Below are positions 1 through 52,329 of a stretch of DNA of 52,329 nt, piece after piece. A program made the translations under genes and the position numbers. The notes beneath the pieces are model-generated. The model was not told where the DNA came from and did no database searches. It saw only the letters and a list, made by a program, of their open reading frames with translations. Within the stretch, counting starts at the first letter, position 1. Each line of letters opens with the position of its first letter. The stretch is from Escherichia phage Mangalitsa, in the sequence record NC_048799.1. One strand, 5' to 3'.

Positions 1-131
1 TTAAAATACGGTCCCTACCTCAACTTTTTCCTAGAGCCTATCGGCTTTCAATCAACACCAAGTTAGGCGCTTCGCTTATGAGTCAAGGTCAAAGGCAATC
101 AGAGCACGCTGTTGTAATGTGCTAGTCTCAC

Positions 132-150
132 CATTAGTTGGTTGTGATTA
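132..150 (+). promoter_or_regulatory. phage-RNAP-type promoter, variant class (CATTAGTTGGTTGTGATTA), upstream of the RNAP gene
   Basis: Member of a 10-copy motif family with core CATTAGT; closest match is the copy at 26372 upstream of terminase. Confidence 0.5.
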
Positions 151-210
151 TGAATAGGCTACGCAAGTCTAATCCGTTTCAGTTAAATCATAATCAATTG
201 GAGACTTATC

Positions 211-2325
211 ATGACTAACGAAGAATACCGTGCACTGGCTGCTGATGGCGCTCGCTTGAAAGAAGAAGGCCAAGGTTGGAAAGACGTGCTCGATACGATG
301 GACCGTTGCAACCAGATGGTAGATGAAATCACCTCCGCTACACAATCCGAAACTAAAACCGAAACTAAATTGGAGACTCGCAAAATGACAACTATCTCAA
401 CTCAAACTATCAAATCCGTTGTCCCTGCTATCACTGCCCTGGTATACCGTGCTAAAGAGAAACAGAATTACATGCAGCCTCAGACCTGTGCTATTGCTGC
501 TCTTGCAATCTTTAAGATGATGACCTCATTCACTCGTGATGATGTTGTTCCTGCAATGTCAATGGTTGAACTGGCTTCTGCTTCTATTGCTGATGCCAAC
601 CGTTACAACAACGACCTGAAAGCAATGCACTATGTTGACCCGGCTATCAACCTCATTGGTCTGGCTAAACACTTTGGCTTCATCACCATGAACGAAGACA
701 AGTCGTTCCAACAAACTGATGCATGGGTTGAGCTGGTTACTACCAAAGATACCTCAGTTCCATTTACTGAGCGTGTTACCACTGAATCTCGTCGCAAGCC
801 TTTCGTTAAAGGTGGCAAAGTTAAGCCATCCAAGACTCTGAAAGCTGCAATCGAATTCCTGCAAGATACTGAGTACCATGTGGAGACTGAGATGGTTCGC
901 GTCATCCAGTCTATGATTGAACAACGTACCTACGGTGGTTTGCAGGTGCCAGAAGCAATCCAGACTGAACTCCATGTTTGGAACAATGCTGTAGCAATGA
1001 TGACTCAGGACACTCTGTTCTCTGACTACTTTGCTGATAACCGTGGTCGTCTGTATCATGTAGCATGTGCTGGTCCTAACCCACAATCATCTGACTTTGC
1101 TCGTTGCTTGTATTCTCACAATGTTGAGAACATCGTTAAGAAGTTTAACGAAGATGGTTCTACTACCATTGCATACAACATGTTCATGGCAGAGCTGGAA
1201 GATATTTCCGGTGGTGAATGGTGTACTGCTAAGCGTTTAACTTATGTTGCTCAGAATCCAGCTGGTTCACTTGCTCGCATGATGAACATGGACAAATCTG
1301 AACGTCCTTCTAAGCCATTCACTTATGTTCGATTGGCTCTGGATTGGTTCAAGTTTGAGACTACAGGTGAGTGTGATTCTCGAGTAGGCTTTGGCTTAGA
1401 TGCTAAATGTTCTGGTACTCAATATCTGGCATTCATTGCTGGTAACATGGAGATGGCTCGTGCAACAGGTCTGGTTGATTCTGAGACTAAAGCATCTGAC
1501 CCATACCAGTTGAGTCTCCGTGAACTGTTGAAGCTACTGGATAAGTCTTCAATGAAACCATCTCCTGAAATTATGGATGAATTCTTGAATCCGAAAGCTG
1601 GTCGTAAGTTTATCAAAACTCCATACATGGCTATCCAATATGGTGGTGGTAAAGCTGCGTTAACTGGTTCTTCTGACTTTATCTCCTACATGACTGCATC
1701 TCTACAGATTCCAGTTGAGAAAGCAGAAGCATTTGCTGAACTGTGTGTGGAAGCAATCCATAACGCATTGGGTGCTAAGATTAACATGTTCATTGAGAAA
1801 GCTGCTGAAGCTGCATATAACCGTTGTGTTGAACTCAACAAAGAGTACATCACCTATAAGCACACTGATGGCCAAGTTGTAATGAAGCCTTGCTTCCCAT
1901 CTCGTGAAATCTGTGATGCATTCAGCATTCGTGTTGATTCTCAAACTCGTGTTATCTTTGGTCAGATTCAGGAAGAGAAACCTTGGACCATTCGTGAGTC
2001 CAATCCAACTAAGGAAGAATTCAAACGTACCTTCGTTGTTAACTACATTCAAGGTATTGATGCTCTGGTTGCTCGTACTGTTGCAGTTAAGGCTAAAGAA
2101 GCTGGTCTTCGTGGCTTTACTCCAATCCATGATTGTTTCCGTTGCTGTTTGGCTGATGCTCCACGCATGATGGAAGTTATTCGTGCAGCATATGTTGAAA
2201 TCTTTGTAACCAACAATCAATTCGAGAATCTGTCTAAGCAACTTGGTGGCATCAAGATGTATCACGAGAACATCGTAACCGAAGAGCTTCTGATGAGCGA
2301 ACACGCTTACTACTTCTGTCAATAA
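211..2325 (+). CDS. single-subunit DNA-dependent RNA polymerase, T7-like but compact (704 aa)
   Basis: Palm motifs readable in the translation: motif A DAKCSGTQYLA, motif B KFIKTPYMAIQYGGG, motif C IHDCF; RBS GGAGA before the ATG. Confidence 0.85.
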   Translation: MTNEEYRALAADGARLKEEGQGWKDVLDTMDRCNQMVDEITSATQSETKTETKLETRKMTTISTQTIKSVVPAITALVYRAKEKQNYMQPQTCAIAALAIFKMMTSFTRDDVVPAMSMVELASASIADANRYNNDLKAMHYVDPAINLIGLAKHFGFITMNEDKSFQQTDAWVELVTTKDTSVPFTERVTTESRRKPFVKGGKVKPSKTLKAAIEFLQDTEYHVETEMVRVIQSMIEQRTYGGLQVPEAIQTELHVWNNAVAMMTQDTLFSDYFADNRGRLYHVACAGPNPQSSDFARCLYSHNVENIVKKFNEDGSTTIAYNMFMAELEDISGGEWCTAKRLTYVAQNPAGSLARMMNMDKSERPSKPFTYVRLALDWFKFETTGECDSRVGFGLDAKCSGTQYLAFIAGNMEMARATGLVDSETKASDPYQLSLRELLKLLDKSSMKPSPEIMDEFLNPKAGRKFIKTPYMAIQYGGGKAALTGSSDFISYMTASLQIPVEKAEAFAELCVEAIHNALGAKINMFIEKAAEAAYNRCVELNKEYITYKHTDGQVVMKPCFPSREICDAFSIRVDSQTRVIFGQIQEEKPWTIRESNPTKEEFKRTFVVNYIQGIDALVARTVAVKAKEAGLRGFTPIHDCFRCCLADAPRMMEVIRAAYVEIFVTNNQFENLSKQLGGIKMYHENIVTEELLMSEHAYYFCQ

Positions 2326-2367
2326 CATTAATTGGTCAAGGATGACCACAACTACTTGGAGACTACA

Positions 2368-2568
2368 ATGAATACCATGCAAATCAAACAAATCGAAAAC
2401 TGTTTCAATCCTCACCACACTTGCAGCATGACTGATTTATCTCGTCCTACAGTGGAGGAGACTAAAGACTTCTTAGAATTGTTGTCAGAATATAAACAAG
2501 AATCGCATGTATTATTGCATGCATATTTACACAACTCTGGATACTTTGATACAGAGATACCGTTCTGA
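2368..2568 (+). CDS. hypothetical early protein (66 aa) ending in DTEIPF
   Basis: ORF-track frame 2332..2568 begins at TTG; the internal ATG at 2368 has a GGAGA RBS. C-terminus ...SGYFDTEIPF. Confidence 0.45.
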   Translation: MNTMQIKQIENCFNPHHTCSMTDLSRPTVEETKDFLELLSEYKQESHVLLHAYLHNSGYFDTEIPF

Positions 2569-2573
2569 TACTC

Positions 2574-2598
2574 GGGAGCTTCGGCTCCCTTTTCTTGT
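2574..2598 (+). terminator. intrinsic terminator, GGGAGC-UUCG-GCUCCC hairpin plus U-tract
   Basis: Perfect 6-bp GC stem with UUCG tetraloop followed by TTTTCTTGTTT, directly after the RNAP operon. Confidence 0.6.
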
Positions 2599-2620
2599 TT
2601 CAACTAATCTAAAGATGTAG

Positions 2621-2640
2621 CATTAGTTGCATGTGAATAA
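2621..2640 (+). promoter_or_regulatory. phage-RNAP-type promoter CATTAGTTGCATGTGAATAA
   Basis: Identical 20-mer recurs at 3749; family consensus CATTAGTTGR-ATGTGAA. Confidence 0.6.
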
Positions 2641-2660
2641 CAAACAATTTGGAGCATATC

Positions 2661-2825
2661 ATGTTCACAGTACATTACATAAACAAGAACTTATCCGAAG
2701 GTGTTTACAAGTGCGACACACTCAAAGAGGCAAGAGCGTTCGCCAGAAGCTTGAGAGAAGTAATATCTGTTGAAATCACAGATGGCGATAAAGAGTACGA
2801 TGTAGTTAAGCCTGAACTCCACTGA
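2661..2825 (+). CDS. hypothetical small protein (54 aa)
   Basis: ATG 21 nt after the promoter with GGAGCA RBS; below the 60-aa cutoff of the ORF track. Confidence 0.4.
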   Translation: MFTVHYINKNLSEGVYKCDTLKEARAFARSLREVISVEITDGDKEYDVVKPELH

Positions 2826-2838
2826 TTCCCAATATTCA

Positions 2839-2865
2839 GACAATATTGCTGCATGTAATATTGTC
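2839..2865. repeat. inverted repeat GACAATATT-N9-AATATTGTC
   Basis: Perfect 9-bp arms; belongs to the AATATTG..CAATATT family also at 3289, 3538 and the right end. Confidence 0.6.
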
Positions 2866-2876
2866 TCGATATTCGA

Positions 2877-2896
2877 CATTAGTTGGATGTGAAGTA
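2877..2896 (+). promoter_or_regulatory. phage-RNAP-type promoter CATTAGTTGGATGTGAAGTA
   Basis: Motif family member; the prefix GATATTCGACATTAGTTGG is shared with the copy at 10780. Confidence 0.55.
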
Positions 2897-3288
2897 ACAG
2901 AATACGGAGAAGTATTACTCACGTTGTTCGTGGGTTTCCGCATGTCATGTTGAAATCATTCTAGAAACATTTCAGCATGTCAACTAAACATACAGTGTTG
3001 TAATGATGTGGCAATCATTGAACTCCCTGTCTTTGGCCAGACAAAGTTCCAACAACCATGTGTGAAGTAGGATTATTATTCGAAACTGTTCTTCAACTAA
3101 GGCATGTTCACTTGTTTCAATATTGCTTCATCTCCTATTATCAAGGCCCACCCACAAGCCGGGAGATAACTTTGGCAAGACTGGAACTTTTGGACATGCT
3201 TCTTTCTTTCAATCAGAATTCGAAAGAAGAGAAGAGTCGGAGCAAAGTGGCATTACGAATCCCGTAGCCCGCCCCGATTTTGAGCAAC

Positions 3289-3306
3289 AAATATTGTGAC
3301 AATATT
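3289..3306. repeat. inverted-repeat 18-mer AATATTGTGACAATATTG, copy 1
   Basis: Exact duplicate at 3538..3555; imperfect palindrome. Confidence 0.65.
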
Positions 3307-3537
3307 GTCGCAGTATGGCATGTAAATATTGCTACAAATTGGCATGTTAGAATGTGGCAGAATTGTTAGAGGACTAATCACCTCGAAGATACAATTGTCT
3401 ACCAATCCGGCATGTTAATTTTGTAACAGTATTTGTGCCAAATTCGCATGTATTAGCTGTATCAGTATTAACCCAATATTCTTGCAACCCGCATGAATAC
3501 TGGCTTCCAGCCAAGCGAAGGCTTTATCATCGCATGT

Positions 3538-3555
3538 AATATTGTGACAATATTG
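3538..3555. repeat. inverted-repeat 18-mer AATATTGTGACAATATTG, copy 2
   Basis: Exact duplicate of 3289..3306. Confidence 0.65.
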
Positions 3556-3748
3556 GGATAAAACCCTTTATTTAATTAGTTTTATTATGCTGTACATGGT
3601 CGGTTTTCCGTACCTGCTGCGCCACTTCTTGATGTGCCAAATACATTCCAAGATAGGAGCAAACCTGTAATTAATGATGCATGTTTAGTTGTGACAAAAT
3701 TCGTCTATTTGGCAGATGAATTAGTTGCAATTAAGCATGTCCATTTAT

Positions 3749-3768
3749 CATTAGTTGCATGTGAATAA
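3749..3768 (+). promoter_or_regulatory. phage-RNAP-type promoter CATTAGTTGCATGTGAATAA, preceded by a partial copy at 3721..3734
   Basis: Identical to the 2621 copy; tandem partial motif TTAGTTGCAATTAA lies 28 nt upstream. Confidence 0.6.
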
Positions 3769-3869
3769 GACCAAATCTCTGTAAATTCTGCTGAAATTGT
3801 GTGGCAGATTTTAGAGAGATTATGTCTCCAAGCTAATCATTGTAGTTTTCGGCACTTCATGTGTCACAT

Positions 3870-3933
3870 ACTCCCTACAACTTTAAGGTGGATTGAGGTA
3901 AGACAAGACCTCCACAATCGTTCTGTAGGGAGT
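3870..3933 (+). other. structured 5' leader hairpin upstream of gene 3959
   Basis: 10-bp perfect long-range stem ACTCCCTACA / TGTAGGGAGT enclosing an inner GAGGT/ACCTC hairpin; sits between promoter 3749 and the RBS at 3948. Confidence 0.4.
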
Positions 3934-3958
3934 TTTCTTTTAACTTTGGAGAATAAAA

Positions 3959-4207
3959 ATGGATACTGTAATTAAAGCTGCTTGTTTCAAAGACCTGCAA
4001 GATGGTCAAATCTTCACTGTTCGTTCTGTGAAGTGGATTAAAGTAAATGAATCAGATAAGTACAATGCTGTAAAGTTCTTTGATTCAAGTAAGGCATGTA
4101 CTTTTAGCGACAATATTGTTGTCAATATTGAAGTCGAATTAACTCCTGAAGACGAAGATATTGAAGTGGCTCTTCGTAAAACTGCTGGATATAACGAGGG
4201 ATTCTAA
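3959..4207 (+). CDS. hypothetical early protein
   Basis: ORF with GGAGAA RBS; no recognisable motif. Confidence 0.5.
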   Translation: MDTVIKAACFKDLQDGQIFTVRSVKWIKVNESDKYNAVKFFDSSKACTFSDNIVVNIEVELTPEDEDIEVALRKTAGYNEGF

Positions 4208-4444
4208 ATGAATTATGCTTTATATCAATACATTAATCGTGATGGTGTTGTTGCTCACGCCTTAGTCAATACTAAGACAAAAGATGTAATGCTGGCTGAC
4301 ACAGTGATTTACTTCGAAAGAGGAAATCTGGTTTGGAAACCTGCTGCACATCCTGAATACGTTTGGCTTGCAATTCAAAATGACAAACATCACAAAATTG
4401 TAGCAATGGCCACGCACCCTCATTTCATTAAAGCAAGAGGTTAA
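4208..4444 (+). CDS. hypothetical early protein
   Basis: ORF tightly packed against neighbours. Confidence 0.5.
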   Translation: MNYALYQYINRDGVVAHALVNTKTKDVMLADTVIYFERGNLVWKPAAHPEYVWLAIQNDKHHKIVAMATHPHFIKARG

Positions 4445-4445
4445 T

Positions 4446-4634
4446 ATGGACTTCATCGTCTTCTTCAAATTAAATGATGTAGAGCAAAGGTTATACTTCA
4501 ATTCTTTATTTCGTTTACAGGAGTGGGCGGAGAAGTTTGTTGGTTACGACTTTGAATACATCAATGCATGTACAACTGACGAACATGAGGAAATCGTGTT
4601 CAGTTCTTTAAATCAAATTCTGGAGGCCAAATGA
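4446..4634 (+). CDS. hypothetical early protein
   Basis: ORF tightly packed against neighbours. Confidence 0.45.
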   Translation: MDFIVFFKLNDVEQRLYFNSLFRLQEWAEKFVGYDFEYINACTTDEHEEIVFSSLNQILEAK

Positions 4635-4876
4635 GCCAGTTTAAGTTAAAAGCAGATTTAATCGAATTGGCCTCTTATGAAGAGAAGGTCGAATTCATTC
4701 AGGAGCGTCTTGTTGTTAACTATGGTGGTTGGTGGGATATTGCAACAGATGAGCTAGTCACCATTGTTAAGGAAGAATTCGGCATTGAGCTGACCAATAA
4801 GCAATTTCTTGATGATGTTCTCACAGATAAAGTCGTTAAAGAAATTACAACCAATTTCATGACAAGTGTTCAGTAG
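4631..4876 (+). CDS. hypothetical early protein
   Basis: ATGA overlap with the upstream gene. Confidence 0.5.
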   Translation: MSQFKLKADLIELASYEEKVEFIQERLVVNYGGWWDIATDELVTIVKEEFGIELTNKQFLDDVLTDKVVKEITTNFMTSVQ

Positions 4877-4885
4877 GAGTATTAA

Positions 4886-5059
4886 ATGAACGACCAGCAA
4901 TTCAACACATTCATGCAGCAGATTAATCATCAAGAACTGATGGATGCCATCAAAGGCAAGAAGCCAGTCGAACGTCAATATCGTAAAATTGATAATTATA
5001 TGCCAACAATCATTGCATGTGTTGGTGTTGCTATTGTTCTCTACTTCCTGGTGAAATAA
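4886..5059 (+). CDS. hypothetical small membrane protein (57 aa)
   Basis: TAGGAGT RBS; hydrophobic C-terminal segment TIIACVGVAIVLYFLV; below ORF-track cutoff. Confidence 0.4.
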   Translation: MNDQQFNTFMQQINHQELMDAIKGKKPVERQYRKIDNYMPTIIACVGVAIVLYFLVK

Positions 5060-5154
5060 TGGACATTGTTAAGAAATTAGTGTTCTGCATTCTAATGTTC
5101 CCTCTGGTGCTGCTCGTTGTGGGCAGCTTCTTAATCTTTTAATAAGGTAATTCA

Positions 5155-5451
5155 ATGTCAATTCAGAAATTCCTTGATGTAGCAAACGTTGCTAAGAATT
5201 CGATTCCAAGCAATCCCGATATTCTCACCTCAATGCGTGTTGATGTTGCAATTCTGGCTTTGGCTGGTGAGCACATCAATGTACTTGAGAAGCAAGTTTC
5301 AGATTGTAAAAGTGAAATAATCACTTTGCGTGACCAGGTTGCCAGCCAAGAAGCGGCATATTCTGACCTCATGGATGCGAAAAACCATTTGCAACAACGG
5401 CTTGCAGATGCACTTGAAGAAATCGAAAGGTTAACACCTCCAACCAAATAA
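5155..5451 (+). CDS. hypothetical protein, coiled-coil-like
   Basis: ORF; heptad-like charged sequence. Confidence 0.5.
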   Translation: MSIQKFLDVANVAKNSIPSNPDILTSMRVDVAILALAGEHINVLEKQVSDCKSEIITLRDQVASQEAAYSDLMDAKNHLQQRLADALEEIERLTPPTK

Positions 5452-5466
5452 CAATTGGGAGTTATT

Positions 5467-5730
5467 ATGGCTACTAAGACTGGAATGATGATTGTCCCAA
5501 GCCGTAATAACTCTTTAAGCGGCTTTACTCCATATAAAATCTATGAAGTAATTTCTGGCACTGGTGAAGCAAACCTGTCAGAAGTTGCTTTGAAGCTAGG
5601 TAGGATGGTCCACTCCGACATTTCCTGTAACGTAGTTGATGATGAAGGTAAAATCCGTTTTGTAACAATGGATTTCTTTCGTGAATTTAATCTTAAATCT
5701 GAAATCGGTGTTTTATATCATGAAATTTAA
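5467..5730 (+). CDS. hypothetical protein
   Basis: ORF-track frame 5455 begins at TTG; first ATG at 5467. Confidence 0.5.
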   Translation: MATKTGMMIVPSRNNSLSGFTPYKIYEVISGTGEANLSEVALKLGRMVHSDISCNVVDDEGKIRFVTMDFFREFNLKSEIGVLYHEI

Positions 5731-5947
5731 ATGTGTTGCTTCAACCAAAGATTATGTTCCAGTTGGCTTCATCGTTGAAGGTGAAGCTATCTCACCTTTG
5801 GAATTTAAAGTGACCAAATCGGCTGAGGATGTTTCTCCAGCATTTCGTAAAGGTGCTGTCGTTCCTATGAATGGTGTATTCTGGACATGGCAGCGTGACC
5901 ATGAAGCAGAATTTGCAGATATTTGTGAACAAGGGTTATTGCAATGA
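5720..5947 (+). CDS. hypothetical protein, tandem paralog A
   Basis: Starts MKFKCVASTKDY..., contains VFWTW; resembles the next gene. Confidence 0.5.
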   Translation: MKFKCVASTKDYVPVGFIVEGEAISPLEFKVTKSAEDVSPAFRKGAVVPMNGVFWTWQRDHEAEFADICEQGLLQ

Positions 5948-6174
5948 CAAAGTTTAAATGTGTGAAATCGACCTCTTCATCTGAGTATTCTCCGAAGGTT
6001 GGAGATATTATTGAGGGAGAGCTTGTAACTATTAAAGACGAGGATGGAGTGCAGACTCGCATAAACATCACAGAAGACAGTGACCGCAGAACTTCCTATG
6101 GCGCCCCATATTGGTCTGCGGGAGAGAGTGTTCCCTTGGAAGGCAGTGTCTGGACTTGGGAAGAAGTTAAATAA
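5944..6174 (+). CDS. hypothetical protein, tandem paralog B
   Basis: Starts MTKFKCVKSTSS..., contains SVWTW. Confidence 0.5.
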   Translation: MTKFKCVKSTSSSEYSPKVGDIIEGELVTIKDEDGVQTRINITEDSDRRTSYGAPYWSAGESVPLEGSVWTWEEVK

Positions 6175-6237
6175 TTTCCTCAACCGCTTTTGTAATGAGA
6201 GTGGTTGCTGAATATTATTAATTAACTTGGAGCATTT

Positions 6238-6525
6238 ATGAAACAGCGTACTCGTTTACAACGTGACCCAGCCACAGGCCGCTTGTTACCAGCATATTTG
6301 AAGGTTGGTGACTTAGTTTACACTCGTGACTTTGCTTTTGATATTTGCCCAAGCAAAGTTTATGTTGTTCTGGCTACCAGCTTGTCAAAACCTAAAGTGC
6401 TGTTTGGTGCACTTGAACCAATTCAATTAACCGGAACTCAATTTGTCATCAAAGATGAATCTGGTTGTAACCGAATCTTCAGTCTTGGAGGTGGACTATC
6501 TAAGTGGGAGAAAGTGAGGAAATGA
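6238..6525 (+). CDS. hypothetical protein
   Basis: ORF with GGAGCA RBS. Confidence 0.5.
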   Translation: MKQRTRLQRDPATGRLLPAYLKVGDLVYTRDFAFDICPSKVYVVLATSLSKPKVLFGALEPIQLTGTQFVIKDESGCNRIFSLGGGLSKWEKVRK

Positions 6526-6809
6526 ATAAGAATTCAATCGTTAAATATGTTGGTGAAACAAATTCCAGCTTCACCAAAGGCAAGAAGTACAAAATCGTCG
6601 CAGGTCGTGGTGACGGAGTTCCTCGAAACAGCGGTACATTAGGTGCGTATATTCAATCTCCTTTGGGTTTTGTCGTTATTGATGATAACAACGTTCTACT
6701 CTATCGTTCATTCACCAATTTGTGGGAGTTGGTGAAAGATTCTGGCGAAGTAAGTTGGTATAAACCTGAATCAAACATCGACCCGATTCCTATTTCAAAG
6801 GTGATGTAA
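6522..6809 (+). CDS. hypothetical protein
   Basis: ATG with GAGGAA RBS, ATGA overlap with upstream stop. Confidence 0.5.
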   Translation: MNKNSIVKYVGETNSSFTKGKKYKIVAGRGDGVPRNSGTLGAYIQSPLGFVVIDDNNVLLYRSFTNLWELVKDSGEVSWYKPESNIDPIPISKVM

Positions 6810-6850
6810 ATTAACAAGGGGCATTCATTGAGTGTTCCTGATTAATTCAA

Positions 6851-6870
6851 CATTAGTTGGATGTGAGAGA
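6851..6870 (+). promoter_or_regulatory. phage-RNAP-type promoter CATTAGTTGGATGTGAGAGA
   Basis: Motif family member, 70 nt upstream of the SSB-tail gene. Confidence 0.55.
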
Positions 6871-6938
6871 CAAAGCTATTCCGTGGTTAGCAATGTCGCT
6901 GAAACTTAAACTGTAATTAACTTAAAGAGAATTTAATC

Positions 6939-7313
6939 ATGGCACAATTTAACGATTTAAACACTGGTATTCTGGGTTCCAATGGCTTCAAGAAAGCTGA
7001 AAATCATCCAGACGTTCGTGGTCGCATTAACGTAGAAGGTATTTGGTATTGGGTGTCTGGCTGGAATAAGAAAGCTGGCAACACCGAATTTACCTCATTG
7101 GCACTCACCATCATGACTCAGGAACAGGTTGATGAAATGATGCGTAAGCGTGAAGAGAAGGCTAAAGCCAAAGCTCAACCTCAAGCTGCCGCTCAACAGC
7201 AACAGCCACGCCAGCAGCCAACTCAGCAACAGCAAGCTCCTGCTCAACAACAACAGCAGAGCAATTATAACCCGAACGAGCCGAAAGACTTCGACGACGA
7301 CATTCCATTCTAA
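6939..7313 (+). CDS. mini SSB-like protein: short N-domain, Gln/Pro-rich linker and a C-terminal tip identical to E. coli SSB (DFDDDIPF)
   Basis: C-terminus ...NPNEPKDFDDDIPF; low-complexity linker QPQAAAQQQQPRQQPTQQQQAPAQQQQQ; N-terminal 70 aa is too short for a canonical OB-fold SSB. Confidence 0.55.
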   Translation: MAQFNDLNTGILGSNGFKKAENHPDVRGRINVEGIWYWVSGWNKKAGNTEFTSLALTIMTQEQVDEMMRKREEKAKAKAQPQAAAQQQQPRQQPTQQQQAPAQQQQQSNYNPNEPKDFDDDIPF

Positions 7314-7326
7314 TTGGAGATGCCCT

Positions 7327-7446
7327 ATGAAAATTTTATGTTTTATAGGGCTACATAATTGGGAGATTTCTCATACAAACGATTATGTAACCTTTTGGGT
7401 GTGTAAGCACTGCTCAGAAATGCGTGAGGAGTATCATGGACAATAA
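7327..7446 (+). CDS. hypothetical small Cys/His-containing peptide (39 aa)
   Basis: GGAGA RBS; MKILCFIGLHNWEISHTNDYVTFWVCKHC...; below ORF-track cutoff. Confidence 0.3.
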   Translation: MKILCFIGLHNWEISHTNDYVTFWVCKHCSEMREEYHGQ

Positions 7447-7912
7447 GTTTGTCGAAATACCTGCCAACTTGGTTAAAGCTGGCGACGTATTAGTATATAG
7501 CAACAGAGAATATTTAATTGTAAAAGTTCTGCGATTTAGTTCTGTAGTTCAACTCCAATATTCCGGAGGATACTACAATTTTGAGTTTGGGCGCATAGTC
7601 AAAGTGTTGGACAGGCCACCAGCTTCAGGAACCTCAACAATTGAATTCCCAAACCAAATAAATCCAGTATTCCTTCCTGTGGAGAATAACATGGAAACAT
7701 TAAATATTCAAAATGCAATCGAAGCACAACGCATTCTTCTGCAAAAGTTGGAGCAAATGTTGGAATTAACCCAGCTTACACCAACAAAAGATGGCAAGAT
7801 TGCAATTGGCAACTGTAACATTCGCGTGGACAAGGCATCAATCACTAAAGCCGTACGAGATGAAATGAAAGCTGCCGCAAGCAAATCCGCAGAGCTTATC
7901 AAGAAGCTGTAA
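7436..7912 (+). CDS. hypothetical protein
   Basis: ATG 7436 with GAGGAG RBS (ORF-track frame begins earlier at 7424). Confidence 0.5.
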   Translation: MDNKFVEIPANLVKAGDVLVYSNREYLIVKVLRFSSVVQLQYSGGYYNFEFGRIVKVLDRPPASGTSTIEFPNQINPVFLPVENNMETLNIQNAIEAQRILLQKLEQMLELTQLTPTKDGKIAIGNCNIRVDKASITKAVRDEMKAAASKSAELIKKL

Positions 7913-7964
7913 TTAACAGAGGTCATTCCACTTCGAGTGGCCTCGATTAATTATTGGAGGTTAC

Positions 7965-8096
7965 ATGTGGGATATTTATCTTGAAGGTGTTGACGAGCCA
8001 ATTTCAACACTTAACACACAATTTGTTACGGTTGGGTGTGCAATCCTCTACAAAGGTAGGTTGTACACCGTATCTAAAATCGTTCAGAGGTTTTAA
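7965..8096 (+). CDS. hypothetical small protein (43 aa)
   Basis: GGAGG RBS 4 nt upstream; stop overlaps the ATG of the next gene. Confidence 0.3.
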   Translation: MWDIYLEGVDEPISTLNTQFVTVGCAILYKGRLYTVSKIVQRF

Positions 8097-8437
8097 TGAA
8101 AACATTTTACATCTTCTTAGTTATTCTTTTCGGCGTCTTAACCTTTAAATCTGAAGCCAAACAGGTTAAATTTGGTTGCGACGGCTTTGATGTAACTTTA
8201 GACCAGTTTGAAAACAGACCAATCGTAGCATCAATCACATTTGAACCAGGTACTTGGGTTGAAGTTCCAGAAAGCGGAGATTCAAACACCATTCACCTAT
8301 TCAATATAGTCAATAGCAAACTTGCAGTTATGGGTATGGACCATCATGGCTCACTGTTTCTGCAAATTTATCGCGATTATGATTTCTATCAGGCCCACCA
8401 GCCTCAACATAGTTTAAGATGTTTGGAGAGAAAATGA
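8096..8437 (+). CDS. hypothetical exported protein (N-terminal signal peptide)
   Basis: MKTFYIFLVILFGVLTFKSEA-KQ: hydrophobic leader with an A-X-A-like cleavage context. Confidence 0.5.
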   Translation: MKTFYIFLVILFGVLTFKSEAKQVKFGCDGFDVTLDQFENRPIVASITFEPGTWVEVPESGDSNTIHLFNIVNSKLAVMGMDHHGSLFLQIYRDYDFYQAHQPQHSLRCLERK

Positions 8438-8661
8438 CGTCAGCCGAATTTACCATTGATGGAGTACCATACTTACTAGAATCCAATTGCGAATACCGCC
8501 ATTGGTCAGTAATTCACGACCGAGTTGTAAAATACTTGGAACGTGTAGGGAGAGCAACCGCAGTATTGTTTGAAGCAACCGTTGAAGGTAGTACATCAAT
8601 CAATAAAGAGTGTGTTGCTTTTAAATTAACCATCAACCCACAAGGTAATAACTTCCGATGA
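8434..8661 (+). CDS. hypothetical protein
   Basis: ATG 8434 with GGAGAG RBS, overlaps upstream stop. Confidence 0.45.
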   Translation: MTSAEFTIDGVPYLLESNCEYRHWSVIHDRVVKYLERVGRATAVLFEATVEGSTSINKECVAFKLTINPQGNNFR

Positions 8662-8924
8662 AAGTTGAAGAACTTGCAGACCGCTTGGCGGCAGCAAAGA
8701 AAGAGCTTGCAACACATGCTACACGTGTTAATTCTCTTAAAGCACTCCCTTCTGGTGAGGAAATCTCACTATTCACAGACAATATTTGGTTTTCAATGAA
8801 TCGTGCACAATTTATTGAGATTCAGGACCAACGTTTGGCTGAACTGGAGCAGAAAGTTGCCAGTTATGAGGGTTTACTGCAAACTTTACAAGCAACACTG
8901 GACCAGGAGCTGGGAAATGTCTAA
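8658..8924 (+). CDS. hypothetical coiled-coil protein
   Basis: ORF; Leu/Glu/Ala-rich heptads. Confidence 0.5.
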   Translation: MKVEELADRLAAAKKELATHATRVNSLKALPSGEEISLFTDNIWFSMNRAQFIEIQDQRLAELEQKVASYEGLLQTLQATLDQELGNV

Positions 8925-9315
8925 TGTTAAGTTGGGCCAACGCTCACTTGACCGACTCAAGGGTGTAAATCCCTCATTAGTGGCAGTTTTCAAGCGTGCA
9001 TGTGAAACAATGCCGTTTGATGTAACTGTTCTTGAAGGATTGCGCACTTATGAGCGCCAACAAGAGCTTTTAAAGCAGGGTGCAACCAAAGTTTCAGTTA
9101 GCCGACACATGTCAGGCAATGCTTTAGACATTGCACCATATCCAATTGACTGGAATGACCTCGAACGATTCCAAATTGTAGCTGAACACATGTTCAAAGC
9201 CGCAGAAGAGCTTGGAATTGTCATTCGTTGGGGCGGAACATGGGAGCGTTCATTCACTAAGCCAGTGAAATGGGCTAAATTCCTAGACGCACCACACTTC
9301 GAACTTCCAGCATAA
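8917..9315 (+). CDS. peptidase M15 family, T5 Lys-like L-alanyl-D-glutamate endopeptidase (endolysin candidate)
   Basis: SRHMSGNALDIAPYPIDWNDLERF, IRWGGTW and PHFEL match the zinc-peptidase signature of T5-type endolysins as recalled; ATG 8917 overlaps upstream stop. Confidence 0.7.
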   Translation: MSNVKLGQRSLDRLKGVNPSLVAVFKRACETMPFDVTVLEGLRTYERQQELLKQGATKVSVSRHMSGNALDIAPYPIDWNDLERFQIVAEHMFKAAEELGIVIRWGGTWERSFTKPVKWAKFLDAPHFELPA

Positions 9316-9335
9316 CTTCATCAATGGAGCATCCG

Positions 9336-9614
9336 ATGAATTACGAAGATATCCCAAGAGAGTTGAATGCACTAGAGTCAAGAGCCATCCGTGCAGAGAA
9401 TATTCTCCACCAGCACCTATCAATTAACGTAGGTGATGAAAAGAAGATGCAGTACACTATGGAACTTGACGATGTAGTCTACACTGTCAGTTACAACGAG
9501 AAGGCTGCTATCCTCAGTGCACTTATCAAAGGTGGAAATGAGCGAATCAATCAACTTAAGATTCTGGACACAGAATTGAGAGGCACTTGGGAGAAACTAA
9601 ATGCAAAACGATAA
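9336..9614 (+). CDS. hypothetical protein
   Basis: ATG 9336 with GGAGC RBS (alternative ATG at 9324). Confidence 0.45.
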   Translation: MNYEDIPRELNALESRAIRAENILHQHLSINVGDEKKMQYTMELDDVVYTVSYNEKAAILSALIKGGNERINQLKILDTELRGTWEKLNAKR

Positions 9615-10149
9615 CATTACTCAAGCAGTAGAACAGCTAAAGTCCTGGCGTAGAGATGAAACCTTATTGGTTCGTTTCTACACAGGCGAAACTAATTCTG
9701 AATTTGTAGATGCGTGGATTGATGGCCTGTCTTGGCGTCACTATGATTTCAACATGCGGGACTATTTGCATGAAGAATATGGCATTGAATATCCAGAAGA
9801 CGGTACATATGACGTAATTGAATCAAACGAAGAAGATGTTACCGAAGTTTGCTTTGCCAATGGGCTATTCAGCATTCGTAAATATGATAAGTTCAATGGG
9901 CTGCTTGTTGACACCGATTTGGATGTAATTCTTGCAGCATTCCGCAGTGGTGAGATTGATATTTTCACTGTGGATGATTTGAACGACATGTTCATCACAC
10001 GTTGCGACTCAATTACAGAATATTTGAAGCAAAGTGAGGCACTGGATATTCCAGACCGCCTTGCACCATATATTGATTGGGATGCAATAACCAGAGATTA
10101 TGGAAGTGACTACATTTTCTCTGAGGGAATATTATTCTTAAATGCGTGA
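9601..10149 (+). CDS. acidic protein, candidate ArdA-like DNA-mimic anti-restriction protein
   Basis: Strongly acidic 182 aa; segments FYTGETNSEFVDAWIDGL and YIDWDAITRDYGSDYIFSEGILF resemble ArdA N- and C-terminal signatures as I recall them; not search-verified. Confidence 0.4.
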   Translation: MQNDNITQAVEQLKSWRRDETLLVRFYTGETNSEFVDAWIDGLSWRHYDFNMRDYLHEEYGIEYPEDGTYDVIESNEEDVTEVCFANGLFSIRKYDKFNGLLVDTDLDVILAAFRSGEIDIFTVDDLNDMFITRCDSITEYLKQSEALDIPDRLAPYIDWDAITRDYGSDYIFSEGILFLNA

Positions 10150-10381
10150 TTTAAATATTGCTGAACTTGAGGCTGGATTGATTGTTCACCACCAGCCTCG
10201 AAACACTTTCTATCGTATTCTTGGGCCTACAAAGATTAAAACTCACTCCGGAGATTGGGTAGATGGGTTTGCTTACCAGGAAGTGAAGAAATACGGGAAT
10301 CATACTTTCTTGAGTATTGATTCTTCTACTATCTACACACGACCGAAAGAGCTATTTGACTCAGATTGGAAAACACTATAG
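10142..10381 (+). CDS. hypothetical protein
   Basis: ORF overlapping upstream stop. Confidence 0.45.
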   Translation: MRDLNIAELEAGLIVHHQPRNTFYRILGPTKIKTHSGDWVDGFAYQEVKKYGNHTFLSIDSSTIYTRPKELFDSDWKTL

Positions 10382-10591
10382 TTCCAGGCGGTTTCTTCGA
10401 AGTGCCAAGCGGGTTTGTTGCTCGCATTGGCCTTCGGCATTCTTCTGGGGCATTAGTGGGATTTGATTCTGACCTCTTAGGGAAGAAAGGCATTATACAC
10501 TTATCGCCAAATAGGTGTCAAGCACTTTCTTCATTTATTTTAATTTATTCTTATTATTCTTTTTGTTTGGAATATTGGAATAATTCTTAAA

Positions 10592-10610
10592 CATTAGTTG
10601 GAATTGAAAT
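10592..10610 (+). promoter_or_regulatory. phage-RNAP-type promoter CATTAGTTGGAATTGAAAT
   Basis: Motif family member, ending 1 nt before the ATG at 10609. Confidence 0.5.
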
Positions 10611-10785
10611 GATTAAAGTCCTGGAAAAAGATAATGTAACCTTCACACGCCAATGCCAGTTGTGTGCCTCTGTTGTGTCTTATGAATTCTCTGACTTAAA
10701 GATGCGCACAGGAAAGAATGACCGAGGATACTTCGCATACAGATTTATTCCTTGTCCTGTTTGTAAGAAAGATATTCGACATTAG
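10609..10785 (+). CDS. hypothetical zinc-ribbon protein (58 aa)
   Basis: CQLC ... CPVC pairs; stop codon lies inside the next promoter motif; below ORF-track cutoff. Confidence 0.45.
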   Translation: MIKVLEKDNVTFTRQCQLCASVVSYEFSDLKMRTGKNDRGYFAYRFIPCPVCKKDIRH

Positions 10786-10799
10786 TTGGAATTGGAGAA
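10780..10799 (+). promoter_or_regulatory. phage-RNAP-type promoter CATTAGTTGGAATTGGAGAA
   Basis: Motif family member; transcription would enter the GC-rich 10800..11434 leader. Confidence 0.5.
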
Positions 10800-11434
10800 A
10801 CAACATCAGATAATAACTTTGTAACTCGGTAGACCGTTGCGGCCGCATCGTGAGAGAATGTTCGACTCATTCTGCAAAGTTATTTTCGATGGAATGTTTC
10901 CATCACATACATTTATCTTTTAACATAGGCCAAAGGGCCGGAATACTTCTTCGCAGAAAAGCTATTCACTTGTTATAGGCGATGTATTGGGATGAATTGG
11001 AACTAAATAAGCAAGCTGTTAGGGCTGAATAATTAGAGGGTAGTGCCTCATGCTTATGTTAGTCATTCGAAAATAGGTTTGTGCCACAAGCTGCTGGTGC
11101 TCTGAGGAAGTCGGACAAACAGGGCTTAGAGTGGCATAATCCGCACAAAACCTCGCCACCAGCTATGCCAAAGCAGGTGGATTGGGTGAATGTATTGGGA
11201 AGGGTTGCAAAGCCTCTGTGACACGCCTGAGCCGCAAGGCGACGACACTCATGTGATTAGCGTATCGCACCCCTAACGGGAGTAACCCTTCACCAATGCA
11301 GTTATCCAGAATTGACACAAACGGTAGGCAGCGGCCCGATTTTCGGCCTTCCTGCGCTGCCCTGTGGCCTGTTTCCTGGGCCAAAAGATGAGAAGAGAAG
11401 TCACAAACACTGAATCGAAAATTGGAGAGTTCCT

Positions 11435-11749
11435 ATGATTCGTAAGCATTCTGCCAAAGTTTTGACATTGAGAAATGTCCTCATGCCATTAACAGGAAAA
11501 GAGGAAGAAACAATCCACTTCGTCCTGATTGGTGGACGTTGGTACTATAATGGGACAAACGCCTTCGAAGTTACCAAGTCCCTCAAAGACGGGTTCTGGA
11601 AGAACAATATTAAAGAAGTTCTTTCGGTTAGTGCAAACTACACCCTCGGAGAAGTTAAAAGATTCTTCTACCATGGCCCAAACAAGTCCATGCAAATTGC
11701 AATGCGCGAGTGGACAACAAACCAACCAATTTACGGAGTACCATTTTAA
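11435..11749 (+). CDS. hypothetical protein ending in YGVPF
   Basis: GGAGAG RBS; C-terminal hydrophobic-Pro-Phe. Confidence 0.5.
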   Translation: MIRKHSAKVLTLRNVLMPLTGKEEETIHFVLIGGRWYYNGTNAFEVTKSLKDGFWKNNIKEVLSVSANYTLGEVKRFFYHGPNKSMQIAMREWTTNQPIYGVPF

Positions 11750-12057
11750 TGGCTCGCAAAACATTGAAGCAAAAACTTCGAAAACAGATTCGTGAAATCA
11801 AATCTGCTGCCGACCAGGAACATGAGTTGGCTGGCATCACAATTAACTTTGAACTCCAGGCAATGCAAGCTGTTGCTTTAGGTCATGGCCTTATGACCAC
11901 ACTCATTCATGCCAAGAATGTGTTGGGAGTAAACAACGAAGATTACCAAACCATCGAGAAAGTGGCGCAAGAGCGTATTTCGCAGTGCTTGGTGAAATTA
12001 GTTGATATGGGAATTCCTGCTGAAGAAGCAAATCACCGAATCTTACAAGGCCATTAA
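11749..12057 (+). CDS. hypothetical protein
   Basis: ATG overlaps upstream TAA (TAATG); ORF-track frame begins at 11710. Confidence 0.5.
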   Translation: MARKTLKQKLRKQIREIKSAADQEHELAGITINFELQAMQAVALGHGLMTTLIHAKNVLGVNNEDYQTIEKVAQERISQCLVKLVDMGIPAEEANHRILQGH

Positions 12058-12059
12058 TA

Positions 12060-12734
12060 ATGTCTTATCATGATGACGACAAAGAAATTGCACTTTCTAC
12101 GTGCAAGCAATGGCTCAATGATAATGATGCCGTCTATCTTGCCAAGGAAGATGTTATCATCATGTGGGTCCATTTTAATCCAGAATCTAAACGCGGTGAG
12201 TGGCAACGCTACAAAATGAAAGAGGCTTGCCGAATCATTAAAGCCACTCGCGCTGGCTTCTCTGCGATGAAGTATATCAAACCAGAGATGCTCATGCTTG
12301 CTGCACAAGAAGAAGAACGTGCTTACAAGCAAGCTGTTAAATCTCGCTCAACTGTTCCTCCAGAGTTCTTTAATCTGGAGCGCGCTGGACACTTCAACAA
12401 TTTAGAAATGTTGACATTGTGCATGTTGCAAGAATTAGTTGGAAGAGGAATGAACATTGAAGCTGTTTGCCTTGGGGAACTCATGAAAGAGTTGTTCTTG
12501 ACAAAGGGCTTTGCTGTGCCTAATCGCACGCTTCGTTGGAAACTGCTTCGTGCTGTTGAAGGTGAAGCTGGTGTGATTATCCGTGACCGAACCAACCGCA
12601 TGACTGTAACAGGTGTGGGACGTTTTGTTGCGATTCAAATCGAGGGCATTGACGACTCGATTACAACTGAACTCACTGTCGCCGAGACAAAGGATTTAGT
12701 GATTAAATCAATCGAACGATTCAATATGTATTGA
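12060..12734 (+). CDS. hypothetical protein (224 aa)
   Basis: Long ORF, no recognisable motif. Confidence 0.55.
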   Translation: MSYHDDDKEIALSTCKQWLNDNDAVYLAKEDVIIMWVHFNPESKRGEWQRYKMKEACRIIKATRAGFSAMKYIKPEMLMLAAQEEERAYKQAVKSRSTVPPEFFNLERAGHFNNLEMLTLCMLQELVGRGMNIEAVCLGELMKELFLTKGFAVPNRTLRWKLLRAVEGEAGVIIRDRTNRMTVTGVGRFVAIQIEGIDDSITTELTVAETKDLVIKSIERFNMY

Positions 12735-12764
12735 GTCGTTTGTTAAATCAGAGCAGTTCTGAAA

Positions 12765-12784
12765 CATTAGTTGAATGTGAAAAG
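12765..12784 (+). promoter_or_regulatory. phage-RNAP-type promoter CATTAGTTGAATGTGAAAAG
   Basis: Motif family member upstream of the acidic protein gene. Confidence 0.55.
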
Positions 12785-12857
12785 AGAAAGGCTCTTTAAT
12801 TTTATCTAAGTCACGCCACCGTGGCGTGCAAAACTATTTAACATAAGGTATATACAA

Positions 12858-13196
12858 ATGGCTAAGATTGTAACCGTAACTCAGTATGAAGCTAACGATG
12901 GTTCCCTGTTCCTGAGCGAAGCAGAATGTAACGCACACGATTTTAAACTGGAAAACGGTGCTAAAATCGACGCAGCTGTTGAAGCGTTCGCCAACACCAT
13001 GAAACTGGTTGACCGTTCTCGCTCCATGCAGAGCAACACTGTTGCATCCTTCCTGGCATTCTACCTGCCGTGGGTTGAAGCTGGTTGCCCGGAAGTTGAA
13101 CGTGTTGCGTTCGACACTCCGAAAGAAGTCAAAGTTGCCGAAGCAGAAGTAGTTGAAGCTGTTGAAGCTGCTGTGGAAGAAGCTCCGGTATTCTAA
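12858..13196 (+). CDS. small acidic protein with acidic tail ending in PVF; candidate DNA mimic or replisome-docking protein
   Basis: About 20 Asp/Glu against 9 Lys/Arg; tail VAEAEVVEAVEAAVEEAPVF; codon usage typical of highly expressed enterobacterial genes (CTG, CCG, CGT, GAA). Confidence 0.55.
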   Translation: MAKIVTVTQYEANDGSLFLSEAECNAHDFKLENGAKIDAAVEAFANTMKLVDRSRSMQSNTVASFLAFYLPWVEAGCPEVERVAFDTPKEVKVAEAEVVEAVEAAVEEAPVF

Positions 13197-14041
13197 GTTG
13201 CCAAGGGCAAACTTGAGAAGCTAAGCTAATTCGATCTGGCACGCACTGGAAGATTTCCGGTGCTGCCTTGAACCCATTCCGGCGTGAGTGGGCTTCAATG
13301 AGCATTCTTGTGATTAGAGTTGGGAGGTAGGCCGATGCCCAATCTCGTGGCCCAGACAAGAGTGTTCATTGAAGTTATTTCAATATGGATGTACAGTAGG
13401 ATGAGAAGCTTCTCCGATAAGAGGAGTGAAAGTAGCTGGAAGGACATGCCCACAGAACTGACCGAGACCATTACAGTAGTAGCGATTCACTACCGCGAAA
13501 CAGTATTGAAATTGGCAACGGTTCATGCGGAAGGGCATCAGTGAAATCTACGTTCAGTGCGCGTGGTGAAATGAAGGAGTAGTGTCCTGAGAATTAGCCC
13601 TGTCTGGTTAAATGCCAGAGTCCATATTAAAGTAACTGGAAACTATTCCTGTCAGGTACTCCTATAATGTCTGAAACGGAGTCAGGTCGCACCTGGTAGC
13701 CGAGGCTATTTACCTACAGATGGATACCTGACAGAAGTAGTTTTCTGAGTCTTACGACGGGCCTAAACTGCCTGGAGTTATTGCGACTGTTTTATTCATT
13801 TAAAATAAATGCAAATGATTCTGAAATGCGAGTTGCGGCTTAATTAAATTTGAGTCCTCTCCGTGGTCTTCCAATCCCATGTAACCAAATTTGGCGCATT
13901 GTGGCTTCGAGATGTGATTAATAAATCGGAGCAATAATTAATTTGTATTCTGCGATGCAGGGCAGGCTTAAGTCCCTCAGTGCGCGTAGGGATGTGATAG
14001 AGTACAAACTTAATTATTAACCTAACCTATAGAGAAACATT

Positions 14042-14296
14042 ATGGAAAGCATTGCCGTATTAATTGTTGGTGTTCTGTTGTTTGCTGCATACATGATTCC
14101 AACTCTCATTGCATTTAGTCGTGGTCATGCTTCCAAGTGGGGCATTTTCATTACAAATCTGTTACTAGGTTTAACAGGAATCTTTTGGGTTGCTGCATTA
14201 ATCTGGTCGCTGTCCAATAAAGGTCAGCAACAATCTCTTGTTGTAAATGTTGGCAGTAATAATGTCAGCAATGTATCACAAAAGGATTCGCTTTAA
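14042..14296 (+). CDS. superinfection-immunity-like small membrane protein
   Basis: Two predicted TM helices; MIPTLIAFSRGHASKWGIFITNLLLGLTGIFWVAALIWSL fits the A..R.H....I..N.LLG.T.I.W..A.IW pattern I recall for this family. Confidence 0.5.
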   Translation: MESIAVLIVGVLLFAAYMIPTLIAFSRGHASKWGIFITNLLLGLTGIFWVAALIWSLSNKGQQQSLVVNVGSNNVSNVSQKDSL

Positions 14297-14543
14297 GTGA
14301 ATTGCCCTGAGCATGGAAATAAACTGCTCTAACCGATGGTATCTACAAAGGTAGATTAAATCAGGTTGCCTGTTGGTACTTGGGTTCAACACCTGCTTGC
14401 ACTCGCAAAGTAGTGCCTTGTACCTGAGATGAAGTGAGTCGGGACCATCAATCCCACGTTATGTCAAAACACAGTAGGCGACTCACAGATTCTACAAGCC
14501 TCGCAGTTTGGGAAAACCTGCGTTACCAAAACCCACCTCATTC

Positions 14544-14639
14544 GGACGAGTAGCTCAGAAGGTCTGCTCCAGAGCTTAGTCAGGTAGAGCAATCTGTTCG
14601 ACAGATGTGTCGTTGGTTCGAATCCAACCTTGTCCACCA
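14544..14639 (+). tRNA. tRNA-like gene with an expanded D region; candidate anticodon UCG (Arg) if the anticodon loop is GTTCGAC
   Basis: 7-bp acceptor stem GGACGAG/CTTGTCC, canonical T-arm GTTGG-TTCGAAT-CCAAC, discriminator A and encoded CCA; D-arm-like GCTT-AGTCAGGTA-GAGC preceded by about 20 extra nt; 93 nt before CCA. Confidence 0.4.
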
Positions 14640-14669
14640 GCTTTAATAACCCGCAACACTGGAGTCCTT

Positions 14670-14810
14670 ATGGATTTTGATGCACTTGATAACTTAGACT
14701 TCGGTGCTGCCGAAGAAGCAATTGAAGAACTGAAGAAGAAACAGGACGAAGAAGCAATCGTTCCTGGTGCTGGCGACAACGACTGCTCAAGTGGTGCGTG
14801 CGCCATCTAA
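14670..14810 (+). CDS. hypothetical small acidic peptide (46 aa) with Cys-containing C-terminus
   Basis: GGAG RBS; MDFDALDNLDFGAAEE...GAGDNDCSSGACAI. Confidence 0.35.
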   Translation: MDFDALDNLDFGAAEEAIEELKKKQDEEAIVPGAGDNDCSSGACAI

Positions 14811-14818
14811 GGTGAATC

Positions 14819-15055
14819 ATGCAACAGCTTAAGTCAATCTTTCTTGGCGTCTTGACTGCATTGGGTATTCTCCTTGCAGTGTTCCTCAAAGGCAAAAGCT
14901 CAGGCAAAGCCGAGGAGCGCCAGGAAGCCAAAGAGAAGCAATTCGATTCCATTAAAGAATCTATCGAGATTAAAACGCATGTTCAGAAAGAAGTGTCTAG
15001 CAGTTCTGATAGCAATGTCGATAGTGAGTTGCTCTCAAAGTGGGTTCGTAAGTGA
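14819..15055 (+). CDS. small membrane-anchored protein, possible i-spanin-like
   Basis: N-terminal TM IFLGVLTALGILLAVFL followed by a charged helical region; AAGGTG RBS. Confidence 0.4.
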   Translation: MQQLKSIFLGVLTALGILLAVFLKGKSSGKAEERQEAKEKQFDSIKESIEIKTHVQKEVSSSSDSNVDSELLSKWVRK

Positions 15056-15188
15056 TTACTGCATGATTGCACAACCAATATATTTGGATGTTGCAGAAGT
15101 GAAAGTTTTGTCACGCGAAACCAAAACACAGATTTTAGTCCACAATGAAACGTGGGCACAAAAGTGTTCGAAACTTACCCGACAGTGA
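14979..15188 (+). CDS. possible o-spanin-like lipoprotein overlapping the preceding gene in the +1 frame
   Basis: MFRKKCLAVLIAMSIVSC: positive n-region, hydrophobic core and lipobox-like IVSC; starts inside 14819..15055 and extends past it; rare codons weaken the call. Confidence 0.3.
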   Translation: MFRKKCLAVLIAMSIVSCSQSGFVSDYCMIAQPIYLDVAEVKVLSRETKTQILVHNETWAQKCSKLTRQ

Positions 15189-16085
15189 GTGAACAAGACG
15201 GACGTCTATAACTTCCCACATAAAGTCGAGGGAGTGCGCGACTTTAAATAACGAGACTCTAGCCACTTGTGGTATGGCAGGTGTAATTCCTGCAAGTTGC
15301 TCTGGGCATAACAATTGAAATTGCTGCCTCGCATTGAACGCGAAAAAGTTCAGGTAGTCACTTCCTAGAACAGTGGCCGGGAACAGACCTAGACAAAAGT
15401 GCTTGAGAACGTTAGCTCTGTCTTGCCAGCATTAATGGCACGTTGGCCGCGTAAAGGCCACAGCGTCTGACCAACGTATCGGTCAACCAAATTCAACGGA
15501 TTCGTAGAGTTAATGAAACCTGCACGATGGGATAGGGATGAAGCATCCGAGGCCGACTGTGTAATTGTGAACGCGGAGTTCACCGAATCCACCAAATCAA
15601 TGGGCTAGTGCAAATGTCAGTCACTAGAAGATGTGTTGCAAAACGTCTTCCATGATGTGCAAAGTGTCAGTCACGTGCCCACCACTTTCCTAACAGTTAT
15701 GCCTCTGTTCAAAAGGCTCATGCGAGCGTCTGGCATACCGTAGCGATACGGCTTAGTTGCGCTGATTGTGTTGTGTCGAAAGAAAGTTCAGGCTTTCGTT
15801 TGAGTTCCTCCTCATCTCGAAGTTAGCTGGATTCAAAATCCAGACTATGTTCCTATTCACATGAAATATGCAAGTCGAGGGTTCTTAATATCTGACATAG
15901 GTATTAAGCGGGTTTATACTTTTCCCCGATGGTCCCCATAAACAAGGTTGATTCACTTGGGCGGTTCGAATCAAATTTAATAAGTGTCTTGGCCGCAGTG
16001 GAAACATCATTTAAGCCAATTTATTGTAATGTTCGTAATAGTCCACGTCAGGGCACTTACTTAAATTTTATCTAGAGAGAGAAAC

Positions 16086-16307
16086 ATGAAAACTGCTGAA
16101 ATTGCCGAAGAGATTTATATGGCCTTAATTGCCAACCAAATTACAAGTGAAGTCCTGCACATGGATATTGAAGAAGTTCGCAAGGCCTTTGGTGGTTTTG
16201 CAATCTTGTCAATCGAAGCTGCGGAAGCACTGACAAACACGTACAACCATCGTGAATACGAGAAGCGGTCTGTACTAAATGCGTCGCTTCAAGCGTCATT
16301 AAAATAA
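16086..16307 (+). CDS. hypothetical protein
   Basis: ORF with GAGAGAGA RBS. Confidence 0.45.
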   Translation: MKTAEIAEEIYMALIANQITSEVLHMDIEEVRKAFGGFAILSIEAAEALTNTYNHREYEKRSVLNASLQASLK

Positions 16308-16363
16308 TACCATTATCATGGTGCGGAGCTAATTAATCTCCCACCATATGAACCGGAGAGCAA

Positions 16364-17014
16364 ATGATTACTGCTACACTCGTTGACCACATGGGAAGCG
16401 ACCTCACAACTGTTAACGCTGCACGAGCATCTTATGCAGCAGAATCTTATGTGCTGTCTGAGCGAGACGTTCGTCTGATTCGATTCCTCGCAGAACACAA
16501 GCATATTACGCCGTTTCGTCATGCACAGGTAACTCTTCGTTGCAGTGCTCCAATCTTCATTGCACGTCAACTTGGTAAACACCAGGCTGGCTTTAGTTGG
16601 AACGAAGTTAGCCGTCGCTACAAGGATGGCAAAGATGTTGAAATCAAGTGCTTTGTTCCAGAAACTGTGTTTGGTCGTCCTGAGAAGTTAATGACTCAGG
16701 CTGCACAACCACTGCCAAAAGACTTTGCTGACGATATTCAGTATCGTATGGAAGCGCATAACAAGGCTTGCATTGCAGAGTATGAAACATTACTTGGATT
16801 GGGGATTGCTCCAGAGCAAGCTCGCATGGTACTGCCACAATCCATGATGACCACTTGGATTTGGACTGGCTCACTTTATGGCTGGGCATCCATGTATAAT
16901 CAGCGCTCTTCTGAACATGCACAATACGAATCTCGCTTGTTTGCGGAAGAAGTAAATAAAATTATGTTGGAACTATTCCCAATTTGCTGGAAGGGTCTGA
17001 CCACTCAGGAATAA
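16364..17014 (+). CDS. thyX: flavin-dependent thymidylate synthase (ThyX)-like protein with a non-canonical active-site motif
   Basis: Blocks LVDHMGSDLTTVNAARASY, SAPIFIARQL and FSWNEVSRRY align to ThyX as recalled, but the position of the canonical RHR motif reads KHQ. Confidence 0.65.
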   Translation: MITATLVDHMGSDLTTVNAARASYAAESYVLSERDVRLIRFLAEHKHITPFRHAQVTLRCSAPIFIARQLGKHQAGFSWNEVSRRYKDGKDVEIKCFVPETVFGRPEKLMTQAAQPLPKDFADDIQYRMEAHNKACIAEYETLLGLGIAPEQARMVLPQSMMTTWIWTGSLYGWASMYNQRSSEHAQYESRLFAEEVNKIMLELFPICWKGLTTQE

Positions 17015-17019
17015 AATAA

Positions 17020-18783
17020 ATGAACGTCAAGCAATGTGTTGCCAAGATTAAGCACGATGTACCAGACTGTAAATCCACATCTGGCAAGTCTTTACAGGTT
17101 TGGTTGAATGTCGATGAAGCTGGTAATAAGAACTTCTCTGGTTACTGCTTTGCATGTGGCGTTCTCGTTCCGAATCCGTACGGCAATAATCCGGAGAATA
17201 TTCCGGAAATTAAAGTCAAGACTCCAGAAGAAATTCAGGAAGAAATTGACGAAGTAACCTCGTGCCCTCCGTTTGATTTAGACCATCGCAGCATTGAACC
17301 AGAATTCTGGAAAGCTGCTGGTGTTCGCCTACTCTACTCAGAGTTTGATGGCAAAACTCCAAATGCTTTGGCGCATGGGTATACCAAGAATGGCAAACTT
17401 GTTCGTTGGAAGATTAAACTTCTGAACAAGAAAGTCATGTGGTCTGTTGGCGATACTCAGGGTAATGACCCGTATAACTGGATGGCTGCAAAAGCAATTG
17501 GCGGTAAGACACTGTTCATCACAGAAGGTGAAGAAGATTGTATCGCATTGCGTCAAATCCTCAAGACTATGAACCGTGGTGGTGCATATGAAGATTTGGA
17601 TTTTGCTGTAATTAGTTTGAGTGATGGAAGTGATTCCGTACATAAATGTTTGTCACCAGTTGCAGAAGAAATTAAGCAACGTTGGGAGCAGGTTGTTATC
17701 GTATTTGATGATGATGAACCTGGTCGTAAAGCTGCTAAGGAAGCATGTCGTTTGTTGCCTGGTGCAATGATTGCAACACTTCCAGCTAACGATGCCAACG
17801 ATTGTCTGAAGCGTGGTTTGCTCAAAGCCACTCAGTCTGCTGTTGTATTCCGTGCTGCCCGTCCTCTCCCCACAGCACTCGTCAATAAAGAGCTTCTTAT
17901 GGAAGAGCTTGATGATGAAGTTGAACAGGGTGTGGACTATCCTTGGCCTAAGTTAACCGACTTAATGTTTGGTCAGCGTCGTGCCGAAGTTATCTCAATT
18001 GGTGGTGCAGAAGGTGGTGGTAAAACCACACTGTCACGACAGATTGTGCATCACAACATTGTTCAGCATGATTGGGGAGTGTTTACTGCATACATGGAGG
18101 AAACTCCAGCAGAAACATTACGCCGTATGGCTGGCCTTAATGACAATTTGCCATATTGGGAACCTGCGTTTACACGCGAAGACCCTCGATATGATGAAGC
18201 TAAGTTCCGTCAAACTGCTGCGAAGATGCTTCGTAACATGGAGATTTGGGACCGCAAGCAAGCTGGAGAAGACCCTTATGAAACTTGGGATGGGTTAAAG
18301 ACGATTCTTCGTCAGATTGGTCCAGACATTGATATGTTTGTTCTTGATAACTTAACCTATTTATCGGAAGGGATTTCTGCGTCAGAGAAGAACGACTTTC
18401 TGGGCAAGCTGTATGCAGACATTACAAAGTTAGCAGACCAGTACCAGTTCCACGTTAATATTCTGTCGCACCTTAACCCTGTGGCAAAAGGGCAACGACC
18501 TCATGAAGATGGTGGACGTATCAAGAAGTCAGACTTTACTGGCTCTCGTGCTGCTGCTAAATATTCTCATGGTATGTTTGGTTTTGAGCGTAATAGTCAG
18601 GCAGTAGACCCAAACTGTTCTATTATTCGTTCCATCAAAGCTCGTAAGAGTGGTAAAACAGAAGGCTTCAAGACGTACTATGATACAGACTCAGGTCGAA
18701 TCATTCAACGTTCTTGGGAAGATTCACTGTTTGAAACTAAAGAGATTGTTCAACTTACTAAGAAGAACGGTCCACACCAATAA
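17020..18783 (+). CDS. bifunctional primase-helicase (T7 gp4-like)
   Basis: N-terminal Cys pair, TOPRIM-like ITEGEEDC and VFDDDEPG, helicase Walker A GGAEGGGKTT and Walker B FVLDNL. Confidence 0.8.
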   Translation: MNVKQCVAKIKHDVPDCKSTSGKSLQVWLNVDEAGNKNFSGYCFACGVLVPNPYGNNPENIPEIKVKTPEEIQEEIDEVTSCPPFDLDHRSIEPEFWKAAGVRLLYSEFDGKTPNALAHGYTKNGKLVRWKIKLLNKKVMWSVGDTQGNDPYNWMAAKAIGGKTLFITEGEEDCIALRQILKTMNRGGAYEDLDFAVISLSDGSDSVHKCLSPVAEEIKQRWEQVVIVFDDDEPGRKAAKEACRLLPGAMIATLPANDANDCLKRGLLKATQSAVVFRAARPLPTALVNKELLMEELDDEVEQGVDYPWPKLTDLMFGQRRAEVISIGGAEGGGKTTLSRQIVHHNIVQHDWGVFTAYMEETPAETLRRMAGLNDNLPYWEPAFTREDPRYDEAKFRQTAAKMLRNMEIWDRKQAGEDPYETWDGLKTILRQIGPDIDMFVLDNLTYLSEGISASEKNDFLGKLYADITKLADQYQFHVNILSHLNPVAKGQRPHEDGGRIKKSDFTGSRAAAKYSHGMFGFERNSQAVDPNCSIIRSIKARKSGKTEGFKTYYDTDSGRIIQRSWEDSLFETKEIVQLTKKNGPHQ

Positions 18784-18870
18784 CAGAGCTGCTGCGCTGC
18801 ATGGTTCGCCCACCAGCGCGGCCCTCCCTAAATCCATTGGAGCCATACTGTGTTGTATCCTTGGGAAAAT

Positions 18871-20784
18871 ATGTATGCCAGTGACATTGAAACAACTGGT
18901 TTGTTGGAGCAGATGAAGAAACAGGCTGCACCACGTCTTCACAACATTGGATACATTGATGTTCAAACTCGTGAAGAAACTGTAATTGAGTGGACGCAAC
19001 GAAAATCCATTCAAGACTTTCTGGACACAGGTCCAACACTAATCATGCACAACGGCGCAACCTTTGACTTCGAAGCATTGAAGTTCCTTGGTTATGACGT
19101 TTCAAAATGTACTCTGATTGATACACTATTTATCAGTTGGTATCTCCAACCTCGTCGTGTTAAGCACGGACTTGAAGGTTATGGTGAAGAGTTTGGTGTG
19201 CCTAAACCAATCATTGATGATTGGGAAAACCAAACACAAGAAGAGTACAACCATCGTGTACTGGAAGACTGTAAGATTCAGCACAAGTTGTGGGAACAGC
19301 AGTATATCCAGTTACTCAAGATTTATAAGACTCCATCTGAAGTAAGACGCTTTGTTGAATACTTGATGACCAAAGCTCGCCAACAGGTTATTCAGCAACG
19401 TACTCGTTGGAAGTTGAACATTGAGAAGGCATTGGCATTTAAGGCCAAGCTGGAACCAATGATTAAAGAGAAGACCGACGCATTAGAAGCATCAATGCCG
19501 AGTATTCCAGAATATGCAATCAAAACTCGTCCAGCCAAATGCCACAAGCTAAATGGGCAGTTGTCTGCCACTGGACTTAAGTGGAAAGCTGTTTGTGATG
19601 CAAACGGTTTAGACTGGAAAGACCCAGACTTGGCTATCAAAGTTCTAAAGGGTTATAAAAAGCCAAACGCTGGTTCTCATGTACAAATTAAAGATTGGCT
19701 ATTCAGCTTAGGCTGGGAGCCAGAAACATTTAAGTTTGACCGTAATAAGGAAACAGGCGAGACTCGCCAGATTCCTCAAATTACTGTAAAGGATGAAGAT
19801 GGCAATCCTGAAATCTGTCCGAGCTTGCATAAGCTGGCAGAAAGAAACCCCGACTCCGGTATTCAACACCTTATTGGTATGGGCGTGTATAAACATCGTC
19901 TGTCTGTTGTTAATGGTTTCCTTCGCGACGTCGATGAAGATGGATTCCTTACTGCGCGATGCGGTGGTCTTACCAATACTTTACGTCTTAAACACCGCGA
20001 ACTTGTTAACCTCCCTTCTATTCGCGTATTTGGCGGTGAAGAGCTTCGTTCAATGTTGGAAGCGTGGCGCGAAGACTACGAACAGTTAGGCTCTGACTTG
20101 TGTTCACTGGAAGACCGCTGTAAGCACCACTTCCAATGGATGTATGACCCTGAATATGTTAAGAAGCAGTTGGCACCAGACTATGATGCTCACCTTGCAA
20201 TTGGCGTAATCGGTGGGTTCATCACTGAGAAAGAATCTCAGGACCATAAGGATGGAATACAGAAATGTAAGCAACGTCCAATGTTTAAGACCACTAACTA
20301 TGCTTGTCAATATGGTGCTGGCATTCCAACTGTTGCTCGTTCTGCCGACTGTGACCAAGCAACGGCTGCGCGTCTACATAAAGCATATTGGGACTTGAAC
20401 TGGTCCATCAAAGAGATTGCTGCTAACACTAAAGTAATTACAGTTGATGGTCAGATGTGGCAACAGAATCCAGTAAACAAATTCTGGTATTCGTTGCGTA
20501 CAGAGAAAGACCGATTCTCAACACTGTGTCAGGGCACTGGTGCATATGTGTTTGACATTTGGTGTAACAACATTATTGCAATTTGTAACGAACGTTGGGG
20601 ATGTGACCCGCTTCTGTCTGGACAATTCCATGATGAATTGATTCTCCAGGTTAAGAAAGGCTTCCGCGATTTGTGGACGGACTTGCTTAATGAAGCAATG
20701 GACCGAACCAACAAAGAACTTAAACTTAACCGTGATTGTGCATGTGATGTGCAGTTCGGTGATAACTACGCAGAGATTCACTAA
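18871..20784 (+). CDS. family A DNA polymerase with 3'-5' exonuclease domain
   Basis: Exo I motif ASDIETTGL; Pol A motif B-like KTTNYACQYGAG; C-terminal His. Start uncertain (ATG 18871 or GTG 18850). Confidence 0.8.
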   Translation: MYASDIETTGLLEQMKKQAAPRLHNIGYIDVQTREETVIEWTQRKSIQDFLDTGPTLIMHNGATFDFEALKFLGYDVSKCTLIDTLFISWYLQPRRVKHGLEGYGEEFGVPKPIIDDWENQTQEEYNHRVLEDCKIQHKLWEQQYIQLLKIYKTPSEVRRFVEYLMTKARQQVIQQRTRWKLNIEKALAFKAKLEPMIKEKTDALEASMPSIPEYAIKTRPAKCHKLNGQLSATGLKWKAVCDANGLDWKDPDLAIKVLKGYKKPNAGSHVQIKDWLFSLGWEPETFKFDRNKETGETRQIPQITVKDEDGNPEICPSLHKLAERNPDSGIQHLIGMGVYKHRLSVVNGFLRDVDEDGFLTARCGGLTNTLRLKHRELVNLPSIRVFGGEELRSMLEAWREDYEQLGSDLCSLEDRCKHHFQWMYDPEYVKKQLAPDYDAHLAIGVIGGFITEKESQDHKDGIQKCKQRPMFKTTNYACQYGAGIPTVARSADCDQATAARLHKAYWDLNWSIKEIAANTKVITVDGQMWQQNPVNKFWYSLRTEKDRFSTLCQGTGAYVFDIWCNNIIAICNERWGCDPLLSGQFHDELILQVKKGFRDLWTDLLNEAMDRTNKELKLNRDCACDVQFGDNYAEIH

Positions 20785-21056
20785 TGAAAACTGTATACTC
20801 TATTTTCGATATGCAGGAGTTAGAGCATCATATGTTTGCTACTGATTCCGAAGTTCTCGCAAAAGACGCCGTAATGGCGTTTCTTGAAAAGATTAAGGGC
20901 AACGTATTCGCTTCGTCCGACCCACAGTCTCAAGCACTTAACGATGAGACATTTAAAAGCCTCCAATCTTTAATCTCGGCAACGACTTCAATTGAAGAGC
21001 TGTCCGAAGCATTAGTTGGATACGACTTCCGTCTTGCAACATTGCAAGTCGATTAA
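20784..21056 (+). CDS. hypothetical protein
   Basis: ATG overlaps DNAP stop. Confidence 0.5.
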   Translation: MKTVYSIFDMQELEHHMFATDSEVLAKDAVMAFLEKIKGNVFASSDPQSQALNDETFKSLQSLISATTSIEELSEALVGYDFRLATLQVD

Positions 21057-21084
21057 CCTAAACTGAAACTTAAAGGTACTCAAA

Positions 21085-21951
21085 ATGGCATTTGCTGCTC
21101 CTACCCTGGCCTCGAACAAGACTCCTTCTGCTGCACCATTACTGGAAGCGGGTGGTTATCCTGCTCGTGTTTGCCGTATTATCGACCTGGGCCTACAGCC
21201 TGGTTCTGCTAAATATCCTACCCCGTCTCTGAAACTTCTGGTTTCTTTCGAACTTCTCGACGAGTACATGAAAGAAGTTGATGGCGAAGGTAAAATGGTC
21301 ATGGTCCAAGACCCGGACGAAGATGACGGCGTAATGATGGCGAAGAATCTTGAAGACAAGCCGCGTTGGTTTGACTTTGAGTTTACCTACAACGCTGACG
21401 GCTTCATGGGTGACAACTCCCACATCTACAAATTCGCTAAAGCGATTGATGCTCTGGAAGTTAAACAGAATCTGGAACAAGGCATTCAGGGCCATCCTGC
21501 CAAGAACCTGCCAGATTGGTTGGGCGAACCTCTGATTGTTGGCATTGTTCAGTATACCAAGCAGTCCGGTAAGAATGCTGGCCAGGTTGCAAACAAAGTT
21601 GCTACCTTCTCTCCGATGAAATCTAAGGAGAAGAAAGAAGCTAAAGCTCTGGTTAACCCGACTGTCTTCTTTGACATGTCTGAGCCGGACCTGGAAGTAT
21701 TCAACAAACTGCCAGGTGGCGAATCTCCGTATGCAATCAAGAACCGTATTACTTCCGGTGTTGATTTCTACAAGACTAAGCTGTCTGCACTATTAGGCGG
21801 TAAGCCTGCCGATGAAGGCGCTGTACCGAATCAGGCTTCTGATGAAGAAGTTGATGCAGCTATGAAAGCTGAACTGGAAGCACAGGCTGCTGCAAAAGCA
21901 CAGCGTGAAGCGGAAGGTGGTGCTGCTGGCGGTACTGGAATGCCCTTTTAA
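21085..21951 (+). CDS. candidate ssDNA-binding or annealing protein with flexible tail ending in GMPF
   Basis: Sits immediately after DNAP; high-expression codon usage; Ala/Gly/Glu-rich C-terminal region ending ...GGTGMPF, reminiscent of gp2.5 or SSB tails. Confidence 0.35.
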   Translation: MAFAAPTLASNKTPSAAPLLEAGGYPARVCRIIDLGLQPGSAKYPTPSLKLLVSFELLDEYMKEVDGEGKMVMVQDPDEDDGVMMAKNLEDKPRWFDFEFTYNADGFMGDNSHIYKFAKAIDALEVKQNLEQGIQGHPAKNLPDWLGEPLIVGIVQYTKQSGKNAGQVANKVATFSPMKSKEKKEAKALVNPTVFFDMSEPDLEVFNKLPGGESPYAIKNRITSGVDFYKTKLSALLGGKPADEGAVPNQASDEEVDAAMKAELEAQAAAKAQREAEGGAAGGTGMPF

Positions 21952-21959
21952 TCATAATT

Positions 21960-21982
21960 GGCTCCTTCGGGAGCCTTTAATT
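21960..21982 (+). terminator. intrinsic terminator, GGCUCC-UUCG-GGAGCC hairpin plus U-rich tract
   Basis: Perfect 6-bp stem with UUCG tetraloop then TTTAATTT. Confidence 0.6.
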
Positions 21983-21992
21983 TGGAATTCAA

Positions 21993-22421
21993 ATGAAAGT
22001 TTGTAGTTCATGTAAAACACCAAAGCCTTTATCTGAATTCTATAAATGGAAGTTGGGTAAAGATGGGCATCGAGCAAGCTGCAAGTTTTGTGTAAACAAA
22101 CAAAACAACAGCAGCATAAGCAAGAACCCAGAGGCCAAACTTCGAGCAAACCGTAAGTATAAGAAAGTTAATATCGACAAAGTTCGAGAGCAAACTTCTT
22201 TGTACAGAAACTCAAACCCAATAAAACGTGCAGCACATGTTGCAGTCCAAATAGCTCTTAGAGAGCACAGACTTGTAAAAGGTGCTTGCGAATGTTGTGG
22301 AGATACTAATTCAGTAGCTCACCACGACGACTATTCCAAGCCTCTGGATGTGAGGTGGTTGTGCAACTTCCACCACAAACAGTGGCACACCAAGAACGGA
22401 GAAGGACTTAATGGTAAGTAA
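21993..22421 (+). CDS. HNH endonuclease
   Basis: N-terminal CxxC pairs; C-terminal AHHDDY...WLCNFHH HNH-like motif. Confidence 0.5.
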   Translation: MKVCSSCKTPKPLSEFYKWKLGKDGHRASCKFCVNKQNNSSISKNPEAKLRANRKYKKVNIDKVREQTSLYRNSNPIKRAAHVAVQIALREHRLVKGACECCGDTNSVAHHDDYSKPLDVRWLCNFHHKQWHTKNGEGLNGK

Positions 22422-23436
22422 GAAGCGCGTCCTGCTTCTCGTTGATGCAGATATGGTTGCATTTTCCCACTGCGCGGCAGAAGAATATGGGAAAGAGCCA
22501 GGAGATATAAACTTCGCCAAGATTCAAATGTCCATAGACTCCAAGATGGAGTTCCTTGCCAAGCGTTCTGGAGCCACGGAGATTATGAGTTTTGTATCCC
22601 CGTCTGAAACTATGAGACATGTCTTTGCTCCTGACTACAAGGGCAACCGTGATAACGTATGGCGTCCAGAAAACCTTAAGAATGCGAAAGCACATCTCAT
22701 GGTTGCATGGAATGGAATGTGGATGAAGGGTCTGGAAGCAGATGACCTTCTGGCTGTATTCGCTCGACATGAATACGAAGCAACAATGGGTAAACGTAAT
22801 GAGATTAAGAGCCTCAAGCGCATTGGTCCGTGCACATATGATGAAGTCTGGATTGCATCGTTGGACAAAGACTTGCGTCAAATCGGGCAGAACGGTGGTG
22901 TTGGTCCAGTAATCAAGCACTACCAGTGGGAACGCGAAACCCAGGGCATTGGTGAGAAAATCGTAATCCCGAAAGATTATGGTGAACTCAAACTAATCAT
23001 CAAGGACAATGGTAAAACGAAGAAGAAAGAAGTTAAAGGCAATGGTCCCAAATTCTTCTTGCATCAATTGCTTATTGGCGACTCAACGGATAACGTTATG
23101 GGTTGCGGAGTTCTTGAAGAAAGAATCTACAAAACTGGTGCCAAAGCCGGAGAAACTTATTTCCGTCGTGATGGCATTGGTGCAGTTGCTTCATTCGAAA
23201 TGCTGGATGGTACAACCTCCTATGCAGAAGGTTTGAAGAAAGTTATTGGTGCATATATTGTGCGCTTCGGAGATGGTTGGGAACAAGAGCTGCTCAAAGT
23301 GGGCCGTCTTGTTTACATGCACCATCAAATTGAAAAGGGTAATTGTGTTCGCTTGTGGCATTACAAGAACATTAACGAATACTTTGACCTTAAAGAGAAT
23401 CGTATCCTCACTCAAGAAGAGTACCTCCAGAAATAA
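22411..23436 (+). CDS. 5'-3' exonuclease / flap endonuclease (T7 gp6-like)
   Basis: LLVDADMVAF, PDYKGNR, EADDLLAV and SLDKDL match the T7 gene 6 pattern as recalled. Confidence 0.75.
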   Translation: MVSKKRVLLLVDADMVAFSHCAAEEYGKEPGDINFAKIQMSIDSKMEFLAKRSGATEIMSFVSPSETMRHVFAPDYKGNRDNVWRPENLKNAKAHLMVAWNGMWMKGLEADDLLAVFARHEYEATMGKRNEIKSLKRIGPCTYDEVWIASLDKDLRQIGQNGGVGPVIKHYQWERETQGIGEKIVIPKDYGELKLIIKDNGKTKKKEVKGNGPKFFLHQLLIGDSTDNVMGCGVLEERIYKTGAKAGETYFRRDGIGAVASFEMLDGTTSYAEGLKKVIGAYIVRFGDGWEQELLKVGRLVYMHHQIEKGNCVRLWHYKNINEYFDLKENRILTQEEYLQK

Positions 23437-23447
23437 TTGGAGTTGGA

Positions 23448-23972
23448 ATGGCTTACGGTTATTGTGGAACGGAAGCCAAGTTTGTATCTTGGCTCCAATC
23501 TGCTATTCGAAGTGTTTGGTCTAAACACCCAAGCAAACTTGCGCTGATACAATCTCGACGCATTGCATTGAGGGTCGGTGACTCAAAGAAACCAATCTTC
23601 CACATTCAATGCTACCATTGCAAGAAGTTGTATAAGCTCAAAGAGATTGAAGTAAACCACAAAGTTCAGGTTGGTGGCCTCCTTAAATTGGAAGACCTGC
23701 ACCGCTTTGTGGACAACCTTCTACTGGTTCAGCCAGAAGATTTGGAATTGCTGTGTAAAGATTGTCACGGCATTATTACATACATGGAACGATATGGTGT
23801 ATCACGACGTGATGCAGTCATTGAGAAGAAGTGTATCGCATTTGCCAAATTATCTGACGAAGAGCAAATTGCCAAGTGCAATCTTGCTAAAATAGAGCCA
23901 GTTCCTAAAACCAAAATCGGACGCAAGAATGCTGTCCGAGAATACCTGAGAAAGAATCTTAATGTCTATTAA
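23448..23972 (+). CDS. HNH endonuclease
   Basis: CYHCKK...EVNHK...CKDCH arrangement (Cys pair, His, Asn, Cys-x2-Cys-His). Confidence 0.5.
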   Translation: MAYGYCGTEAKFVSWLQSAIRSVWSKHPSKLALIQSRRIALRVGDSKKPIFHIQCYHCKKLYKLKEIEVNHKVQVGGLLKLEDLHRFVDNLLLVQPEDLELLCKDCHGIITYMERYGVSRRDAVIEKKCIAFAKLSDEEQIAKCNLAKIEPVPKTKIGRKNAVREYLRKNLNVY

Positions 23973-24717
23973 GCTCCTCGATGATGGTACAAAATACACA
24001 AAGGCTCACGCACATGATTGGGAAGACCCAGACTGCCGTATCAAAGGGCGCTGTGAACTCTTCATCAAGATTGACGGAATTCGAGCTATCCGTAATAAAT
24101 CAGGTAGTGTCTGGAGTCGTAATTCCAAACCCCTACCTCATTTGGACCACTTACAGTTCAGAGATGCTGAGATATTCCGTAATAGTTGGAATGAGACTTC
24201 TAGCATCCTCGGACGTATTGACCCGCCAAGCATTCCACTAACCCAAGACAATGTGTATGAGTTGAGCGATGGTGCTGTTGACCCACGCCTGTACATCGGC
24301 TGGTGCAAGGACCCAAGCAATGAGAACCTTAAGGCATTGATGGATAAATACTTGGCGCTTGGTCATGAAGGTATTATTGTCCGTGATGCAAAAGGTAAAT
24401 GGTGGAAAATTGTACCATACAAATACGCCGATGTAAAAATTACTGGTATGAAAGAGGGTACTGGTGCTCTTAAAGGTATGTGTGGTTCTATTTCCTCGAA
24501 CTACGGCAGTGCTGGCTCAATGGTGAAAGATTGTCTGGCAGACCACGGTATTCCTGAATCTAACACATTGATTCGTAAGTGGTTGTGGGAACACCGTCAC
24601 GAGCTAATTGGTTCGATTATGCAAGTTCGGTATCGTGAGAAAACAGAAGCTGGTAAGTTCCGGTTCCCGTCACTCGTTCGTTTACGTGCAGACAAGAGTG
24701 AGGAAAGTTTTGATTAA
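23962..24717 (+). CDS. ATP-dependent DNA ligase
   Basis: Adenylation motif I KIDGIR in FIKIDGIRAI. Confidence 0.7.
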   Translation: MSIKLLDDGTKYTKAHAHDWEDPDCRIKGRCELFIKIDGIRAIRNKSGSVWSRNSKPLPHLDHLQFRDAEIFRNSWNETSSILGRIDPPSIPLTQDNVYELSDGAVDPRLYIGWCKDPSNENLKALMDKYLALGHEGIIVRDAKGKWWKIVPYKYADVKITGMKEGTGALKGMCGSISSNYGSAGSMVKDCLADHGIPESNTLIRKWLWEHRHELIGSIMQVRYREKTEAGKFRFPSLVRLRADKSEESFD

Positions 24718-25336
24718 GCGACTAGCTGTTATTCTTAATGGACCTCCTGGCTGCGGTAAAGACACTATTGCCAATAAGATTATTGCTGCTGAGGAATCCT
24801 ACTTCCTCGGTAGGCGCAAATTCATTAAACATCAGTTTAAGGATGCACTGTATGAGCATACTGCCAAACACTTTCAAGTTGATGTGGACAAGTTTATTCA
24901 CTATGCTTCGGACCGTGACCTCAAAGACTCTATCTCCCTTGCAGGTCTTGGTGGCAGAACACCTCGTCAAGCTCTTATTCATGTTAGTGAAGACATATAT
25001 AAGCCTCGCCACGGACAAGACTATTTTGGTCAAGTTGAAGCGGCTCGTGTTAAAGAACTCACGGGGCGTATGGGTGGCGTTGTTAATGTCATTTATCCCG
25101 ATGGCGGTTTTGGCGATGAAGTCGTTGCCATTGAGTCTGCTTATGATTTTGTCATCATTGTGCGTTTGCATCGTGGTGGTTATGATTTCAAAGGCGATTC
25201 TCGCAGATACATCGAACTCCCAAACACACCTACCCGCGTAACAGTGGATGAACATCTAATTGATGGTAAAGTGGGTGATGCTGTATTCAAAGTGTTCAAC
25301 TGGATTGAGCGCGTAACTCATCAAGTAGAGAAATAA
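24710..25336 (+). CDS. P-loop kinase, candidate deoxynucleoside monophosphate kinase (T4 gp1-like)
   Basis: Walker A LNGPPGCGKDT; start uncertain (TTG 24710 or GTG 24698); the ORF-track frame overlaps the ligase. Confidence 0.5.
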   Translation: MIKRLAVILNGPPGCGKDTIANKIIAAEESYFLGRRKFIKHQFKDALYEHTAKHFQVDVDKFIHYASDRDLKDSISLAGLGGRTPRQALIHVSEDIYKPRHGQDYFGQVEAARVKELTGRMGGVVNVIYPDGGFGDEVVAIESAYDFVIIVRLHRGGYDFKGDSRRYIELPNTPTRVTVDEHLIDGKVGDAVFKVFNWIERVTHQVEK

Positions 25337-25338
25337 TC

Positions 25339-25791
25339 ATGTCTTGTATGACTCAAGTTGTTGCTGTAAAGCGAGTGCATCCTAATGCGAAATTACCTGT
25401 GTACGCTACTGCTGGCGCTGCTGCTGCTGACGTTTGCACTATCTCCGATAGCACTGTTGTTATCAATCCCGGCTGCTCTGCTGTTTTCGATACTGGCCTC
25501 CAGTTCGAGATTCCAATTGGATACGAACTCAAAGTGCATAGCCGTTCTGGTCACGGCTTTAAGTCTGGCATTCGCCTGGCAAACTGCACAGGAATTCTGG
25601 ACTCCGATTATCGTGGCAATCTTATGGTTAAGTTGCACAACGATTCGGACACAGCCTTTGTGGTTCAGCCAGGTGAACGTATTTGTCAGGTGCAAGTTAG
25701 TAAAGCTACTCAACACCATTTCGTTGAAGTTGACCTCTTAAATTCCACTGTTCGTGGTGAAGGTGGGTTTGGTTCAACTGGACGAGTTTAG
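25339..25791 (+). CDS. dut: dUTP pyrophosphatase (dUTPase)
   Basis: All five dUTPase motifs: AGAAAADV, HSRSGHG, GILDSDYRGNL, RICQVQV, RGEGGFGSTGR. Confidence 0.85.
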   Translation: MSCMTQVVAVKRVHPNAKLPVYATAGAAAADVCTISDSTVVINPGCSAVFDTGLQFEIPIGYELKVHSRSGHGFKSGIRLANCTGILDSDYRGNLMVKLHNDSDTAFVVQPGERICQVQVSKATQHHFVEVDLLNSTVRGEGGFGSTGRV

Positions 25792-25821
25792 TAATTAGTA
25801 ACTAATTGGAACCTATCTGAA

Positions 25822-26151
25822 ATGAAACTGTCCTCACCTGTTGTAGTAAATAGTCGCAAAGTTAAATTTGCATACCTCAAGTCTAATGTCACCTCCACTG
25901 GTGGTGGGACTTATCTCACCCGTGCACTTGCAGTTCGCAACGAAACAGGTGCGGATGTCATCGTTTTCATGCTTCCTCATGGTGAAAACACAATCAAGAA
26001 CGTCGAACGTATCAAGCGTGGGCGCGAAGATTTAATGTCGGCTGTTAAGCCGCTAATACTGCCATTTAAGATTGTGGTGGTTGTTGGTTCTACCCAAGCA
26101 TATCTTGAAGATTTCTATAAAGATATGGCCTGGAGCGATATTAAATATTAA
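25822..26151 (+). CDS. hypothetical protein
   Basis: ORF between dut and the terminase region. Confidence 0.45.
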   Translation: MKLSSPVVVNSRKVKFAYLKSNVTSTGGGTYLTRALAVRNETGADVIVFMLPHGENTIKNVERIKRGREDLMSAVKPLILPFKIVVVVGSTQAYLEDFYKDMAWSDIKY

Positions 26152-26167
26152 GCGGCACGCATAATAG

Positions 26168-26194
26168 GGAGGCTATCTGGCCTCCTATCTTATT
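26168..26194 (+). terminator. candidate intrinsic terminator
   Basis: GGAGGC / GCCTCC stem with 6-nt loop, followed by TATCTTATT. Confidence 0.4.
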
Positions 26195-26205
26195 CGGAGT
26201 CGCTT

Positions 26206-26391
26206 ATGCGCACAATACAATGTCCCAACTGTCATTATGAAATTGCTGAAGATGATTTCATAACGCAACAATGTCCTATCTGTGATTCATACATGCCGCT
26301 AAACCGCCTATACTTAAAGGCTGATTCTGGTTTGGGCAGCATCATTCGCATTAATCCCGTGCAAACTTTGCCATTAGTGGATTGTGATTAA
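26206..26391 (+). CDS. hypothetical zinc-ribbon protein (61 aa)
   Basis: CPNC ... CPIC pairs. Confidence 0.45.
   Translation: MRTIQCPNCHYEIAEDDFITQQCPICDSYMPLNRLYLKADSGLGSIIRINPVQTLPLVDCD
26372..26390 (+). promoter_or_regulatory. phage-RNAP-type promoter, variant class (CATTAGTGGATTGTGATTA), upstream of terminase
   Basis: 17 of 19 positions identical to the copy at 132; overlaps the end of the zinc-ribbon gene. Confidence 0.5.
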
Positions 26392-26410
26392 AACCAAAGA
26401 GAACGAATCA

Positions 26411-28429
26411 ATGTCAAAGACTGATGACCTCGGACCAGAGTTTAACGATACAGTTGCCAGCTATCTCGTTAAGAACTATGGTGACGTTTTAAAAGTCTCA
26501 AGAGAGAGATTCTGTATTCTATCTTTGCCATTGCTCCGTCGATATATTTCAGAAAATACTGCAATAGTTGACAGCTATGAAGAACAAATTCAAGCAGAGT
26601 TAGAAGGCCAGGGTCTGGAAAACGATGCGGTTCTTCGTTCCGTTTTCAAAGCACAACTTGAGCGTCTTCGCTCTGGCGATAAGAAAGACTCAACTGCCTA
26701 TGCAGACGAGTTGAAGAAAGGTATCCAAGCAGGTGTTACTGACCGTGTTGCAGGTTCCACTTTAGAGGAGCCAAACGCTGAACACGATAACACCGAAGAA
26801 CTTGTAGACAAGATTCTGCATGACCCACATAACGTGGACCCAACTGTAATCCCTGCCAAGGTTGCAGAACGTGTTCGCAAAATCTTGATGAAGAGTTTCG
26901 AAGCCTTTGGTAAGTGGCAGTTCCACATTCAGATGGGATTCCCATTCCAGGCACAAGACTTTCACGATGTAATATTCAGTGTTGGTCAGAAGGTTGTTGA
27001 TGGCGAGATTGACCGCTTAATAGTTACCATTCCTCCACGACACTCTAAGACTCAGCTTATGAGTATTGCATTGCCCTTGTATTCATTTTGCCACAATGAA
27101 TCAAGCCATAACATTATCACCTCGTATGCAGAAGACGTTGTTCTTGAATCAAGTGGTTACATCCGTGCAGTAATGATGGACCCACTATTCCAACGCATAT
27201 TCCCGAAGGTGAGAATAGACCCGAACAAACGTTCTCTTGAGCGTTGGGGTACGACCAAAGCTGGCGTAATGCACGCTGTTCCTACTGGTGGTAAGCTAAC
27301 TGGTAAGGGTGCTGGCCTGTTGGTTGCAAACTATTCCGGCTGCTTTGTGGTCGATGACGTAATCAAGCCTAAAGATGCCTATTCAGACACAGTTCGAGCG
27401 GAGATTAACGACCGATTCGATAACACCTTTATGTCCCGTCTTGCAAATGATGGTTGCATAACCGACTCTCGTGGCAATCAAATCAAGTGTGCTCGTACAC
27501 CAATGGTTATCATTATGCAGAGGGTGCATGACCAAGATTTAGTTGGATATATACTTCGTGGTGGCTCGTCTGATAAGTACCATTACCTAAACATCCCAGC
27601 CATTATTGAGAAAGGTGTGGGAAGTGCTGAATGGTATGACAAGTTAATTAAGAAGCAGAACTACACTCATGCTATTCCGATTCTTTACAATTTGAACAGG
27701 AAGGAAGAGAAGTCTGCATTGTGGCCTTCACGTAAGAGTTTAGATTCTCTGGAGGCAATGAAAGAGTCCAACCCATATACATACAATTCACAGTATGCTG
27801 GCGACCCATCTGCACAAGGCCATGGCCTCGTTAAAGAAGATTGGTGGCAGGAATATGAACCGGATGCTTTCGACAGAAGTCGCATAGTTAGAAGTTTTAT
27901 CACTGCTGATACGGCATCAACTGCCAAGTCATATTCTGACTATTCGGTCCTGAAGCATTGGGGCGTGACTAAAGAGCGAGATGTCTATTGTTTAGATATC
28001 ATGCTTGGTAAGTTTGAAACTCCAGAACTCAAGACTGCTATCATCGACTTCTGGAACAAATGCAACAAGTTGGACTTGAAAGCTGTAGGCTGTATTCCTC
28101 GTGCATTGTACATGGAAGACAAGTCTGCTGGACAATTCTTGAACCAACAATTTATTAGAGATGGGAGTGTCCGAGTCTTACCTCTGCCCCGTGATGGTGT
28201 GAATGGTAACGACAAGGTAACTCGATTCCTTAACGCAATCCCATATTTCTCACAAAAGAGAATATTCTTCCCTGCTGGTCATGAACACATCGACCACGTT
28301 AGACGTGAAATACTTGGATTCACTTCTTTGGGTAGCGGTACTGGACACGACGATTGTGTCGATAACGTCTCAGATATGGTTGCAATCGAATTCTCCGGCC
28401 CAAGTGCCAACTACTCGGCATGGATGTAA
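26411..28429 (+). CDS. terminase large subunit
   Basis: Large ORF immediately upstream of portal; ATPase-like segment DRLIVTIPPRHSKTQ and acidic C-terminal nuclease-like region; start ATG 26411 or GTG 26384. Confidence 0.65.
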   Translation: MSKTDDLGPEFNDTVASYLVKNYGDVLKVSRERFCILSLPLLRRYISENTAIVDSYEEQIQAELEGQGLENDAVLRSVFKAQLERLRSGDKKDSTAYADELKKGIQAGVTDRVAGSTLEEPNAEHDNTEELVDKILHDPHNVDPTVIPAKVAERVRKILMKSFEAFGKWQFHIQMGFPFQAQDFHDVIFSVGQKVVDGEIDRLIVTIPPRHSKTQLMSIALPLYSFCHNESSHNIITSYAEDVVLESSGYIRAVMMDPLFQRIFPKVRIDPNKRSLERWGTTKAGVMHAVPTGGKLTGKGAGLLVANYSGCFVVDDVIKPKDAYSDTVRAEINDRFDNTFMSRLANDGCITDSRGNQIKCARTPMVIIMQRVHDQDLVGYILRGGSSDKYHYLNIPAIIEKGVGSAEWYDKLIKKQNYTHAIPILYNLNRKEEKSALWPSRKSLDSLEAMKESNPYTYNSQYAGDPSAQGHGLVKEDWWQEYEPDAFDRSRIVRSFITADTASTAKSYSDYSVLKHWGVTKERDVYCLDIMLGKFETPELKTAIIDFWNKCNKLDLKAVGCIPRALYMEDKSAGQFLNQQFIRDGSVRVLPLPRDGVNGNDKVTRFLNAIPYFSQKRIFFPAGHEHIDHVRREILGFTSLGSGTGHDDCVDNVSDMVAIEFSGPSANYSAWM

Positions 28430-28430
28430 T

Positions 28431-28643
28431 ATGGCGGTTATCACTCGCTTAGATGCCCGCTCACGTAAGAACAACTCCCTCCAGATTCAAGATTTGGATG
28501 GCAACATTCTCTGCGTGGTTGAGGCTGTATCAACCGTGGAAAACGATTGTGTTAAATTGAAACACGAATCTAATCTGCGTCTCCATACCTCCGACAAGAT
28601 TCAAATTGTTAAAGGTAACGGAACAATCTTAAGGAAGAAATAA
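28431..28643 (+). CDS. hypothetical protein
   Basis: ATG right after terminase stop; ORF-track frame extends upstream inside terminase. Confidence 0.4.
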   Translation: MAVITRLDARSRKNNSLQIQDLDGNILCVVEAVSTVENDCVKLKHESNLRLHTSDKIQIVKGNGTILRKK

Positions 28644-29962
28644 TGGCTTCCAAAGATAAAAAGAACAATTTAGCCGTAAAGGTTACAGACGGCCTTGAGA
28701 ACCTTGTAACAGGTTTAGGAGGCCAAGCGGATAAGTCTACTTTTAACCAGTGGACTTTCTCAAATAAGAACGCGAACTATCGCGAACTGATGAACCGCTT
28801 CCGTGAGGATTGGGTAAGCCAGAAGGTTTGCACTGTAATACCTCAAGATATGACGCGTAAGTGGCGGCATATTGATACTGAAGAGGGACGTAAAGCGGAT
28901 AAGAAACTTCGAATCCGTAAACTGTTCCGTGAAGCATATCAATGGGCCAGGCTGTACGGGACTTCATTTGTTCTGCTCGACCTGAAAGGGACGGGCAAAC
29001 TTGATACGCCATTACGTCTGGATAACTTGAAGACTGGATGTATTAAATCCATGAGAGTTATTGACCGCTCACGCTTATTTGCCGCAGGAACTATGGTTCT
29101 GGACCCTTTGAGTCCTCACTATGGTTTGCCAGAGTATTACACTTTGGCTGGATATCCCGGCTATATCCACTACACTCGTTTTCTTCGATTCGAGGGTACT
29201 GAACTCCCACTGTTCGAATTCCAACGTAACATGTGGTACTCTGATTCGGTACTTATTCCGTTGCTGAAAACGATTGACCAGTTTTACACAACTGCCGCTG
29301 CTGCTGCCAGCCTTGCTCAAGAGGCCACAATTGATGTGGTAACTGTCGAAGGTTTACAATCTCTGCTTACATCACCGGAAGGTGAAGCTGCTGTGATGAA
29401 ACGCTTCAAACTCATGAAGCTGGCAAAAAGTATTTATAATGTTTTAATTCTCGACAACACTGAGAAATATGACACCAAATCAATTGCACTATCTGGTGTG
29501 AAGGACTTGATTTGGGAATACTTGAAGATTGTAGCTGCTGCTGTAGGTATTCCGGCAACACGTTTCCTTTCTGCATCTCCAGACGGTATGAATGCTACGG
29601 GCGAATCTGACCTCGTAAACTATATCGACTTGTTGACTGGCTTGCAAACATCTGTCTTCGACCCTCGTTTAGATGTGGTAGACAAGATTGTTCAGGCGCA
29701 CTTTGGCATTGAAGAATACGACTATGAATGGTTGGACATCTTCCCTGAATCCAATGTTGAGAAAGCGAAGCGAGCCAAAGATTTGGCATTCGCTGTTGAC
29801 CTGTTGGTTAATAACGGAACCATAACAACCGAAGTTGCAAACGATGTAATGTTCCATGCAGGAGTGTTCGGAACATGTGACCTTGGTAAGCCAAATCCCA
29901 AACCACCAAACATTCAAAAGGGTAACGCAAGTGAAGCAAAGCCAAAACCTGGTTCAGCTTAA
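28643..29962 (+). CDS. portal protein
   Basis: 439-aa ORF between terminase and scaffold/capsid genes; call is positional. Confidence 0.6.
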   Translation: MASKDKKNNLAVKVTDGLENLVTGLGGQADKSTFNQWTFSNKNANYRELMNRFREDWVSQKVCTVIPQDMTRKWRHIDTEEGRKADKKLRIRKLFREAYQWARLYGTSFVLLDLKGTGKLDTPLRLDNLKTGCIKSMRVIDRSRLFAAGTMVLDPLSPHYGLPEYYTLAGYPGYIHYTRFLRFEGTELPLFEFQRNMWYSDSVLIPLLKTIDQFYTTAAAAASLAQEATIDVVTVEGLQSLLTSPEGEAAVMKRFKLMKLAKSIYNVLILDNTEKYDTKSIALSGVKDLIWEYLKIVAAAVGIPATRFLSASPDGMNATGESDLVNYIDLLTGLQTSVFDPRLDVVDKIVQAHFGIEEYDYEWLDIFPESNVEKAKRAKDLAFAVDLLVNNGTITTEVANDVMFHAGVFGTCDLGKPNPKPPNIQKGNASEAKPKPGSA

Positions 29963-30995
29963 CGACGAAGATACCGTAAGTGAAGTTGTCCTGTTAACGG
30001 ATAAAGCCACACTTACGACTCGTCGTTTACGTGACTCTGGTGAAATGATTGCAGAATGCACCATTGCTCGTACTGGCATCATGCTGTACAAAGCAAAAGA
30101 ATTAGGTGACATTGCCAAGCATTTGGACCCAGAATCTATTTGCCGTGTTCGCACCAAGCCGGAAGTATTATTTGATGAAGCAACCATCGAAGGTTGTCGC
30201 TCAATTCCGGTAACTATCGGTCATCCGAAAGATGATGTGAACATTAAGAACAACAAAGAGTTGCAGAAAGGCTTTATCGAAGGTCGTCCAGTTGCTGACG
30301 GTTCTTTCTTGGCTGCATCAATCGTTTTAAATGACGAGCAAGCCATTCGATTAGTTGATTCTGGCGTTGACCAAATCTCTTTAGGGCACAATGCAGAACT
30401 GGCAGTAAGCCAAGATGCAGATGCAGACTTTGATAAAGTTCGCATCATTCCTAACCACGCTGCTATTGTAGTTCGTGGTCGTGCTCAAACAACTCGTATC
30501 GGCGACTCTGGTGAAGAGATTGCCATCGTAGATAAAGCCACGTTTGATGTAGTTGAAGCAGAACGTGATGCTGCAATTGACAAGGTTGCTGTACTTGAGC
30601 AGAAACTAGCAGATGCTGAATCTGCACGCCTATCCGATGAAGCTATTCAGGCTGAGGTAGACAAGCGTGTGGTTGCTCGTACTGCACTGTTAATTGATGT
30701 TGCTCGCCTGGGTGACGAATTCTCACAACTGGACTTTGCTGGAAAGACTGATGCACAAGTTAAGTTGGCTGTAGTTAATAAGTTGCATGACAAGGACTTC
30801 AGCGATAAGAGTGAAGATTATATCTCTGCTCGTTTCGATGCAGCACTTGAAGACTGCGATTCCATTACTCTGGGTGATGCCCTGAACCAGTCTATGCAGT
30901 TCTCTGCTAAGAAGGCTGCTGAAGATAGCAAACCTAAAGTATCTATTTCAGACGAAGCAAACAAACGTCGTTTAGAACGCTTCAACTCTTTATAA
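29931..30995 (+). CDS. putative capsid scaffolding protein
   Basis: Position between portal and capsid genes; Ala/Glu-rich coiled-coil C-terminal half; start uncertain (GTG 29931 with AAAGGG RBS). Confidence 0.4.
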   Translation: MKQSQNLVQLNDEDTVSEVVLLTDKATLTTRRLRDSGEMIAECTIARTGIMLYKAKELGDIAKHLDPESICRVRTKPEVLFDEATIEGCRSIPVTIGHPKDDVNIKNNKELQKGFIEGRPVADGSFLAASIVLNDEQAIRLVDSGVDQISLGHNAELAVSQDADADFDKVRIIPNHAAIVVRGRAQTTRIGDSGEEIAIVDKATFDVVEAERDAAIDKVAVLEQKLADAESARLSDEAIQAEVDKRVVARTALLIDVARLGDEFSQLDFAGKTDAQVKLAVVNKLHDKDFSDKSEDYISARFDAALEDCDSITLGDALNQSMQFSAKKAAEDSKPKVSISDEANKRRLERFNSL

Positions 30996-31004
30996 GGTAA
31001 TACA

Positions 31005-31478
31005 ATGCCAAAACAAGATTGGTCTATCAACACTGGTGCAGCTTACGCAGGTGAGCAGTACGGTCTTGCTACCACTAACTCCCAGCGTCTGACCTACAAT
31101 GCCGAAGAAGAAATGGCAAACTTTGGTCTGGCCGTTATTCAAGGTACTGCTGACAATCAGGTTAAACCTGGTATTGAATCTGATGGTACTGTTCTGGGCA
31201 TTACTATGCGCCAGATTAACATCGAATCTGCTACCCGTCCTGGTGATGGCACTGTCGCTATCAAAGCTGGCTGGCCTCTGGGCGTTATGCTGTCTGGCCC
31301 AATCATGGTCAAACTGGTAACTGCAATCACCGATAAAGACATTGGTGTATCTGCCACTGGTCAATTTGGTGGTGTTGGCGCTGGTTATACTGCCGCTACC
31401 AACCTGACTGCACTTCGTTACCCTGCTTCCGCTGGTGATGTTATTCCGGTCATGGTTAACGTAGTCCCAAAGCCGTAA
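31005..31478 (+). CDS. putative head decoration or capsid accessory protein
   Basis: 157-aa, highly expressed codon usage, directly upstream of the major capsid gene in the lambda gpD position. Confidence 0.5.
   Translation: MPKQDWSINTGAAYAGEQYGLATTNSQRLTYNAEEEMANFGLAVIQGTADNQVKPGIESDGTVLGITMRQINIESATRPGDGTVAIKAGWPLGVMLSGPIMVKLVTAITDKDIGVSATGQFGGVGAGYTAATNLTALRYPASAGDVIPVMVNVVPKP
31466..31472 (+). other. -1 programmed ribosomal frameshift slippery heptamer C-CCA-AAG
   Basis: X-XXY-YYZ heptamer two codons before the stop of 31005..31478; the -1 frame is open from here to 31771. Confidence 0.5.
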
Positions 31479-31771
31479 CGCCACCTCCAGCACCTACAGT
31501 ATCTGCTGTAGCTGCGATTGTAACTGCGGACGCATCTTCTTCTGATGCCACCGTGACTGTAGATAAGCTGTTTACATTCGGCAACTCTACAGCAACGGAT
31601 TATGATTTCGCTGTTACTCCCGCTGTGACTGGTGTTTCTGTGGCGGCAAACGGCACTGTGACTGTCCTGAACGAAACAACCACTGCCATCTCTGCGACAA
31701 TTACGGCAACGAACAAGACAACCCCTAGCGTAACTGCAACTAAAGAAATCGCTATTACGCCGAAGCCTTAA
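31472..31771 (+). CDS. -1 frame extension encoding a Pro/Ala linker plus bacterial Ig-like (Big_2-like) domain
   Basis: -1 frame reads AVTPPPAPTVSAVAAIVTADASSSDATVTVDKLFTFGNSTATDYDFAVTPAVTGVSVAANGTVTV...; the ORF-track piece 31553..31771 has only a GTG start. Confidence 0.5.
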   Translation, partial: AVTPPPAPTVSAVAAIVTADASSSDATVTVDKLFTFGNSTATDYDFAVTPAVTGVSVAANGTVTVLNETTTAISATITATNKTTPSVTATKEIAITPKP

Positions 31772-31778
31772 TTGTACT

Positions 31779-31799
31779 GGCGCAATTAATAGTTGCGCC
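31779..31799 (+). other. hairpin GGCGCAA-N7-TTGCGCC between decoration and capsid genes
   Basis: Perfect 7-bp stem, no U-tract. Confidence 0.3.
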
Positions 31800-31825
31800 T
31801 AACCAAATAAAACGGATTAAATTAC

Positions 31826-32833
31826 ATGCCAAAGATGATTAAACTGGCCGACGGTTCTGAATTCGAACTGAACGACGCCATCGCTCGTATTCAGGATTCT
31901 GGTACTGTTCCCCTGAACGACGACGACGCAGTATTCTTCCAACGTCAGCTTGAGTTCATTGAAGCTCAAACTTACGACACCCTGTATCCTGAACTGGAAG
32001 CTCGTGCAGCTTTCGGCGTAGATACGACTGGCGGCCCTGGTGTTAACACCCTGACCTACCGTTCATACAACCATGTTGGTAAAGCACAGGTAATCAACGC
32101 TCGTGCAACCGACCTGCCGAAGTCCAGCATTTCTGGTAAAGAATACAGCGTAACTGTTAAGTCAGTTGGTACTGCATTCGACTACGACATTGACGAAGTT
32201 GCCGCTGCTGCTGTAACTGGTCTGCCGCTGGAAACTCGTAAAGCAAACGCTGCTATCCGTGGTTACGAGCAGTATGTAAACTCTGCTGCATGGTACGGCG
32301 ATGCTGCTAACGGCTTCGTTGGCTTCTTCGAAAACCCAGACATCACCAAAGCAACTGTTGCTCAGGGTGCTGGCGGTTCTACCGAGTGGGCCGAGAAGAC
32401 TCCGACCGAAGTTATTGCTGACCTGACTGCTGCTGTGTCTGCAATGTATGCTTCTACTCTGAAAATCATGCGCCCGGATGAAATCTGGATGCCTGTTGAG
32501 CATGAGCAGTACATCTTCAACACTGCACGTTCTGAGCAGTCTGACAAGACGATTGGTCAGTTCTTCATTGACAACAACCAGTTCATCAACTCCCGCGATA
32601 AAATCAAGGGTCTGAACGCAATCAAAGGTCACGGCGATGCTGGTTCTGATTGCTTCGTTGTTGTTTGCCGCAATGCAATGGGCAACCGTACTTTCCGTCT
32701 GCGTGAACCTCTGCCGCTGACCTGGCAACCGGTACAGCTTCATGGCCTGATTTATGAAGTACCTGGCCGTGGTCGTTTCGCTGGCTTCCAGACTATGTAT
32801 CCGGCTGCAATCAGCATCAACTCCGGCATCTAA
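31826..32833 (+). CDS. major capsid protein (lambda gpE-like)
   Basis: 335 aa, highly expressed codon usage, GGSTEW segment as in lambda E as recalled; position after the decoration gene. Confidence 0.65.
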   Translation: MPKMIKLADGSEFELNDAIARIQDSGTVPLNDDDAVFFQRQLEFIEAQTYDTLYPELEARAAFGVDTTGGPGVNTLTYRSYNHVGKAQVINARATDLPKSSISGKEYSVTVKSVGTAFDYDIDEVAAAAVTGLPLETRKANAAIRGYEQYVNSAAWYGDAANGFVGFFENPDITKATVAQGAGGSTEWAEKTPTEVIADLTAAVSAMYASTLKIMRPDEIWMPVEHEQYIFNTARSEQSDKTIGQFFIDNNQFINSRDKIKGLNAIKGHGDAGSDCFVVVCRNAMGNRTFRLREPLPLTWQPVQLHGLIYEVPGRGRFAGFQTMYPAAISINSGI

Positions 32834-32840
32834 TAAATCA

Positions 32841-32860
32841 GGGCGGGAGCAATCTCGCCC
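32841..32860 (+). other. hairpin after the capsid gene
   Basis: GGGCGGG-AGCAAT-CTCGCCC, 7 bp with one G-U pair. Confidence 0.3.
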
Positions 32861-32881
32861 ACAACTCTAAGAGAAATATTA

Positions 32882-33322
32882 ATGCAGATTAAGAACAACG
32901 AAACACGTAACCTTCAATTCTTCTTCTACAAGAAAGACAAGGCTGGCCAGGCTGTGTTGGATTTTGTACACATTCCTGGTGGCGCTACTGTAGAACTGGA
33001 TGACTCAGTGTATAAAGCACTGACCTCTTCTGTAACTGAAGTTGAAGTAATGCGTGAAGAAGTAGTTCCGCTGGATGACTCCAACATCGGTGCTGATGTT
33101 AAGACTGGTAAAGAAGCTCTTGTAATCAAAGAGTATTACAACACTGGTGAAACTCGTAAAGTAAACCTGGTCCTCGAAGCAATCAAGAAAGGTACTCTTT
33201 CTATTGTTGAGCGTGTTAAAGTTGGTATGCCAGAAGTTGAGAAAGTTCTCGCTGCAAATGGTATTGCAACCAAAGACATGTCCGACGATGCTAAGCTGGC
33301 CCTCTACGATAAGTTGGCGTAA
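32882..33322 (+). CDS. hypothetical head/neck protein
   Basis: Position between capsid and tail genes. Confidence 0.45.
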   Translation: MQIKNNETRNLQFFFYKKDKAGQAVLDFVHIPGGATVELDDSVYKALTSSVTEVEVMREEVVPLDDSNIGADVKTGKEALVIKEYYNTGETRKVNLVLEAIKKGTLSIVERVKVGMPEVEKVLAANGIATKDMSDDAKLALYDKLA

Positions 33323-33712
33323 ATGATAACACTAACCGATTTGGTTAAGCGTTATCCGGCAATGGCTGACATGACCCAAGGCCGTTTTGATATCTTAGTT
33401 GAAGATGCAAAACTTCTAATGGGTACAATCGAATCGCGTTGGTGTGGGTTTTATGACCCTGCAATGGCATCACTGGTAGCGCATTGGTCTGCAACAATTG
33501 ATGACCTAATGCCTGGTGATGCTGCTATGCCAGCAATGCCTGTAAGTCGTACAGATGTTGACGATGTACAGGTAGAATTTAGCGACCGAATCATTTCAAC
33601 GATTCCGTATGTTGAAGCAGATTTCATGTCAACTGTCTACGGACAACGTTACATTCAATGGCGGCGTATGGCATTTGCTGGGCCGAGGGTTTCTCCTGGG
33701 TTCCAGTTTTGA
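33323..33712 (+). CDS. hypothetical head-tail joining protein
   Basis: Positional; 3' end overlaps the next ORF by 55 nt. Confidence 0.45.
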   Translation: MITLTDLVKRYPAMADMTQGRFDILVEDAKLLMGTIESRWCGFYDPAMASLVAHWSATIDDLMPGDAAMPAMPVSRTDVDDVQVEFSDRIISTIPYVEADFMSTVYGQRYIQWRRMAFAGPRVSPGFQF

Positions 33713-34071
33713 TTAACCAACGTCGAGCATTTAATCGCTACACAACAACACGAATGCTTCTCGAAGTTTATCAAGAGGGGCATTACGACGATAAGAATAA
33801 TTGGGTAGGAGATACTTTTGCACCTGCCAAACCAATCCGATGTACTCCCATACCTTACGGCGACCGTGATTCTGGGGTAAGTGGTCAAACATTGAAGGCC
33901 ACGGAAATTGGTGAACGCCAACCAGCATTCATGCAAGTACATTCCCGAACCGAAATGCCGATGAAGTCTGTGTTGATTATCTACGGCATACGCTACAAAG
34001 TTGTCTCAGTCTCTGACTATAATGCTGCTGGCTTCTATGAAGTAATTGCTGCCAAGGAGTTAGAGAAATGA
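33658..34071 (+). CDS. hypothetical head-tail joining protein
   Basis: Positional; start uncertain because of the long overlap. Confidence 0.4.
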   Translation: MAAYGICWAEGFSWVPVLINQRRAFNRYTTTRMLLEVYQEGHYDDKNNWVGDTFAPAKPIRCTPIPYGDRDSGVSGQTLKATEIGERQPAFMQVHSRTEMPMKSVLIIYGIRYKVVSVSDYNAAGFYEVIAAKELEK

Positions 34072-34580
34072 TTTATGACGACGACATTCAGGCAATGAAA
34101 GATATTGTGGATGTTTGCGTTGGCATTCCACGCTTCTCTTATGAGATGCAATTAAACGCACCTCGACCTGCTGATAACTATGCCGCAATTAAATGTGCGT
34201 CATCTGTTAATCCTGGCTTCGATGAAACTCGTATCGAAGTTCGTAATGGCGAGGAAGTATTTGTAACAAGAGGAATTCGAATACTGACTTTCTATATTCT
34301 CTTCTCGCGTCGCGGGAGTGAGTATGTGAAGTTTGATAATTCCTTCTTCCGTCCTGATGTACTGGCCGTGCTTAAGAGCAAAGGCTTTGCTGCACTGGAC
34401 AAAACCCAATTGAATCTTGCCTCGACAACACTTGAAACGAATTGGGAATTCCGTGAAGGAATCCAAATGAAATTTAATGTTCTTCGTGAAGATGTTATGC
34501 CAATCGGTACAATGTCTGATGCCAGTGTTGGCGGCATATTCTATGATGGCAACGAACCCATCCTCATAAAGGGAATCTAA
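34068..34580 (+). CDS. hypothetical tail completion protein
   Basis: Positional. Confidence 0.45.
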   Translation: MIYDDDIQAMKDIVDVCVGIPRFSYEMQLNAPRPADNYAAIKCASSVNPGFDETRIEVRNGEEVFVTRGIRILTFYILFSRRGSEYVKFDNSFFRPDVLAVLKSKGFAALDKTQLNLASTTLETNWEFREGIQMKFNVLREDVMPIGTMSDASVGGIFYDGNEPILIKGI

Positions 34581-36029
34581 ATGGCAATTCCAATTTCCGA
34601 CATCATCCAGGTAAACATCGCGGTTAGTCCGAACGCTGTTGCTGTGGAAGGTTTTGGTCCTTTACTCTTTCTCTCTAAAGAGTTTACACCGACTGCTGCT
34701 GAAGTAGTTCCTGTTCGTCAATATACGAGCATGGCTGCGGTGTCTGCTGATTTCCCGTCTGGTGAAATCTACAATGCAGCTTTGGCATGGTATTCTCAGA
34801 AACCTACTCCGAAGTATTTCTTGGTTGGTGCAATCACCCATGAAGACGTAGTTCCTGCAACTGCTGGTACTGTCACTGCTTCTACTGCTGCAAACCTGGA
34901 CGACATTAAAGATGTAACTTCTGGTGTTATCTCCATCAACATCAATGGCGTTGATATGCACACTGACGCTATCAACTTCTCTACCGTAACAGACTTCGCT
35001 GGTGCTGCTGCTACAATGACTGCTGCATTTGTAACTGCTAATATCCCGGCAACCGTCTCTCAGACCACTGGTGTGTTTAAAATCACTACCAACCTGACTG
35101 GTGACACTGCTGTTATCGGTGATGTTTACGGTACTGCTGCAAGTGCTTTCAAGCTGGATGCAAACTCAAGTCCTGTATTTGTCCAGGGCAACGATGAACA
35201 GTCTATCGGCTCTGACTTGTCTGCAATCCTGAACTCCACTTACAACTTCTTCTTCGTTGCGATTGACCGTGAGTATCGTGGTGGCGCTGCTGGTGATAAC
35301 CAGATGACTGTTGCTAAGTGGGCAGAAGCAAACGAGAAAGTATTTGGCTGGGCAGACTCTGACCCTCAGATTCTGGTTGTTGGTGCTGAATCTAGCTTCA
35401 AGCGTGCCAAAGAACAGAACCTCCAGCGTACTTTGCTGGTGTATGATGCGTCTGATAATGGCGACGAATATCCAGAAATCTCTATCCTGGGTCGTGCATC
35501 AACTGTCAACTTCAACGTTGCAAACTCTGCGCTTGTTCTGGCATTCAAACAAGGTCCGGCTATCAAGACTGCTGACCTGTCTCCGAACCAGCTTGCTGCT
35601 CTCGAACGTGTAAATGGTAACGCATTCATCAACGTTGGTGGGAACACTATGTTCTACAACGGCAAGATGGCTGACGGTACTTGGTTCGATACTGTTCAGG
35701 GTGTGTCTTGGTTAACCTCCAAGATTCGCGCGAACGTGTTCAACCTGTTCTACACTTCCACTACCAAGATTCCTTGGACGGACACTGGCGTTGCTCTGGT
35801 CAACCAGCAAGTAACTCTGGCACTGGAACTGGCTGTAACCAATGGCTTAATCGCTCCAGGTTATGACAACGAAGGAACCTTCTACGCAGATGGTTATAAA
35901 GTATTGTCTACCGACTTGGCACTGATGCAGTCGCAGAAAGGTGCTCGAATCTGGGAAGGTACTTCCTTCATTGCAATTGGCTCTGGCGCATTGCAGGGTG
36001 CAGTTATCTCCGGCAACTTCGTTCAGTAA
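34581..36029 (+). CDS. putative contractile tail sheath protein
   Basis: 482-aa ORF directly upstream of a 151-aa tube-sized ORF, chaperone pair and tape measure; highly expressed codon usage. Confidence 0.45.
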   Translation: MAIPISDIIQVNIAVSPNAVAVEGFGPLLFLSKEFTPTAAEVVPVRQYTSMAAVSADFPSGEIYNAALAWYSQKPTPKYFLVGAITHEDVVPATAGTVTASTAANLDDIKDVTSGVISININGVDMHTDAINFSTVTDFAGAAATMTAAFVTANIPATVSQTTGVFKITTNLTGDTAVIGDVYGTAASAFKLDANSSPVFVQGNDEQSIGSDLSAILNSTYNFFFVAIDREYRGGAAGDNQMTVAKWAEANEKVFGWADSDPQILVVGAESSFKRAKEQNLQRTLLVYDASDNGDEYPEISILGRASTVNFNVANSALVLAFKQGPAIKTADLSPNQLAALERVNGNAFINVGGNTMFYNGKMADGTWFDTVQGVSWLTSKIRANVFNLFYTSTTKIPWTDTGVALVNQQVTLALELAVTNGLIAPGYDNEGTFYADGYKVLSTDLALMQSQKGARIWEGTSFIAIGSGALQGAVISGNFVQ

Positions 36030-36040
36030 GGGTGCGATAA

Positions 36041-36496
36041 GTGAAACAATATTCTTTCTATAATACCGACCTCATTATCGACGGTGCTCGTGTAGATGGT
36101 TTTACTTCTGGTAACGCCATCATCACTGCTCGTCGTAACGCACCTCAACACCTGCCAGTGATTGACGCATATGGTAAGTTGGCTGTGGCTACCACGGCTG
36201 ACTTGTCTGGTACTATCACGTTCCCGCTTCTGCAAACCGCAGACTGGAACGAGATTCTGTACAACCGTGCTCAGCTCACTCAAGCAACTGGCTTGTCTGG
36301 CAACAAATCTCTTTGGACTCCGCTCCAGATTCAGATTGTTGACAAGATGGGTGATGTTCTTGTTAACGGTGTTAACGGCGCAATTCTGCAACAGCCCGCT
36401 ATCCAGCGTGGCGTTAGCTTCACGTCTAACGTGTGGGCTATCTTTGTAGAACGTCTTCAGATTAAGACTGGCTCTTATCCTGAAATTGGCGTTTAA
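36041..36496 (+). CDS. putative tail tube protein
   Basis: 151 aa, positional. Confidence 0.45.
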   Translation: MKQYSFYNTDLIIDGARVDGFTSGNAIITARRNAPQHLPVIDAYGKLAVATTADLSGTITFPLLQTADWNEILYNRAQLTQATGLSGNKSLWTPLQIQIVDKMGDVLVNGVNGAILQQPAIQRGVSFTSNVWAIFVERLQIKTGSYPEIGV

Positions 36497-36511
36497 TTAT
36501 TTGGAGTAATC

Positions 36512-36970
36512 ATGGCTTGTGAATTGCTACAACGTGAATTCACAAACTCCAAAGGTGAACCAGTGCTAGTCGTTGTTCGACAACTGTCGGCTTCGGCTGC
36601 ACTGTCTCTTCACGCGGAGTTGGTAAGCAAGATTGGCTCACGGGTATTTCCATTCATCGAAGGCAAATATAACTTCGCTGATATTATCTACCTGATGCAG
36701 CAAGTGGAGCATACCGTATTCACAGAACTATTCAAACGTGTTATCAGTATGCAGTCGTCTAAAGATGGTCAAGAAATCAAACCAGCTTTATATGATATGC
36801 AATTCAACGGCGAATTAATGTTATCTTGCCACGTCTTTGCATTTGTTCTTGAAGCAAACTTCCTTGATTTTTTCAAGCAAGGGCTCGAAATCAACGAACA
36901 GAGACGGTTGGAGGCGGAGGAAGCATCCAAGCTGGCAGAGCAGAAGAATTCGAGTCCGGAGACAGTTTAG
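36512..36970 (+). CDS. tail assembly chaperone (G-like)
   Basis: Immediately upstream of the tape measure gene; contains the slippery site T-TTT-TTC near its 3' end. Confidence 0.55.
   Translation: MACELLQREFTNSKGEPVLVVVRQLSASAALSLHAELVSKIGSRVFPFIEGKYNFADIIYLMQQVEHTVFTELFKRVISMQSSKDGQEIKPALYDMQFNGELMLSCHVFAFVLEANFLDFFKQGLEINEQRRLEAEEASKLAEQKNSSPETV
36868..36874 (+). other. -1 programmed frameshift slippery heptamer T-TTT-TTC
   Basis: Canonical X-XXY-YYZ in the chaperone frame; the -1 frame opens exactly here (stop TGA at 36865..36867) and runs to 37146. Confidence 0.55.
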
Positions 36971-37146
36971 TATCCCTGTTCCCAGACATAAAGTATTTTC
37001 TGCATCGTCCTATTATTGAAGATAGTTCCCTCTGTACTCTTCGTGAGTTGCAAGATGGAACTTATTCTTTAATAGATTTGTTGTTATTCCATGACATTCT
37101 CGATTTGCGTAAGAAACTCGAACCAGTAGAAGAAGACAATGGCTAA
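36874..37146 (+). CDS. -1 frame C-terminal extension of the tail assembly chaperone (GT-like fusion)
   Basis: Open -1 frame of about 90 codons with no start codon of its own, ending at TAA overlapping the tape-measure ATG. Confidence 0.5.
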   Translation, partial: QARARNQRTETVGGGGSIQAGRAEEFESGDSLVSLFPDIKYFLHRPIIEDSSLCTLRELQDGTYSLIDLLLFHDILDLRKKLEPVEEDNG

Positions 37147-40100
37147 TCAAAAAGATTTAATGAAGTTAGGCACTAGCGAGTTAATTGCTCTTGGTGCACA
37201 GAGCGGTCTGACTTTCCATGCTGGTATGAAGAAGTCGCACATGGTTCAACAACTTAGTGCGAGTGCTGCTTCTGGATGGATGGAAACAAATGCAGAATTA
37301 ATGGGTGGAACATTCGAAGATACTGGTGAAGTTTATACAGAATCTTTTGGGGATTCATCCATGATTTCAGACGCTGCTCATGTGGCTCAAATGCTCTCAG
37401 GAGCTGGTTACACAGAAGCGTTTCACAATGCAATGAACGGTCCACAACACCATGTAGAAGCAGTTCATGCATACATGGAAAGGCTCGGTGTCAACACAGA
37501 TGATGTGTGGATGCACATGCCGAAAGCCAATCCAAACTTGCCGCAGGGCAACTTCAATATGCTTAATGCCTATATGCGAGATACTTTGCAAGGGCATCAA
37601 GATATTATGCCGGAAATCCCAGGACATTACACTGGGGATATTATGGCAGAATACTCCACCAACCGTGGAAACATTGCTGACTCTTATAACTACATGGCCC
37701 ACATGTATGTTGACCGTGAGCAATATGCAAGTCATGAATTATACGCAAGAGACATTAGTCGAGTTGCCAAACGTCTGGAACAAGAGTTGCCTTCCTCCTT
37801 TAAGGAGATTGGGTATACCGCTGCCTCTAATGTAGGAAATAAATCGGCCCCACATATTTCATACATGGATGCACTTCCGCAAATTGGCTCTCCATCAATT
37901 GTTGCTGGCATTTCACATCCTCGCCAACCTCTTAATGCGTCTGGCTTACCACTTGGTTCTTATGGCTCTGGCATCAATCCAGAATATTCCCTCACTGCAT
38001 CATTAACTGGTGGCACTGGTTGGAGCGAACCAAGCAAGGCATTATATTCATCTATTAGCGAGGCTGTTAAGTCTGCTGCTAAAGTTTACTCTGGCAAAAC
38101 CGGAATGAACAACACGCGTCATGAAGTATCTGACCGTGACATGATTATGGATTCCGCTACTCGTTATGCTGATTTGGAAGAAGCTCGTAGTGGATATGCC
38201 AACCTTAAGTCAGAGCTTGCTGACGAACCTTCATATTCTGCATCAAGTGTTCGGGCAATTCTCGAAAACACTTATGACAAAATGGATGCTGAACCTATTC
38301 GCATTCCAGAAATGAAGTCTGCGTCACAGAAGATTGTTAAGGATTCACAATCAACTTCTACAGAGTTTACTGCACAACTTGGTGAAGCAACCAACTGGAA
38401 CTCTGCCAGAATGCGTCGTGAAGAACTTGCGATTGCAAACATGGATAGTGCAGGATTCAGGGATGTATCAGACTACGGAACTGGAAAGTCCGAGTCTCCA
38501 ATCAAGTTCCATGACCTTGAGCAAGGTAGTCAAGAGTGGTTAGACTTTCGTAAGCAGTACGACGTAACTGGTTCTACAGTTGGCACGTTCCTTGGTAACA
38601 ACGCATACACCCGACCTTGGGCTGGAATGGTTGACAAACTTGGAATATCCAGAAGTAAAGAGCCAAGCGATTTCACTAAGAAGATGTTCGCTGATGGTCA
38701 CAGAACGGAAGAAGAAGCACGCGCTCGCGTAAGTAAGGAATTTGGATTCAATATTGCTCAAACTGGCGCTATAACAAATGACAACTATCCCGCCTTTATG
38801 TATTCTCCTGACGGCCTTATTGGTGATGACGCCATTTGGGAGCATAAGAATCCGCAAAGGGCTGGTAAGTTTGCTGACCTTCTTAGTGGCGACCATCCAG
38901 ACTACATGGACCAAGTTCAATTTGGTATGCACGTATCTGGTCGTAACCGCGCTCTGTTCTCTCAAACTATCAACAACGAAACCCGTTCGCAATGGATTGA
39001 GAAGGACGAAGGATGGTACGAAAGAAACCGAAATCGTCTTGATTCTGTGCTTGGTCGTCTTGATGCTGGGCGAGAGTTTGTTAGAAACAATCCTTCACTA
39101 GACCGAGAAGAACTTGTCGCTGGTGCTCGTAGTGCAGTGGTGGGTGATGGCATCTGGAAGGATGTTAAGCAACGCTCTAATCGTGGGTTTAGTCCTGCTG
39201 CTGGTACGTCAGAAGACCCATTCATTGGTTCTCGTCCTTCTTTCGACCCAAATCCTGGCGGCACTTCTGACTACAAACCAAACTTTGTTATGCACGAGCA
39301 AAACTTCCCAGCTGTAGTTGGTGATGGAAGTAATGACTCAATGGCCCTTTCTGTTAAGCGTGGTATCTTAGCGGCACAGGAAGAAAACAAACAGAAAGGT
39401 ATCTCTGGTGTAGATGCCGATTTCGATGGCAAACAAGATTCCACTGTTGGTTGGAATCAGGAACGTTTCGATGCAGCAAATGGTGGCGGCAGTGGTGGCG
39501 GCGGTGGTCGAGGATATTTCTCGGCGGGTGGAAACTTTGGCGATGACTTTGGAAAGGCAGGTGGTGCACTTGCTTCTGGCATCGCTGGTGGTAGCTTATC
39601 TTCTGCATCAAACGGTGTGATGCAAGCACTGATGGCAACTCCTGCTGGACGTATGGCGGCAGTTGGTATTGGTGCAATTCAGATTGGTAACGAAGCTGCT
39701 GACTTCATGAATGATTACATTGGTCAATCTCTTGACGCTGGCGTAGCTAATCCAAATGAATACTCTTCCATGTCGCAAGGCTTGGAAATGTTGGGGCTAA
39801 ACTCCCAGCAAGCTAACCGTTTGAATCAAACCACACATAGTGCCTACAACACCATGCTTAACGGCGACCCCAGTGCCGCTGTGAACATTGTTCGTGGCAG
39901 TAGGGGATTGCTCACCATAGGTGATATTCGCTCGACTGGCGGCGACCCCGTGGCCTTAGCTCGCATTATGCAGGAAAGGGGCAAGGAACGTGGCTGGAGT
40001 CAGGCCCGTATCGCTGGTGCTGCCGAGATGGCTGGCCTACAGGGTATGGCGAGAGCATACGACCGCACGGAATACAGCCATGAGCGAGCAGGTTCGGTGG

Positions 40101-40858
40101 TAGAAAGCGGCAGAAACTCTGACTTTGCCGAAGGTATGGCCCAATCAGAAATGTTGCAGGTGGAGCGCGCACAGCTCCTGCCAGGGTATAACGTGCCACA
40201 AAGTGTGTTATCTCATGGTGCTGCACTGTTCGAAGCTGGAAGCACTGCTGCTGGTGCTGCTAACTCTGGATACAGCCAAGCCCGACAAGTTGCTGCAAAC
40301 GTTTATGATTTTATTGCTGGTGAAGAGTCTGGTGGCAGGGAATACAACAAGGATGGTACACGAGTTACAAGCCCAACTGGTGCTCGTGGAATCATGCAGG
40401 TTCTTCCTTCTACTGCTCGTGACCCAGGTTATGGAATCAAACCTTCTGATGGAAGTCCTGAAGATGATGCTCGTGTTGGTCGTGAATACTACGATGCGAT
40501 GTACAAACGATTCGGTGGCGACCATGAGAAAGCAATGGCTGCTTACACGGATGGTGCTGGAACTGTTGACAAGGCTGTCGATAAGTTTGGAATGGATTGG
40601 CTCAGTGCTGTTCCGGCTCAGGCTCAGAAGCGAGTTAAAGCGTATCGTGATTGGGCTAAGTCTTCCGAAGGCTTGGATGAAGGTGCGACTGGATTCACAC
40701 GGAATGGTATCTCCTATGGTCAAGCTCAAACCACTGTTAACGTGAAGATTGATGCGAAGGTTAATAACCAAACTGCATCTGCCACTGTAGCTGTTCCTGG
40801 CGGTCAGACTGTGACTCAGCAAATGAACATGCACAATGGTGCGCAACAAAGAAGATAA
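37139..40858 (+). CDS. tail tape measure protein with C-terminal soluble lytic transglycosylase domain
   Basis: 1239 aa; Gly-rich segments; transglycosylase signature GEESGGREYN...GARGIMQVLPSTARDPGYG. Confidence 0.75.
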   Translation: MANQKDLMKLGTSELIALGAQSGLTFHAGMKKSHMVQQLSASAASGWMETNAELMGGTFEDTGEVYTESFGDSSMISDAAHVAQMLSGAGYTEAFHNAMNGPQHHVEAVHAYMERLGVNTDDVWMHMPKANPNLPQGNFNMLNAYMRDTLQGHQDIMPEIPGHYTGDIMAEYSTNRGNIADSYNYMAHMYVDREQYASHELYARDISRVAKRLEQELPSSFKEIGYTAASNVGNKSAPHISYMDALPQIGSPSIVAGISHPRQPLNASGLPLGSYGSGINPEYSLTASLTGGTGWSEPSKALYSSISEAVKSAAKVYSGKTGMNNTRHEVSDRDMIMDSATRYADLEEARSGYANLKSELADEPSYSASSVRAILENTYDKMDAEPIRIPEMKSASQKIVKDSQSTSTEFTAQLGEATNWNSARMRREELAIANMDSAGFRDVSDYGTGKSESPIKFHDLEQGSQEWLDFRKQYDVTGSTVGTFLGNNAYTRPWAGMVDKLGISRSKEPSDFTKKMFADGHRTEEEARARVSKEFGFNIAQTGAITNDNYPAFMYSPDGLIGDDAIWEHKNPQRAGKFADLLSGDHPDYMDQVQFGMHVSGRNRALFSQTINNETRSQWIEKDEGWYERNRNRLDSVLGRLDAGREFVRNNPSLDREELVAGARSAVVGDGIWKDVKQRSNRGFSPAAGTSEDPFIGSRPSFDPNPGGTSDYKPNFVMHEQNFPAVVGDGSNDSMALSVKRGILAAQEENKQKGISGVDADFDGKQDSTVGWNQERFDAANGGGSGGGGGRGYFSAGGNFGDDFGKAGGALASGIAGGSLSSASNGVMQALMATPAGRMAAVGIGAIQIGNEAADFMNDYIGQSLDAGVANPNEYSSMSQGLEMLGLNSQQANRLNQTTHSAYNTMLNGDPSAAVNIVRGSRGLLTIGDIRSTGGDPVALARIMQERGKERGWSQARIAGAAEMAGLQGMARAYDRTEYSHERAGSVVESGRNSDFAEGMAQSEMLQVERAQLLPGYNVPQSVLSHGAALFEAGSTAAGAANSGYSQARQVAANVYDFIAGEESGGREYNKDGTRVTSPTGARGIMQVLPSTARDPGYGIKPSDGSPEDDARVGREYYDAMYKRFGGDHEKAMAAYTDGAGTVDKAVDKFGMDWLSAVPAQAQKRVKAYRDWAKSSEGLDEGATGFTRNGISYGQAQTTVNVKIDAKVNNQTASATVAVPGGQTVTQQMNMHNGAQQRR

Positions 40859-40863
40859 GGAGT

Positions 40864-40890
40864 TGGGGAGAAATCCCCAGCTTTCCTTTA
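40864..40890 (+). terminator. candidate intrinsic terminator
   Basis: TGGGGA-GAAA-TCCCCA hairpin followed by GCTTTCCTTTA. Confidence 0.5.
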
Positions 40891-40910
40891 CATTAGTTGA
40901 ACGTGTATTA
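40891..40910 (+). promoter_or_regulatory. phage-RNAP-type promoter CATTAGTTGAACGTGTATTA
   Basis: Motif family member after the tape-measure terminator, upstream of the baseplate genes. Confidence 0.5.
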
Positions 40911-40930
40911 ATTTCAATAGGTATATCGCA

Positions 40931-42025
40931 ATGCCGTGGATGCGCAGAGTTGAGATAATTGTTTCTCGTAAAGATGACCCAAGTGTGCAGACGATATTCA
41001 AATCACATCGAATTGATTTCGAAGTTCGTTCTACTGTTGGGTGGCCCGCCGATACGGCAAACGTAACTCTGTTCAACTTGTCTTTGGAAGAAGTTAAGTT
41101 CTTGCAGGATAAGTCCTACGGAGATATGTATATCGAAATTCGTGCAGGGTATGCGGAAGATGAACGTGGCGCTTCTTCTGGTGGCGTTAAGAACTACCGA
41201 AGGTCCGAATCTTCTAGCAATGTTATCGAAGTAAATACTTCACTACCTACGCTTTTCTCCGGGATAATTACGAACGCAGTTGGCTACAGAAAGCCTCCTG
41301 AACATGTTACGCAGCTATTCTGTATTTCGAAAGCGTATGGTGCATCAACCGACTTCTCCCAAATGAAAGCAATTCCTCCTGGGTCAACCTTGAAGGATGC
41401 TATTCGCTCTATGTGTTTGGATTATGGCTTTAATACCATTTCCACATTTGGCGTAGAAGATGAAGTAATGAATCAAGTTATGCCTCGTGGTCGTGTGTTC
41501 CACGATACATTCCTTATTGAGTTTCGTGCGATGTTGGGAGAATACAACCTCCTGTTCTCCGTAACCACTGGCGAGATTCAAATATTCCCAGATACCTTTG
41601 GGGATAAAGATGCAGTAAACAGAATGTCCAAAGACCGTGAACCAATCAAGTTGGATGCCAACTCTGTTATTGGGAACCCTGTTGCTGGAATCTGCACCTA
41701 CACACTTAGCACCTTCCTGAACCCAACATACCAACCAGGCATGATTCTGGATGTGTCACCACTCCTAGGAACACAACTTCTTGCAAATGGTGTGACTGCA
41801 ATACAAGGTGATGGTATTGTTCTTAATACTGACCAATCAGTATTTCGTTGGGCTGTTGAAGATAAATACTTCATCATGGAAGTTGTTCATAAAGGTTCTA
41901 CACACGCCATTGATTATAAGACTTCCATCACTGCAATCCTTGGTGGCAATACTATGATGGGTGGTAAAGAGGCTGCGTGGCAAGAGATGTATGCCAATAG
42001 TGGCATGGCTATGGAGTCATTCTAA
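40931..42025 (+). CDS. putative baseplate hub / tail protein
   Basis: Positional (first gene after tape measure). Confidence 0.35.
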   Translation: MPWMRRVEIIVSRKDDPSVQTIFKSHRIDFEVRSTVGWPADTANVTLFNLSLEEVKFLQDKSYGDMYIEIRAGYAEDERGASSGGVKNYRRSESSSNVIEVNTSLPTLFSGIITNAVGYRKPPEHVTQLFCISKAYGASTDFSQMKAIPPGSTLKDAIRSMCLDYGFNTISTFGVEDEVMNQVMPRGRVFHDTFLIEFRAMLGEYNLLFSVTTGEIQIFPDTFGDKDAVNRMSKDREPIKLDANSVIGNPVAGICTYTLSTFLNPTYQPGMILDVSPLLGTQLLANGVTAIQGDGIVLNTDQSVFRWAVEDKYFIMEVVHKGSTHAIDYKTSITAILGGNTMMGGKEAAWQEMYANSGMAMESF

Positions 42026-42927
42026 TGTCTATTTTCGATACAAACTTAATTGATAGTGCTGCTGGTGTTCTCAAGAACTTTAGTTATGGGCATCACCCTT
42101 CAATTGTTATGTGGTCCAACGGAGTAGTTGACCAAAAGGAAGATGATGACTCTTTCCTTGGTAGCATAACTGGTGGCATATCTCGTGCACTGGAAAGTAT
42201 TCCGCTTGTTGGCGATTCTCTTCCAGAAAGTTTTAGTTCTTTTAAATTTGATGCAATGGTTAGCGAGGAACACGAAGCCGCATCAACTGTAACCAAGTTC
42301 CCTGTAAGCTCTGGCTTTCTTGTAAGCGACCATGTTATTAACCAGAACCGAGTCTTGAAGCTGACTGCTGTTGCTGTCAACATGCAGAACTCCTCAATGT
42401 GGTCTGCTTCACTACAAGGCTTGTCTGTAGCAACTGGTGCAATCTTCAACTCCCCAGCTTTGTCTGTTATGGGAAGTGCAATTGGTGCTGTTGCTTCAAC
42501 ATTTGAAACAAGCAACCGAATTCAATCAACCTACGATTTGTTTAACAATTTCCGAACAACGGGAAAGAAGCTCTACATATCCACAATACTCGGCCCGTAC
42601 CTGAACTGTGTAGTGACGTCCATTAAGGCGAAGCACGACAAGAACACTTCAGCAATGCTGGCAGTTGAGATTCTGTTGGAAGAGCTTCAAACAATAGGCA
42701 CGGATGCCTTGGCGGTGGAGGCAAGAAAGGCAATGGAATCAATGTACGACTATTCCGACTTTGCTAAGACTGCAACAAACTTAGGGATGGGTGCGCTTGG
42801 TGGTGTTCCTCTTCCAGGATTAGGTGATGTATTTGGCGCATCTTCTGTAACACAACTTGCCAACCTTAAAGGCAAACTTGAGTTACTCAATTCTCCAGTA
42901 TCTTCTGTTAAGGGTGTTCTCCTGTGA
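42025..42927 (+). CDS. putative baseplate protein
   Basis: Positional; translationally coupled. Confidence 0.35.
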   Translation: MSIFDTNLIDSAAGVLKNFSYGHHPSIVMWSNGVVDQKEDDDSFLGSITGGISRALESIPLVGDSLPESFSSFKFDAMVSEEHEAASTVTKFPVSSGFLVSDHVINQNRVLKLTAVAVNMQNSSMWSASLQGLSVATGAIFNSPALSVMGSAIGAVASTFETSNRIQSTYDLFNNFRTTGKKLYISTILGPYLNCVVTSIKAKHDKNTSAMLAVEILLEELQTIGTDALAVEARKAMESMYDYSDFAKTATNLGMGALGGVPLPGLGDVFGASSVTQLANLKGKLELLNSPVSSVKGVLL

Positions 42928-43292
42928 CAAACGCTGAAACACAAGCACAGGCATTTAATGAAATCATTAGCCTACTTCCTACAGGCTATGTGAAGACTGT
43001 CCCGTTTGATGTTTCCAAGGATGTATCCTTCGAGTTCTCTGGCGTCACAGTTAAAATGTCTGCCCTTTATTTAAACTCGTACTTGAACTGCTACATGTTT
43101 GACCTGGCTTGGGGAGCAACGAATAAAATATTCGGAATCCCTATCCGTTGTGGTGTTGATATTCTTGAACAATACTCGACACCACTTCCAAACATGTATG
43201 CAACAAATACGGTATTCCCTGGACAAGAGGTTGTAAGCTACAAACAACTCTCACTGTTCGTTATTGATGCGAGTGTTCTTGAACGTGGCTAG
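42924..43292 (+). CDS. putative baseplate protein
   Basis: Positional. Confidence 0.35.
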   Translation: MTNAETQAQAFNEIISLLPTGYVKTVPFDVSKDVSFEFSGVTVKMSALYLNSYLNCYMFDLAWGATNKIFGIPIRCGVDILEQYSTPLPNMYATNTVFPGQEVVSYKQLSLFVIDASVLERG

Positions 43293-44079
43293 TCATAACA
43301 ACAATCAAAATGCTCCAGATATTAATACCAGTTATCCAGGGCATATCTACAATTTCGATGCCGTAACACAAACGTGTGAAGTGCAGCTTGCAATTGAAAA
43401 CTTATTTGTTGGTTATGCAGAAGCATATACATTACAACCTAAGCAAAGATTGCAGGGAGTTCCTGTTCAGTTTATTCAGGGTGGTGGCTGGAGTTTAACC
43501 CACCCTGTTCCTGATGGCACTCCATGTTATGTACACTTCTCACAACGTGGCATCGACCACTGGTTATCAGAGAACAAGGATGTTGCTGGCATGATTGGTT
43601 CAAGACCTTCACCAGCATTCAGTCAATTGTTCTCGCACAATGCTGCCGTATGCACAATTGGTACTCAGCCAATTCCAAAAGTTATTGCCGGATTTGCTGG
43701 CGAGGTTACAGAACTTCGTAACGCAGATAGAAGCCAGCGACTGACAATGCACTCAAGTGGTTTAATCGAAATCATTACGGGTGCTGCCAAGATTCAAATC
43801 ACGAAAGACTCGGAGATTTTAATTGAAGTTACGTCGCAAGCAACAGTTAAAGCGCCGCAGATTACACTGGACGGCGACACAACAGTCACCAAATCGTTAA
43901 CTGTTTTAGGTGGCATGGCTGTATCTGGAACCAAAGATGGTTCTACTGCAACGTTCACTGGCAACTTCAAGATGGACGGCAACATGGTTCAAACTGGCTC
44001 CCTCACCCTTAATGGTATTAAGGTTGATGGTCACACCCACACTAACCCAGAAGGCGGCGATGTTGGGCCGATGAAATAA
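43267..44079 (+). CDS. baseplate central spike protein (gpV-like)
   Basis: Position before a gp25/W-like gene; C-terminal beta-helix-like Gly/Thr-rich region ending GHTHTNPEGG (His-x-His tip). Confidence 0.5.
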   Translation: MRVFLNVASHNNNQNAPDINTSYPGHIYNFDAVTQTCEVQLAIENLFVGYAEAYTLQPKQRLQGVPVQFIQGGGWSLTHPVPDGTPCYVHFSQRGIDHWLSENKDVAGMIGSRPSPAFSQLFSHNAAVCTIGTQPIPKVIAGFAGEVTELRNADRSQRLTMHSSGLIEIITGAAKIQITKDSEILIEVTSQATVKAPQITLDGDTTVTKSLTVLGGMAVSGTKDGSTATFTGNFKMDGNMVQTGSLTLNGIKVDGHTHTNPEGGDVGPMK

Positions 44080-44450
44080 TGGCTGGTAATTTAGCTTTAG
44101 ATTCAAACCACGACATTATTATTGGGCGTGGTGCAACACGTATATCAGGGGCCACTCAGGTGGCTCAGCTGGTTAAGTGCAGACTGTTGACATTATTTGG
44201 CGAGTGGGCTTTGGATGATACTATTGGTCTTCCTTGGTATGAATCCATTTTCACTAAGCAGGTCCGTGTATCTGATATAGAGTCGGCAGTTGCAAACATT
44301 ATTCGTGGTACTGAGGGTGTTCAGCAACTCTTGTCTATTGACATTGATGCTGATTTCAGAACTCGCCAACTTAATATTTCATTCGTAGCCATCTCTGATT
44401 ATGGCGATATTTCGGAAACTGTAACATGGCTACAATACAATATGGTGTAA
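44079..44450 (+). CDS. baseplate wedge protein (gp25 / GPW-like)
   Basis: 123 aa; IIIGRGATRISGATQVAQLVKCRLLTLFGEWALDDTIGLPWY resembles the GPW/gp25 family; precedes a J-sized gene. Confidence 0.5.
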   Translation: MAGNLALDSNHDIIIGRGATRISGATQVAQLVKCRLLTLFGEWALDDTIGLPWYESIFTKQVRVSDIESAVANIIRGTEGVQQLLSIDIDADFRTRQLNISFVAISDYGDISETVTWLQYNMV

Positions 44451-45583
44451 CAGAAGACGGGTTCGTAAGAAAGCCCGTTACAGAAGTTGTTAAAAGCCTT
44501 AATAACAAATTCATTGCAGCGTTTGGTGCCAACTTCGATGTAAGTCCTGAGTCCCCAGATGGGCAGGTTATTGGAATAGTATCAGACGAGATTGCATCGT
44601 GTTGGGAACAGGCCCAGCAAGTGTTCAACGCATATCGACCTGGCGCTGTTGAAGGAGTCGGACTTGATAATGTTTGCGAACTTACCAATACTAAGCGATA
44701 TGTTAATAAACCATCCCAAGCAACTGTGTATTGCGATGGTACTGTTGGCACTCTGGTTCCTGCTGGCTCGCTTGTAAGTGATGGCAGTCGCCAATTCAGG
44801 CTGGATACTGATGTAACCTTACCTGGCGATGTTACTGCTATTGCAACCGAGCCTGGTGAATACTACATTGCTGCCGACACAATCATTAACATTCTAACTC
44901 CGATTTCTGGTTGGACGTCTGTAACCAACCCAACAATTGGTACAACTGGTGTTGACTATGAATCAGACCCAGAACTCCGAGCACGCCGTGACAAAACAAC
45001 GGCAGTCAATTCGGCCACAACGGCAGAAGCCATCTATGCTTCACTCGCTGACCTCGATATTGATTACATTCGTGTTCGTGATAATGATACCGATGCTGCT
45101 ATTGGCAGTCAGCCTCCAGGCACTGTCTTCGTTGTAGTTGATGGTGGCACGAGTAACGATATTGCTCGACGCATTTATAATGCCAAAACTGGTGGTGTTC
45201 CTACTTATGGTGACATTGAAATCACAATCAATGACTCTCGTGGCTACCCGCATCCAATCAAGTTTAGTCGTCCAGTTCGTACCCCAATCTTTGTCAAAGG
45301 TACTTTCCGTCGTCGCGCTTCTGCAAACATTAGTTCTAACGATGCTGCCGAAAGATTGCAGGAAGCTGCCATTGCATATTTAAACAGCTTACAACCTGGT
45401 GATGATGTAGTTTGGTCAAACATGTTCGGACCGATTATGTCTGCTGTACAGTATATCGAAGTTGATTCATTGTTCATTGGTTTGTCTTCAAACCCAACGA
45501 GCACTGCAACAATTGAACTAGACATTGATAAACGTGCACAAGGTCTGGAAGCTAACATTTCATTCACTGACGTAACGGTGTAA
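44426..45583 (+). CDS. baseplate J-like protein
   Basis: 385 aa following the W-like gene, overlapping start. Confidence 0.5.
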   Translation: MATIQYGVTEDGFVRKPVTEVVKSLNNKFIAAFGANFDVSPESPDGQVIGIVSDEIASCWEQAQQVFNAYRPGAVEGVGLDNVCELTNTKRYVNKPSQATVYCDGTVGTLVPAGSLVSDGSRQFRLDTDVTLPGDVTAIATEPGEYYIAADTIINILTPISGWTSVTNPTIGTTGVDYESDPELRARRDKTTAVNSATTAEAIYASLADLDIDYIRVRDNDTDAAIGSQPPGTVFVVVDGGTSNDIARRIYNAKTGGVPTYGDIEITINDSRGYPHPIKFSRPVRTPIFVKGTFRRRASANISSNDAAERLQEAAIAYLNSLQPGDDVVWSNMFGPIMSAVQYIEVDSLFIGLSSNPTSTATIELDIDKRAQGLEANISFTDVTV

Positions 45584-45584
45584 C

Positions 45585-46226
45585 ATGGCTACTAAACATG
45601 GCTTGGAGATGTTGTTATCTCAGTATTACAACTCGCCAAACTTAAAGAAGTACATTTCAATCTTCATTGAAGAGTTTGCTGAAGTTAAACAAGCCATGTC
45701 CGACTCTGTAAAGTATCGTTACCTTGCAGATTCCTTTGGCGTCATGGTTGATGACATTGCCTACATTGTTGGCACTGAACGTACAATTATTGGCGCTGAA
45801 GCTATCGGATACTTTGGCTTCTATCGTGACCCGTCTGCATACCCAGCAGGTGATGACAACGACCCAGATGTTGGTGGCATACTTAAGTCAGATTATGACA
45901 AAGACTCCGGTGACTTCGTTCGTACCGATGAGCAACTTAAGAATGCTATTCGTGCCAGGATTACCAAAATCACTGGCAACTGTAACATCGAACAAATCAT
46001 TACATACCTTGAACTTGTAATTGGACGAGACTTAGACCTTGAAATTAGAGAAGGGTTTAAGCGAATGGATTATATTGTCCATGAGAGTTTATCTGTTGCA
46101 GACAAGGTTATGCTGGCTCACATGATTCCACGATTTAAACCTGTTGGAATCACTGTAACACTTGAAGATAATAATGGCGTTATCGACCTGGTGTTCAGTT
46201 CTAAAGACTTCCCGCCGGAGACATAA
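45585..46226 (+). CDS. putative baseplate/tail protein (gpI-like position)
   Basis: Positional. Confidence 0.4.
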   Translation: MATKHGLEMLLSQYYNSPNLKKYISIFIEEFAEVKQAMSDSVKYRYLADSFGVMVDDIAYIVGTERTIIGAEAIGYFGFYRDPSAYPAGDDNDPDVGGILKSDYDKDSGDFVRTDEQLKNAIRARITKITGNCNIEQIITYLELVIGRDLDLEIREGFKRMDYIVHESLSVADKVMLAHMIPRFKPVGITVTLEDNNGVIDLVFSSKDFPPET

Positions 46227-47371
46227 TGACTAATCGTTTAACTTTCCAATTTCCCTGGGCGCAAGATGGTGAAGTTGCTGACCCAGACTTAGACACAACC
46301 AACCCAAGTTACGTTGCAAACCGATATGCAGACATGGGATGGGAAGCTGAGAAGCCTCCAAACGAATGGCAGAACTTCTTAACACAGATTAGCGATTTAA
46401 AGATTATGTCTTTACTCTTCTCTGGTGTGGCAGAGTTTGATAGCAGTGTTACATATCAAACTGGTGCAGTGTCTGTCCTTAATGGTGTTGTGCAAATTAA
46501 GGTTGCCTCCGGTTGGGAACAAATCCTGGACATGAAGACTGTCGATTATTTAAATGATGTTGCAGCATTGAAACTCATTTATGATAATCACATGGCAGCA
46601 ACCAACCCTCACCAAGATACAGTTGAGACACTTACAGATAAGAGTCGCACCAAAGAGTATCTGGATGCTGCATTCGGAAGTCCTACCGACCCACAAACAA
46701 TTGTTTATCATAAATTGCAACAAGGTCGTGTTCACCAGGAAACTCCAGAGCAGGTTGGGACTCTTCCAATATCTGGTGGTACATTCACTGGTCCTGTGTC
46801 ATTCCTTGCTGGGATGGGGTTTGCAACAAACAACACTGTCAGTATGAACGGTGCAACAGGTCGTTTGGAACTTCGTAGTGGTAATCGTATTCTGTCTATT
46901 GATGCTCTAGGAAATGTTATCTGGAGCATAGTTGGTGGTGAAGAATATCCCGTGATGACGGAGCTGAATTACTCAGAGTTTCAAATCCGTTGGGGAAACA
47001 GATTTGCACTCCCAACACCATACTTGAGCATGAACCTATCTGCCAGTATTAATGATGCTTGCTCTGTTCGTGGTTGGAAGATTTCAACAACGGGAACACC
47101 AGCATTTCACCCTATGGGTGGGTTGAAGATTGATGACAATACTGTAACCTTCTCCGGATTTGATGTTTCTTGTCCAACCACAATAGTGGCCTTTACAAGA
47201 AATGCTTCCGGTACTCTTGGGAGAGGTAACTCTGATGCTCCGTCTGGTGGGTATACAAGCCTTAACACACTCCTTACGAACCTTGGAATAGTTGATGCTG
47301 CTTACATCGTAAGTATCACTTGCTACCCAACGTTAACCGCTTATCAGAAATCAATGTTAGTGAGGCCATAA
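46226..47371 (+). CDS. putative tail fiber protein
   Basis: Contains NPHQDT fiber-repeat-like segment. Confidence 0.45.
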   Translation: MTNRLTFQFPWAQDGEVADPDLDTTNPSYVANRYADMGWEAEKPPNEWQNFLTQISDLKIMSLLFSGVAEFDSSVTYQTGAVSVLNGVVQIKVASGWEQILDMKTVDYLNDVAALKLIYDNHMAATNPHQDTVETLTDKSRTKEYLDAAFGSPTDPQTIVYHKLQQGRVHQETPEQVGTLPISGGTFTGPVSFLAGMGFATNNTVSMNGATGRLELRSGNRILSIDALGNVIWSIVGGEEYPVMTELNYSEFQIRWGNRFALPTPYLSMNLSASINDACSVRGWKISTTGTPAFHPMGGLKIDDNTVTFSGFDVSCPTTIVAFTRNASGTLGRGNSDAPSGGYTSLNTLLTNLGIVDAAYIVSITCYPTLTAYQKSMLVRP

Positions 47372-48765
47372 TGGCGCTTCGTCCTGAATTAAACCGCGTC
47401 TGGACTTCAAACAACTCTGTTGCCAGACGTGACCCAGGGGATGCAAAGTATCTCCAAGGTTGGGTTGCTGAGATACCAACCTATCAAGTTTTAAACTATT
47501 TGCAGTACAAAGTTGATACCACAATGCTTGCTCAGGCGGAACGTGGAATCTTCGAGTGGGGTGGTGATGTTTCTTATGGTGTTGGCAGTTTGGCTTGGGA
47601 CGAAACAAACAAAACTATTTATGTTTGTACTGTAACAAACCCAAGCAAGACTTTAGCACCAAGTGTCAACCCTTCTCAATGGAGTCCGAGCGCCATTCAG
47701 GTATCTCGTGCAAATTATGACTCTGTTGTGTCTGCAATCAATAACCACATTGCAAACCGAGCAAACCCACACCAAGTAACTGCTGCACAGGTTGGTACAT
47801 ATAACCGTGCTGAAATGGATGCGCTTGTTTCAAACTACCGTGCAATGGTGTTGGCCCACGCCTCAGACTACAACAACCCACACAACTTAACTGCTGTTCA
47901 AGTTGGTGCTGTTCCTGTAACTGGTGGTGAGTATACTGGTCAGGTTACTATGCCAACTGCATACTTCAATGAGTCCAAAACTGCACAACTGTTGCAAGAC
48001 AATGGACTATGGTTGAAGAATGGCAACTACTTACTAGGTATTAACGGTACGACAGGGAATCCCGAAGCAGGAACTGCTGCAAGCAAGTCCCGGATAGTCA
48101 CAGAACTTATCTTCCCAGACTTGAAAGCTGCACAAGAGTCTGAATATGCAGTAGAAGCGCCATACTATGAAATGGCACTAATAGGTTCTGTAAACATACT
48201 TCGTGGCACAGGAACATTCAGTACCGGGAACTCCGAGCCTATGTACTTGGCATCATCTGGTGGTGCTCTAACATTCGACAGCTCACCAACCAGCCCATCA
48301 CAGTCATTCAACGCTTCTTCACAACTCCCTGCTGGCCCAAGTATGACGGTCTGTGCCGATGTTATGAGGGTGTCACAGTCTGATACAAGTGATGGCAACT
48401 GGCAGCTAAGTTTCGGCACCGCAGATTTCAATATCACCATTGGGTACAATGGGTATACTACCATTAGGTACAGGAGCCTAGCAGGAAGTATTGCTGTAAT
48501 ATTGCAGGGTGTAATCTCCCAAGATTTGAAAACCGTAGGTGTGTGGAACAGGGTGTCGGCAACACTTTCTGGAAGCACTATGAAGGTGTTTGTAAACGGT
48601 GCACTGCTATTCTACAAAGAGCAAGAAGTTGGTGTTGCAGTGGAGAGAGCGCCATTTATAACTAAATGGGCTATGGTTGGGGCTACCACAAACTCTAGAA
48701 TGTCTATTAGGGCTTTTAGGTTGTGGGACTCGGCACTAACAGATAAACAAATCTCAACCTTATAG
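47371..48765 (+). CDS. putative tail fiber protein
   Basis: Repeated NPHQVTAAQVG / NPHNLTAVQVGA fiber-repeat motifs; ATG 47371 with GAGG RBS. Confidence 0.5.
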   Translation: MALRPELNRVWTSNNSVARRDPGDAKYLQGWVAEIPTYQVLNYLQYKVDTTMLAQAERGIFEWGGDVSYGVGSLAWDETNKTIYVCTVTNPSKTLAPSVNPSQWSPSAIQVSRANYDSVVSAINNHIANRANPHQVTAAQVGTYNRAEMDALVSNYRAMVLAHASDYNNPHNLTAVQVGAVPVTGGEYTGQVTMPTAYFNESKTAQLLQDNGLWLKNGNYLLGINGTTGNPEAGTAASKSRIVTELIFPDLKAAQESEYAVEAPYYEMALIGSVNILRGTGTFSTGNSEPMYLASSGGALTFDSSPTSPSQSFNASSQLPAGPSMTVCADVMRVSQSDTSDGNWQLSFGTADFNITIGYNGYTTIRYRSLAGSIAVILQGVISQDLKTVGVWNRVSATLSGSTMKVFVNGALLFYKEQEVGVAVERAPFITKWAMVGATTNSRMSIRAFRLWDSALTDKQISTL

Positions 48766-48773
48766 GATTCAAA

Positions 48774-49859
48774 ATGGCTAAAGGCTATTCTTTAGACGCG
48801 TTGGTGCAAGAGCACTATATGAAGTCTAGTACCAACCTGGATAATATAAATATCGACACCCTTACAGGAATGGATAGTGTTGGAGTGTATTACCAGTCAT
48901 ACAACGCTTATGCCATACTTGCAAATAATTACCCTCCAGGTGCGCAAGCAGGTACTTTGGAGGTTATTCCAACAAACGTAGGCTCTGCGGGTCGTGTGAC
49001 ACAAAGATATACAAACTGGCAAGACCTTCGTATGTGGGTGCGCGGCCAAAGTGGAAGCACGACGGCGGCCGATTTAAGTTTTAGCCCGTGGGTGGAGTTT
49101 ATAAATGCCAACAACATTTATAATGCCATCTATCCGATTGGTATTGTTCTCAAGTTTGATAACGCCACCAACCCAAACAACTCCTTCACAGGAACTGTGT
49201 GGCAACAAATCACAGATGGTCGTGCTGTTCGTGCTGCAACTTCTGCTGTGGCTGGAGCTACCGATGGACAGATTGGTTCTGTAGCTGGCAGTGATTCTGC
49301 ATCAATCGCTGTAGCCAACCTCCCATCACACACCCACAACATGCGTAACCATACCCACTCTATTGCGTCCCACACGCACACTATGGCCCATACGCACTCA
49401 ATAAACCACGACCACGGTGCGGTAACATCGAGTTCGGCTGGTGCTCACACACACAGCTTGAGTGGCACTGCTGCTTCTGCTGGGAACCACAACCACAACC
49501 AGGGCGTTGCATGGGAGCATGGTGGCGACACGCAGTATGGCTCTGTTACTGTTGGTAACAAGTCGCGTCGCCAGGACTGGCTTGATGGTGGTAACAACCA
49601 GTATCCTAAGACTTCAACCAACGGTGCTCACACACATAGTGTTAGTGGTACTGCAAACTCTGCTGGCGCTCACACGCACTCTGTAGACCTGCCTAACTTC
49701 ACAGGCACAAGTGGTGGCTCCAGTGCTGCTAACACAGGCGGTACTGCCCTGACGACTGGTGCACCTAGCTCCAACGAATCGGATGCAACTGGCGGCGGTA
49801 CTGCCTTAACCGTCCGTAACTCATCTCACTACTATGCCCTCTGGAAACGAGTGGCTTAA
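48774..49859 (+). CDS. tail fiber distal protein with His-x-His repeats
   Basis: HTHNMRNHTHSIASHTHTMAHTHSINHDHG and two further GAHTHS repeats, resembling metal-coordinating HxH motifs of myovirus fiber tips. Confidence 0.55.
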   Translation: MAKGYSLDALVQEHYMKSSTNLDNINIDTLTGMDSVGVYYQSYNAYAILANNYPPGAQAGTLEVIPTNVGSAGRVTQRYTNWQDLRMWVRGQSGSTTAADLSFSPWVEFINANNIYNAIYPIGIVLKFDNATNPNNSFTGTVWQQITDGRAVRAATSAVAGATDGQIGSVAGSDSASIAVANLPSHTHNMRNHTHSIASHTHTMAHTHSINHDHGAVTSSSAGAHTHSLSGTAASAGNHNHNQGVAWEHGGDTQYGSVTVGNKSRRQDWLDGGNNQYPKTSTNGAHTHSVSGTANSAGAHTHSVDLPNFTGTSGGSSAANTGGTALTTGAPSSNESDATGGGTALTVRNSSHYYALWKRVA

Positions 49860-49866
49860 GGAAATC

Positions 49867-50208
49867 ATGGAACGCTTATCCATTCAGATGTTTCTCGACC
49901 TCATGCACCAATACGGCGTTTGGCATGGATTGCTGGCTGGCCTGACGGCTCTAATCCGTGGGGCATACGAGAGTGAGGGTTTAAGCAAGGCGTTGCTGGA
50001 TGCGACGCTATGCAGCTTAATCGGCCTGTTTGCATTTCAGGTCGCTGGCACATTTGAGACTTTCACGACTAACGTCACTATGCAGTTAGTTCTTGCGATT
50101 GTTATCGGTGTGATTGGTGCAAACCTCATTATCACAACTGTCAGGGAAAGTTTCTCTGGCGCAATCAAACAACTTAATCCTTTGACGTGGTTCAAGAAGG
50201 CACGATGA
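49867..50208 (+). CDS. putative holin
   Basis: Three predicted TM segments, basic C-terminus, AAGGAA RBS; immediately upstream of a cell-wall hydrolase. Confidence 0.45.
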   Translation: MERLSIQMFLDLMHQYGVWHGLLAGLTALIRGAYESEGLSKALLDATLCSLIGLFAFQVAGTFETFTTNVTMQLVLAIVIGVIGANLIITTVRESFSGAIKQLNPLTWFKKAR

Positions 50209-50225
50209 AATGATAAGGAACTCGA

Positions 50226-50780
50226 ATGCTATCATTCAAAGTTCTTGCACTTCTGACAGCTTTAGTTCACATCAACGCCCCAGCTTCGGTTGGGGCAGTG
50301 AATTCTGCTATTACAGATTTTGCAAGTCATTCCTATTTAAATGGAAGTCTGAAACTATCTTCTTCACAACGCAAAGAGCTAGAATGCTATACTAAAGTAA
50401 TCTGGTACGAAGCTCGTGGTGAAGATAAACATGGAAAGATTCTGGTAGCTAATGTCGTCCGTAATAGAACAGAGTTCGGGAAGCCATTCGCTAACACCGT
50501 TTGTAATGTTGTCTACCAACGCAATCAATTTGCATGGACACGAGAAGCAAAGAAGAAGAATGCTCAATGGAAGCATGTAGCAAAGATTAATTATGCCACA
50601 GAACAACAACAAGTTCTGGACACCATTAATGTTGCAATCTCTTTTGTACTATTTAATCAACCCTCTATCACCAAAGCAACTCACTTTTGTACAGCATCGG
50701 AGAAGTGCAACTTCAAGAATGTCAAAGGTCTGGGCCGCTATGGTGGACATAAATTCTATGAGTATCTAGGAAATCTGTAA
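50226..50780 (+). CDS. SleB-type cell wall hydrolase with N-terminal signal or signal-anchor sequence
   Basis: [29 protein letters not shown]...[17 protein letters not shown] matches the SleB/CwlJ catalytic-domain pattern; hydrophobic N-terminus [24 protein letters not shown]. Confidence 0.65.
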
Positions 50781-51880
50781 TGGCTTACACTACCTTTTCA
50801 CAAACCAAGAATAACCAACTACTAGAGCCAATGTTCTTTGGTCAGAACGTTAACGTTGCTCGATATGACCAACAGAAGTACAGCATCTTCGAGAAGTTAA
50901 TCGAGAAGCAGTTATCATTCTTTTGGCGACCTGAAGAGGTTGATGTTAGCCAGGACCGAATTGACTATGCCAGTCTGCCTGAATGCGAGAAGCACATCTT
51001 CACAAGCAACTTGCGTTACCAAATCCTGCTTGATTCCATTCAGGGACGTGGGCCAACCACAGTTCTGCTACCAATTGTGAGCATTCCTGAACTGGAAACT
51101 TGGATTGAAACTTGGTCTTTCTCTGAGACAATTCATTCCCGTTCTTACACTCATATTATTCGTAATATTGTCACCGACCCAAGTGTAATCTTTGATGAAA
51201 TTGTGGAGAATGAGCATATTAAAATGCGTGCAATTGGCATCTCTCAATATTATGATGAGCTTCAGCATCTCACTTCCATGTGGCATCTGCATGAAGATGA
51301 AGTAGACCTCCGTGAACTTAAGAAGAAGCTGTATTTATGCCTCATGTCCATCAATGCACTGGAAGCAATTCGCTTCTATGTTAGCTTTGCTTGCTCATTT
51401 GCCTTCGCTGAACGTAAGTTAATGGAAGGAAATGCCAAGATTATTCGCTTAATTGCTCGTGATGAAGCACTCCATTTGACCGGAACTCAACACATGTTGA
51501 ACCTACTTGCAAGTGGTGTTGATGACCCAGAAATGGCCGAAATTGCCAAAGAATGCCGTCAAGAATGCCAAGAAATGTTCGAAAATGTGGCCCAACAAGA
51601 GAAAGATTGGGCTGATTATTTGTTCAAAGATGGCTCAATGATTGGCTTAAATAAGCAAATTCTGTGCGGATATGTGGAATATATCACGAATATTCGTATG
51701 CAAGCAGTTGGATTGGATGCTCCATTCAAAGGTGCAACTAACCCGATTCCATGGATTAATGCATGGTTGAATTCGGATGCTGTACAAGTTGCTCCACAGG
51801 AAACGGAGATTAGTTCGTACCTTGTCGGGCAGATTGACTCCGAAGTTGACACCAATGCTCTGGGCGGATTTGAATTATGA
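50780..51880 (+). CDS. nrdB: ribonucleotide reductase class Ia small subunit (NrdB)
   Basis: Near-identical over long stretches to E. coli NrdB as recalled ([11 protein letters not shown]..., [16 protein letters not shown]..., C-terminal [13 protein letters not shown]). Confidence 0.9.
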
Positions 51881-51997
51881 TTGGTTACGGTGAAGGCTGA
51901 CGTTTGTCAGTTAATATGTGAGAAGAGATTCGATGCGTTAGCGTCGTTTCTCTTTGAGCTAGAATAAAACAAGTAAATTAAATATTTATTTATTCCC

Positions 51998-52014
51998 AAT
52001 ATTGCTACAATATT
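51998..52014. repeat. AATATTGCTACAATATT site (related copies at 3325 and 52184)
   Basis: Same family as the AATATTGTGACAATATT inverted repeats of the early intergenic region. Confidence 0.5.
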
Positions 52015-52056
52015 AAGAGTAATATTAGGAATGCGTAAAGTTCAAAACCAAATGGT

Positions 52057-52109
52057 ACATGGTCGGTCAACTGCACCTGCTTCAATCTTCGTTCATGGTC
52101 GGTCGACTG
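52057..52109. repeat. direct repeat ACATGGTCGGTC(A/G)ACTG, two copies 37 nt apart
   Basis: Copies at 52057..52073 and 52094..52109; a third partial copy ACATGGTCGGTT at 3594..3605. Confidence 0.5.
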
Positions 52110-52150
52110 TATCTCGCCGAAATTTGTTCGAACAGAAGTCCGACTATGAA

Positions 52151-52183
52151 ATAATTTTTTTTTTATAATTTTTTTTTATTTTT
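52151..52183. repeat. AT-rich tract with T10 and T9 homopolymer runs
   Basis: ATAATTTTTTTTTTATAATTTTTTTTTATTTT. Confidence 0.5.
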
Positions 52184-52204
52184 CAATATTGCTACAGAAT
52201 TAAT

Positions 52205-52260
52205 GAGACTAGAATTGTTACGATATTGGAGACTCGAATTTGTTCGATATTAACGAGACT
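52205..52260. repeat. three GAGACT-containing direct repeats with about 25-bp period
   Basis: GAGACT at 52205, 52229 and 52255 in similar contexts, followed by TGTGACAATATT at 52268. Confidence 0.4.
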
Positions 52261-52329
52261 CAATCTGTGACAATATTATAATTTTATTTTTGGGCCAGCG
52301 GGGAGGGGAAGCCCAACGTCCTATCGGAC

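Follow-up and report, generated by a model that had tools for sequence, protein, structure and literature searches.

A putative metal-stabilised receptor-binding tip of the T4 gp37 type in the tail fibre of Escherichia phage Mangalitsa

Escherichia phage Mangalitsa carries a gene whose product contains a dense cluster of His-x-His (HxH) motifs, and this raises the question of which kind of virion protein it encodes and what the histidines may do there. The stretch of DNA that we analysed, referred to here as the window, comprises 52,329 bp and represents the whole genome of this phage (GenBank MN045229), for which the genome announcement likewise gives a length of 52,329 bp (PMC6753284). Mangalitsa, a myophage similar to phiEcoM-GJ1, belongs to the genus Carltongylesvirus in the family Chaseviridae. 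We consider it very probable that the gene product is a short tail fibre, complete in itself and homotrimeric, with a gp37-type tip that contains structural metals, where the trimer, the hairpin register, the metal and the receptor role are all read from the sequence.

The interval 48774-49859 was found to contain exactly one open reading frame, running from an ATG at 48774 to a stop codon at 49857-49859 (361 aa), and this start codon is backed by the N-terminus MAKGYSLDALV, which is invariant among 22 homologues. The product is 100% identical to the deposited Mangalitsa 'tail fiber protein' and matches the PHROGs family phrog_2097 'tail fiber protein' (E = 9e-43); a search of NCBIfam with the fibre protein gave zero family matches. 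Orthologues in phiEcoM-GJ1, SKA49, ST32, Bp7, flopper and others share 57-71% identity over 100% of the length, and all of them are annotated as tail fibres. In SKA49 and phiEcoM-GJ1 the gene has the same position as in Mangalitsa, 3' of two fibre genes and 5' of the holin gene. On full-length orthology and gene position, the Mangalitsa protein belongs to the phiEcoM-GJ1-type tail fibres of the Chaseviridae (Carltongylesvirus). Within the genome the gene closes a baseplate-fibre module (Baseplate_J, DUF2612 and two other fibre genes), with the two further fibre-like genes (46226-47371 and 47368-48765) lying directly upstream, and holin and endolysin come next. The preliminary description had presented the whole gene as a fibre tip. 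A tip is indeed encoded, at about residues 108-361, but the gene product as a whole is an entire fibre that includes the anchor domain. The features of the gene are collected in the table.

Table. Features of the tail fibre gene and of its 361-residue product (positions refer to the whole 52,329-bp window)
Feature	Position	Strand	Basis or remark
Shine-Dalgarno sequence AGGA, 6 nt 5' of the ATG	48764..48767	+	sequence inspection
Tail fibre gene, 361 aa + stop	48774..49859	+	GenBank 'tail fiber protein' of Mangalitsa
Invariant N-terminal peptide, aa 1-13, MAKGYSLDALVQE	48774..48812	+	94% mean pairwise identity, 45 homologues
N-terminal globular domain, aa 14-107	48813..49094	+	48% identity; pLDDT 90-97 over residues 21-90
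Collar, gp10/gp37 type, aa 108-185	49095..49328	+	Gp10_C, 2FKK, collar part of 2XGF
Ascending needle strand, aa 186-241, seven HxH (186-239)	49329..49496	+	aligns with gp37 883-931
Hypervariable head loop, aa 242-285, hairpin turn	49497..49628	+	aligns with gp37 head/tip subdomain 932-963
Descending needle strand, aa 286-350, two HxH (286, 300)	49629..49823	+	aligns with gp37 966-1010
C-terminal strand, aa 351-361, SHYYALWKRVA, back to the collar, + stop	49824..49859	+	91% family identity

Comparison of 45 homologues separates parts of the protein that are constant from parts that vary. The collar has no indels in this set and is predicted mostly at a pLDDT of 79-97, and the two needle strands have the same length in all 45 sequences (56 aa for the ascending and 65 aa for the descending strand). 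The head loop, with lengths of 30-44 aa, indels and a pLDDT below 50, has a mean pairwise identity of 26%, whereas mean identity in the needle and the collar is 72-78%. The head loop is the probable region of receptor contact and determinant of specificity. For the N-terminal part, the globular domain is probably the virion-anchoring ('shoulder') domain, and the short peptide in front of it probably serves as a docking segment. This peptide is invariant although the domain that adjoins it is variable. In the descending strand, an invariant stretch rich in Gly, Ser and Thr, PNFTGTSGGSS..TGGT.LTTG.PS, comes after the two HxH motifs. The last 11 residues, SHYYALWKRVA, are predicted at a pLDDT of 86-93. 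They align with the strand that ends T4 gp10, PYITVYRWIRIA, and the alignment with 2FKK covers the collar plus the last 28 profile positions. The terminus of gp37, IAFNYIVRLA, resembles SHYYALWKRVA as well, as judged by eye, since the profile alignment ends just short of it.

Which known fold these parts correspond to emerges from profile searches. With the single sequence, the PDB gave marginal matches to 2FKK (0.1) and 2XGF (0.34). A profile of the 22-sequence family found the T4 gp37 tip, 2XGF, as best match (E = 2.4e-7), and with a profile of 103 sequences that includes distant relatives the E-value of 2XGF was 1.9e-24, over chain residues 24-236 of 242. This alignment spans the collar, the needle, the head and the return strand. 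The second-best match of the 103-sequence profile was 2FKK, the C-terminal domain of T4 gp10 (E = 7e-12), and the long fibre of cyanophage A-1(L), 8KEC, was also found (E = 6e-8). Alignment of the fibre family with gp37 785-1026 by hhalign gave a probability of 97%, and a tblastn search of the genome with the same part of gp37 matched positions 49131-49691 with 28% identity over 191 aa (E = 7e-6). Among Pfam families, Gp10_C (PF21939) is the sole one to exceed its gathering cut-off, over residues 116-242 (E = 1.7e-7).

Three other assignments were tried and rejected. The tip type of the T4 short tail fibre gp12, with its single Zn-binding HxH, finds no support in homology, as no gp12 chain occurs among the PDB matches at E <= 1 for the 103-sequence profile or at E <= 10 for the single sequence. 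The Phage_fiber repeat PF03335 reaches 13.8 bits (E = 0.064) over residues 220-233, below its gathering cut-off of 20 bits, and YmaF (PF12788) reaches 17.1 bits (E = 0.008), below a cut-off of 27 bits. A precomputed match to PF03335 exists in two relatives, a repeat type that is related and sub-threshold in Mangalitsa. The metal-stabilised beta-structured receptor-binding tip of T4-like long and short fibres, to which the preliminary description had compared the protein, is supported by the gp37 tip homology on the long-fibre side, while its short-fibre side is left without a gp12 match.

The protein contains nine HxH motifs, which start at residues 186, 193, 200, 206, 212, 225, 239, 286 and 300 and comprise seven HTH, one HDH and one HNH. 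They fit within 117 residues, between 186 and 302, and take up 18 of the 21 histidines of the fibre. The earlier count of at least eight HTH/HxH motifs in about 120 residues is thereby confirmed, and the number lies far above expectation: whole-protein shuffles (100,000) gave a mean of 1.16 motifs and a maximum of seven, with none reaching nine, and when only the His-rich residues 180-310 were shuffled, nine motifs were attained in 8 of 100,000 cases. The other plus-strand open reading frames of at least 100 aa in the genome have at most two HxH each. A DNA tandem repeat as the origin of the motifs was rejected. The sole such repeat in the gene is a 17-nt AACCAC run and, without a longer one, the cluster is not an artefact of slippage.

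Moreover, in a set of 45 Chaseviridae-type homologues with 56-88% identity, we found all 18 motif histidines in every sequence; the middle residue is free to vary (T, S, A, D, K, N, Q, Y, F, H or I). Invariant histidines around a varying middle residue are the signature of paired ligand residues rather than of a compositional quirk. Distant homologues have 5-12 HxH, with splits between the outgoing and the returning strand from 8+1 to 6+6, so that nine motifs are not exceptional.

The structure of the gp37 tip has been described as a collar (811-881 and 1010-1026) and a needle, D11 (882-1009), with the tip subdomain at its end (PMC6957217). The chain doubles back at the head, which results in a six-stranded needle (PMC12609058). 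Seven irons in this needle are coordinated by histidines, and the exchanges H929A and H931A abolish plaque formation; surface residues of the head/tip subdomain bind LPS and OmpC (PMC6957217). The HxH motifs of gp37 lie at 883, 915 and 929 on the outgoing strand and at 966, 980, 989 and 998 on the returning strand. In the alignment, the Mangalitsa motifs at 225, 239, 286 and 300 fall on gp37 H915/917, H929/931, H966/968 and H980/982, respectively, and gp37 883 has the first motif (186 or 193) as its counterpart, giving four or five positionally homologous HxH. The two proteins have a similar motif context, 'G-x-H-x-H-S-x-S-G-T/S', and the same plan, in which a collar is followed by an out-and-back needle with HxH on both strands, a small head and a C-terminus that returns to the collar (gp37 ~811-1026, 2XGF). 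Homology, the collar and the HxH motifs on both strands strongly suggest that the part from residue ~108 to 361 is a receptor-binding tip like that of T4 gp37.

On the basis of this homology, the HxH motifs most likely coordinate metal. [quoted passage not shown] They do lie inside the gp37-like tip, but in its needle shaft and not in the part that would contact the receptor. The differences from gp37 concern numbers and context. Mangalitsa has nine motifs (seven up and two down) and T4 gp37 seven (three up and four down); moreover, the Mangalitsa tip sits on a 107-aa anchor domain within a protein of 361 aa, whereas the gp37 tip ends a distal half-fibre of 1026 aa, the identity between the two being ~28%.

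If the chain runs out and back, the motifs of the two strands can be placed relative to each other by a simple register rule, according to which the outgoing and returning residue numbers at equal height sum to a constant, the one fitted parameter. With a constant of 518, the nine motifs of the Mangalitsa fibre fall into single file with spacings of 7, 7, 6, 6, 6, 7, 7 and 7, and the order of sites from collar to head would be 186, 193, 200, 206, 212, 300, 225, 286 and 239. In this register, the motifs of each strand fit exactly into the gaps that the other strand leaves. For gp37, a constant of 1888 gives spacings of 7, 9, 9, 7, 7 and 7. Applied to the family, an interleaved ladder with all spacings between 6 and 9 was obtained for 25 of the 34 homologues that have at least two HxH per strand. 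When the gaps of the returning strand were redrawn, the mean was 5.8 homologues, and when the order of gaps was permuted within strands it was 10.4; in neither null did any of 2000 trials reach at least 25. These results support an arrangement in which the HxH of both strands interleave into one axial row, although the test is supportive and not conclusive, given one fitted offset and the relatedness of the sequences. From the same register we infer the placement of the proximal four sites. In this arrangement P307-S332, an invariant stretch of small residues on the returning strand, lies across from the five close-packed proximal motifs. The gp37-type metal needle appears to extend to the Chaseviridae, with a variable motif count and strand split and with the single-file ladder of 6-9 residues kept.

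Structure prediction was informative for part of the protein. The AF2 model of the monomer was good for the N-terminal domain and the collar, with a pLDDT of 58-70 in the needle and below 50 in the head, and structure searches with this monomer model did not retrieve 2XGF. A pseudo-trimer, in which residues 104-361 were repeated three times with 25-aa Gly/Ser linkers and a tripled alignment of 16 rows, reached a pLDDT of 31.5 and a pTM of 0.21, and this model was not used.

Taken together with what is known of gp37, these data suggest the following architecture. Residues 1-107, the invariant peptide and the variable globular domain, would anchor the fibre to the baseplate or to another fibre. 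Each chain would then form the collar, run out along the fibre axis (186-241), turn in the head (242-285), come back (286-350) and end in the strand that completes the collar. Three such out-and-back chains would give a six-stranded needle. At each of nine successive levels, one strand per chain would point its HxH pair into the axis, where six imidazoles could coordinate one buried ion, most likely Fe2+ as in gp37. The nine ions of a trimer would rivet the three chains in register, which would give the metals a structural role. Host specificity would be located in the head loop and perhaps in the variable N-terminal domain as well.

How such a needle might fold is a separate matter. It has been shown that folding of gp37 depends on gp38 and gp57A (PMC6957217). 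In T4 the gene order is 37-38-t, whereas in Mangalitsa the gp38 gene is absent and the holin gene directly follows the fibre gene on its 3' side; a tblastn search of the genome for a gp38-type chaperone gene gave no credible match (best E = 0.23). With the holin gene in this place and no gp38 homologue, folding may be independent of a chaperone or may proceed via an unrecognised factor. In the more far-reaching version of this idea, the needle would fold by itself and the nine ions would template the registration of the trimer without help of the gp38 type. The five proximal sites would then all be provided by outgoing-strand HxH every 6-7 residues, and the returning strand would be reduced to a Gly/Ser/Thr wrap. 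We consider this version quite unlikely. If it were true, a temperature limit of folding might explain that Mangalitsa and its relative ST32 form plaques only at <=30 C.

Several other explanations have to be weighed against a gp37-type fibre with structural iron. The same fold might hold a different metal, such as Zn2+ as in gp12, Ni, Co or Mn, or a mixture that depends on supply. Six-histidine octahedral sites lack strict selectivity for a metal, and our sequence results favour no particular one. Thomassen et al. are said to have found in 2003 that T4 gp12 binds Zn via one HxH per chain. The homologous structure, however, is that of gp37 and not of gp12, which does not occur among the PDB matches at E <= 1, and the gp37 sites with which the motifs align have been reported to bind iron (PMC6957217, PMC12609058). 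A metal other than iron is therefore possible, but in our view rather unlikely. A different role for bound iron is proposed in the 'Ferrojan horse' hypothesis for HxH-bearing fibres (cited in PMC11705849), in which the metal itself would be the ligand and would mimic a ferric siderophore in docking on a TonB-dependent iron receptor. A trimer with nine putative iron sites would indeed carry a high load. In gp37, on the other hand, each iron lies buried on the axis with six histidines completing its coordination, which makes the irons inaccessible to a receptor (PMC6957217). The histidines of the fibre moreover stay the same where host range and head loops change, as fits a structural role and not one in recognition, and there is no known link of the Chaseviridae to siderophore receptors. 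For these reasons we regard iron as the receptor ligand as highly improbable.

The two remaining alternatives question the fibre tip or its metal sites as such. The protein might be a baseplate protein of the T4 gp10 type, which links other fibres to the wedge instead of binding a receptor. Such a role would agree with the fact that Gp10_C alone among Pfam families passes its gathering cut-off, with the second rank of gp10 structures in the PDB (E = 7e-12) and with the two other fibre-like genes directly upstream. The similarity to the gp10 C-domain (2FKK; PF21939), however, is limited to the collar and the closing C-terminal strand, whereas the alignment with the gp37 tip runs from the collar through needle and head into the return strand, and its E-value is far better. 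T4 gp10, a component of the baseplate wedge and not a fibre tip, has neither an HxH needle nor a head. A hypervariable head together with mosaic gene replacement is the pattern of a host-range determinant, and PHROGs as well as all annotated homologues speak of a tail fibre; a gp10-type function is thus decidedly unlikely. It could also be asked whether the HxH cluster is a compositionally biased linker of low complexity that lacks ordered metal sites, for example a spacer rich in His, Thr, Ser and Gly or a repeat like that of YmaF. H, T, S, G and A are abundant in this region, the gp37 alignment has a high bias component in HMMER, YmaF matches weakly under its cut-off (E = 0.008), and the AF2 confidence in the needle is modest. 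Against this stand 18 histidines whose positions are fixed and free of indels throughout the 45 homologues, next to a variable middle residue, the profile match to 2XGF (E = 1.9e-24) and the strand-complementary ladder that is found family-wide. A disordered linker of this kind is scarcely credible.

For a fibre of the gp37 type, the distribution of sequence variation is of particular interest. Compared with SKA49, the closest genome in the collection compared, the flanks of the gene show 88-100% nucleotide identity in 150-nt windows. Inside the gene, identity drops to 48-54% for the N-terminal domain and 67-68% for the head, with 76-78% for the needle strands and 83% for the collar. With 48-83% identity against 88-100% in its flanks, the gene is a mosaic hotspot. 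The mosaicism and the variability of the head may be taken as evidence of a diversifying host-range module. The fixed scaffold would consist of the collar and both needle strands, with constant length and invariant histidines, and the variable parts of the 30-44-aa head loop and the N-terminal domain. Telling these parts apart provides a rational boundary for host-range engineering, and swaps of the head loop or of the whole tip among Carltongylesvirus phages should be structurally tolerated.

Fibres of a similar type have been described in other phages. According to work by cryo-EM and modelling, the long and the short fibres of Felixounavirus (Bas63, Felix O1 group) have a C-terminal gp37-like tip with a collar, an HxH needle (6-7 motifs) and a head (PMC12609058). 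These fibres match residues 123-361 of the Mangalitsa fibre at 33-40% identity, but they differ in their N-terminal parts and shaft lengths, have fewer HxH and belong to the Ounavirinae and not to the Chaseviridae. The long fibre gp34 of cyanophage A-1(L), with 379 aa and a length of 274 A, has a shoulder that docks on the baseplate wedge and a gp37-like arm (PMC10966104). In size and plan it is alike, and the profile match to its structure (8KEC, E = 6e-8) extends over the collar and the proximal needle. This match is weaker and shorter, the HxH in the alignment are fewer and less regular, and host and lineage are unrelated. Sf14 is a further example of a gp37-type HxH fibre (PMC11821841).

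In the passages searched of the literature on phiEcoM-GJ1, ST32, 4HA13, PYps23T and Mangalitsa, the HxH motifs of the fibre are not mentioned. The gene already bears its tail fibre annotation and fibres with a gp37-type tip are well known, and the HxH needle in Mangalitsa is unremarked in those same passages. Relative to gp37, the novelty of the Mangalitsa fibre is a modest variation in the number of sites and in their distribution over the strands, and the current understanding of tail fibres is unchanged by it.

A single HxH per trimer chain, with a buried axial iron, is found at the apex of the central spike of P2 (gpV) and phi92 (gp138), according to work cited in PMC12609058 and PMC11821841. 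There, one site is located in a membrane-piercing beta-helical spike, whereas the Mangalitsa fibre would have a multi-site needle and a role in receptor binding. The spike candidate of Mangalitsa itself (43264-44079) contains a single HTH.

Using SKA49, the closest relative of Mangalitsa in our collection, for comparison, we found that nucleotide identity falls to 48-83% within the fibre gene (48774-49859), whereas it is 88-100% on either flank, so that the gene is sharply set off as a mosaic segment. Inside the gene, the N-domain (48-54%) and the head (67-68%) are the least similar parts, and the collar is the most similar (83%). This pattern suggests that modules of the fibre gene have been replaced by recombination. 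Four homologous fibre proteins (P0042, P0100, P0111 and P0118) display at least two sequence types of the N-terminal domain, 'EHY.KS...' and 'ERWSRY...' (alignment A1 of these homologues, columns 14-110), and the N-domain types pair independently with differing head-loop types. Such combinations indicate that modules are shuffled inside the fibre gene.

The gene order fibre-holin-endolysin is conserved. In T4 the order is 37-38-t, while in Mangalitsa the fibre gene is followed by the holin gene, and the missing element is therefore the gene for the chaperone, gp38, which gp37 needs for folding. An alternative holin start, the ATG at 49868 with AAGGAA before it, agrees with the annotations of SKA49 and phiEcoM-GJ1, where the holin begins 8-9 nt past the fibre stop. 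One report states that Mangalitsa forms plaques at 22-30 C only and none at 37 C, and that a comparable temperature sensitivity was reported for ST32 (PMC6753284). It is pure speculation that temperature-limited folding of a chaperone-less fibre might set this limit in Mangalitsa.

Features surrounding the fibre gene of Mangalitsa
Feature	Coordinates	Strand	Remarks
1239-aa protein	37139-40858	+	YqaJ-like domain 466-602; SLT lytic transglycosylase domain 1045-1149
271-aa ORF, central-spike N-terminal domain	43264-44079	+	Pfam PF18352, E = 1e-17
First upstream fibre-like gene	46226-47371	+	phrog_8147 'tail fiber protein'
Second upstream fibre-like gene	47368-48765	+	phrog_8147 'tail fiber protein'
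Holin ORF as listed	49834-50208	+	Listed start falls within 3' end of fibre gene
Endolysin	50226-50780		Hydrolase_2/SleB-like

Two fibre-like genes lie directly 5' of the fibre gene, and Mangalitsa thus has three candidate receptor-binding proteins. Both upstream products lack an HxH motif; in the second, the C-terminal part holds a Laminin_G_3/ConA-like lectin domain (E = 1e-6). For this second gene, the TTG at 47320 taken by the mechanical ORF call is probably the wrong start. A likelier start is the ATG at 47368, which overlaps the first gene's stop codon in the sequence ATGA; in SKA49, the 463-aa homologue also begins where the first fibre gene of that phage ends.

In a report on the related Yersinia phage PYps23T, Gp76 (1,224 aa), probably the counterpart of the 1239-aa protein, is named 'main tail fiber protein' (PMC8762354). 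Because of its YqaJ-like and SLT domains, the Mangalitsa product suggests a tape-measure or ejected cell-wall-degrading protein rather than the main tail fibre.

The spike-candidate ORF contains a single HTH, at residues 257-259 near the C-terminus. This motif probably marks the apex of the baseplate spike, where iron would be bound as in spikes of the P2 gpV / phi92 gp138 type. In that case the virion would possess a second HxH metal site, independent of the fibre.

Follow-up and report, generated by a model that had tools for sequence, protein, structure and literature searches.

Among the closest described counterparts of the gene analyzed here is Escherichia coli NrdB (R2; PDB 1MXR, 6W4X, 9DB2), the β subunit of the class Ia ribonucleotide reductase (RNR), with which the phage protein shares the family, the fold, the iron ligands and the residues Y122, W48, Y356 and E350. 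In the E. coli enzyme the C-terminal tail of β, which carries E350 and Y356, inserts into the α subunit, and a cryo-EM structure of the α2β2 complex at 2.6 Å has provided the β residues that touch α directly or via water (Tables S9–S12; PMC11551348). Outside the tail, N300, S295 and M296 of β touch residues of the α cone domain (PMC11551348), and I297 fills a dATP-induced pocket on this domain in the inhibited α4β4 ring (PMC11447812). Compared with E. coli nrdB, the phage gene encodes a protein that is 80% identical and lacks the hairpin 173–182, is accompanied by neither nrdA nor yfaE, lies in a late operon and has a phage-like composition. Class Ia RNR also serves the lytic dNTP supply of phages with T4-type and other nrdA-nrdB pairs, but these carry both subunits, almost always encoded by adjacent genes, and the T4-like NrdB is only ~51% identical to the protein described here. 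Two of the 128 phages in a survey by HMM searches (Dwivedi et al. 2013) had nrdB only, namely phiEcoM-GJ1 (Table S1) and CPt10, of which CPt10 has a decayed nrdA, and the authors stated that the role of incomplete RNR sets was unknown (PMC3653736).

Viruses that supply R2 alone are familiar from eukaryotes. Most chordopoxviruses encode R2 and no R1, and the vaccinia R2, F4, forms hybrids with the host R1 that are functional and required for replication (PMC2900304). As in the phage protein, the catalytic residues and the C-terminal R1-binding motif of F4 are kept, and dNTPs are provided via the hybrid (PMC2900304). The two cases differ in that the poxviruses and their hosts are eukaryotic and their hybrid has been demonstrated experimentally, whereas that of the phage is a proposed one. 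In mammals R2 is the subunit limited by the cell cycle; we know of no equivalent R2 limitation established for E. coli.

The window, i.e. the whole stretch of DNA analyzed, comprises the entire 52,329-bp IMG/VR contig UViG_2974545116 and is the complete genome of Mangalitsa, a phiEcoM-GJ1-like myophage (Chaseviridae, Cleopatravirinae, Carltongylesvirus), for which the nearest whole genome is that of FXie-2024a (95%). When the nrdB end of the genome was searched by megablast, 46 phage records matched, 44 of which encode an NrdB with at least 90% amino acid identity. With the exception of one record labelled Staphylococcus, these 44 close relatives are phages of E. coli, Shigella or Yersinia, which bears out the enterobacterial host proposed in an earlier note on this DNA. 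The phiEcoM-GJ1 protein gp75 and its orthologues in ST32, flopper and PYps23T represent the same gene at the same position (90–99.5% amino acid identity), and the Carltongylesvirus orthologues share the arrangement holin-endolysin-nrdB, followed by the terminal repeat with the RNA polymerase gene, with differences in detail only. Both the gene and the lack of a partner have been annotated and catalogued before, and the layout has been on record for this phage group since 2008–2013. Added here are a quantitative correction, which points to an old, phage-adapted gene and no near-identical host copy, a check of compatibility, residue by residue, with the E. coli holoenzyme structure, and the recurrence of the orphan-nrdB layout in unrelated phages.

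The nrdB gene, its product and its genomic position

The nrdB coding sequence occupies positions 50780–51880 of the plus strand and encodes 366 amino acids followed by a stop codon. Its product matches the Pfam family Ribonuc_red_sm (PF00268; E 2e-49, 168.7 bits against a cut-off of 33.6). It also scores 700.9 bits with NF006576, the NCBIfam equivalog for class Ia NrdB (cut-off 346), in a match that spans residues 1–366 of the protein and 1–376 of the model. The product is a genuine class Ia NrdB, and the reading frame that had been assigned to NrdB from the letters alone is confirmed. The AF2 model of the protein (pLDDT 84.6, pTM 0.84) displays the ferritin-like helical fold of R2 and superimposes on E. 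coli R2 (1MXR_A) with an rmsd of 1.4–1.5 Å over 339 columns and a TM score of 0.94; every one of the nearest solved structures is an E. coli R2. Another high-scoring match to the phage protein, P0004 (494 aa), was discarded because it is an assembly artefact with translated repeats of the sequencing adaptor.

In BLASTP against E. coli NrdB, taken from a RefSeq chromosome, 299 of 376 positions are identical (80%) and the sole gap comprises 10 residues. At the DNA level the identity is 70.8% over all of the 5426 complete E. coli genomes. The phage and E. coli genes share no perfect match longer than 17 nt, and their synonymous sites have reached saturation. The description of the gene as "nearly identical" to enterobacterial nrdB was therefore too strong, since the distance from the phage protein to E. 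coli NrdB is about equal to that between the E. coli and Vibrio proteins (79.8%). Nor is this closeness exceptional for a phage gene, as had been supposed, because other phage NrdBs, with 75–79% identity, are equally close.

The gap removes residues 173–182 of E. coli NrdB (GTHTVNGKTV; MAFFT alignment), a surface hairpin within the E. coli LGEGTHTVNGKTVT segment, so that the earlier claim of a missing internal segment at LGEGTHTVNGKTVT proved correct. The deletion junction lies between codons 173 and 174 (51298|51299), and the alignments and the AF2 model place a short loop (residues 172–177; 51293–51310) where E. coli has the β-hairpin. In the model a helix (145–170) leads via this 6-residue loop into the next helix (177–211), with pLDDT values of 86–92. 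The hairpin is a spot at which NrdB varies in length within the phage clade: Mangalitsa, ST32 and flopper have the shortest-loop form of 366 aa, and forms of 369 or 372 aa occur in the rest. Vibrio phage BX-1, whose genome does contain nrdA, has an NrdB without this hairpin as well, and the idea that the deletion is special to orphan NrdBs was rejected for this reason.

All genes of the phage follow one strand, with a T7-like RNA polymerase gene at the left end and holin, endolysin and nrdB closing the order on the right. The holin (49834–50208; Pfam Phage_holin_3_1) and the Hydrolase_2 endolysin (50226–50780) make up the preceding part of the nrdB operon (49834–50780), and the order holin-endolysin-nrdB is unchanged in all relatives examined. 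The start codon of nrdB overlaps the stop codon of the endolysin gene in the sequence TAATG, where the A at 50780 is common to both, suggesting translational coupling to the endolysin. A ribosome-binding site, AGGAAAT (50768–50774), precedes the ATG (together 50768–50782) and is identical to the Shine-Dalgarno sequence listed for ORF79 of ST32 (PMC6266442). When a position weight matrix derived from the nine promoters annotated in phiEcoM-GJ1 was run along the window, it gave twelve sites, the nearest of which upstream of nrdB (CATTAGTTGGAT core) is located at 40888–40907. In the ~10 kb between this site and nrdB the matrix scan detected no phage-promoter motif, and sigma-70-like matches were no commoner than in shuffled sequence, so that a dedicated nrdB promoter was discounted. 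Just past the stop codon two stem-loops (51895–51959, with a terminator-like site at 51931–51946) likely mark the end of the late transcript, the RNA fold of 51878–51965 having an energy of −31.9 kcal/mol (z −4.4 relative to shuffles). Since no promoter is nearer and hairpins follow downstream, the late transcript probably ends with nrdB as its last cistron. Such a late, lysis-coupled position sits somewhat uneasily with the supply of DNA precursors as a role. Across the whole window there was no Rfam match and no tRNA gene.

When the end of the window is joined to its start, the sequence aligns without a break to three relatives, flopper, MLP1 and PYps23T, in whose records the RNA polymerase gene is found ~600 bp after nrdB; thus, nothing is absent from the window. 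For PYps23T, direct terminal repeats of 2.3 kb have been experimentally demonstrated (PMC8762354), and judging from the coordinates of its record the RNA polymerase gene would fall within the repeat, which would leave nrdB as the final gene of the unique sequence.

Catalytic residues, selection and origin of the gene

The diiron ligands D84, E115, H118, E204, E238 and H241 (E. coli numbering) are present and do not vary among the nine phage orthologues compared, and the same holds for Y122, W48, D237, E350 and Y356. The radical tyrosine corresponds to Tyr123 of the phage protein, encoded at 51146–51148 and likewise invariant in the nine orthologues, and the residues for radical transfer toward α (W48, D237, E52, E350 and Y356) are all kept. 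Pairwise dN/dS values among the nine orthologues range from 0.009 to 0.08, with dS reaching 0.76. Judged by these substitution patterns, the phage nrdB is intact and under strong purifying selection.

This conservation bears on the proposal that the phage protein binds non-productively, i.e. that it sequesters or inhibits the host NrdA or NrdB (the latter in mixed dimers), or acts outside nucleotide reduction altogether. Such a role would fit the lysis-linked position, which is unusual for a replication gene, and it has a precedent in a point mutant of vaccinia F4 that still binds R1 and is dominant negative (PMC2900304). However, a mere binder would have no need of catalytic, iron and radical-transfer residues that are invariant in a gene with dN/dS below 0.1. 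The phage also needs dNTPs itself and encodes two further genes for their supply, ThyX and dUTPase, which indicates that it invests in this pathway; we regard non-productive binding as highly improbable.

The composition and divergence of the gene speak to its age. GC3 amounts to 42% in the phage nrdB and 62% in E. coli nrdB, the GC content of the phage genome being 44%. Together with the saturated dS and the maximum identical run of 17 nt, this phage-like GC3 characterizes nrdB as an old resident of the phage, and a recent capture from the host was rejected on the same grounds (71% DNA identity). By raw identity the closest bacterium is E. coli (81.7% of aligned positions), followed by Yersinia, Proteus, Thorsellia and Vibrio with 77–78%. 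The phage sequences form a single clade with 100% bootstrap in a neighbour-joining tree, which leaves them outside the crown group of the Enterobacterales, where they share a polytomy with Vibrio NrdB and further phage clades; parsimony quartet site counts are split between a position with E. coli and one outside. Nesting of the phage gene inside the Enterobacteriaceae is thus unsupported, and a sister relationship to the NrdB clade of the jumbo phages received 7% bootstrap and a weak quartet signal (9:5:2 with Survivor). Based on these trees and site counts, the donor would be resolvable only to a gammaproteobacterium of the Enterobacterales/Vibrionales type. In the sister genus, represented by Erwinia phage Y2, nrdB is absent, and two tiny ORFs are all that lies between the holin and endolysin genes and the RNA polymerase gene; nrdB was therefore either gained in Carltongylesvirus or lost outside it.

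Alternatively, the gene could be regarded as a passenger of little or no present benefit, either the remnant of an nrdAB(-yfaE) operon that was once captured or a moron sitting at the end of the genome. The sister genus has no nrdB at the same position, and the gene lies at the far right of the unique sequence, beside the terminal repeat. Accessory genes tend to gather at such genome ends. Against this stand purifying selection across lineages separated by a dS of 0.7, a fully phage-like composition (GC3 of 42% vs 62% in E. coli) and the retention of the gene in all 44 related records, which span several hosts and continents. A passenger is therefore very improbable, and both an inhibitory role and neutral carriage are hard to reconcile with the pattern of selection.

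Search for a partner subunit

Class Ia β genes are accompanied by a cognate nrdA in the same genome, usually next to them, which is absent here. A tblastn search of the complete genome with E. coli NrdA returned nothing better than E 0.4, and the same search with E. coli YfaE gave no match. All ORFs of at least 400 aa are assigned otherwise, namely to RNA polymerase, primase-helicase, DNA polymerase, terminase, portal and tail proteins, and all RNR large subunits known to us exceed 500 aa. Among 20 further ORFs no thioredoxin, glutaredoxin, ferredoxin or ATP-cone domain was detected. The earlier claim that the window holds no nrdA, for which a check of the complete genome had been proposed, is thus confirmed. 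An unrecognised large subunit encoded by the phage, which would make the enzyme wholly viral, is effectively refuted already and exceedingly improbable: tblastn with NrdA finds nothing in the genome, no unassigned ORF is long enough, as those of at least 400 aa all have assignments, and HMM searches by others recovered nrdB alone in phiEcoM-GJ1 (PMC3653736, Table S1). As the phage encodes no α subunit of any class, its β2 most likely docks onto the host NrdA.

Contacts with α and the proposed pairing with the host NrdA

The C-terminal β-tail comprises residues 333–366 of the phage protein (51776–51877), equivalent to D342–L375 of E. coli, and 26 of its 34 residues are identical to E. coli, in agreement with the earlier claim that the NrdA-binding tail is kept. 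The differences are N343A, V351T, V353I, D368N, D369A, S371G, N372G and Q374E. Five of them fall within the last eight residues, where two acidic residues are lost (D368N and D369A); this stretch is also variable among Enterobacterales. The hydrophobic anchors of the tail are the same as in E. coli NrdB, and 11 of the 13 tail residues that contact α directly are identical. In the AF2 model of the free subunit the last 33 residues are disordered.

For the interface as a whole, 47 contact positions were considered, comprising the direct and water-mediated contacts of the holoenzyme structure (PMC11551348) and I297 (PMC11447812). Of these, 43 are identical to E. coli, including I297 and all 13 direct contacts outside the tail, and four are changed (R57Q, N131T, N343A and D368N). 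Away from the contacts 80% of the positions are identical, compared with 43/47 at the contacts (Fisher one-sided p 0.04). The NrdBs of the phages Privateer and BX-1, which have their own nrdA, keep the contact residues equally well. At the level of aligned residues, the conservation of the contacts points to compatibility with the host NrdA and not to specificity for it.

The host-like tail and contact residues make pairing with the host NrdA the most economical reading, and we consider it rather likely that a working phage β2 is run on the host α2. The phage gene would be translated into a β subunit that is loaded with iron and forms the diferric-tyrosyl radical. The C-terminal tail of the phage β2 would then dock onto the host NrdA to give an active enzyme, and the hybrid could keep reducing ribonucleoside diphosphates during phage replication, to the presumed benefit of the phage. 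The radical-generating component would in this way be supplied from the late transcription unit of the phage, independently of host nrd expression. For this or any related phage we found no experiment in the literature on NrdB expression, cofactor assembly or binding to the host NrdA. Several points count against the hybrid. To our knowledge, the RNR subunits of T4 and E. coli do not cross-complement. The contact residues are non-discriminating and five of the last eight tail residues are changed; moreover, the far end of a late operon is an odd place for a DNA-synthesis gene, and the sister genus manages without nrdB.

A related proposal keeps the pairing of phage β with host α and sees its value in a bypass of regulation, i.e. 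in resistance to dATP inhibition through the α4β4 ring or in escape from host nrd repression. Because the gene is transcribed from the late unit of the phage, it is necessarily outside the control of the host promoter, and its product differs from the host NrdB at ~18% of aligned positions and has lost a surface hairpin. However, the residues of dATP inhibition, I297 and N300, are unchanged, as are S295 and M296, so that nothing points to altered allosteric control, and an escape from dATP inhibition has no support. The loss of the hairpin does not help this proposal either, since none of the residues 173–182 appears in the tables of direct or water-bridged α-β contacts (PMC11551348) and the hairpin is also missing in BX-1 with its own nrdA; on both counts the loss was rejected as an adaptation of the α interface. 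A regulatory bypass as the value of the gene is therefore unlikely. If the hybrid of phage β2 and host NrdA is real, the radical-bearing subunit would be the bottleneck of dNTP supply in infected enterobacteria. The hybrid would also account for the upkeep of one single RNR gene in a phage of 52 kb that has a T7-like RNA polymerase, and the pair would offer a natural cross-species system to study subunit recognition in class Ia enzymes and their control by dATP.

The layout was compared with 80 nrdB loci from IMG/VR; where the upstream flank is long enough, nrdA almost always precedes nrdB immediately. Loci without an adjacent nrdA belong to Carltongylesvirus, to jumbo phages and to the contigs L035 and L037–L042. 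L035 is a single contig in which nrdB occurs with an N4-like RNA polymerase and an integrase, and in L037–L042, contigs of ~60 kb, nrdB lies beside an endolysin gene; in both of these cases an nrdA may be encoded elsewhere in the genome.

Among phages the nearest NrdBs outside the genus come from nucleus-forming jumbo phages, including OBP, pEt-SU and the Pantoea phage Survivor. Their NrdBs are of the enterobacterial type and are 75–79% identical both to the Mangalitsa protein and to E. coli NrdB. In the full 285-kb genome of OBP, searched by tblastn, the NrdB is 79% identical to that of E. coli, and a ferredoxin with 61% identity to YfaE is encoded directly downstream. No NrdA was found by tblastn in this whole genome, and the 42 phage records with an NrdA at least 60% identical to E. 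coli include none from the OBP-type jumbo phages. OBP is a nucleus-forming virus unrelated to Mangalitsa, and differs from it in that its NrdB keeps the hairpin and its genome adds the YfaE-like ferredoxin. Supplying β only, sometimes together with a YfaE-type ferredoxin, for use on the host α may tentatively be proposed as a recurrent phage strategy that evolved more than once, a generalization for which the odds are close to balanced but lean slightly against. If it holds, the strategy would be the prokaryotic counterpart of the R2-only poxviruses, and β rather than α would be limiting for RNR in infected bacteria.

Some residues of the Mangalitsa protein, such as an alanine at E. coli position 369 and 'GRGP', are shared with part of this clade only, namely with Survivor, pEt-SU and related contigs, but not with OBP.

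nrdB without adjacent nrdA in other viruses

An enterobacterial-type nrdB, with 79% identity to that of E. coli, is also found in the 285-kb nucleus-forming phage OBP, and is directly followed on its 3' side by a gene for a yfaE-like 2Fe-2S ferredoxin with 61% identity to E. coli YfaE. The pair spans 207567-208954 of NC_016571.1 (12001-13388 of stretch L013), and nrdA was absent when the whole OBP genome (L019-L024) was searched by tblastn. The OBP arrangement resembles an nrdA-nrdB-yfaE operon of which the 3' two-thirds are present. The host on record for OBP is Pseudomonas.

Two further groups of viral contigs from IMG/VR carry nrdB, with no nrdA within ~4 kb of it in the 9 kb examined per contig. 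In the first group (L037-L042, contigs of ~60 kb; e.g., L040:3959-5916) an endolysin gene lies immediately 3' of nrdB. The second is represented by a 42-kb contig (L035:4001-6083), in which nrdB is flanked by genes for an N4-like RNA polymerase, an ATPase and RuvC on one side and by an integrase gene on the other.

Other database records

The nrdB of this E. coli phage group is also carried by "Staphylococcus phage Pel53" (PP952070.1), which shows 87% DNA identity to the group and has Staphylococcus hyicus as its recorded host. Since a Gram-positive host looks unlikely, this host assignment may be wrong. A high-scoring "NrdB" entry of 494 aa from NCBI (P0004) was considered as an insertion variant and rejected as an assembly artefact: one segment is present in three tandem copies, each of which ends in VSYTHLDVYKRQ, a translated sequencing adaptor. 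The record of Escherichia virus TH53 (MT446419.1) is only ~93% identical to the window in the nrdB region, and its nrdB is located 272 nt further along than that of the window. At 52329 bp the two records are of equal length, which appears to be a coincidence.

Non-coding stretch 3' of nrdB and the genome ends

Downstream of nrdB follow 450 bp of AT-rich non-coding DNA (51881-52329) with several imperfect direct repeats, namely a 38-nt repeat containing CAATATTGCTACA at 51979 and 52166, a 24-nt repeat at 52055 and 52091, and a 23-nt repeat at 52142 and 52269. Repeat regions are likewise annotated at the equivalent position in the related phage flopper. By analogy with PYps23T, a relative with 2.3-kb direct terminal repeats, the stretch would be placed just ahead of the terminal-repeat boundary, and because it would adjoin this boundary, it could have a role in packaging or replication. 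At the left end, alignment across the end-to-start junction with flopper, MLP1 and PYps23T stops at 218-369 and picks up again beyond, leaving ~150 nt without a counterpart in these relatives. This segment lies ahead of the RNA polymerase ORF or within its 5' portion, and a match to the phage-specific promoter motif is located at 129.

Promoters and other genes

The promoter motif (core CATTAGTTGGAT) was derived from the phiEcoM-GJ1 annotation and has twelve matches in the window, all on the coding (+) strand (129, 2618, 2874, 3746, 6848, 10448, 10589, 10777, 12430, 12762, 21007 and 40888). Most of these fall in the early region, and none is found in the window beyond 40888. Neither Rfam matches nor, by ARAGORN, tRNA genes were detected anywhere in the window, whereas a tRNA-Arg is annotated in phiEcoM-GJ1; gain and loss of tRNA genes within this phage group has been noted in the literature. 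Two cell-wall hydrolases unrelated to each other are encoded: an early-region gene (8803-9315) specifies a Peptidase_M15_4 protein, and a lysis-cassette gene adjoining that of the holin (50226-50780) specifies a SleB-like Hydrolase_2 protein.

Follow-up and report, generated by a model that had tools for sequence, protein, structure and literature searches.

Conserved elements beside the direct terminal repeat of Escherichia phage Mangalitsa: a putative right-end control region

The noncoding stretch at the right end of the Escherichia phage Mangalitsa genome (positions 51881-52329, 449 bp) follows the last gene, nrdB, and ends where the direct terminal repeat (DTR) begins. The interpretation favored here, at a confidence somewhat short of even, is that this segment combines a start for early transcription by the host RNA polymerase with the upstream half of the packaging/cleavage signal. 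"The window" refers throughout to the whole stretch of DNA that was analyzed, 52,329 nucleotides in length.

Results

The agreement in length and the exact matches to both closure primers identify the window as the published genome of Escherichia phage Mangalitsa (Chaseviridae). The authors of that genome described a 3,234-bp DTR, re-opened the genome at the DTR, and closed the 52329/1 junction by PCR with primers located at 51919-51941 and 215-236; their raw reads are SRR8869233. The 3.2-kb DTR starts at window position 1, which makes the segment the final stretch of unique DNA ahead of the right-hand DTR copy. It lies upstream of the gene for the single-subunit RNA polymerase (RNAP), as the initial annotation had supposed for a linear or circularized genome. 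That annotation had also raised the questions of whether the window ends join and whether a terminal-repeat junction lies nearby. Indeed, 52329 continues directly into 1 in the records for GJ1, ST32, DE15, and 15 others, and the junction is located at the window end. An internal fragment, with coding sequence continuing beyond its end, had been considered as well, but the window is the complete nonredundant genome. In virion DNA a second copy of the RNAP operon comes after the segment. The features noted initially are all present, apart from small corrections given below. They are homologous in 19 related genomes and, in part, in two other genera, and thus the repeats among them are not due to chance.

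The segment terminates in a GC-rich block delineated by positions 52299 and 52329, in which 28 of 31 columns are invariant and which ends in the palindrome GTCC-TATC-GGAC (52318-52329). No unique sequence separates this block from the DTR, and the left-end cleavage site falls within it. The mapped DTR ends (slash) are GGAC/TTAA for both Mangalitsa and 4HA13, T/CGGAC for JL1, and CG/GAC for Y2, such that four records set the left DTR end within 5 nt inside the conserved sequence GTCC-TRTC-GGAC. As judged from the sequence records, the block is the DTR boundary and the terminase cleavage site, that is, a physical end of the genome. The PYps23T record differs in that its experimentally derived DTR ends are located elsewhere, after ATTAGTTGGA motifs. 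Two copies of the word CCTATCGG, at 52320 and 37, bracket the cut, and the genome has no others. The second (37-44) falls, together with tandem GGTCAA copies, in the first 100 bp of the DTR (1-100), which are conserved and serve as the downstream half of the junction block. As a terminus-flanking motif, GGTCRAC shows no enrichment (14 versus 8.9), and when the two DTR boundary contexts are aligned locally the similarity is borderline, with a score of 28 versus a shuffle maximum of 27. The terminus block, the AATATTG palindrome, the GTCGGTC motif, and the T-tract with its TATAAT are all kept in Sabourvirus-like and Loessnervirus-like genomes; one of the ten matches from the viral collection, L034, proved to be a chance match inside a gene.

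At the opposite end, just to the left of the region covered by the initial annotation, a terminator scan located a hairpin on the + strand (51918-51959) at which the rightward late unit ends, downstream of nrdB. Its inner stem, CGATGC-GTTA-GCGTCG (51931-51946), is followed by TTTCTCTTT. The fold energy is -22.5 kcal/mol (z = -4.75), none of 200 shuffles folds equally well, and 42 of 46 columns are invariant among the 19 genomes. With a GC-rich stem-loop, a subsequent T-run, and a position downstream of a gene, this element is an intrinsic terminator.

The first conserved element beyond the terminator is TTCCCAATATTGCTACAATATT (51994-52026), which is invariant in the 19 genomes and present in the Sabourvirus-like and Loessnervirus-like genomes as well. 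It holds the conserved 17-bp palindrome AATATTGCTACAATATT, namely AATATTG-CTA-CAATATT (51998-52014), and an extended -10-like sequence, TGCTACAAT, at 52003-52011. AATATT hexamers begin at 51998, 52009, and 52021, at a spacing of 11-12 bp. The paired palindromic sites noted initially are present as AATATTGCTACA at 51998 and 52185, along with an inverted copy, TGTGACAATATT, at 52266-52277. A paralogous arrangement, TTCCCAATATT...CAATATTG, lies at 2826-2848. The motif family is enriched: with up to two mismatches AATATTGYTACA has 34 matches versus 12.1 expected, a count reached in none of 100 shuffles, and CAATATTG occurs nine times versus 2.75 expected from Markov simulations. Additional 17-bp palindromes are found at 3290 and 3538 and near-palindromes at 2831 and 4112. 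The family clusters at 51998-52277 and 2842-3701, which are the two flanks of the early operon.

Located next are two 24-nt direct repeats (52055-52114, + strand) with 83% identity over the 24 nt and the core CATGGTCGGTC(A/G)ACTG. The core copies span 52058-52073 and 52094-52109. Hence the pair reported earlier is real, but its spacing is 36 bp from start to start rather than 37 bp, and the base before the second copy is T rather than A. The GTCGGTC core is kept across three genera, with one or two copies in the relatives. In most of them the first copy is positioned in the loop of a GGTACA/TGTACC hairpin, and in Y2 the motif is surrounded by GGAACA/TGTTCC.

The segment also contains small open reading frames. 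None reaches 60 amino acids, and to that extent the earlier statement that the last 450 bp carry no ORF stands; it fails for shorter frames of 45, 31, and 28 amino acids. These are a 45-codon ORF (52031-52168, + strand), a 31-codon ORF beginning MVGQL (52059-52154) that overlaps it in a different reading frame, and a 28-residue ORF at 51881-51967. The 31-codon frame is open in 15 of 15 Carltongylesvirus genomes examined but is broken or startless in UViG_47563, 4HA13, and Y2, even though the GTCGGTC DNA motif is kept there. Several relatives carry small hypothetical proteins annotated at the segment. A PHROG search with four small ORFs gave no match. The 31-codon frame is probably not a conserved gene. 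A known structured RNA was likewise rejected: an Rfam scan with E-values up to 10 returned only sub-threshold noise (best 18 bits versus a threshold of 50), the single-sequence fold of 52010-52185 has a z-score of -1.4, and an alignment fold of 16 sequences yields a consensus of -7.4 kcal/mol with no compensatory pairs. A tRNA scan detected no tRNA.

The T-runs of the initial annotation lie at 52155-52164 (T10) and 52169-52177 (T9) and are followed by a T5 run at 52179-52183. Together they form T10-ATAA-T9-A-T5 tracts on the + strand (52155-52183) that enclose a TATAAT hexamer (52164-52169). The GC content of this region is 17-23%. The T(n)ATAAT(n) word recurs in Y2 and in two uncultivated relatives, and the runs are between 5 and 25 nt long, depending on the genome. 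Next to the tracts on the + strand, the first GAGACT unit is fused to a second CAATATTGCTACA copy (CAATATTGCTACAGAATTAATGAGACT, 52184-52210); this element has 24 of 27 columns invariant and a mean pairwise identity of 0.94, and it is paralogous to 3325-3369.

The three GAGACT repeats had been described as spaced by about 25 bp, and the spacings are in fact 24 and 26 bp. The units, 24-26 bp each on the + strand of 52199-52277 (52199-52227, 52223-52251, and 52249-52277), all end in TTGTnnCnATATT, an inverted copy of the AATATYGNNACA motif, and are 72-76% identical to the first. Within the genome the unit is restricted to the segment, the 19-nt version having 2 matches versus 0.21 expected; the bare hexamer is not enriched (21 versus 22.9 expected). 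These counts speak against GAGACT serving as a promoter for the phage or as a signal for ribosome binding, and both readings were rejected. By motif count the relatives have two or three copies, 4HA13 and Y2 have none, and ST32 shows a partial extra CGAATTGTTA duplication. The repeat_region features of flopper (MN850594) span both the T-tracts and the GAGACT units. Block by block, conservation is 0.91-0.97, versus 0.94 for the nrdB coding sequence, and falls to 0.51-0.55 in the linker and the array, with the GAGACT array the least conserved block (0.55). The units would accordingly be best described as a genus-specific, copy-number-variable expansion of a promoter-proximal module rather than as iterons.

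Overlapping the last unit on the + strand is a sigma70-like site (52250-52282) made up of TTAACG-18-TATTAT (52250-52279), with its -10 box at 52274-52279, and an overlapping TATAAT at 52277-52282. Nine of 12 positions match the TTGACA/TATAAT consensus, the spacer lies within the 16-18 bp range, and the predicted start is ∼40 nt before the DTR boundary. The initial annotation had proposed, among other possibilities, early promoters for the host enzyme in this segment, and a calibrated sigma70 prediction as a check. The latter was conducted with a home-made position weight matrix that was calibrated on the window and on shuffles. It revealed no outstanding site: the best of the Mangalitsa segment scores 8.2, at the 99.9th percentile of the genome (8.22), as compared to a maximum anywhere in Mangalitsa of 11.3. 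Genome-wide there is no enrichment of such sites (68 with scores of at least 8 versus 77.5 in shuffles).

The comparison with relatives is more favorable. In GJ1 the feature annotated as "putative host sigma70 promoter," TTGACG-18-TATTAT, aligns with 52250-52279, and in GJ1-type genomes the site scores 11.9, above the Mangalitsa genome maximum. The aligned site outscores every other candidate in 12 of 19 genomes, in 11 of which its -10 box is 54-58 nt away from the terminus. In the twelfth, MLP1, an insertion adjoins the terminus and the distance is 102 nt. The -10 box reads TATTAA in flopper, JL1, and 2KOFFS, and the two boxes are split by a 21-bp insertion in Bp7, Bp10, and TH37. Position and boxes are thus conserved in relatives, upstream of the RNAP gene. 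Taken together, these matches argue only weakly for host promoters in the segment.

The RNAP gene itself (211-2325, + strand), annotated as an RNA polymerase in relatives, is the first early-operon gene inside the DTR, and an early terminator follows the operon at 2574-2589. Between the left genome end and this gene the sole promoter-like element is CATTAGTTGGTTGTGAT (132-148, + strand), a phage-type motif; no sigma70-like site was found on the + strand of 1-210. The phage-type motifs cluster downstream of the RNAP gene, at 2621, 2877, and 3749.

The word CATTAGTTG has 10 exact copies in the genome, all on the + strand and mostly intergenic, and is a candidate phage promoter. The ICTV profile describes chasevirus promoters as unidentified, a statement on which this motif bears. 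There is no copy in 51881-52329, and the GAGACT unit occurs nowhere else in the genome; a T7-type promoter for the phage RNAP in the segment was rejected.

Discussion

The segment may be viewed as a right-end control region that extends from the late-unit terminator to the palindrome where the left DTR end is cut. In the virion and in concatemers it is the only DNA upstream of an RNAP early operon, the operon in question being the right-hand DTR copy in the former and that of the next genome unit in the latter. Host RNA polymerase would start at TTAACG-18-TATTAT/TATAAT, 56 nt before the boundary, with further possible starts at the TATAAT inside the T-tracts and at the TGCTACAAT element. Transcription would then cross the boundary between unique and repeated DNA and pass through the RNAP gene and the small gene that follows it before stopping at the early terminator (2574-2589). 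The left RNAP copy has only 210 bp of upstream DNA, with a phage-type motif, and we propose that it is expressed only after RNAP has been made. The upstream packaging half would consist of the conserved 17-bp palindrome and GTCGGTC hairpin motif, the T-tracts, where the DNA is likely bent or readily melted, and the terminus block, together with the two CCTATCGG copies about the cut. These elements may bind terminase or a regulator. Given that the replication and transcription enzymes are T7-like (a gp4 homologue; phrog_239), the T7 right end is a reasonable model for this arrangement.

A stronger version of this proposal, regarded here as improbable, is that the palindrome, the GTCGGTC hairpin, the T-tract/TATAAT, and the CCTATCGG pair constitute the first defined chasevirus long-terminal-repeat/packaging signal. 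With the sole host promoter outside the repeat, infection would in that case proceed from the right-hand RNAP operon alone as the left copy waits for the phage enzyme.

It is conceivable, though unlikely, that the segment functions purely in packaging, its motifs binding the small terminase subunit or a helper and its T-tracts bending the DNA, with no transcription start. The cut at the segment's end, the CCTATCGG copies on both sides of it, the retention of palindrome, GTCGGTC, and T-tracts across genera with the same terminus block, and a second AATATTG cluster that straddles the right DTR boundary at 3234 would all be so explained. The two boundary contexts, however, align barely better than shuffles, and the AATATTG cluster is missing before the Y2 terminus (one copy, at 53767), with the palindrome kept in the Loessnervirus-like contig L033. 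Moreover, a host promoter upstream of the RNAP gene must exist, and 1-210 offers none. The palindromes of the form AATATTG-N3-CAATATT and the GAGACT half-sites could instead be operators through which a dimeric phage or host regulator would turn early transcription by the host enzyme off or on to either side of the early operon. The enrichment of the motif, its five palindromic or near-palindromic copies, and its clusters at both flanks agree with such a role, as does its overlap with every promoter-like -10 box in the segment, an overlap that is partly circular since AATATT resembles TATAAT. A candidate DNA-binding protein was not found, the two small early proteins matching only PHROG families of unknown function, and the operator model is deemed quite unlikely. 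Because AATATT-rich motifs by themselves give -10-like matches, promoter and operator are inseparable by sequence.

A replication origin, as the initial annotation had suggested, would comprise iteron repeats beside an AT-rich unwinding element, with GTC motifs starting a primase similar to T7 gp4. The AT-rich T-tracts with direct repeats adjoining them, the homology of the primase/helicase to gp4, the presence within CATGGTCGGTC of TGGTC, which matches a T7 primase recognition sequence, and a cumulative GC-skew minimum at the window junction are consistent with such an origin. It is nonetheless held to be very doubtful, and an iteron-type origin was rejected: the GAGACT units are too dissimilar, variable at two or three copies, least conserved, and absent from other genera, no initiator gene is adjacent, and the skew is monotonic and uninformative, being explained equally well by one-directional transcription. 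By analogy to T7, the primary origin would lie downstream of the RNAP gene, at the cluster of phage-type motifs. There is similarly little likelihood that the segment encodes a small protein or a small or leader RNA transcribed from TGCTACAAT and ending at the T-runs. The overlapping 45- and 31-codon ORFs, the integrity of the latter within Carltongylesvirus, its larger indels in multiples of three (18, 36, and 18 bp), the hypothetical proteins annotated in relatives, and one-sided G-U-compatible changes in a possible stem are consistent with such a product. Against it, the upstream ATG changes frame through a 1-bp indel in roughly half the genomes, a Shine-Dalgarno sequence is absent at the usual distance, the frame is lost in other relatives where the DNA motif persists, and neither the family searches nor the weak folds described above point to a protein or an RNA.

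The favored reading, early transcription together with packaging, carries little weight as a discovery. The genome is published, the GJ1 putative promoter has been annotated since 2008, and noncoding control regions beside terminal repeats are a usual feature of T7-like phages and of other phages with DTRs. The analysis does provide a base-level map of conserved versus variable parts beside the Chaseviridae DTR boundary, a cut site agreed upon by four records and contained in one small palindrome, and a testable asymmetry, namely upstream DNA at the right-hand RNAP copy only. Promoters are not discussed in the ST32 and 4HA13 papers, appear in the MLP1 paper only as a prediction tool in the methods, and the region is unmentioned in the Tiny and flopper papers; a literature search with the motif string returned only unrelated papers.

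Comparison with known systems

The direct homologue of the segment is the corresponding region of phiEcoM-GJ1 (EF460875, 1-441), in which the putative sigma70 promoter is annotated at 364-393. The GJ1 and flopper regions are 81-87% identical to the Mangalitsa segment, and their annotations are nonexperimental. Relative to GJ1, Mangalitsa has a weaker -35 box (TTAACG) and a different second GAGACT unit (TTGGAGACT).

The terminase recognition regions of SPP1 (pacL-pacC-pacR) and lambda (cosB) share no sequence similarity with the segment, and whereas those phages form headful-packaged or cohesive ends, Mangalitsa has a DTR that is long and exact. In all of these, repeated short motifs flank the cleavage site beside A/T-tracts able to bend DNA, with terminase binding putative for Mangalitsa.

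The right ends of T7 and T3 contain the phiOR promoter, the SRR short-repeat array, pacB, and the terminal-repeat boundary. As in these phages, a noncoding stretch with short direct-repeat arrays follows the last gene in Mangalitsa and directly precedes the terminal repeat, a promoter, here putative, reads across the junction, and the RNAP and the gp4-like primase/helicase are of the T7 type. The differences are equally evident: the Mangalitsa DTR measures 3.2 kb and carries the RNAP operon as compared to 160 bp in T7, the segment lacks the phage-type CATTAGTTG, the repeat sequences are unrelated, and the virion is that of a myovirus.

In T7 the early host promoters are A1-A3, and in T5 and SPO1 the long terminal repeats carry early genes. 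As in those phages, host RNA polymerase must transcribe the first genes of Mangalitsa, the early genes are found within the terminal repeat or close to it, and a terminator closes the early unit. Unlike the early promoters of T7 and T5, no site in the Mangalitsa segment is near the sigma70 consensus. Also unlike T7, T5, and SPO1, the putative Mangalitsa promoter is positioned outside of the repeat, and it would consequently serve only one of the two operon copies.

Sequence Features and Conservation of the Right End

The non-coding right end of the genome (51881-52329), referred to here as the segment, lies between nrdB and the right-hand copy of the direct terminal repeat (DTR). All of the features previously listed for 51990-52290 are found in the window sequence, with minor corrections only. 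The direct repeat with a GTCGGTC core is indeed present as two 16-mers (52058-52073 and 52094-52109), the start-to-start distance being 36 bp rather than 37 bp. The T10 and T9 runs were correctly described, and a T5 run comes after them. There are three GAGACT units within 52199-52277, with spacings of 24 and 26 bp, and the AATATTGCTACA copies and inverted TGTGACAATATT are as reported. The initial annotation also stated that no ORF follows nrdB, which holds for those of at least 60 aa but not below that length, where ORFs of 45, 31, and 28 codons occur. Genome-wide, the AATATTGYTACA family is enriched approximately threefold (34 observed versus 12.1 expected) and CAATATTG is also enriched (9 versus 2.75), with no enrichment in the genome of the bare hexamer GAGACT.

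The final 449 bp of the window and its initial 210 bp have matches in approximately 46 Chaseviridae phage records, most labeled Carltongylesvirus. The nearest whole-genome relatives are 90-93% identical to it, and TH53 (MT446419.1) only about 82%. The genome announcement for Mangalitsa (MN045229) gives a length of 52,329 bp, the same as that of the window, and describes re-opening at the repeat so as to place the RNAP gene first. The published closure-PCR primers have one perfect match each, at 215-236 and 51919-51941, and the window is thus identified as Mangalitsa. As printed both primers match the minus strand, and thus one was probably given as its reverse complement. When the window end was joined to the window start and aligned with 18 relatives, the sequence proved unbroken across the ends in all 18, in keeping with the joined ends envisaged earlier.

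In this junction alignment, conservation is block-wise. Mean pairwise identities are 0.97 for the terminator hairpin (51915-51960), 0.92 for the palindrome region (51961-52030), 0.93 for the first CATGGTCGGTC copy, 0.94 for CAATATTGCTACAGAATTAATGAGACT, 0.91 for the terminus block (52299-52329), and 0.94 for the first 47 bp of the DTR, as compared to 0.94 for the nrdB 3' end. The linker separating the 16-mers and the GAGACT array fall to 0.51 and 0.55, respectively. Among the relatives the 16-mer occurs once or twice, there are two to three GAGACT units, and the T-runs vary from 5 to 25 bases. Comparison with distant genera, namely 4HA13, Y2, and two uncultivated contigs, reveals four retained elements: a 17-bp palindrome (AATATTG-CTA-CAATATT, 51998-52014), the GTCGGTC motif, T-runs around TATAAT, and the terminus block. 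The palindrome is present in 4HA13 and both contigs, and the pre-terminus region of Y2 contains one AATATTG copy only. T-runs enclosing TATAAT are observed in Y2 and both contigs, with a shorter T-rich stretch in 4HA13. The GAGACT array is missing in these genera, and Y2 has GATTCG repeats in its place.

Short inserts occur at differing sites among the relatives (alignment around window 52073, 52110, and 52270). One of them, the 18-bp GTATCTCCTTCGGAGAAG, is a UUCG-type hairpin; DE15 has it after the first 16-mer, and JL1, Bp7, and Bp10 have it after the second. A 21-bp ATTGCTCACTTCGCTCGCTTT-like insert is found in Bp7, Bp10, TH37, and GJ1. A small hairpin directly 3' of the nrdB stop codon, CTGAC-GTTT-GTCAG (51897-51910), lies within a roughly 30-bp stretch found in some relatives only.

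Ends of the Direct Terminal Repeat

According to the ICTV profile, Chaseviridae genomes are linear, non-permuted, and terminally redundant, with repeats of about 3 kb. The 4HA13 record starts with TTAAATACGG and ends with ...CCTATCGGAC, as does the window, with a DTR annotation that begins at position 1. Both repeat copies are included in the records of JL1 (2,995 bp, starting at CGGACTTAAAT) and Y2 (2,608 bp, starting at GACTTAATAATACGG). The four records, including that of Mangalitsa, thus agree on the left end within 5 nt. This end falls inside an invariant palindrome, GTCC-TRTC-GGAC, and is flanked by the only two genome copies of CCTATCGG, at 52320 and 37. These ends conflict with those of PYps23T (MW147598), for which a 2,339-bp repeat was reported from restriction digests and ligation PCR. 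That repeat starts right after one ATTAGTTGGA and ends with another copy, CATTAGTTGGA (record positions 1, 2329-2339, 52521-52531, and 54859-54869), and hence both of its ends lie at copies of the promoter-like motif described below. The discrepancy may reflect either a real difference or a ligation-PCR artefact across the repeated 10-mer.

The right DTR boundary (window 3200-3245) comes after a hairpin, CTTCTTTCTTTC...GAAAGAAGAGAAG. In JL1, TCGGAC is found at both boundaries (cctaTCGGACtt and gaagTCGGACaa); the right boundary in Mangalitsa reads TCGGAG. A stretch of about 1.3 kb with hardly any convincing coding sequence (2600-3958) spans the boundary at 3234 and contains most of the CAATATTG palindromes of the genome (2841, 3118, 3300, and 3548) and three CATTAGTTG motifs. 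There are 14 plus-strand copies of GCATGT between 2505 and 3757, and Y2 has a comparable AATATTG and GCATGT cluster.

Candidate Transcription Signals

The motif CATTAGTTG has 10 exact copies, all on the plus strand and nearly all in gaps just 5' of ORFs (132, 2621, 2877, 3749, 6851, 10592, 10780, 12765, 21010, and 40891). Allowing one mismatch raises the count to 31 versus 17.3 expected, and 27 of the 31 are on the plus strand. Its core, ATTAGTTG, also occurs in GJ1, ST32, and a Sabourvirus-like contig, at apparently corresponding positions where the compared stretches overlap and always on the plus strand except for one copy in the contig. The extended consensus, aCATTAGTTGgATGTGAA, is similar to the SP6 and K11 promoters in their upstream half. 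The motif is a candidate promoter for the phage RNAP; the ICTV profile lists chasevirus promoters as not identified. A T7-type promoter was rejected for the segment, where this recurring phage-type promoter-like motif is absent.

A consensus scan of the segment yielded a single plus-strand sigma70-like site, TTAACG-18-TATTAT (52250-52279), a count no higher than in shuffled sequences. With a home-made sigma70 weight matrix calibrated on the window, the site scores 8.2, the 99.9th percentile for the genome being 8.22, and such sites show no genome-wide excess over shuffles. The site is homologous to TTGACG-18-TATTAT, which the GJ1 record annotates as a putative sigma70 promoter, and it ranks first among the candidates in 12 of 19 genomes. 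In 11 of these 12, the -10 box and the terminus are 54-58 nt apart; in MLP1, which has an insertion beside the terminus, the distance is 102 nt. The score reaches 11.9 in GJ1-type genomes versus 11.3 for the best site anywhere in Mangalitsa. Window positions 1-210 contain no plus-strand sigma70-like candidate.

The RNAP early operon is closed by a clean intrinsic terminator at 2574-2589, in which TTTTCTTGTT comes after GGGAGC-TTCG-GCTCCC. The Mangalitsa paper counted one terminator only in the genome. Note that the RNAP ORF has 704 codons versus 648 in GJ1. The additional N-terminal stretch comprises 58 in-frame codons (211-384), and beyond it lies a further strong ribosome-binding site with an ATG at 385 (TTGGAGACTCGCAAAATG); in 4HA13 its counterpart is a separate small gene.

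Possible Functions of the Segment

The leading explanation, though held with somewhat less than even confidence, is that the segment serves as a right-end control region combining a late terminator, host-RNAP start sites, and the upstream half of a cleavage and packaging signal. The host RNAP would start within it, and transcription would pass from the unique sequence into the DTR and on through the RNAP operon; the segment would also supply the upstream half of the signal for cleavage and packaging. The sequence data show where the segment lies, its terminator, and its pattern of conservation, and we infer promoter activity, protein binding, and asymmetry in how the two RNAP copies are used.

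That the segment is purely a packaging signal is unlikely, and an operator array is slightly more doubtful still. Improbable, too, is a replication origin, in spite of the AT-rich character of the region and a primase/helicase similar to T7 gp4, for no other part of the segment is under less constraint than the repeats, and nothing can be read from the GC skew. An iteron origin was rejected after a defining feature was sought in the segment and not found. An equally small likelihood attaches to a small gene or small RNA. One small-ORF frame is open in every Carltongylesvirus genome examined, but it is lost in other genera where the DNA motif is kept, and its product matches no protein family; a conserved gene was rejected on these grounds. 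With respect to an RNA, the segment has no Rfam family match, its fold is not significant, and no compensatory pairs are observed; an Rfam RNA, for which a defining feature was absent, was likewise rejected. In most genomes the first copy of GTCGGTC is surrounded by a short hairpin, GGTACA-N12-TGTACC, and its replacement by GGAACA/TGTTCC in Y2 constitutes one double change, which is suggestive.

Comparison with Known Systems

Direct homologues of the segment are already annotated in the GJ1 and flopper records. In T7 and T3, the right end carries a promoter, short-repeat arrays, and a pac site beside the terminal repeat. This right end and the concatemer junction provide the nearest functional model for the segment. 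Mangalitsa differs in that its segment is without a phage-type promoter-like motif and in that its repeat extends to 3.2 kb, with the RNAP operon inside.
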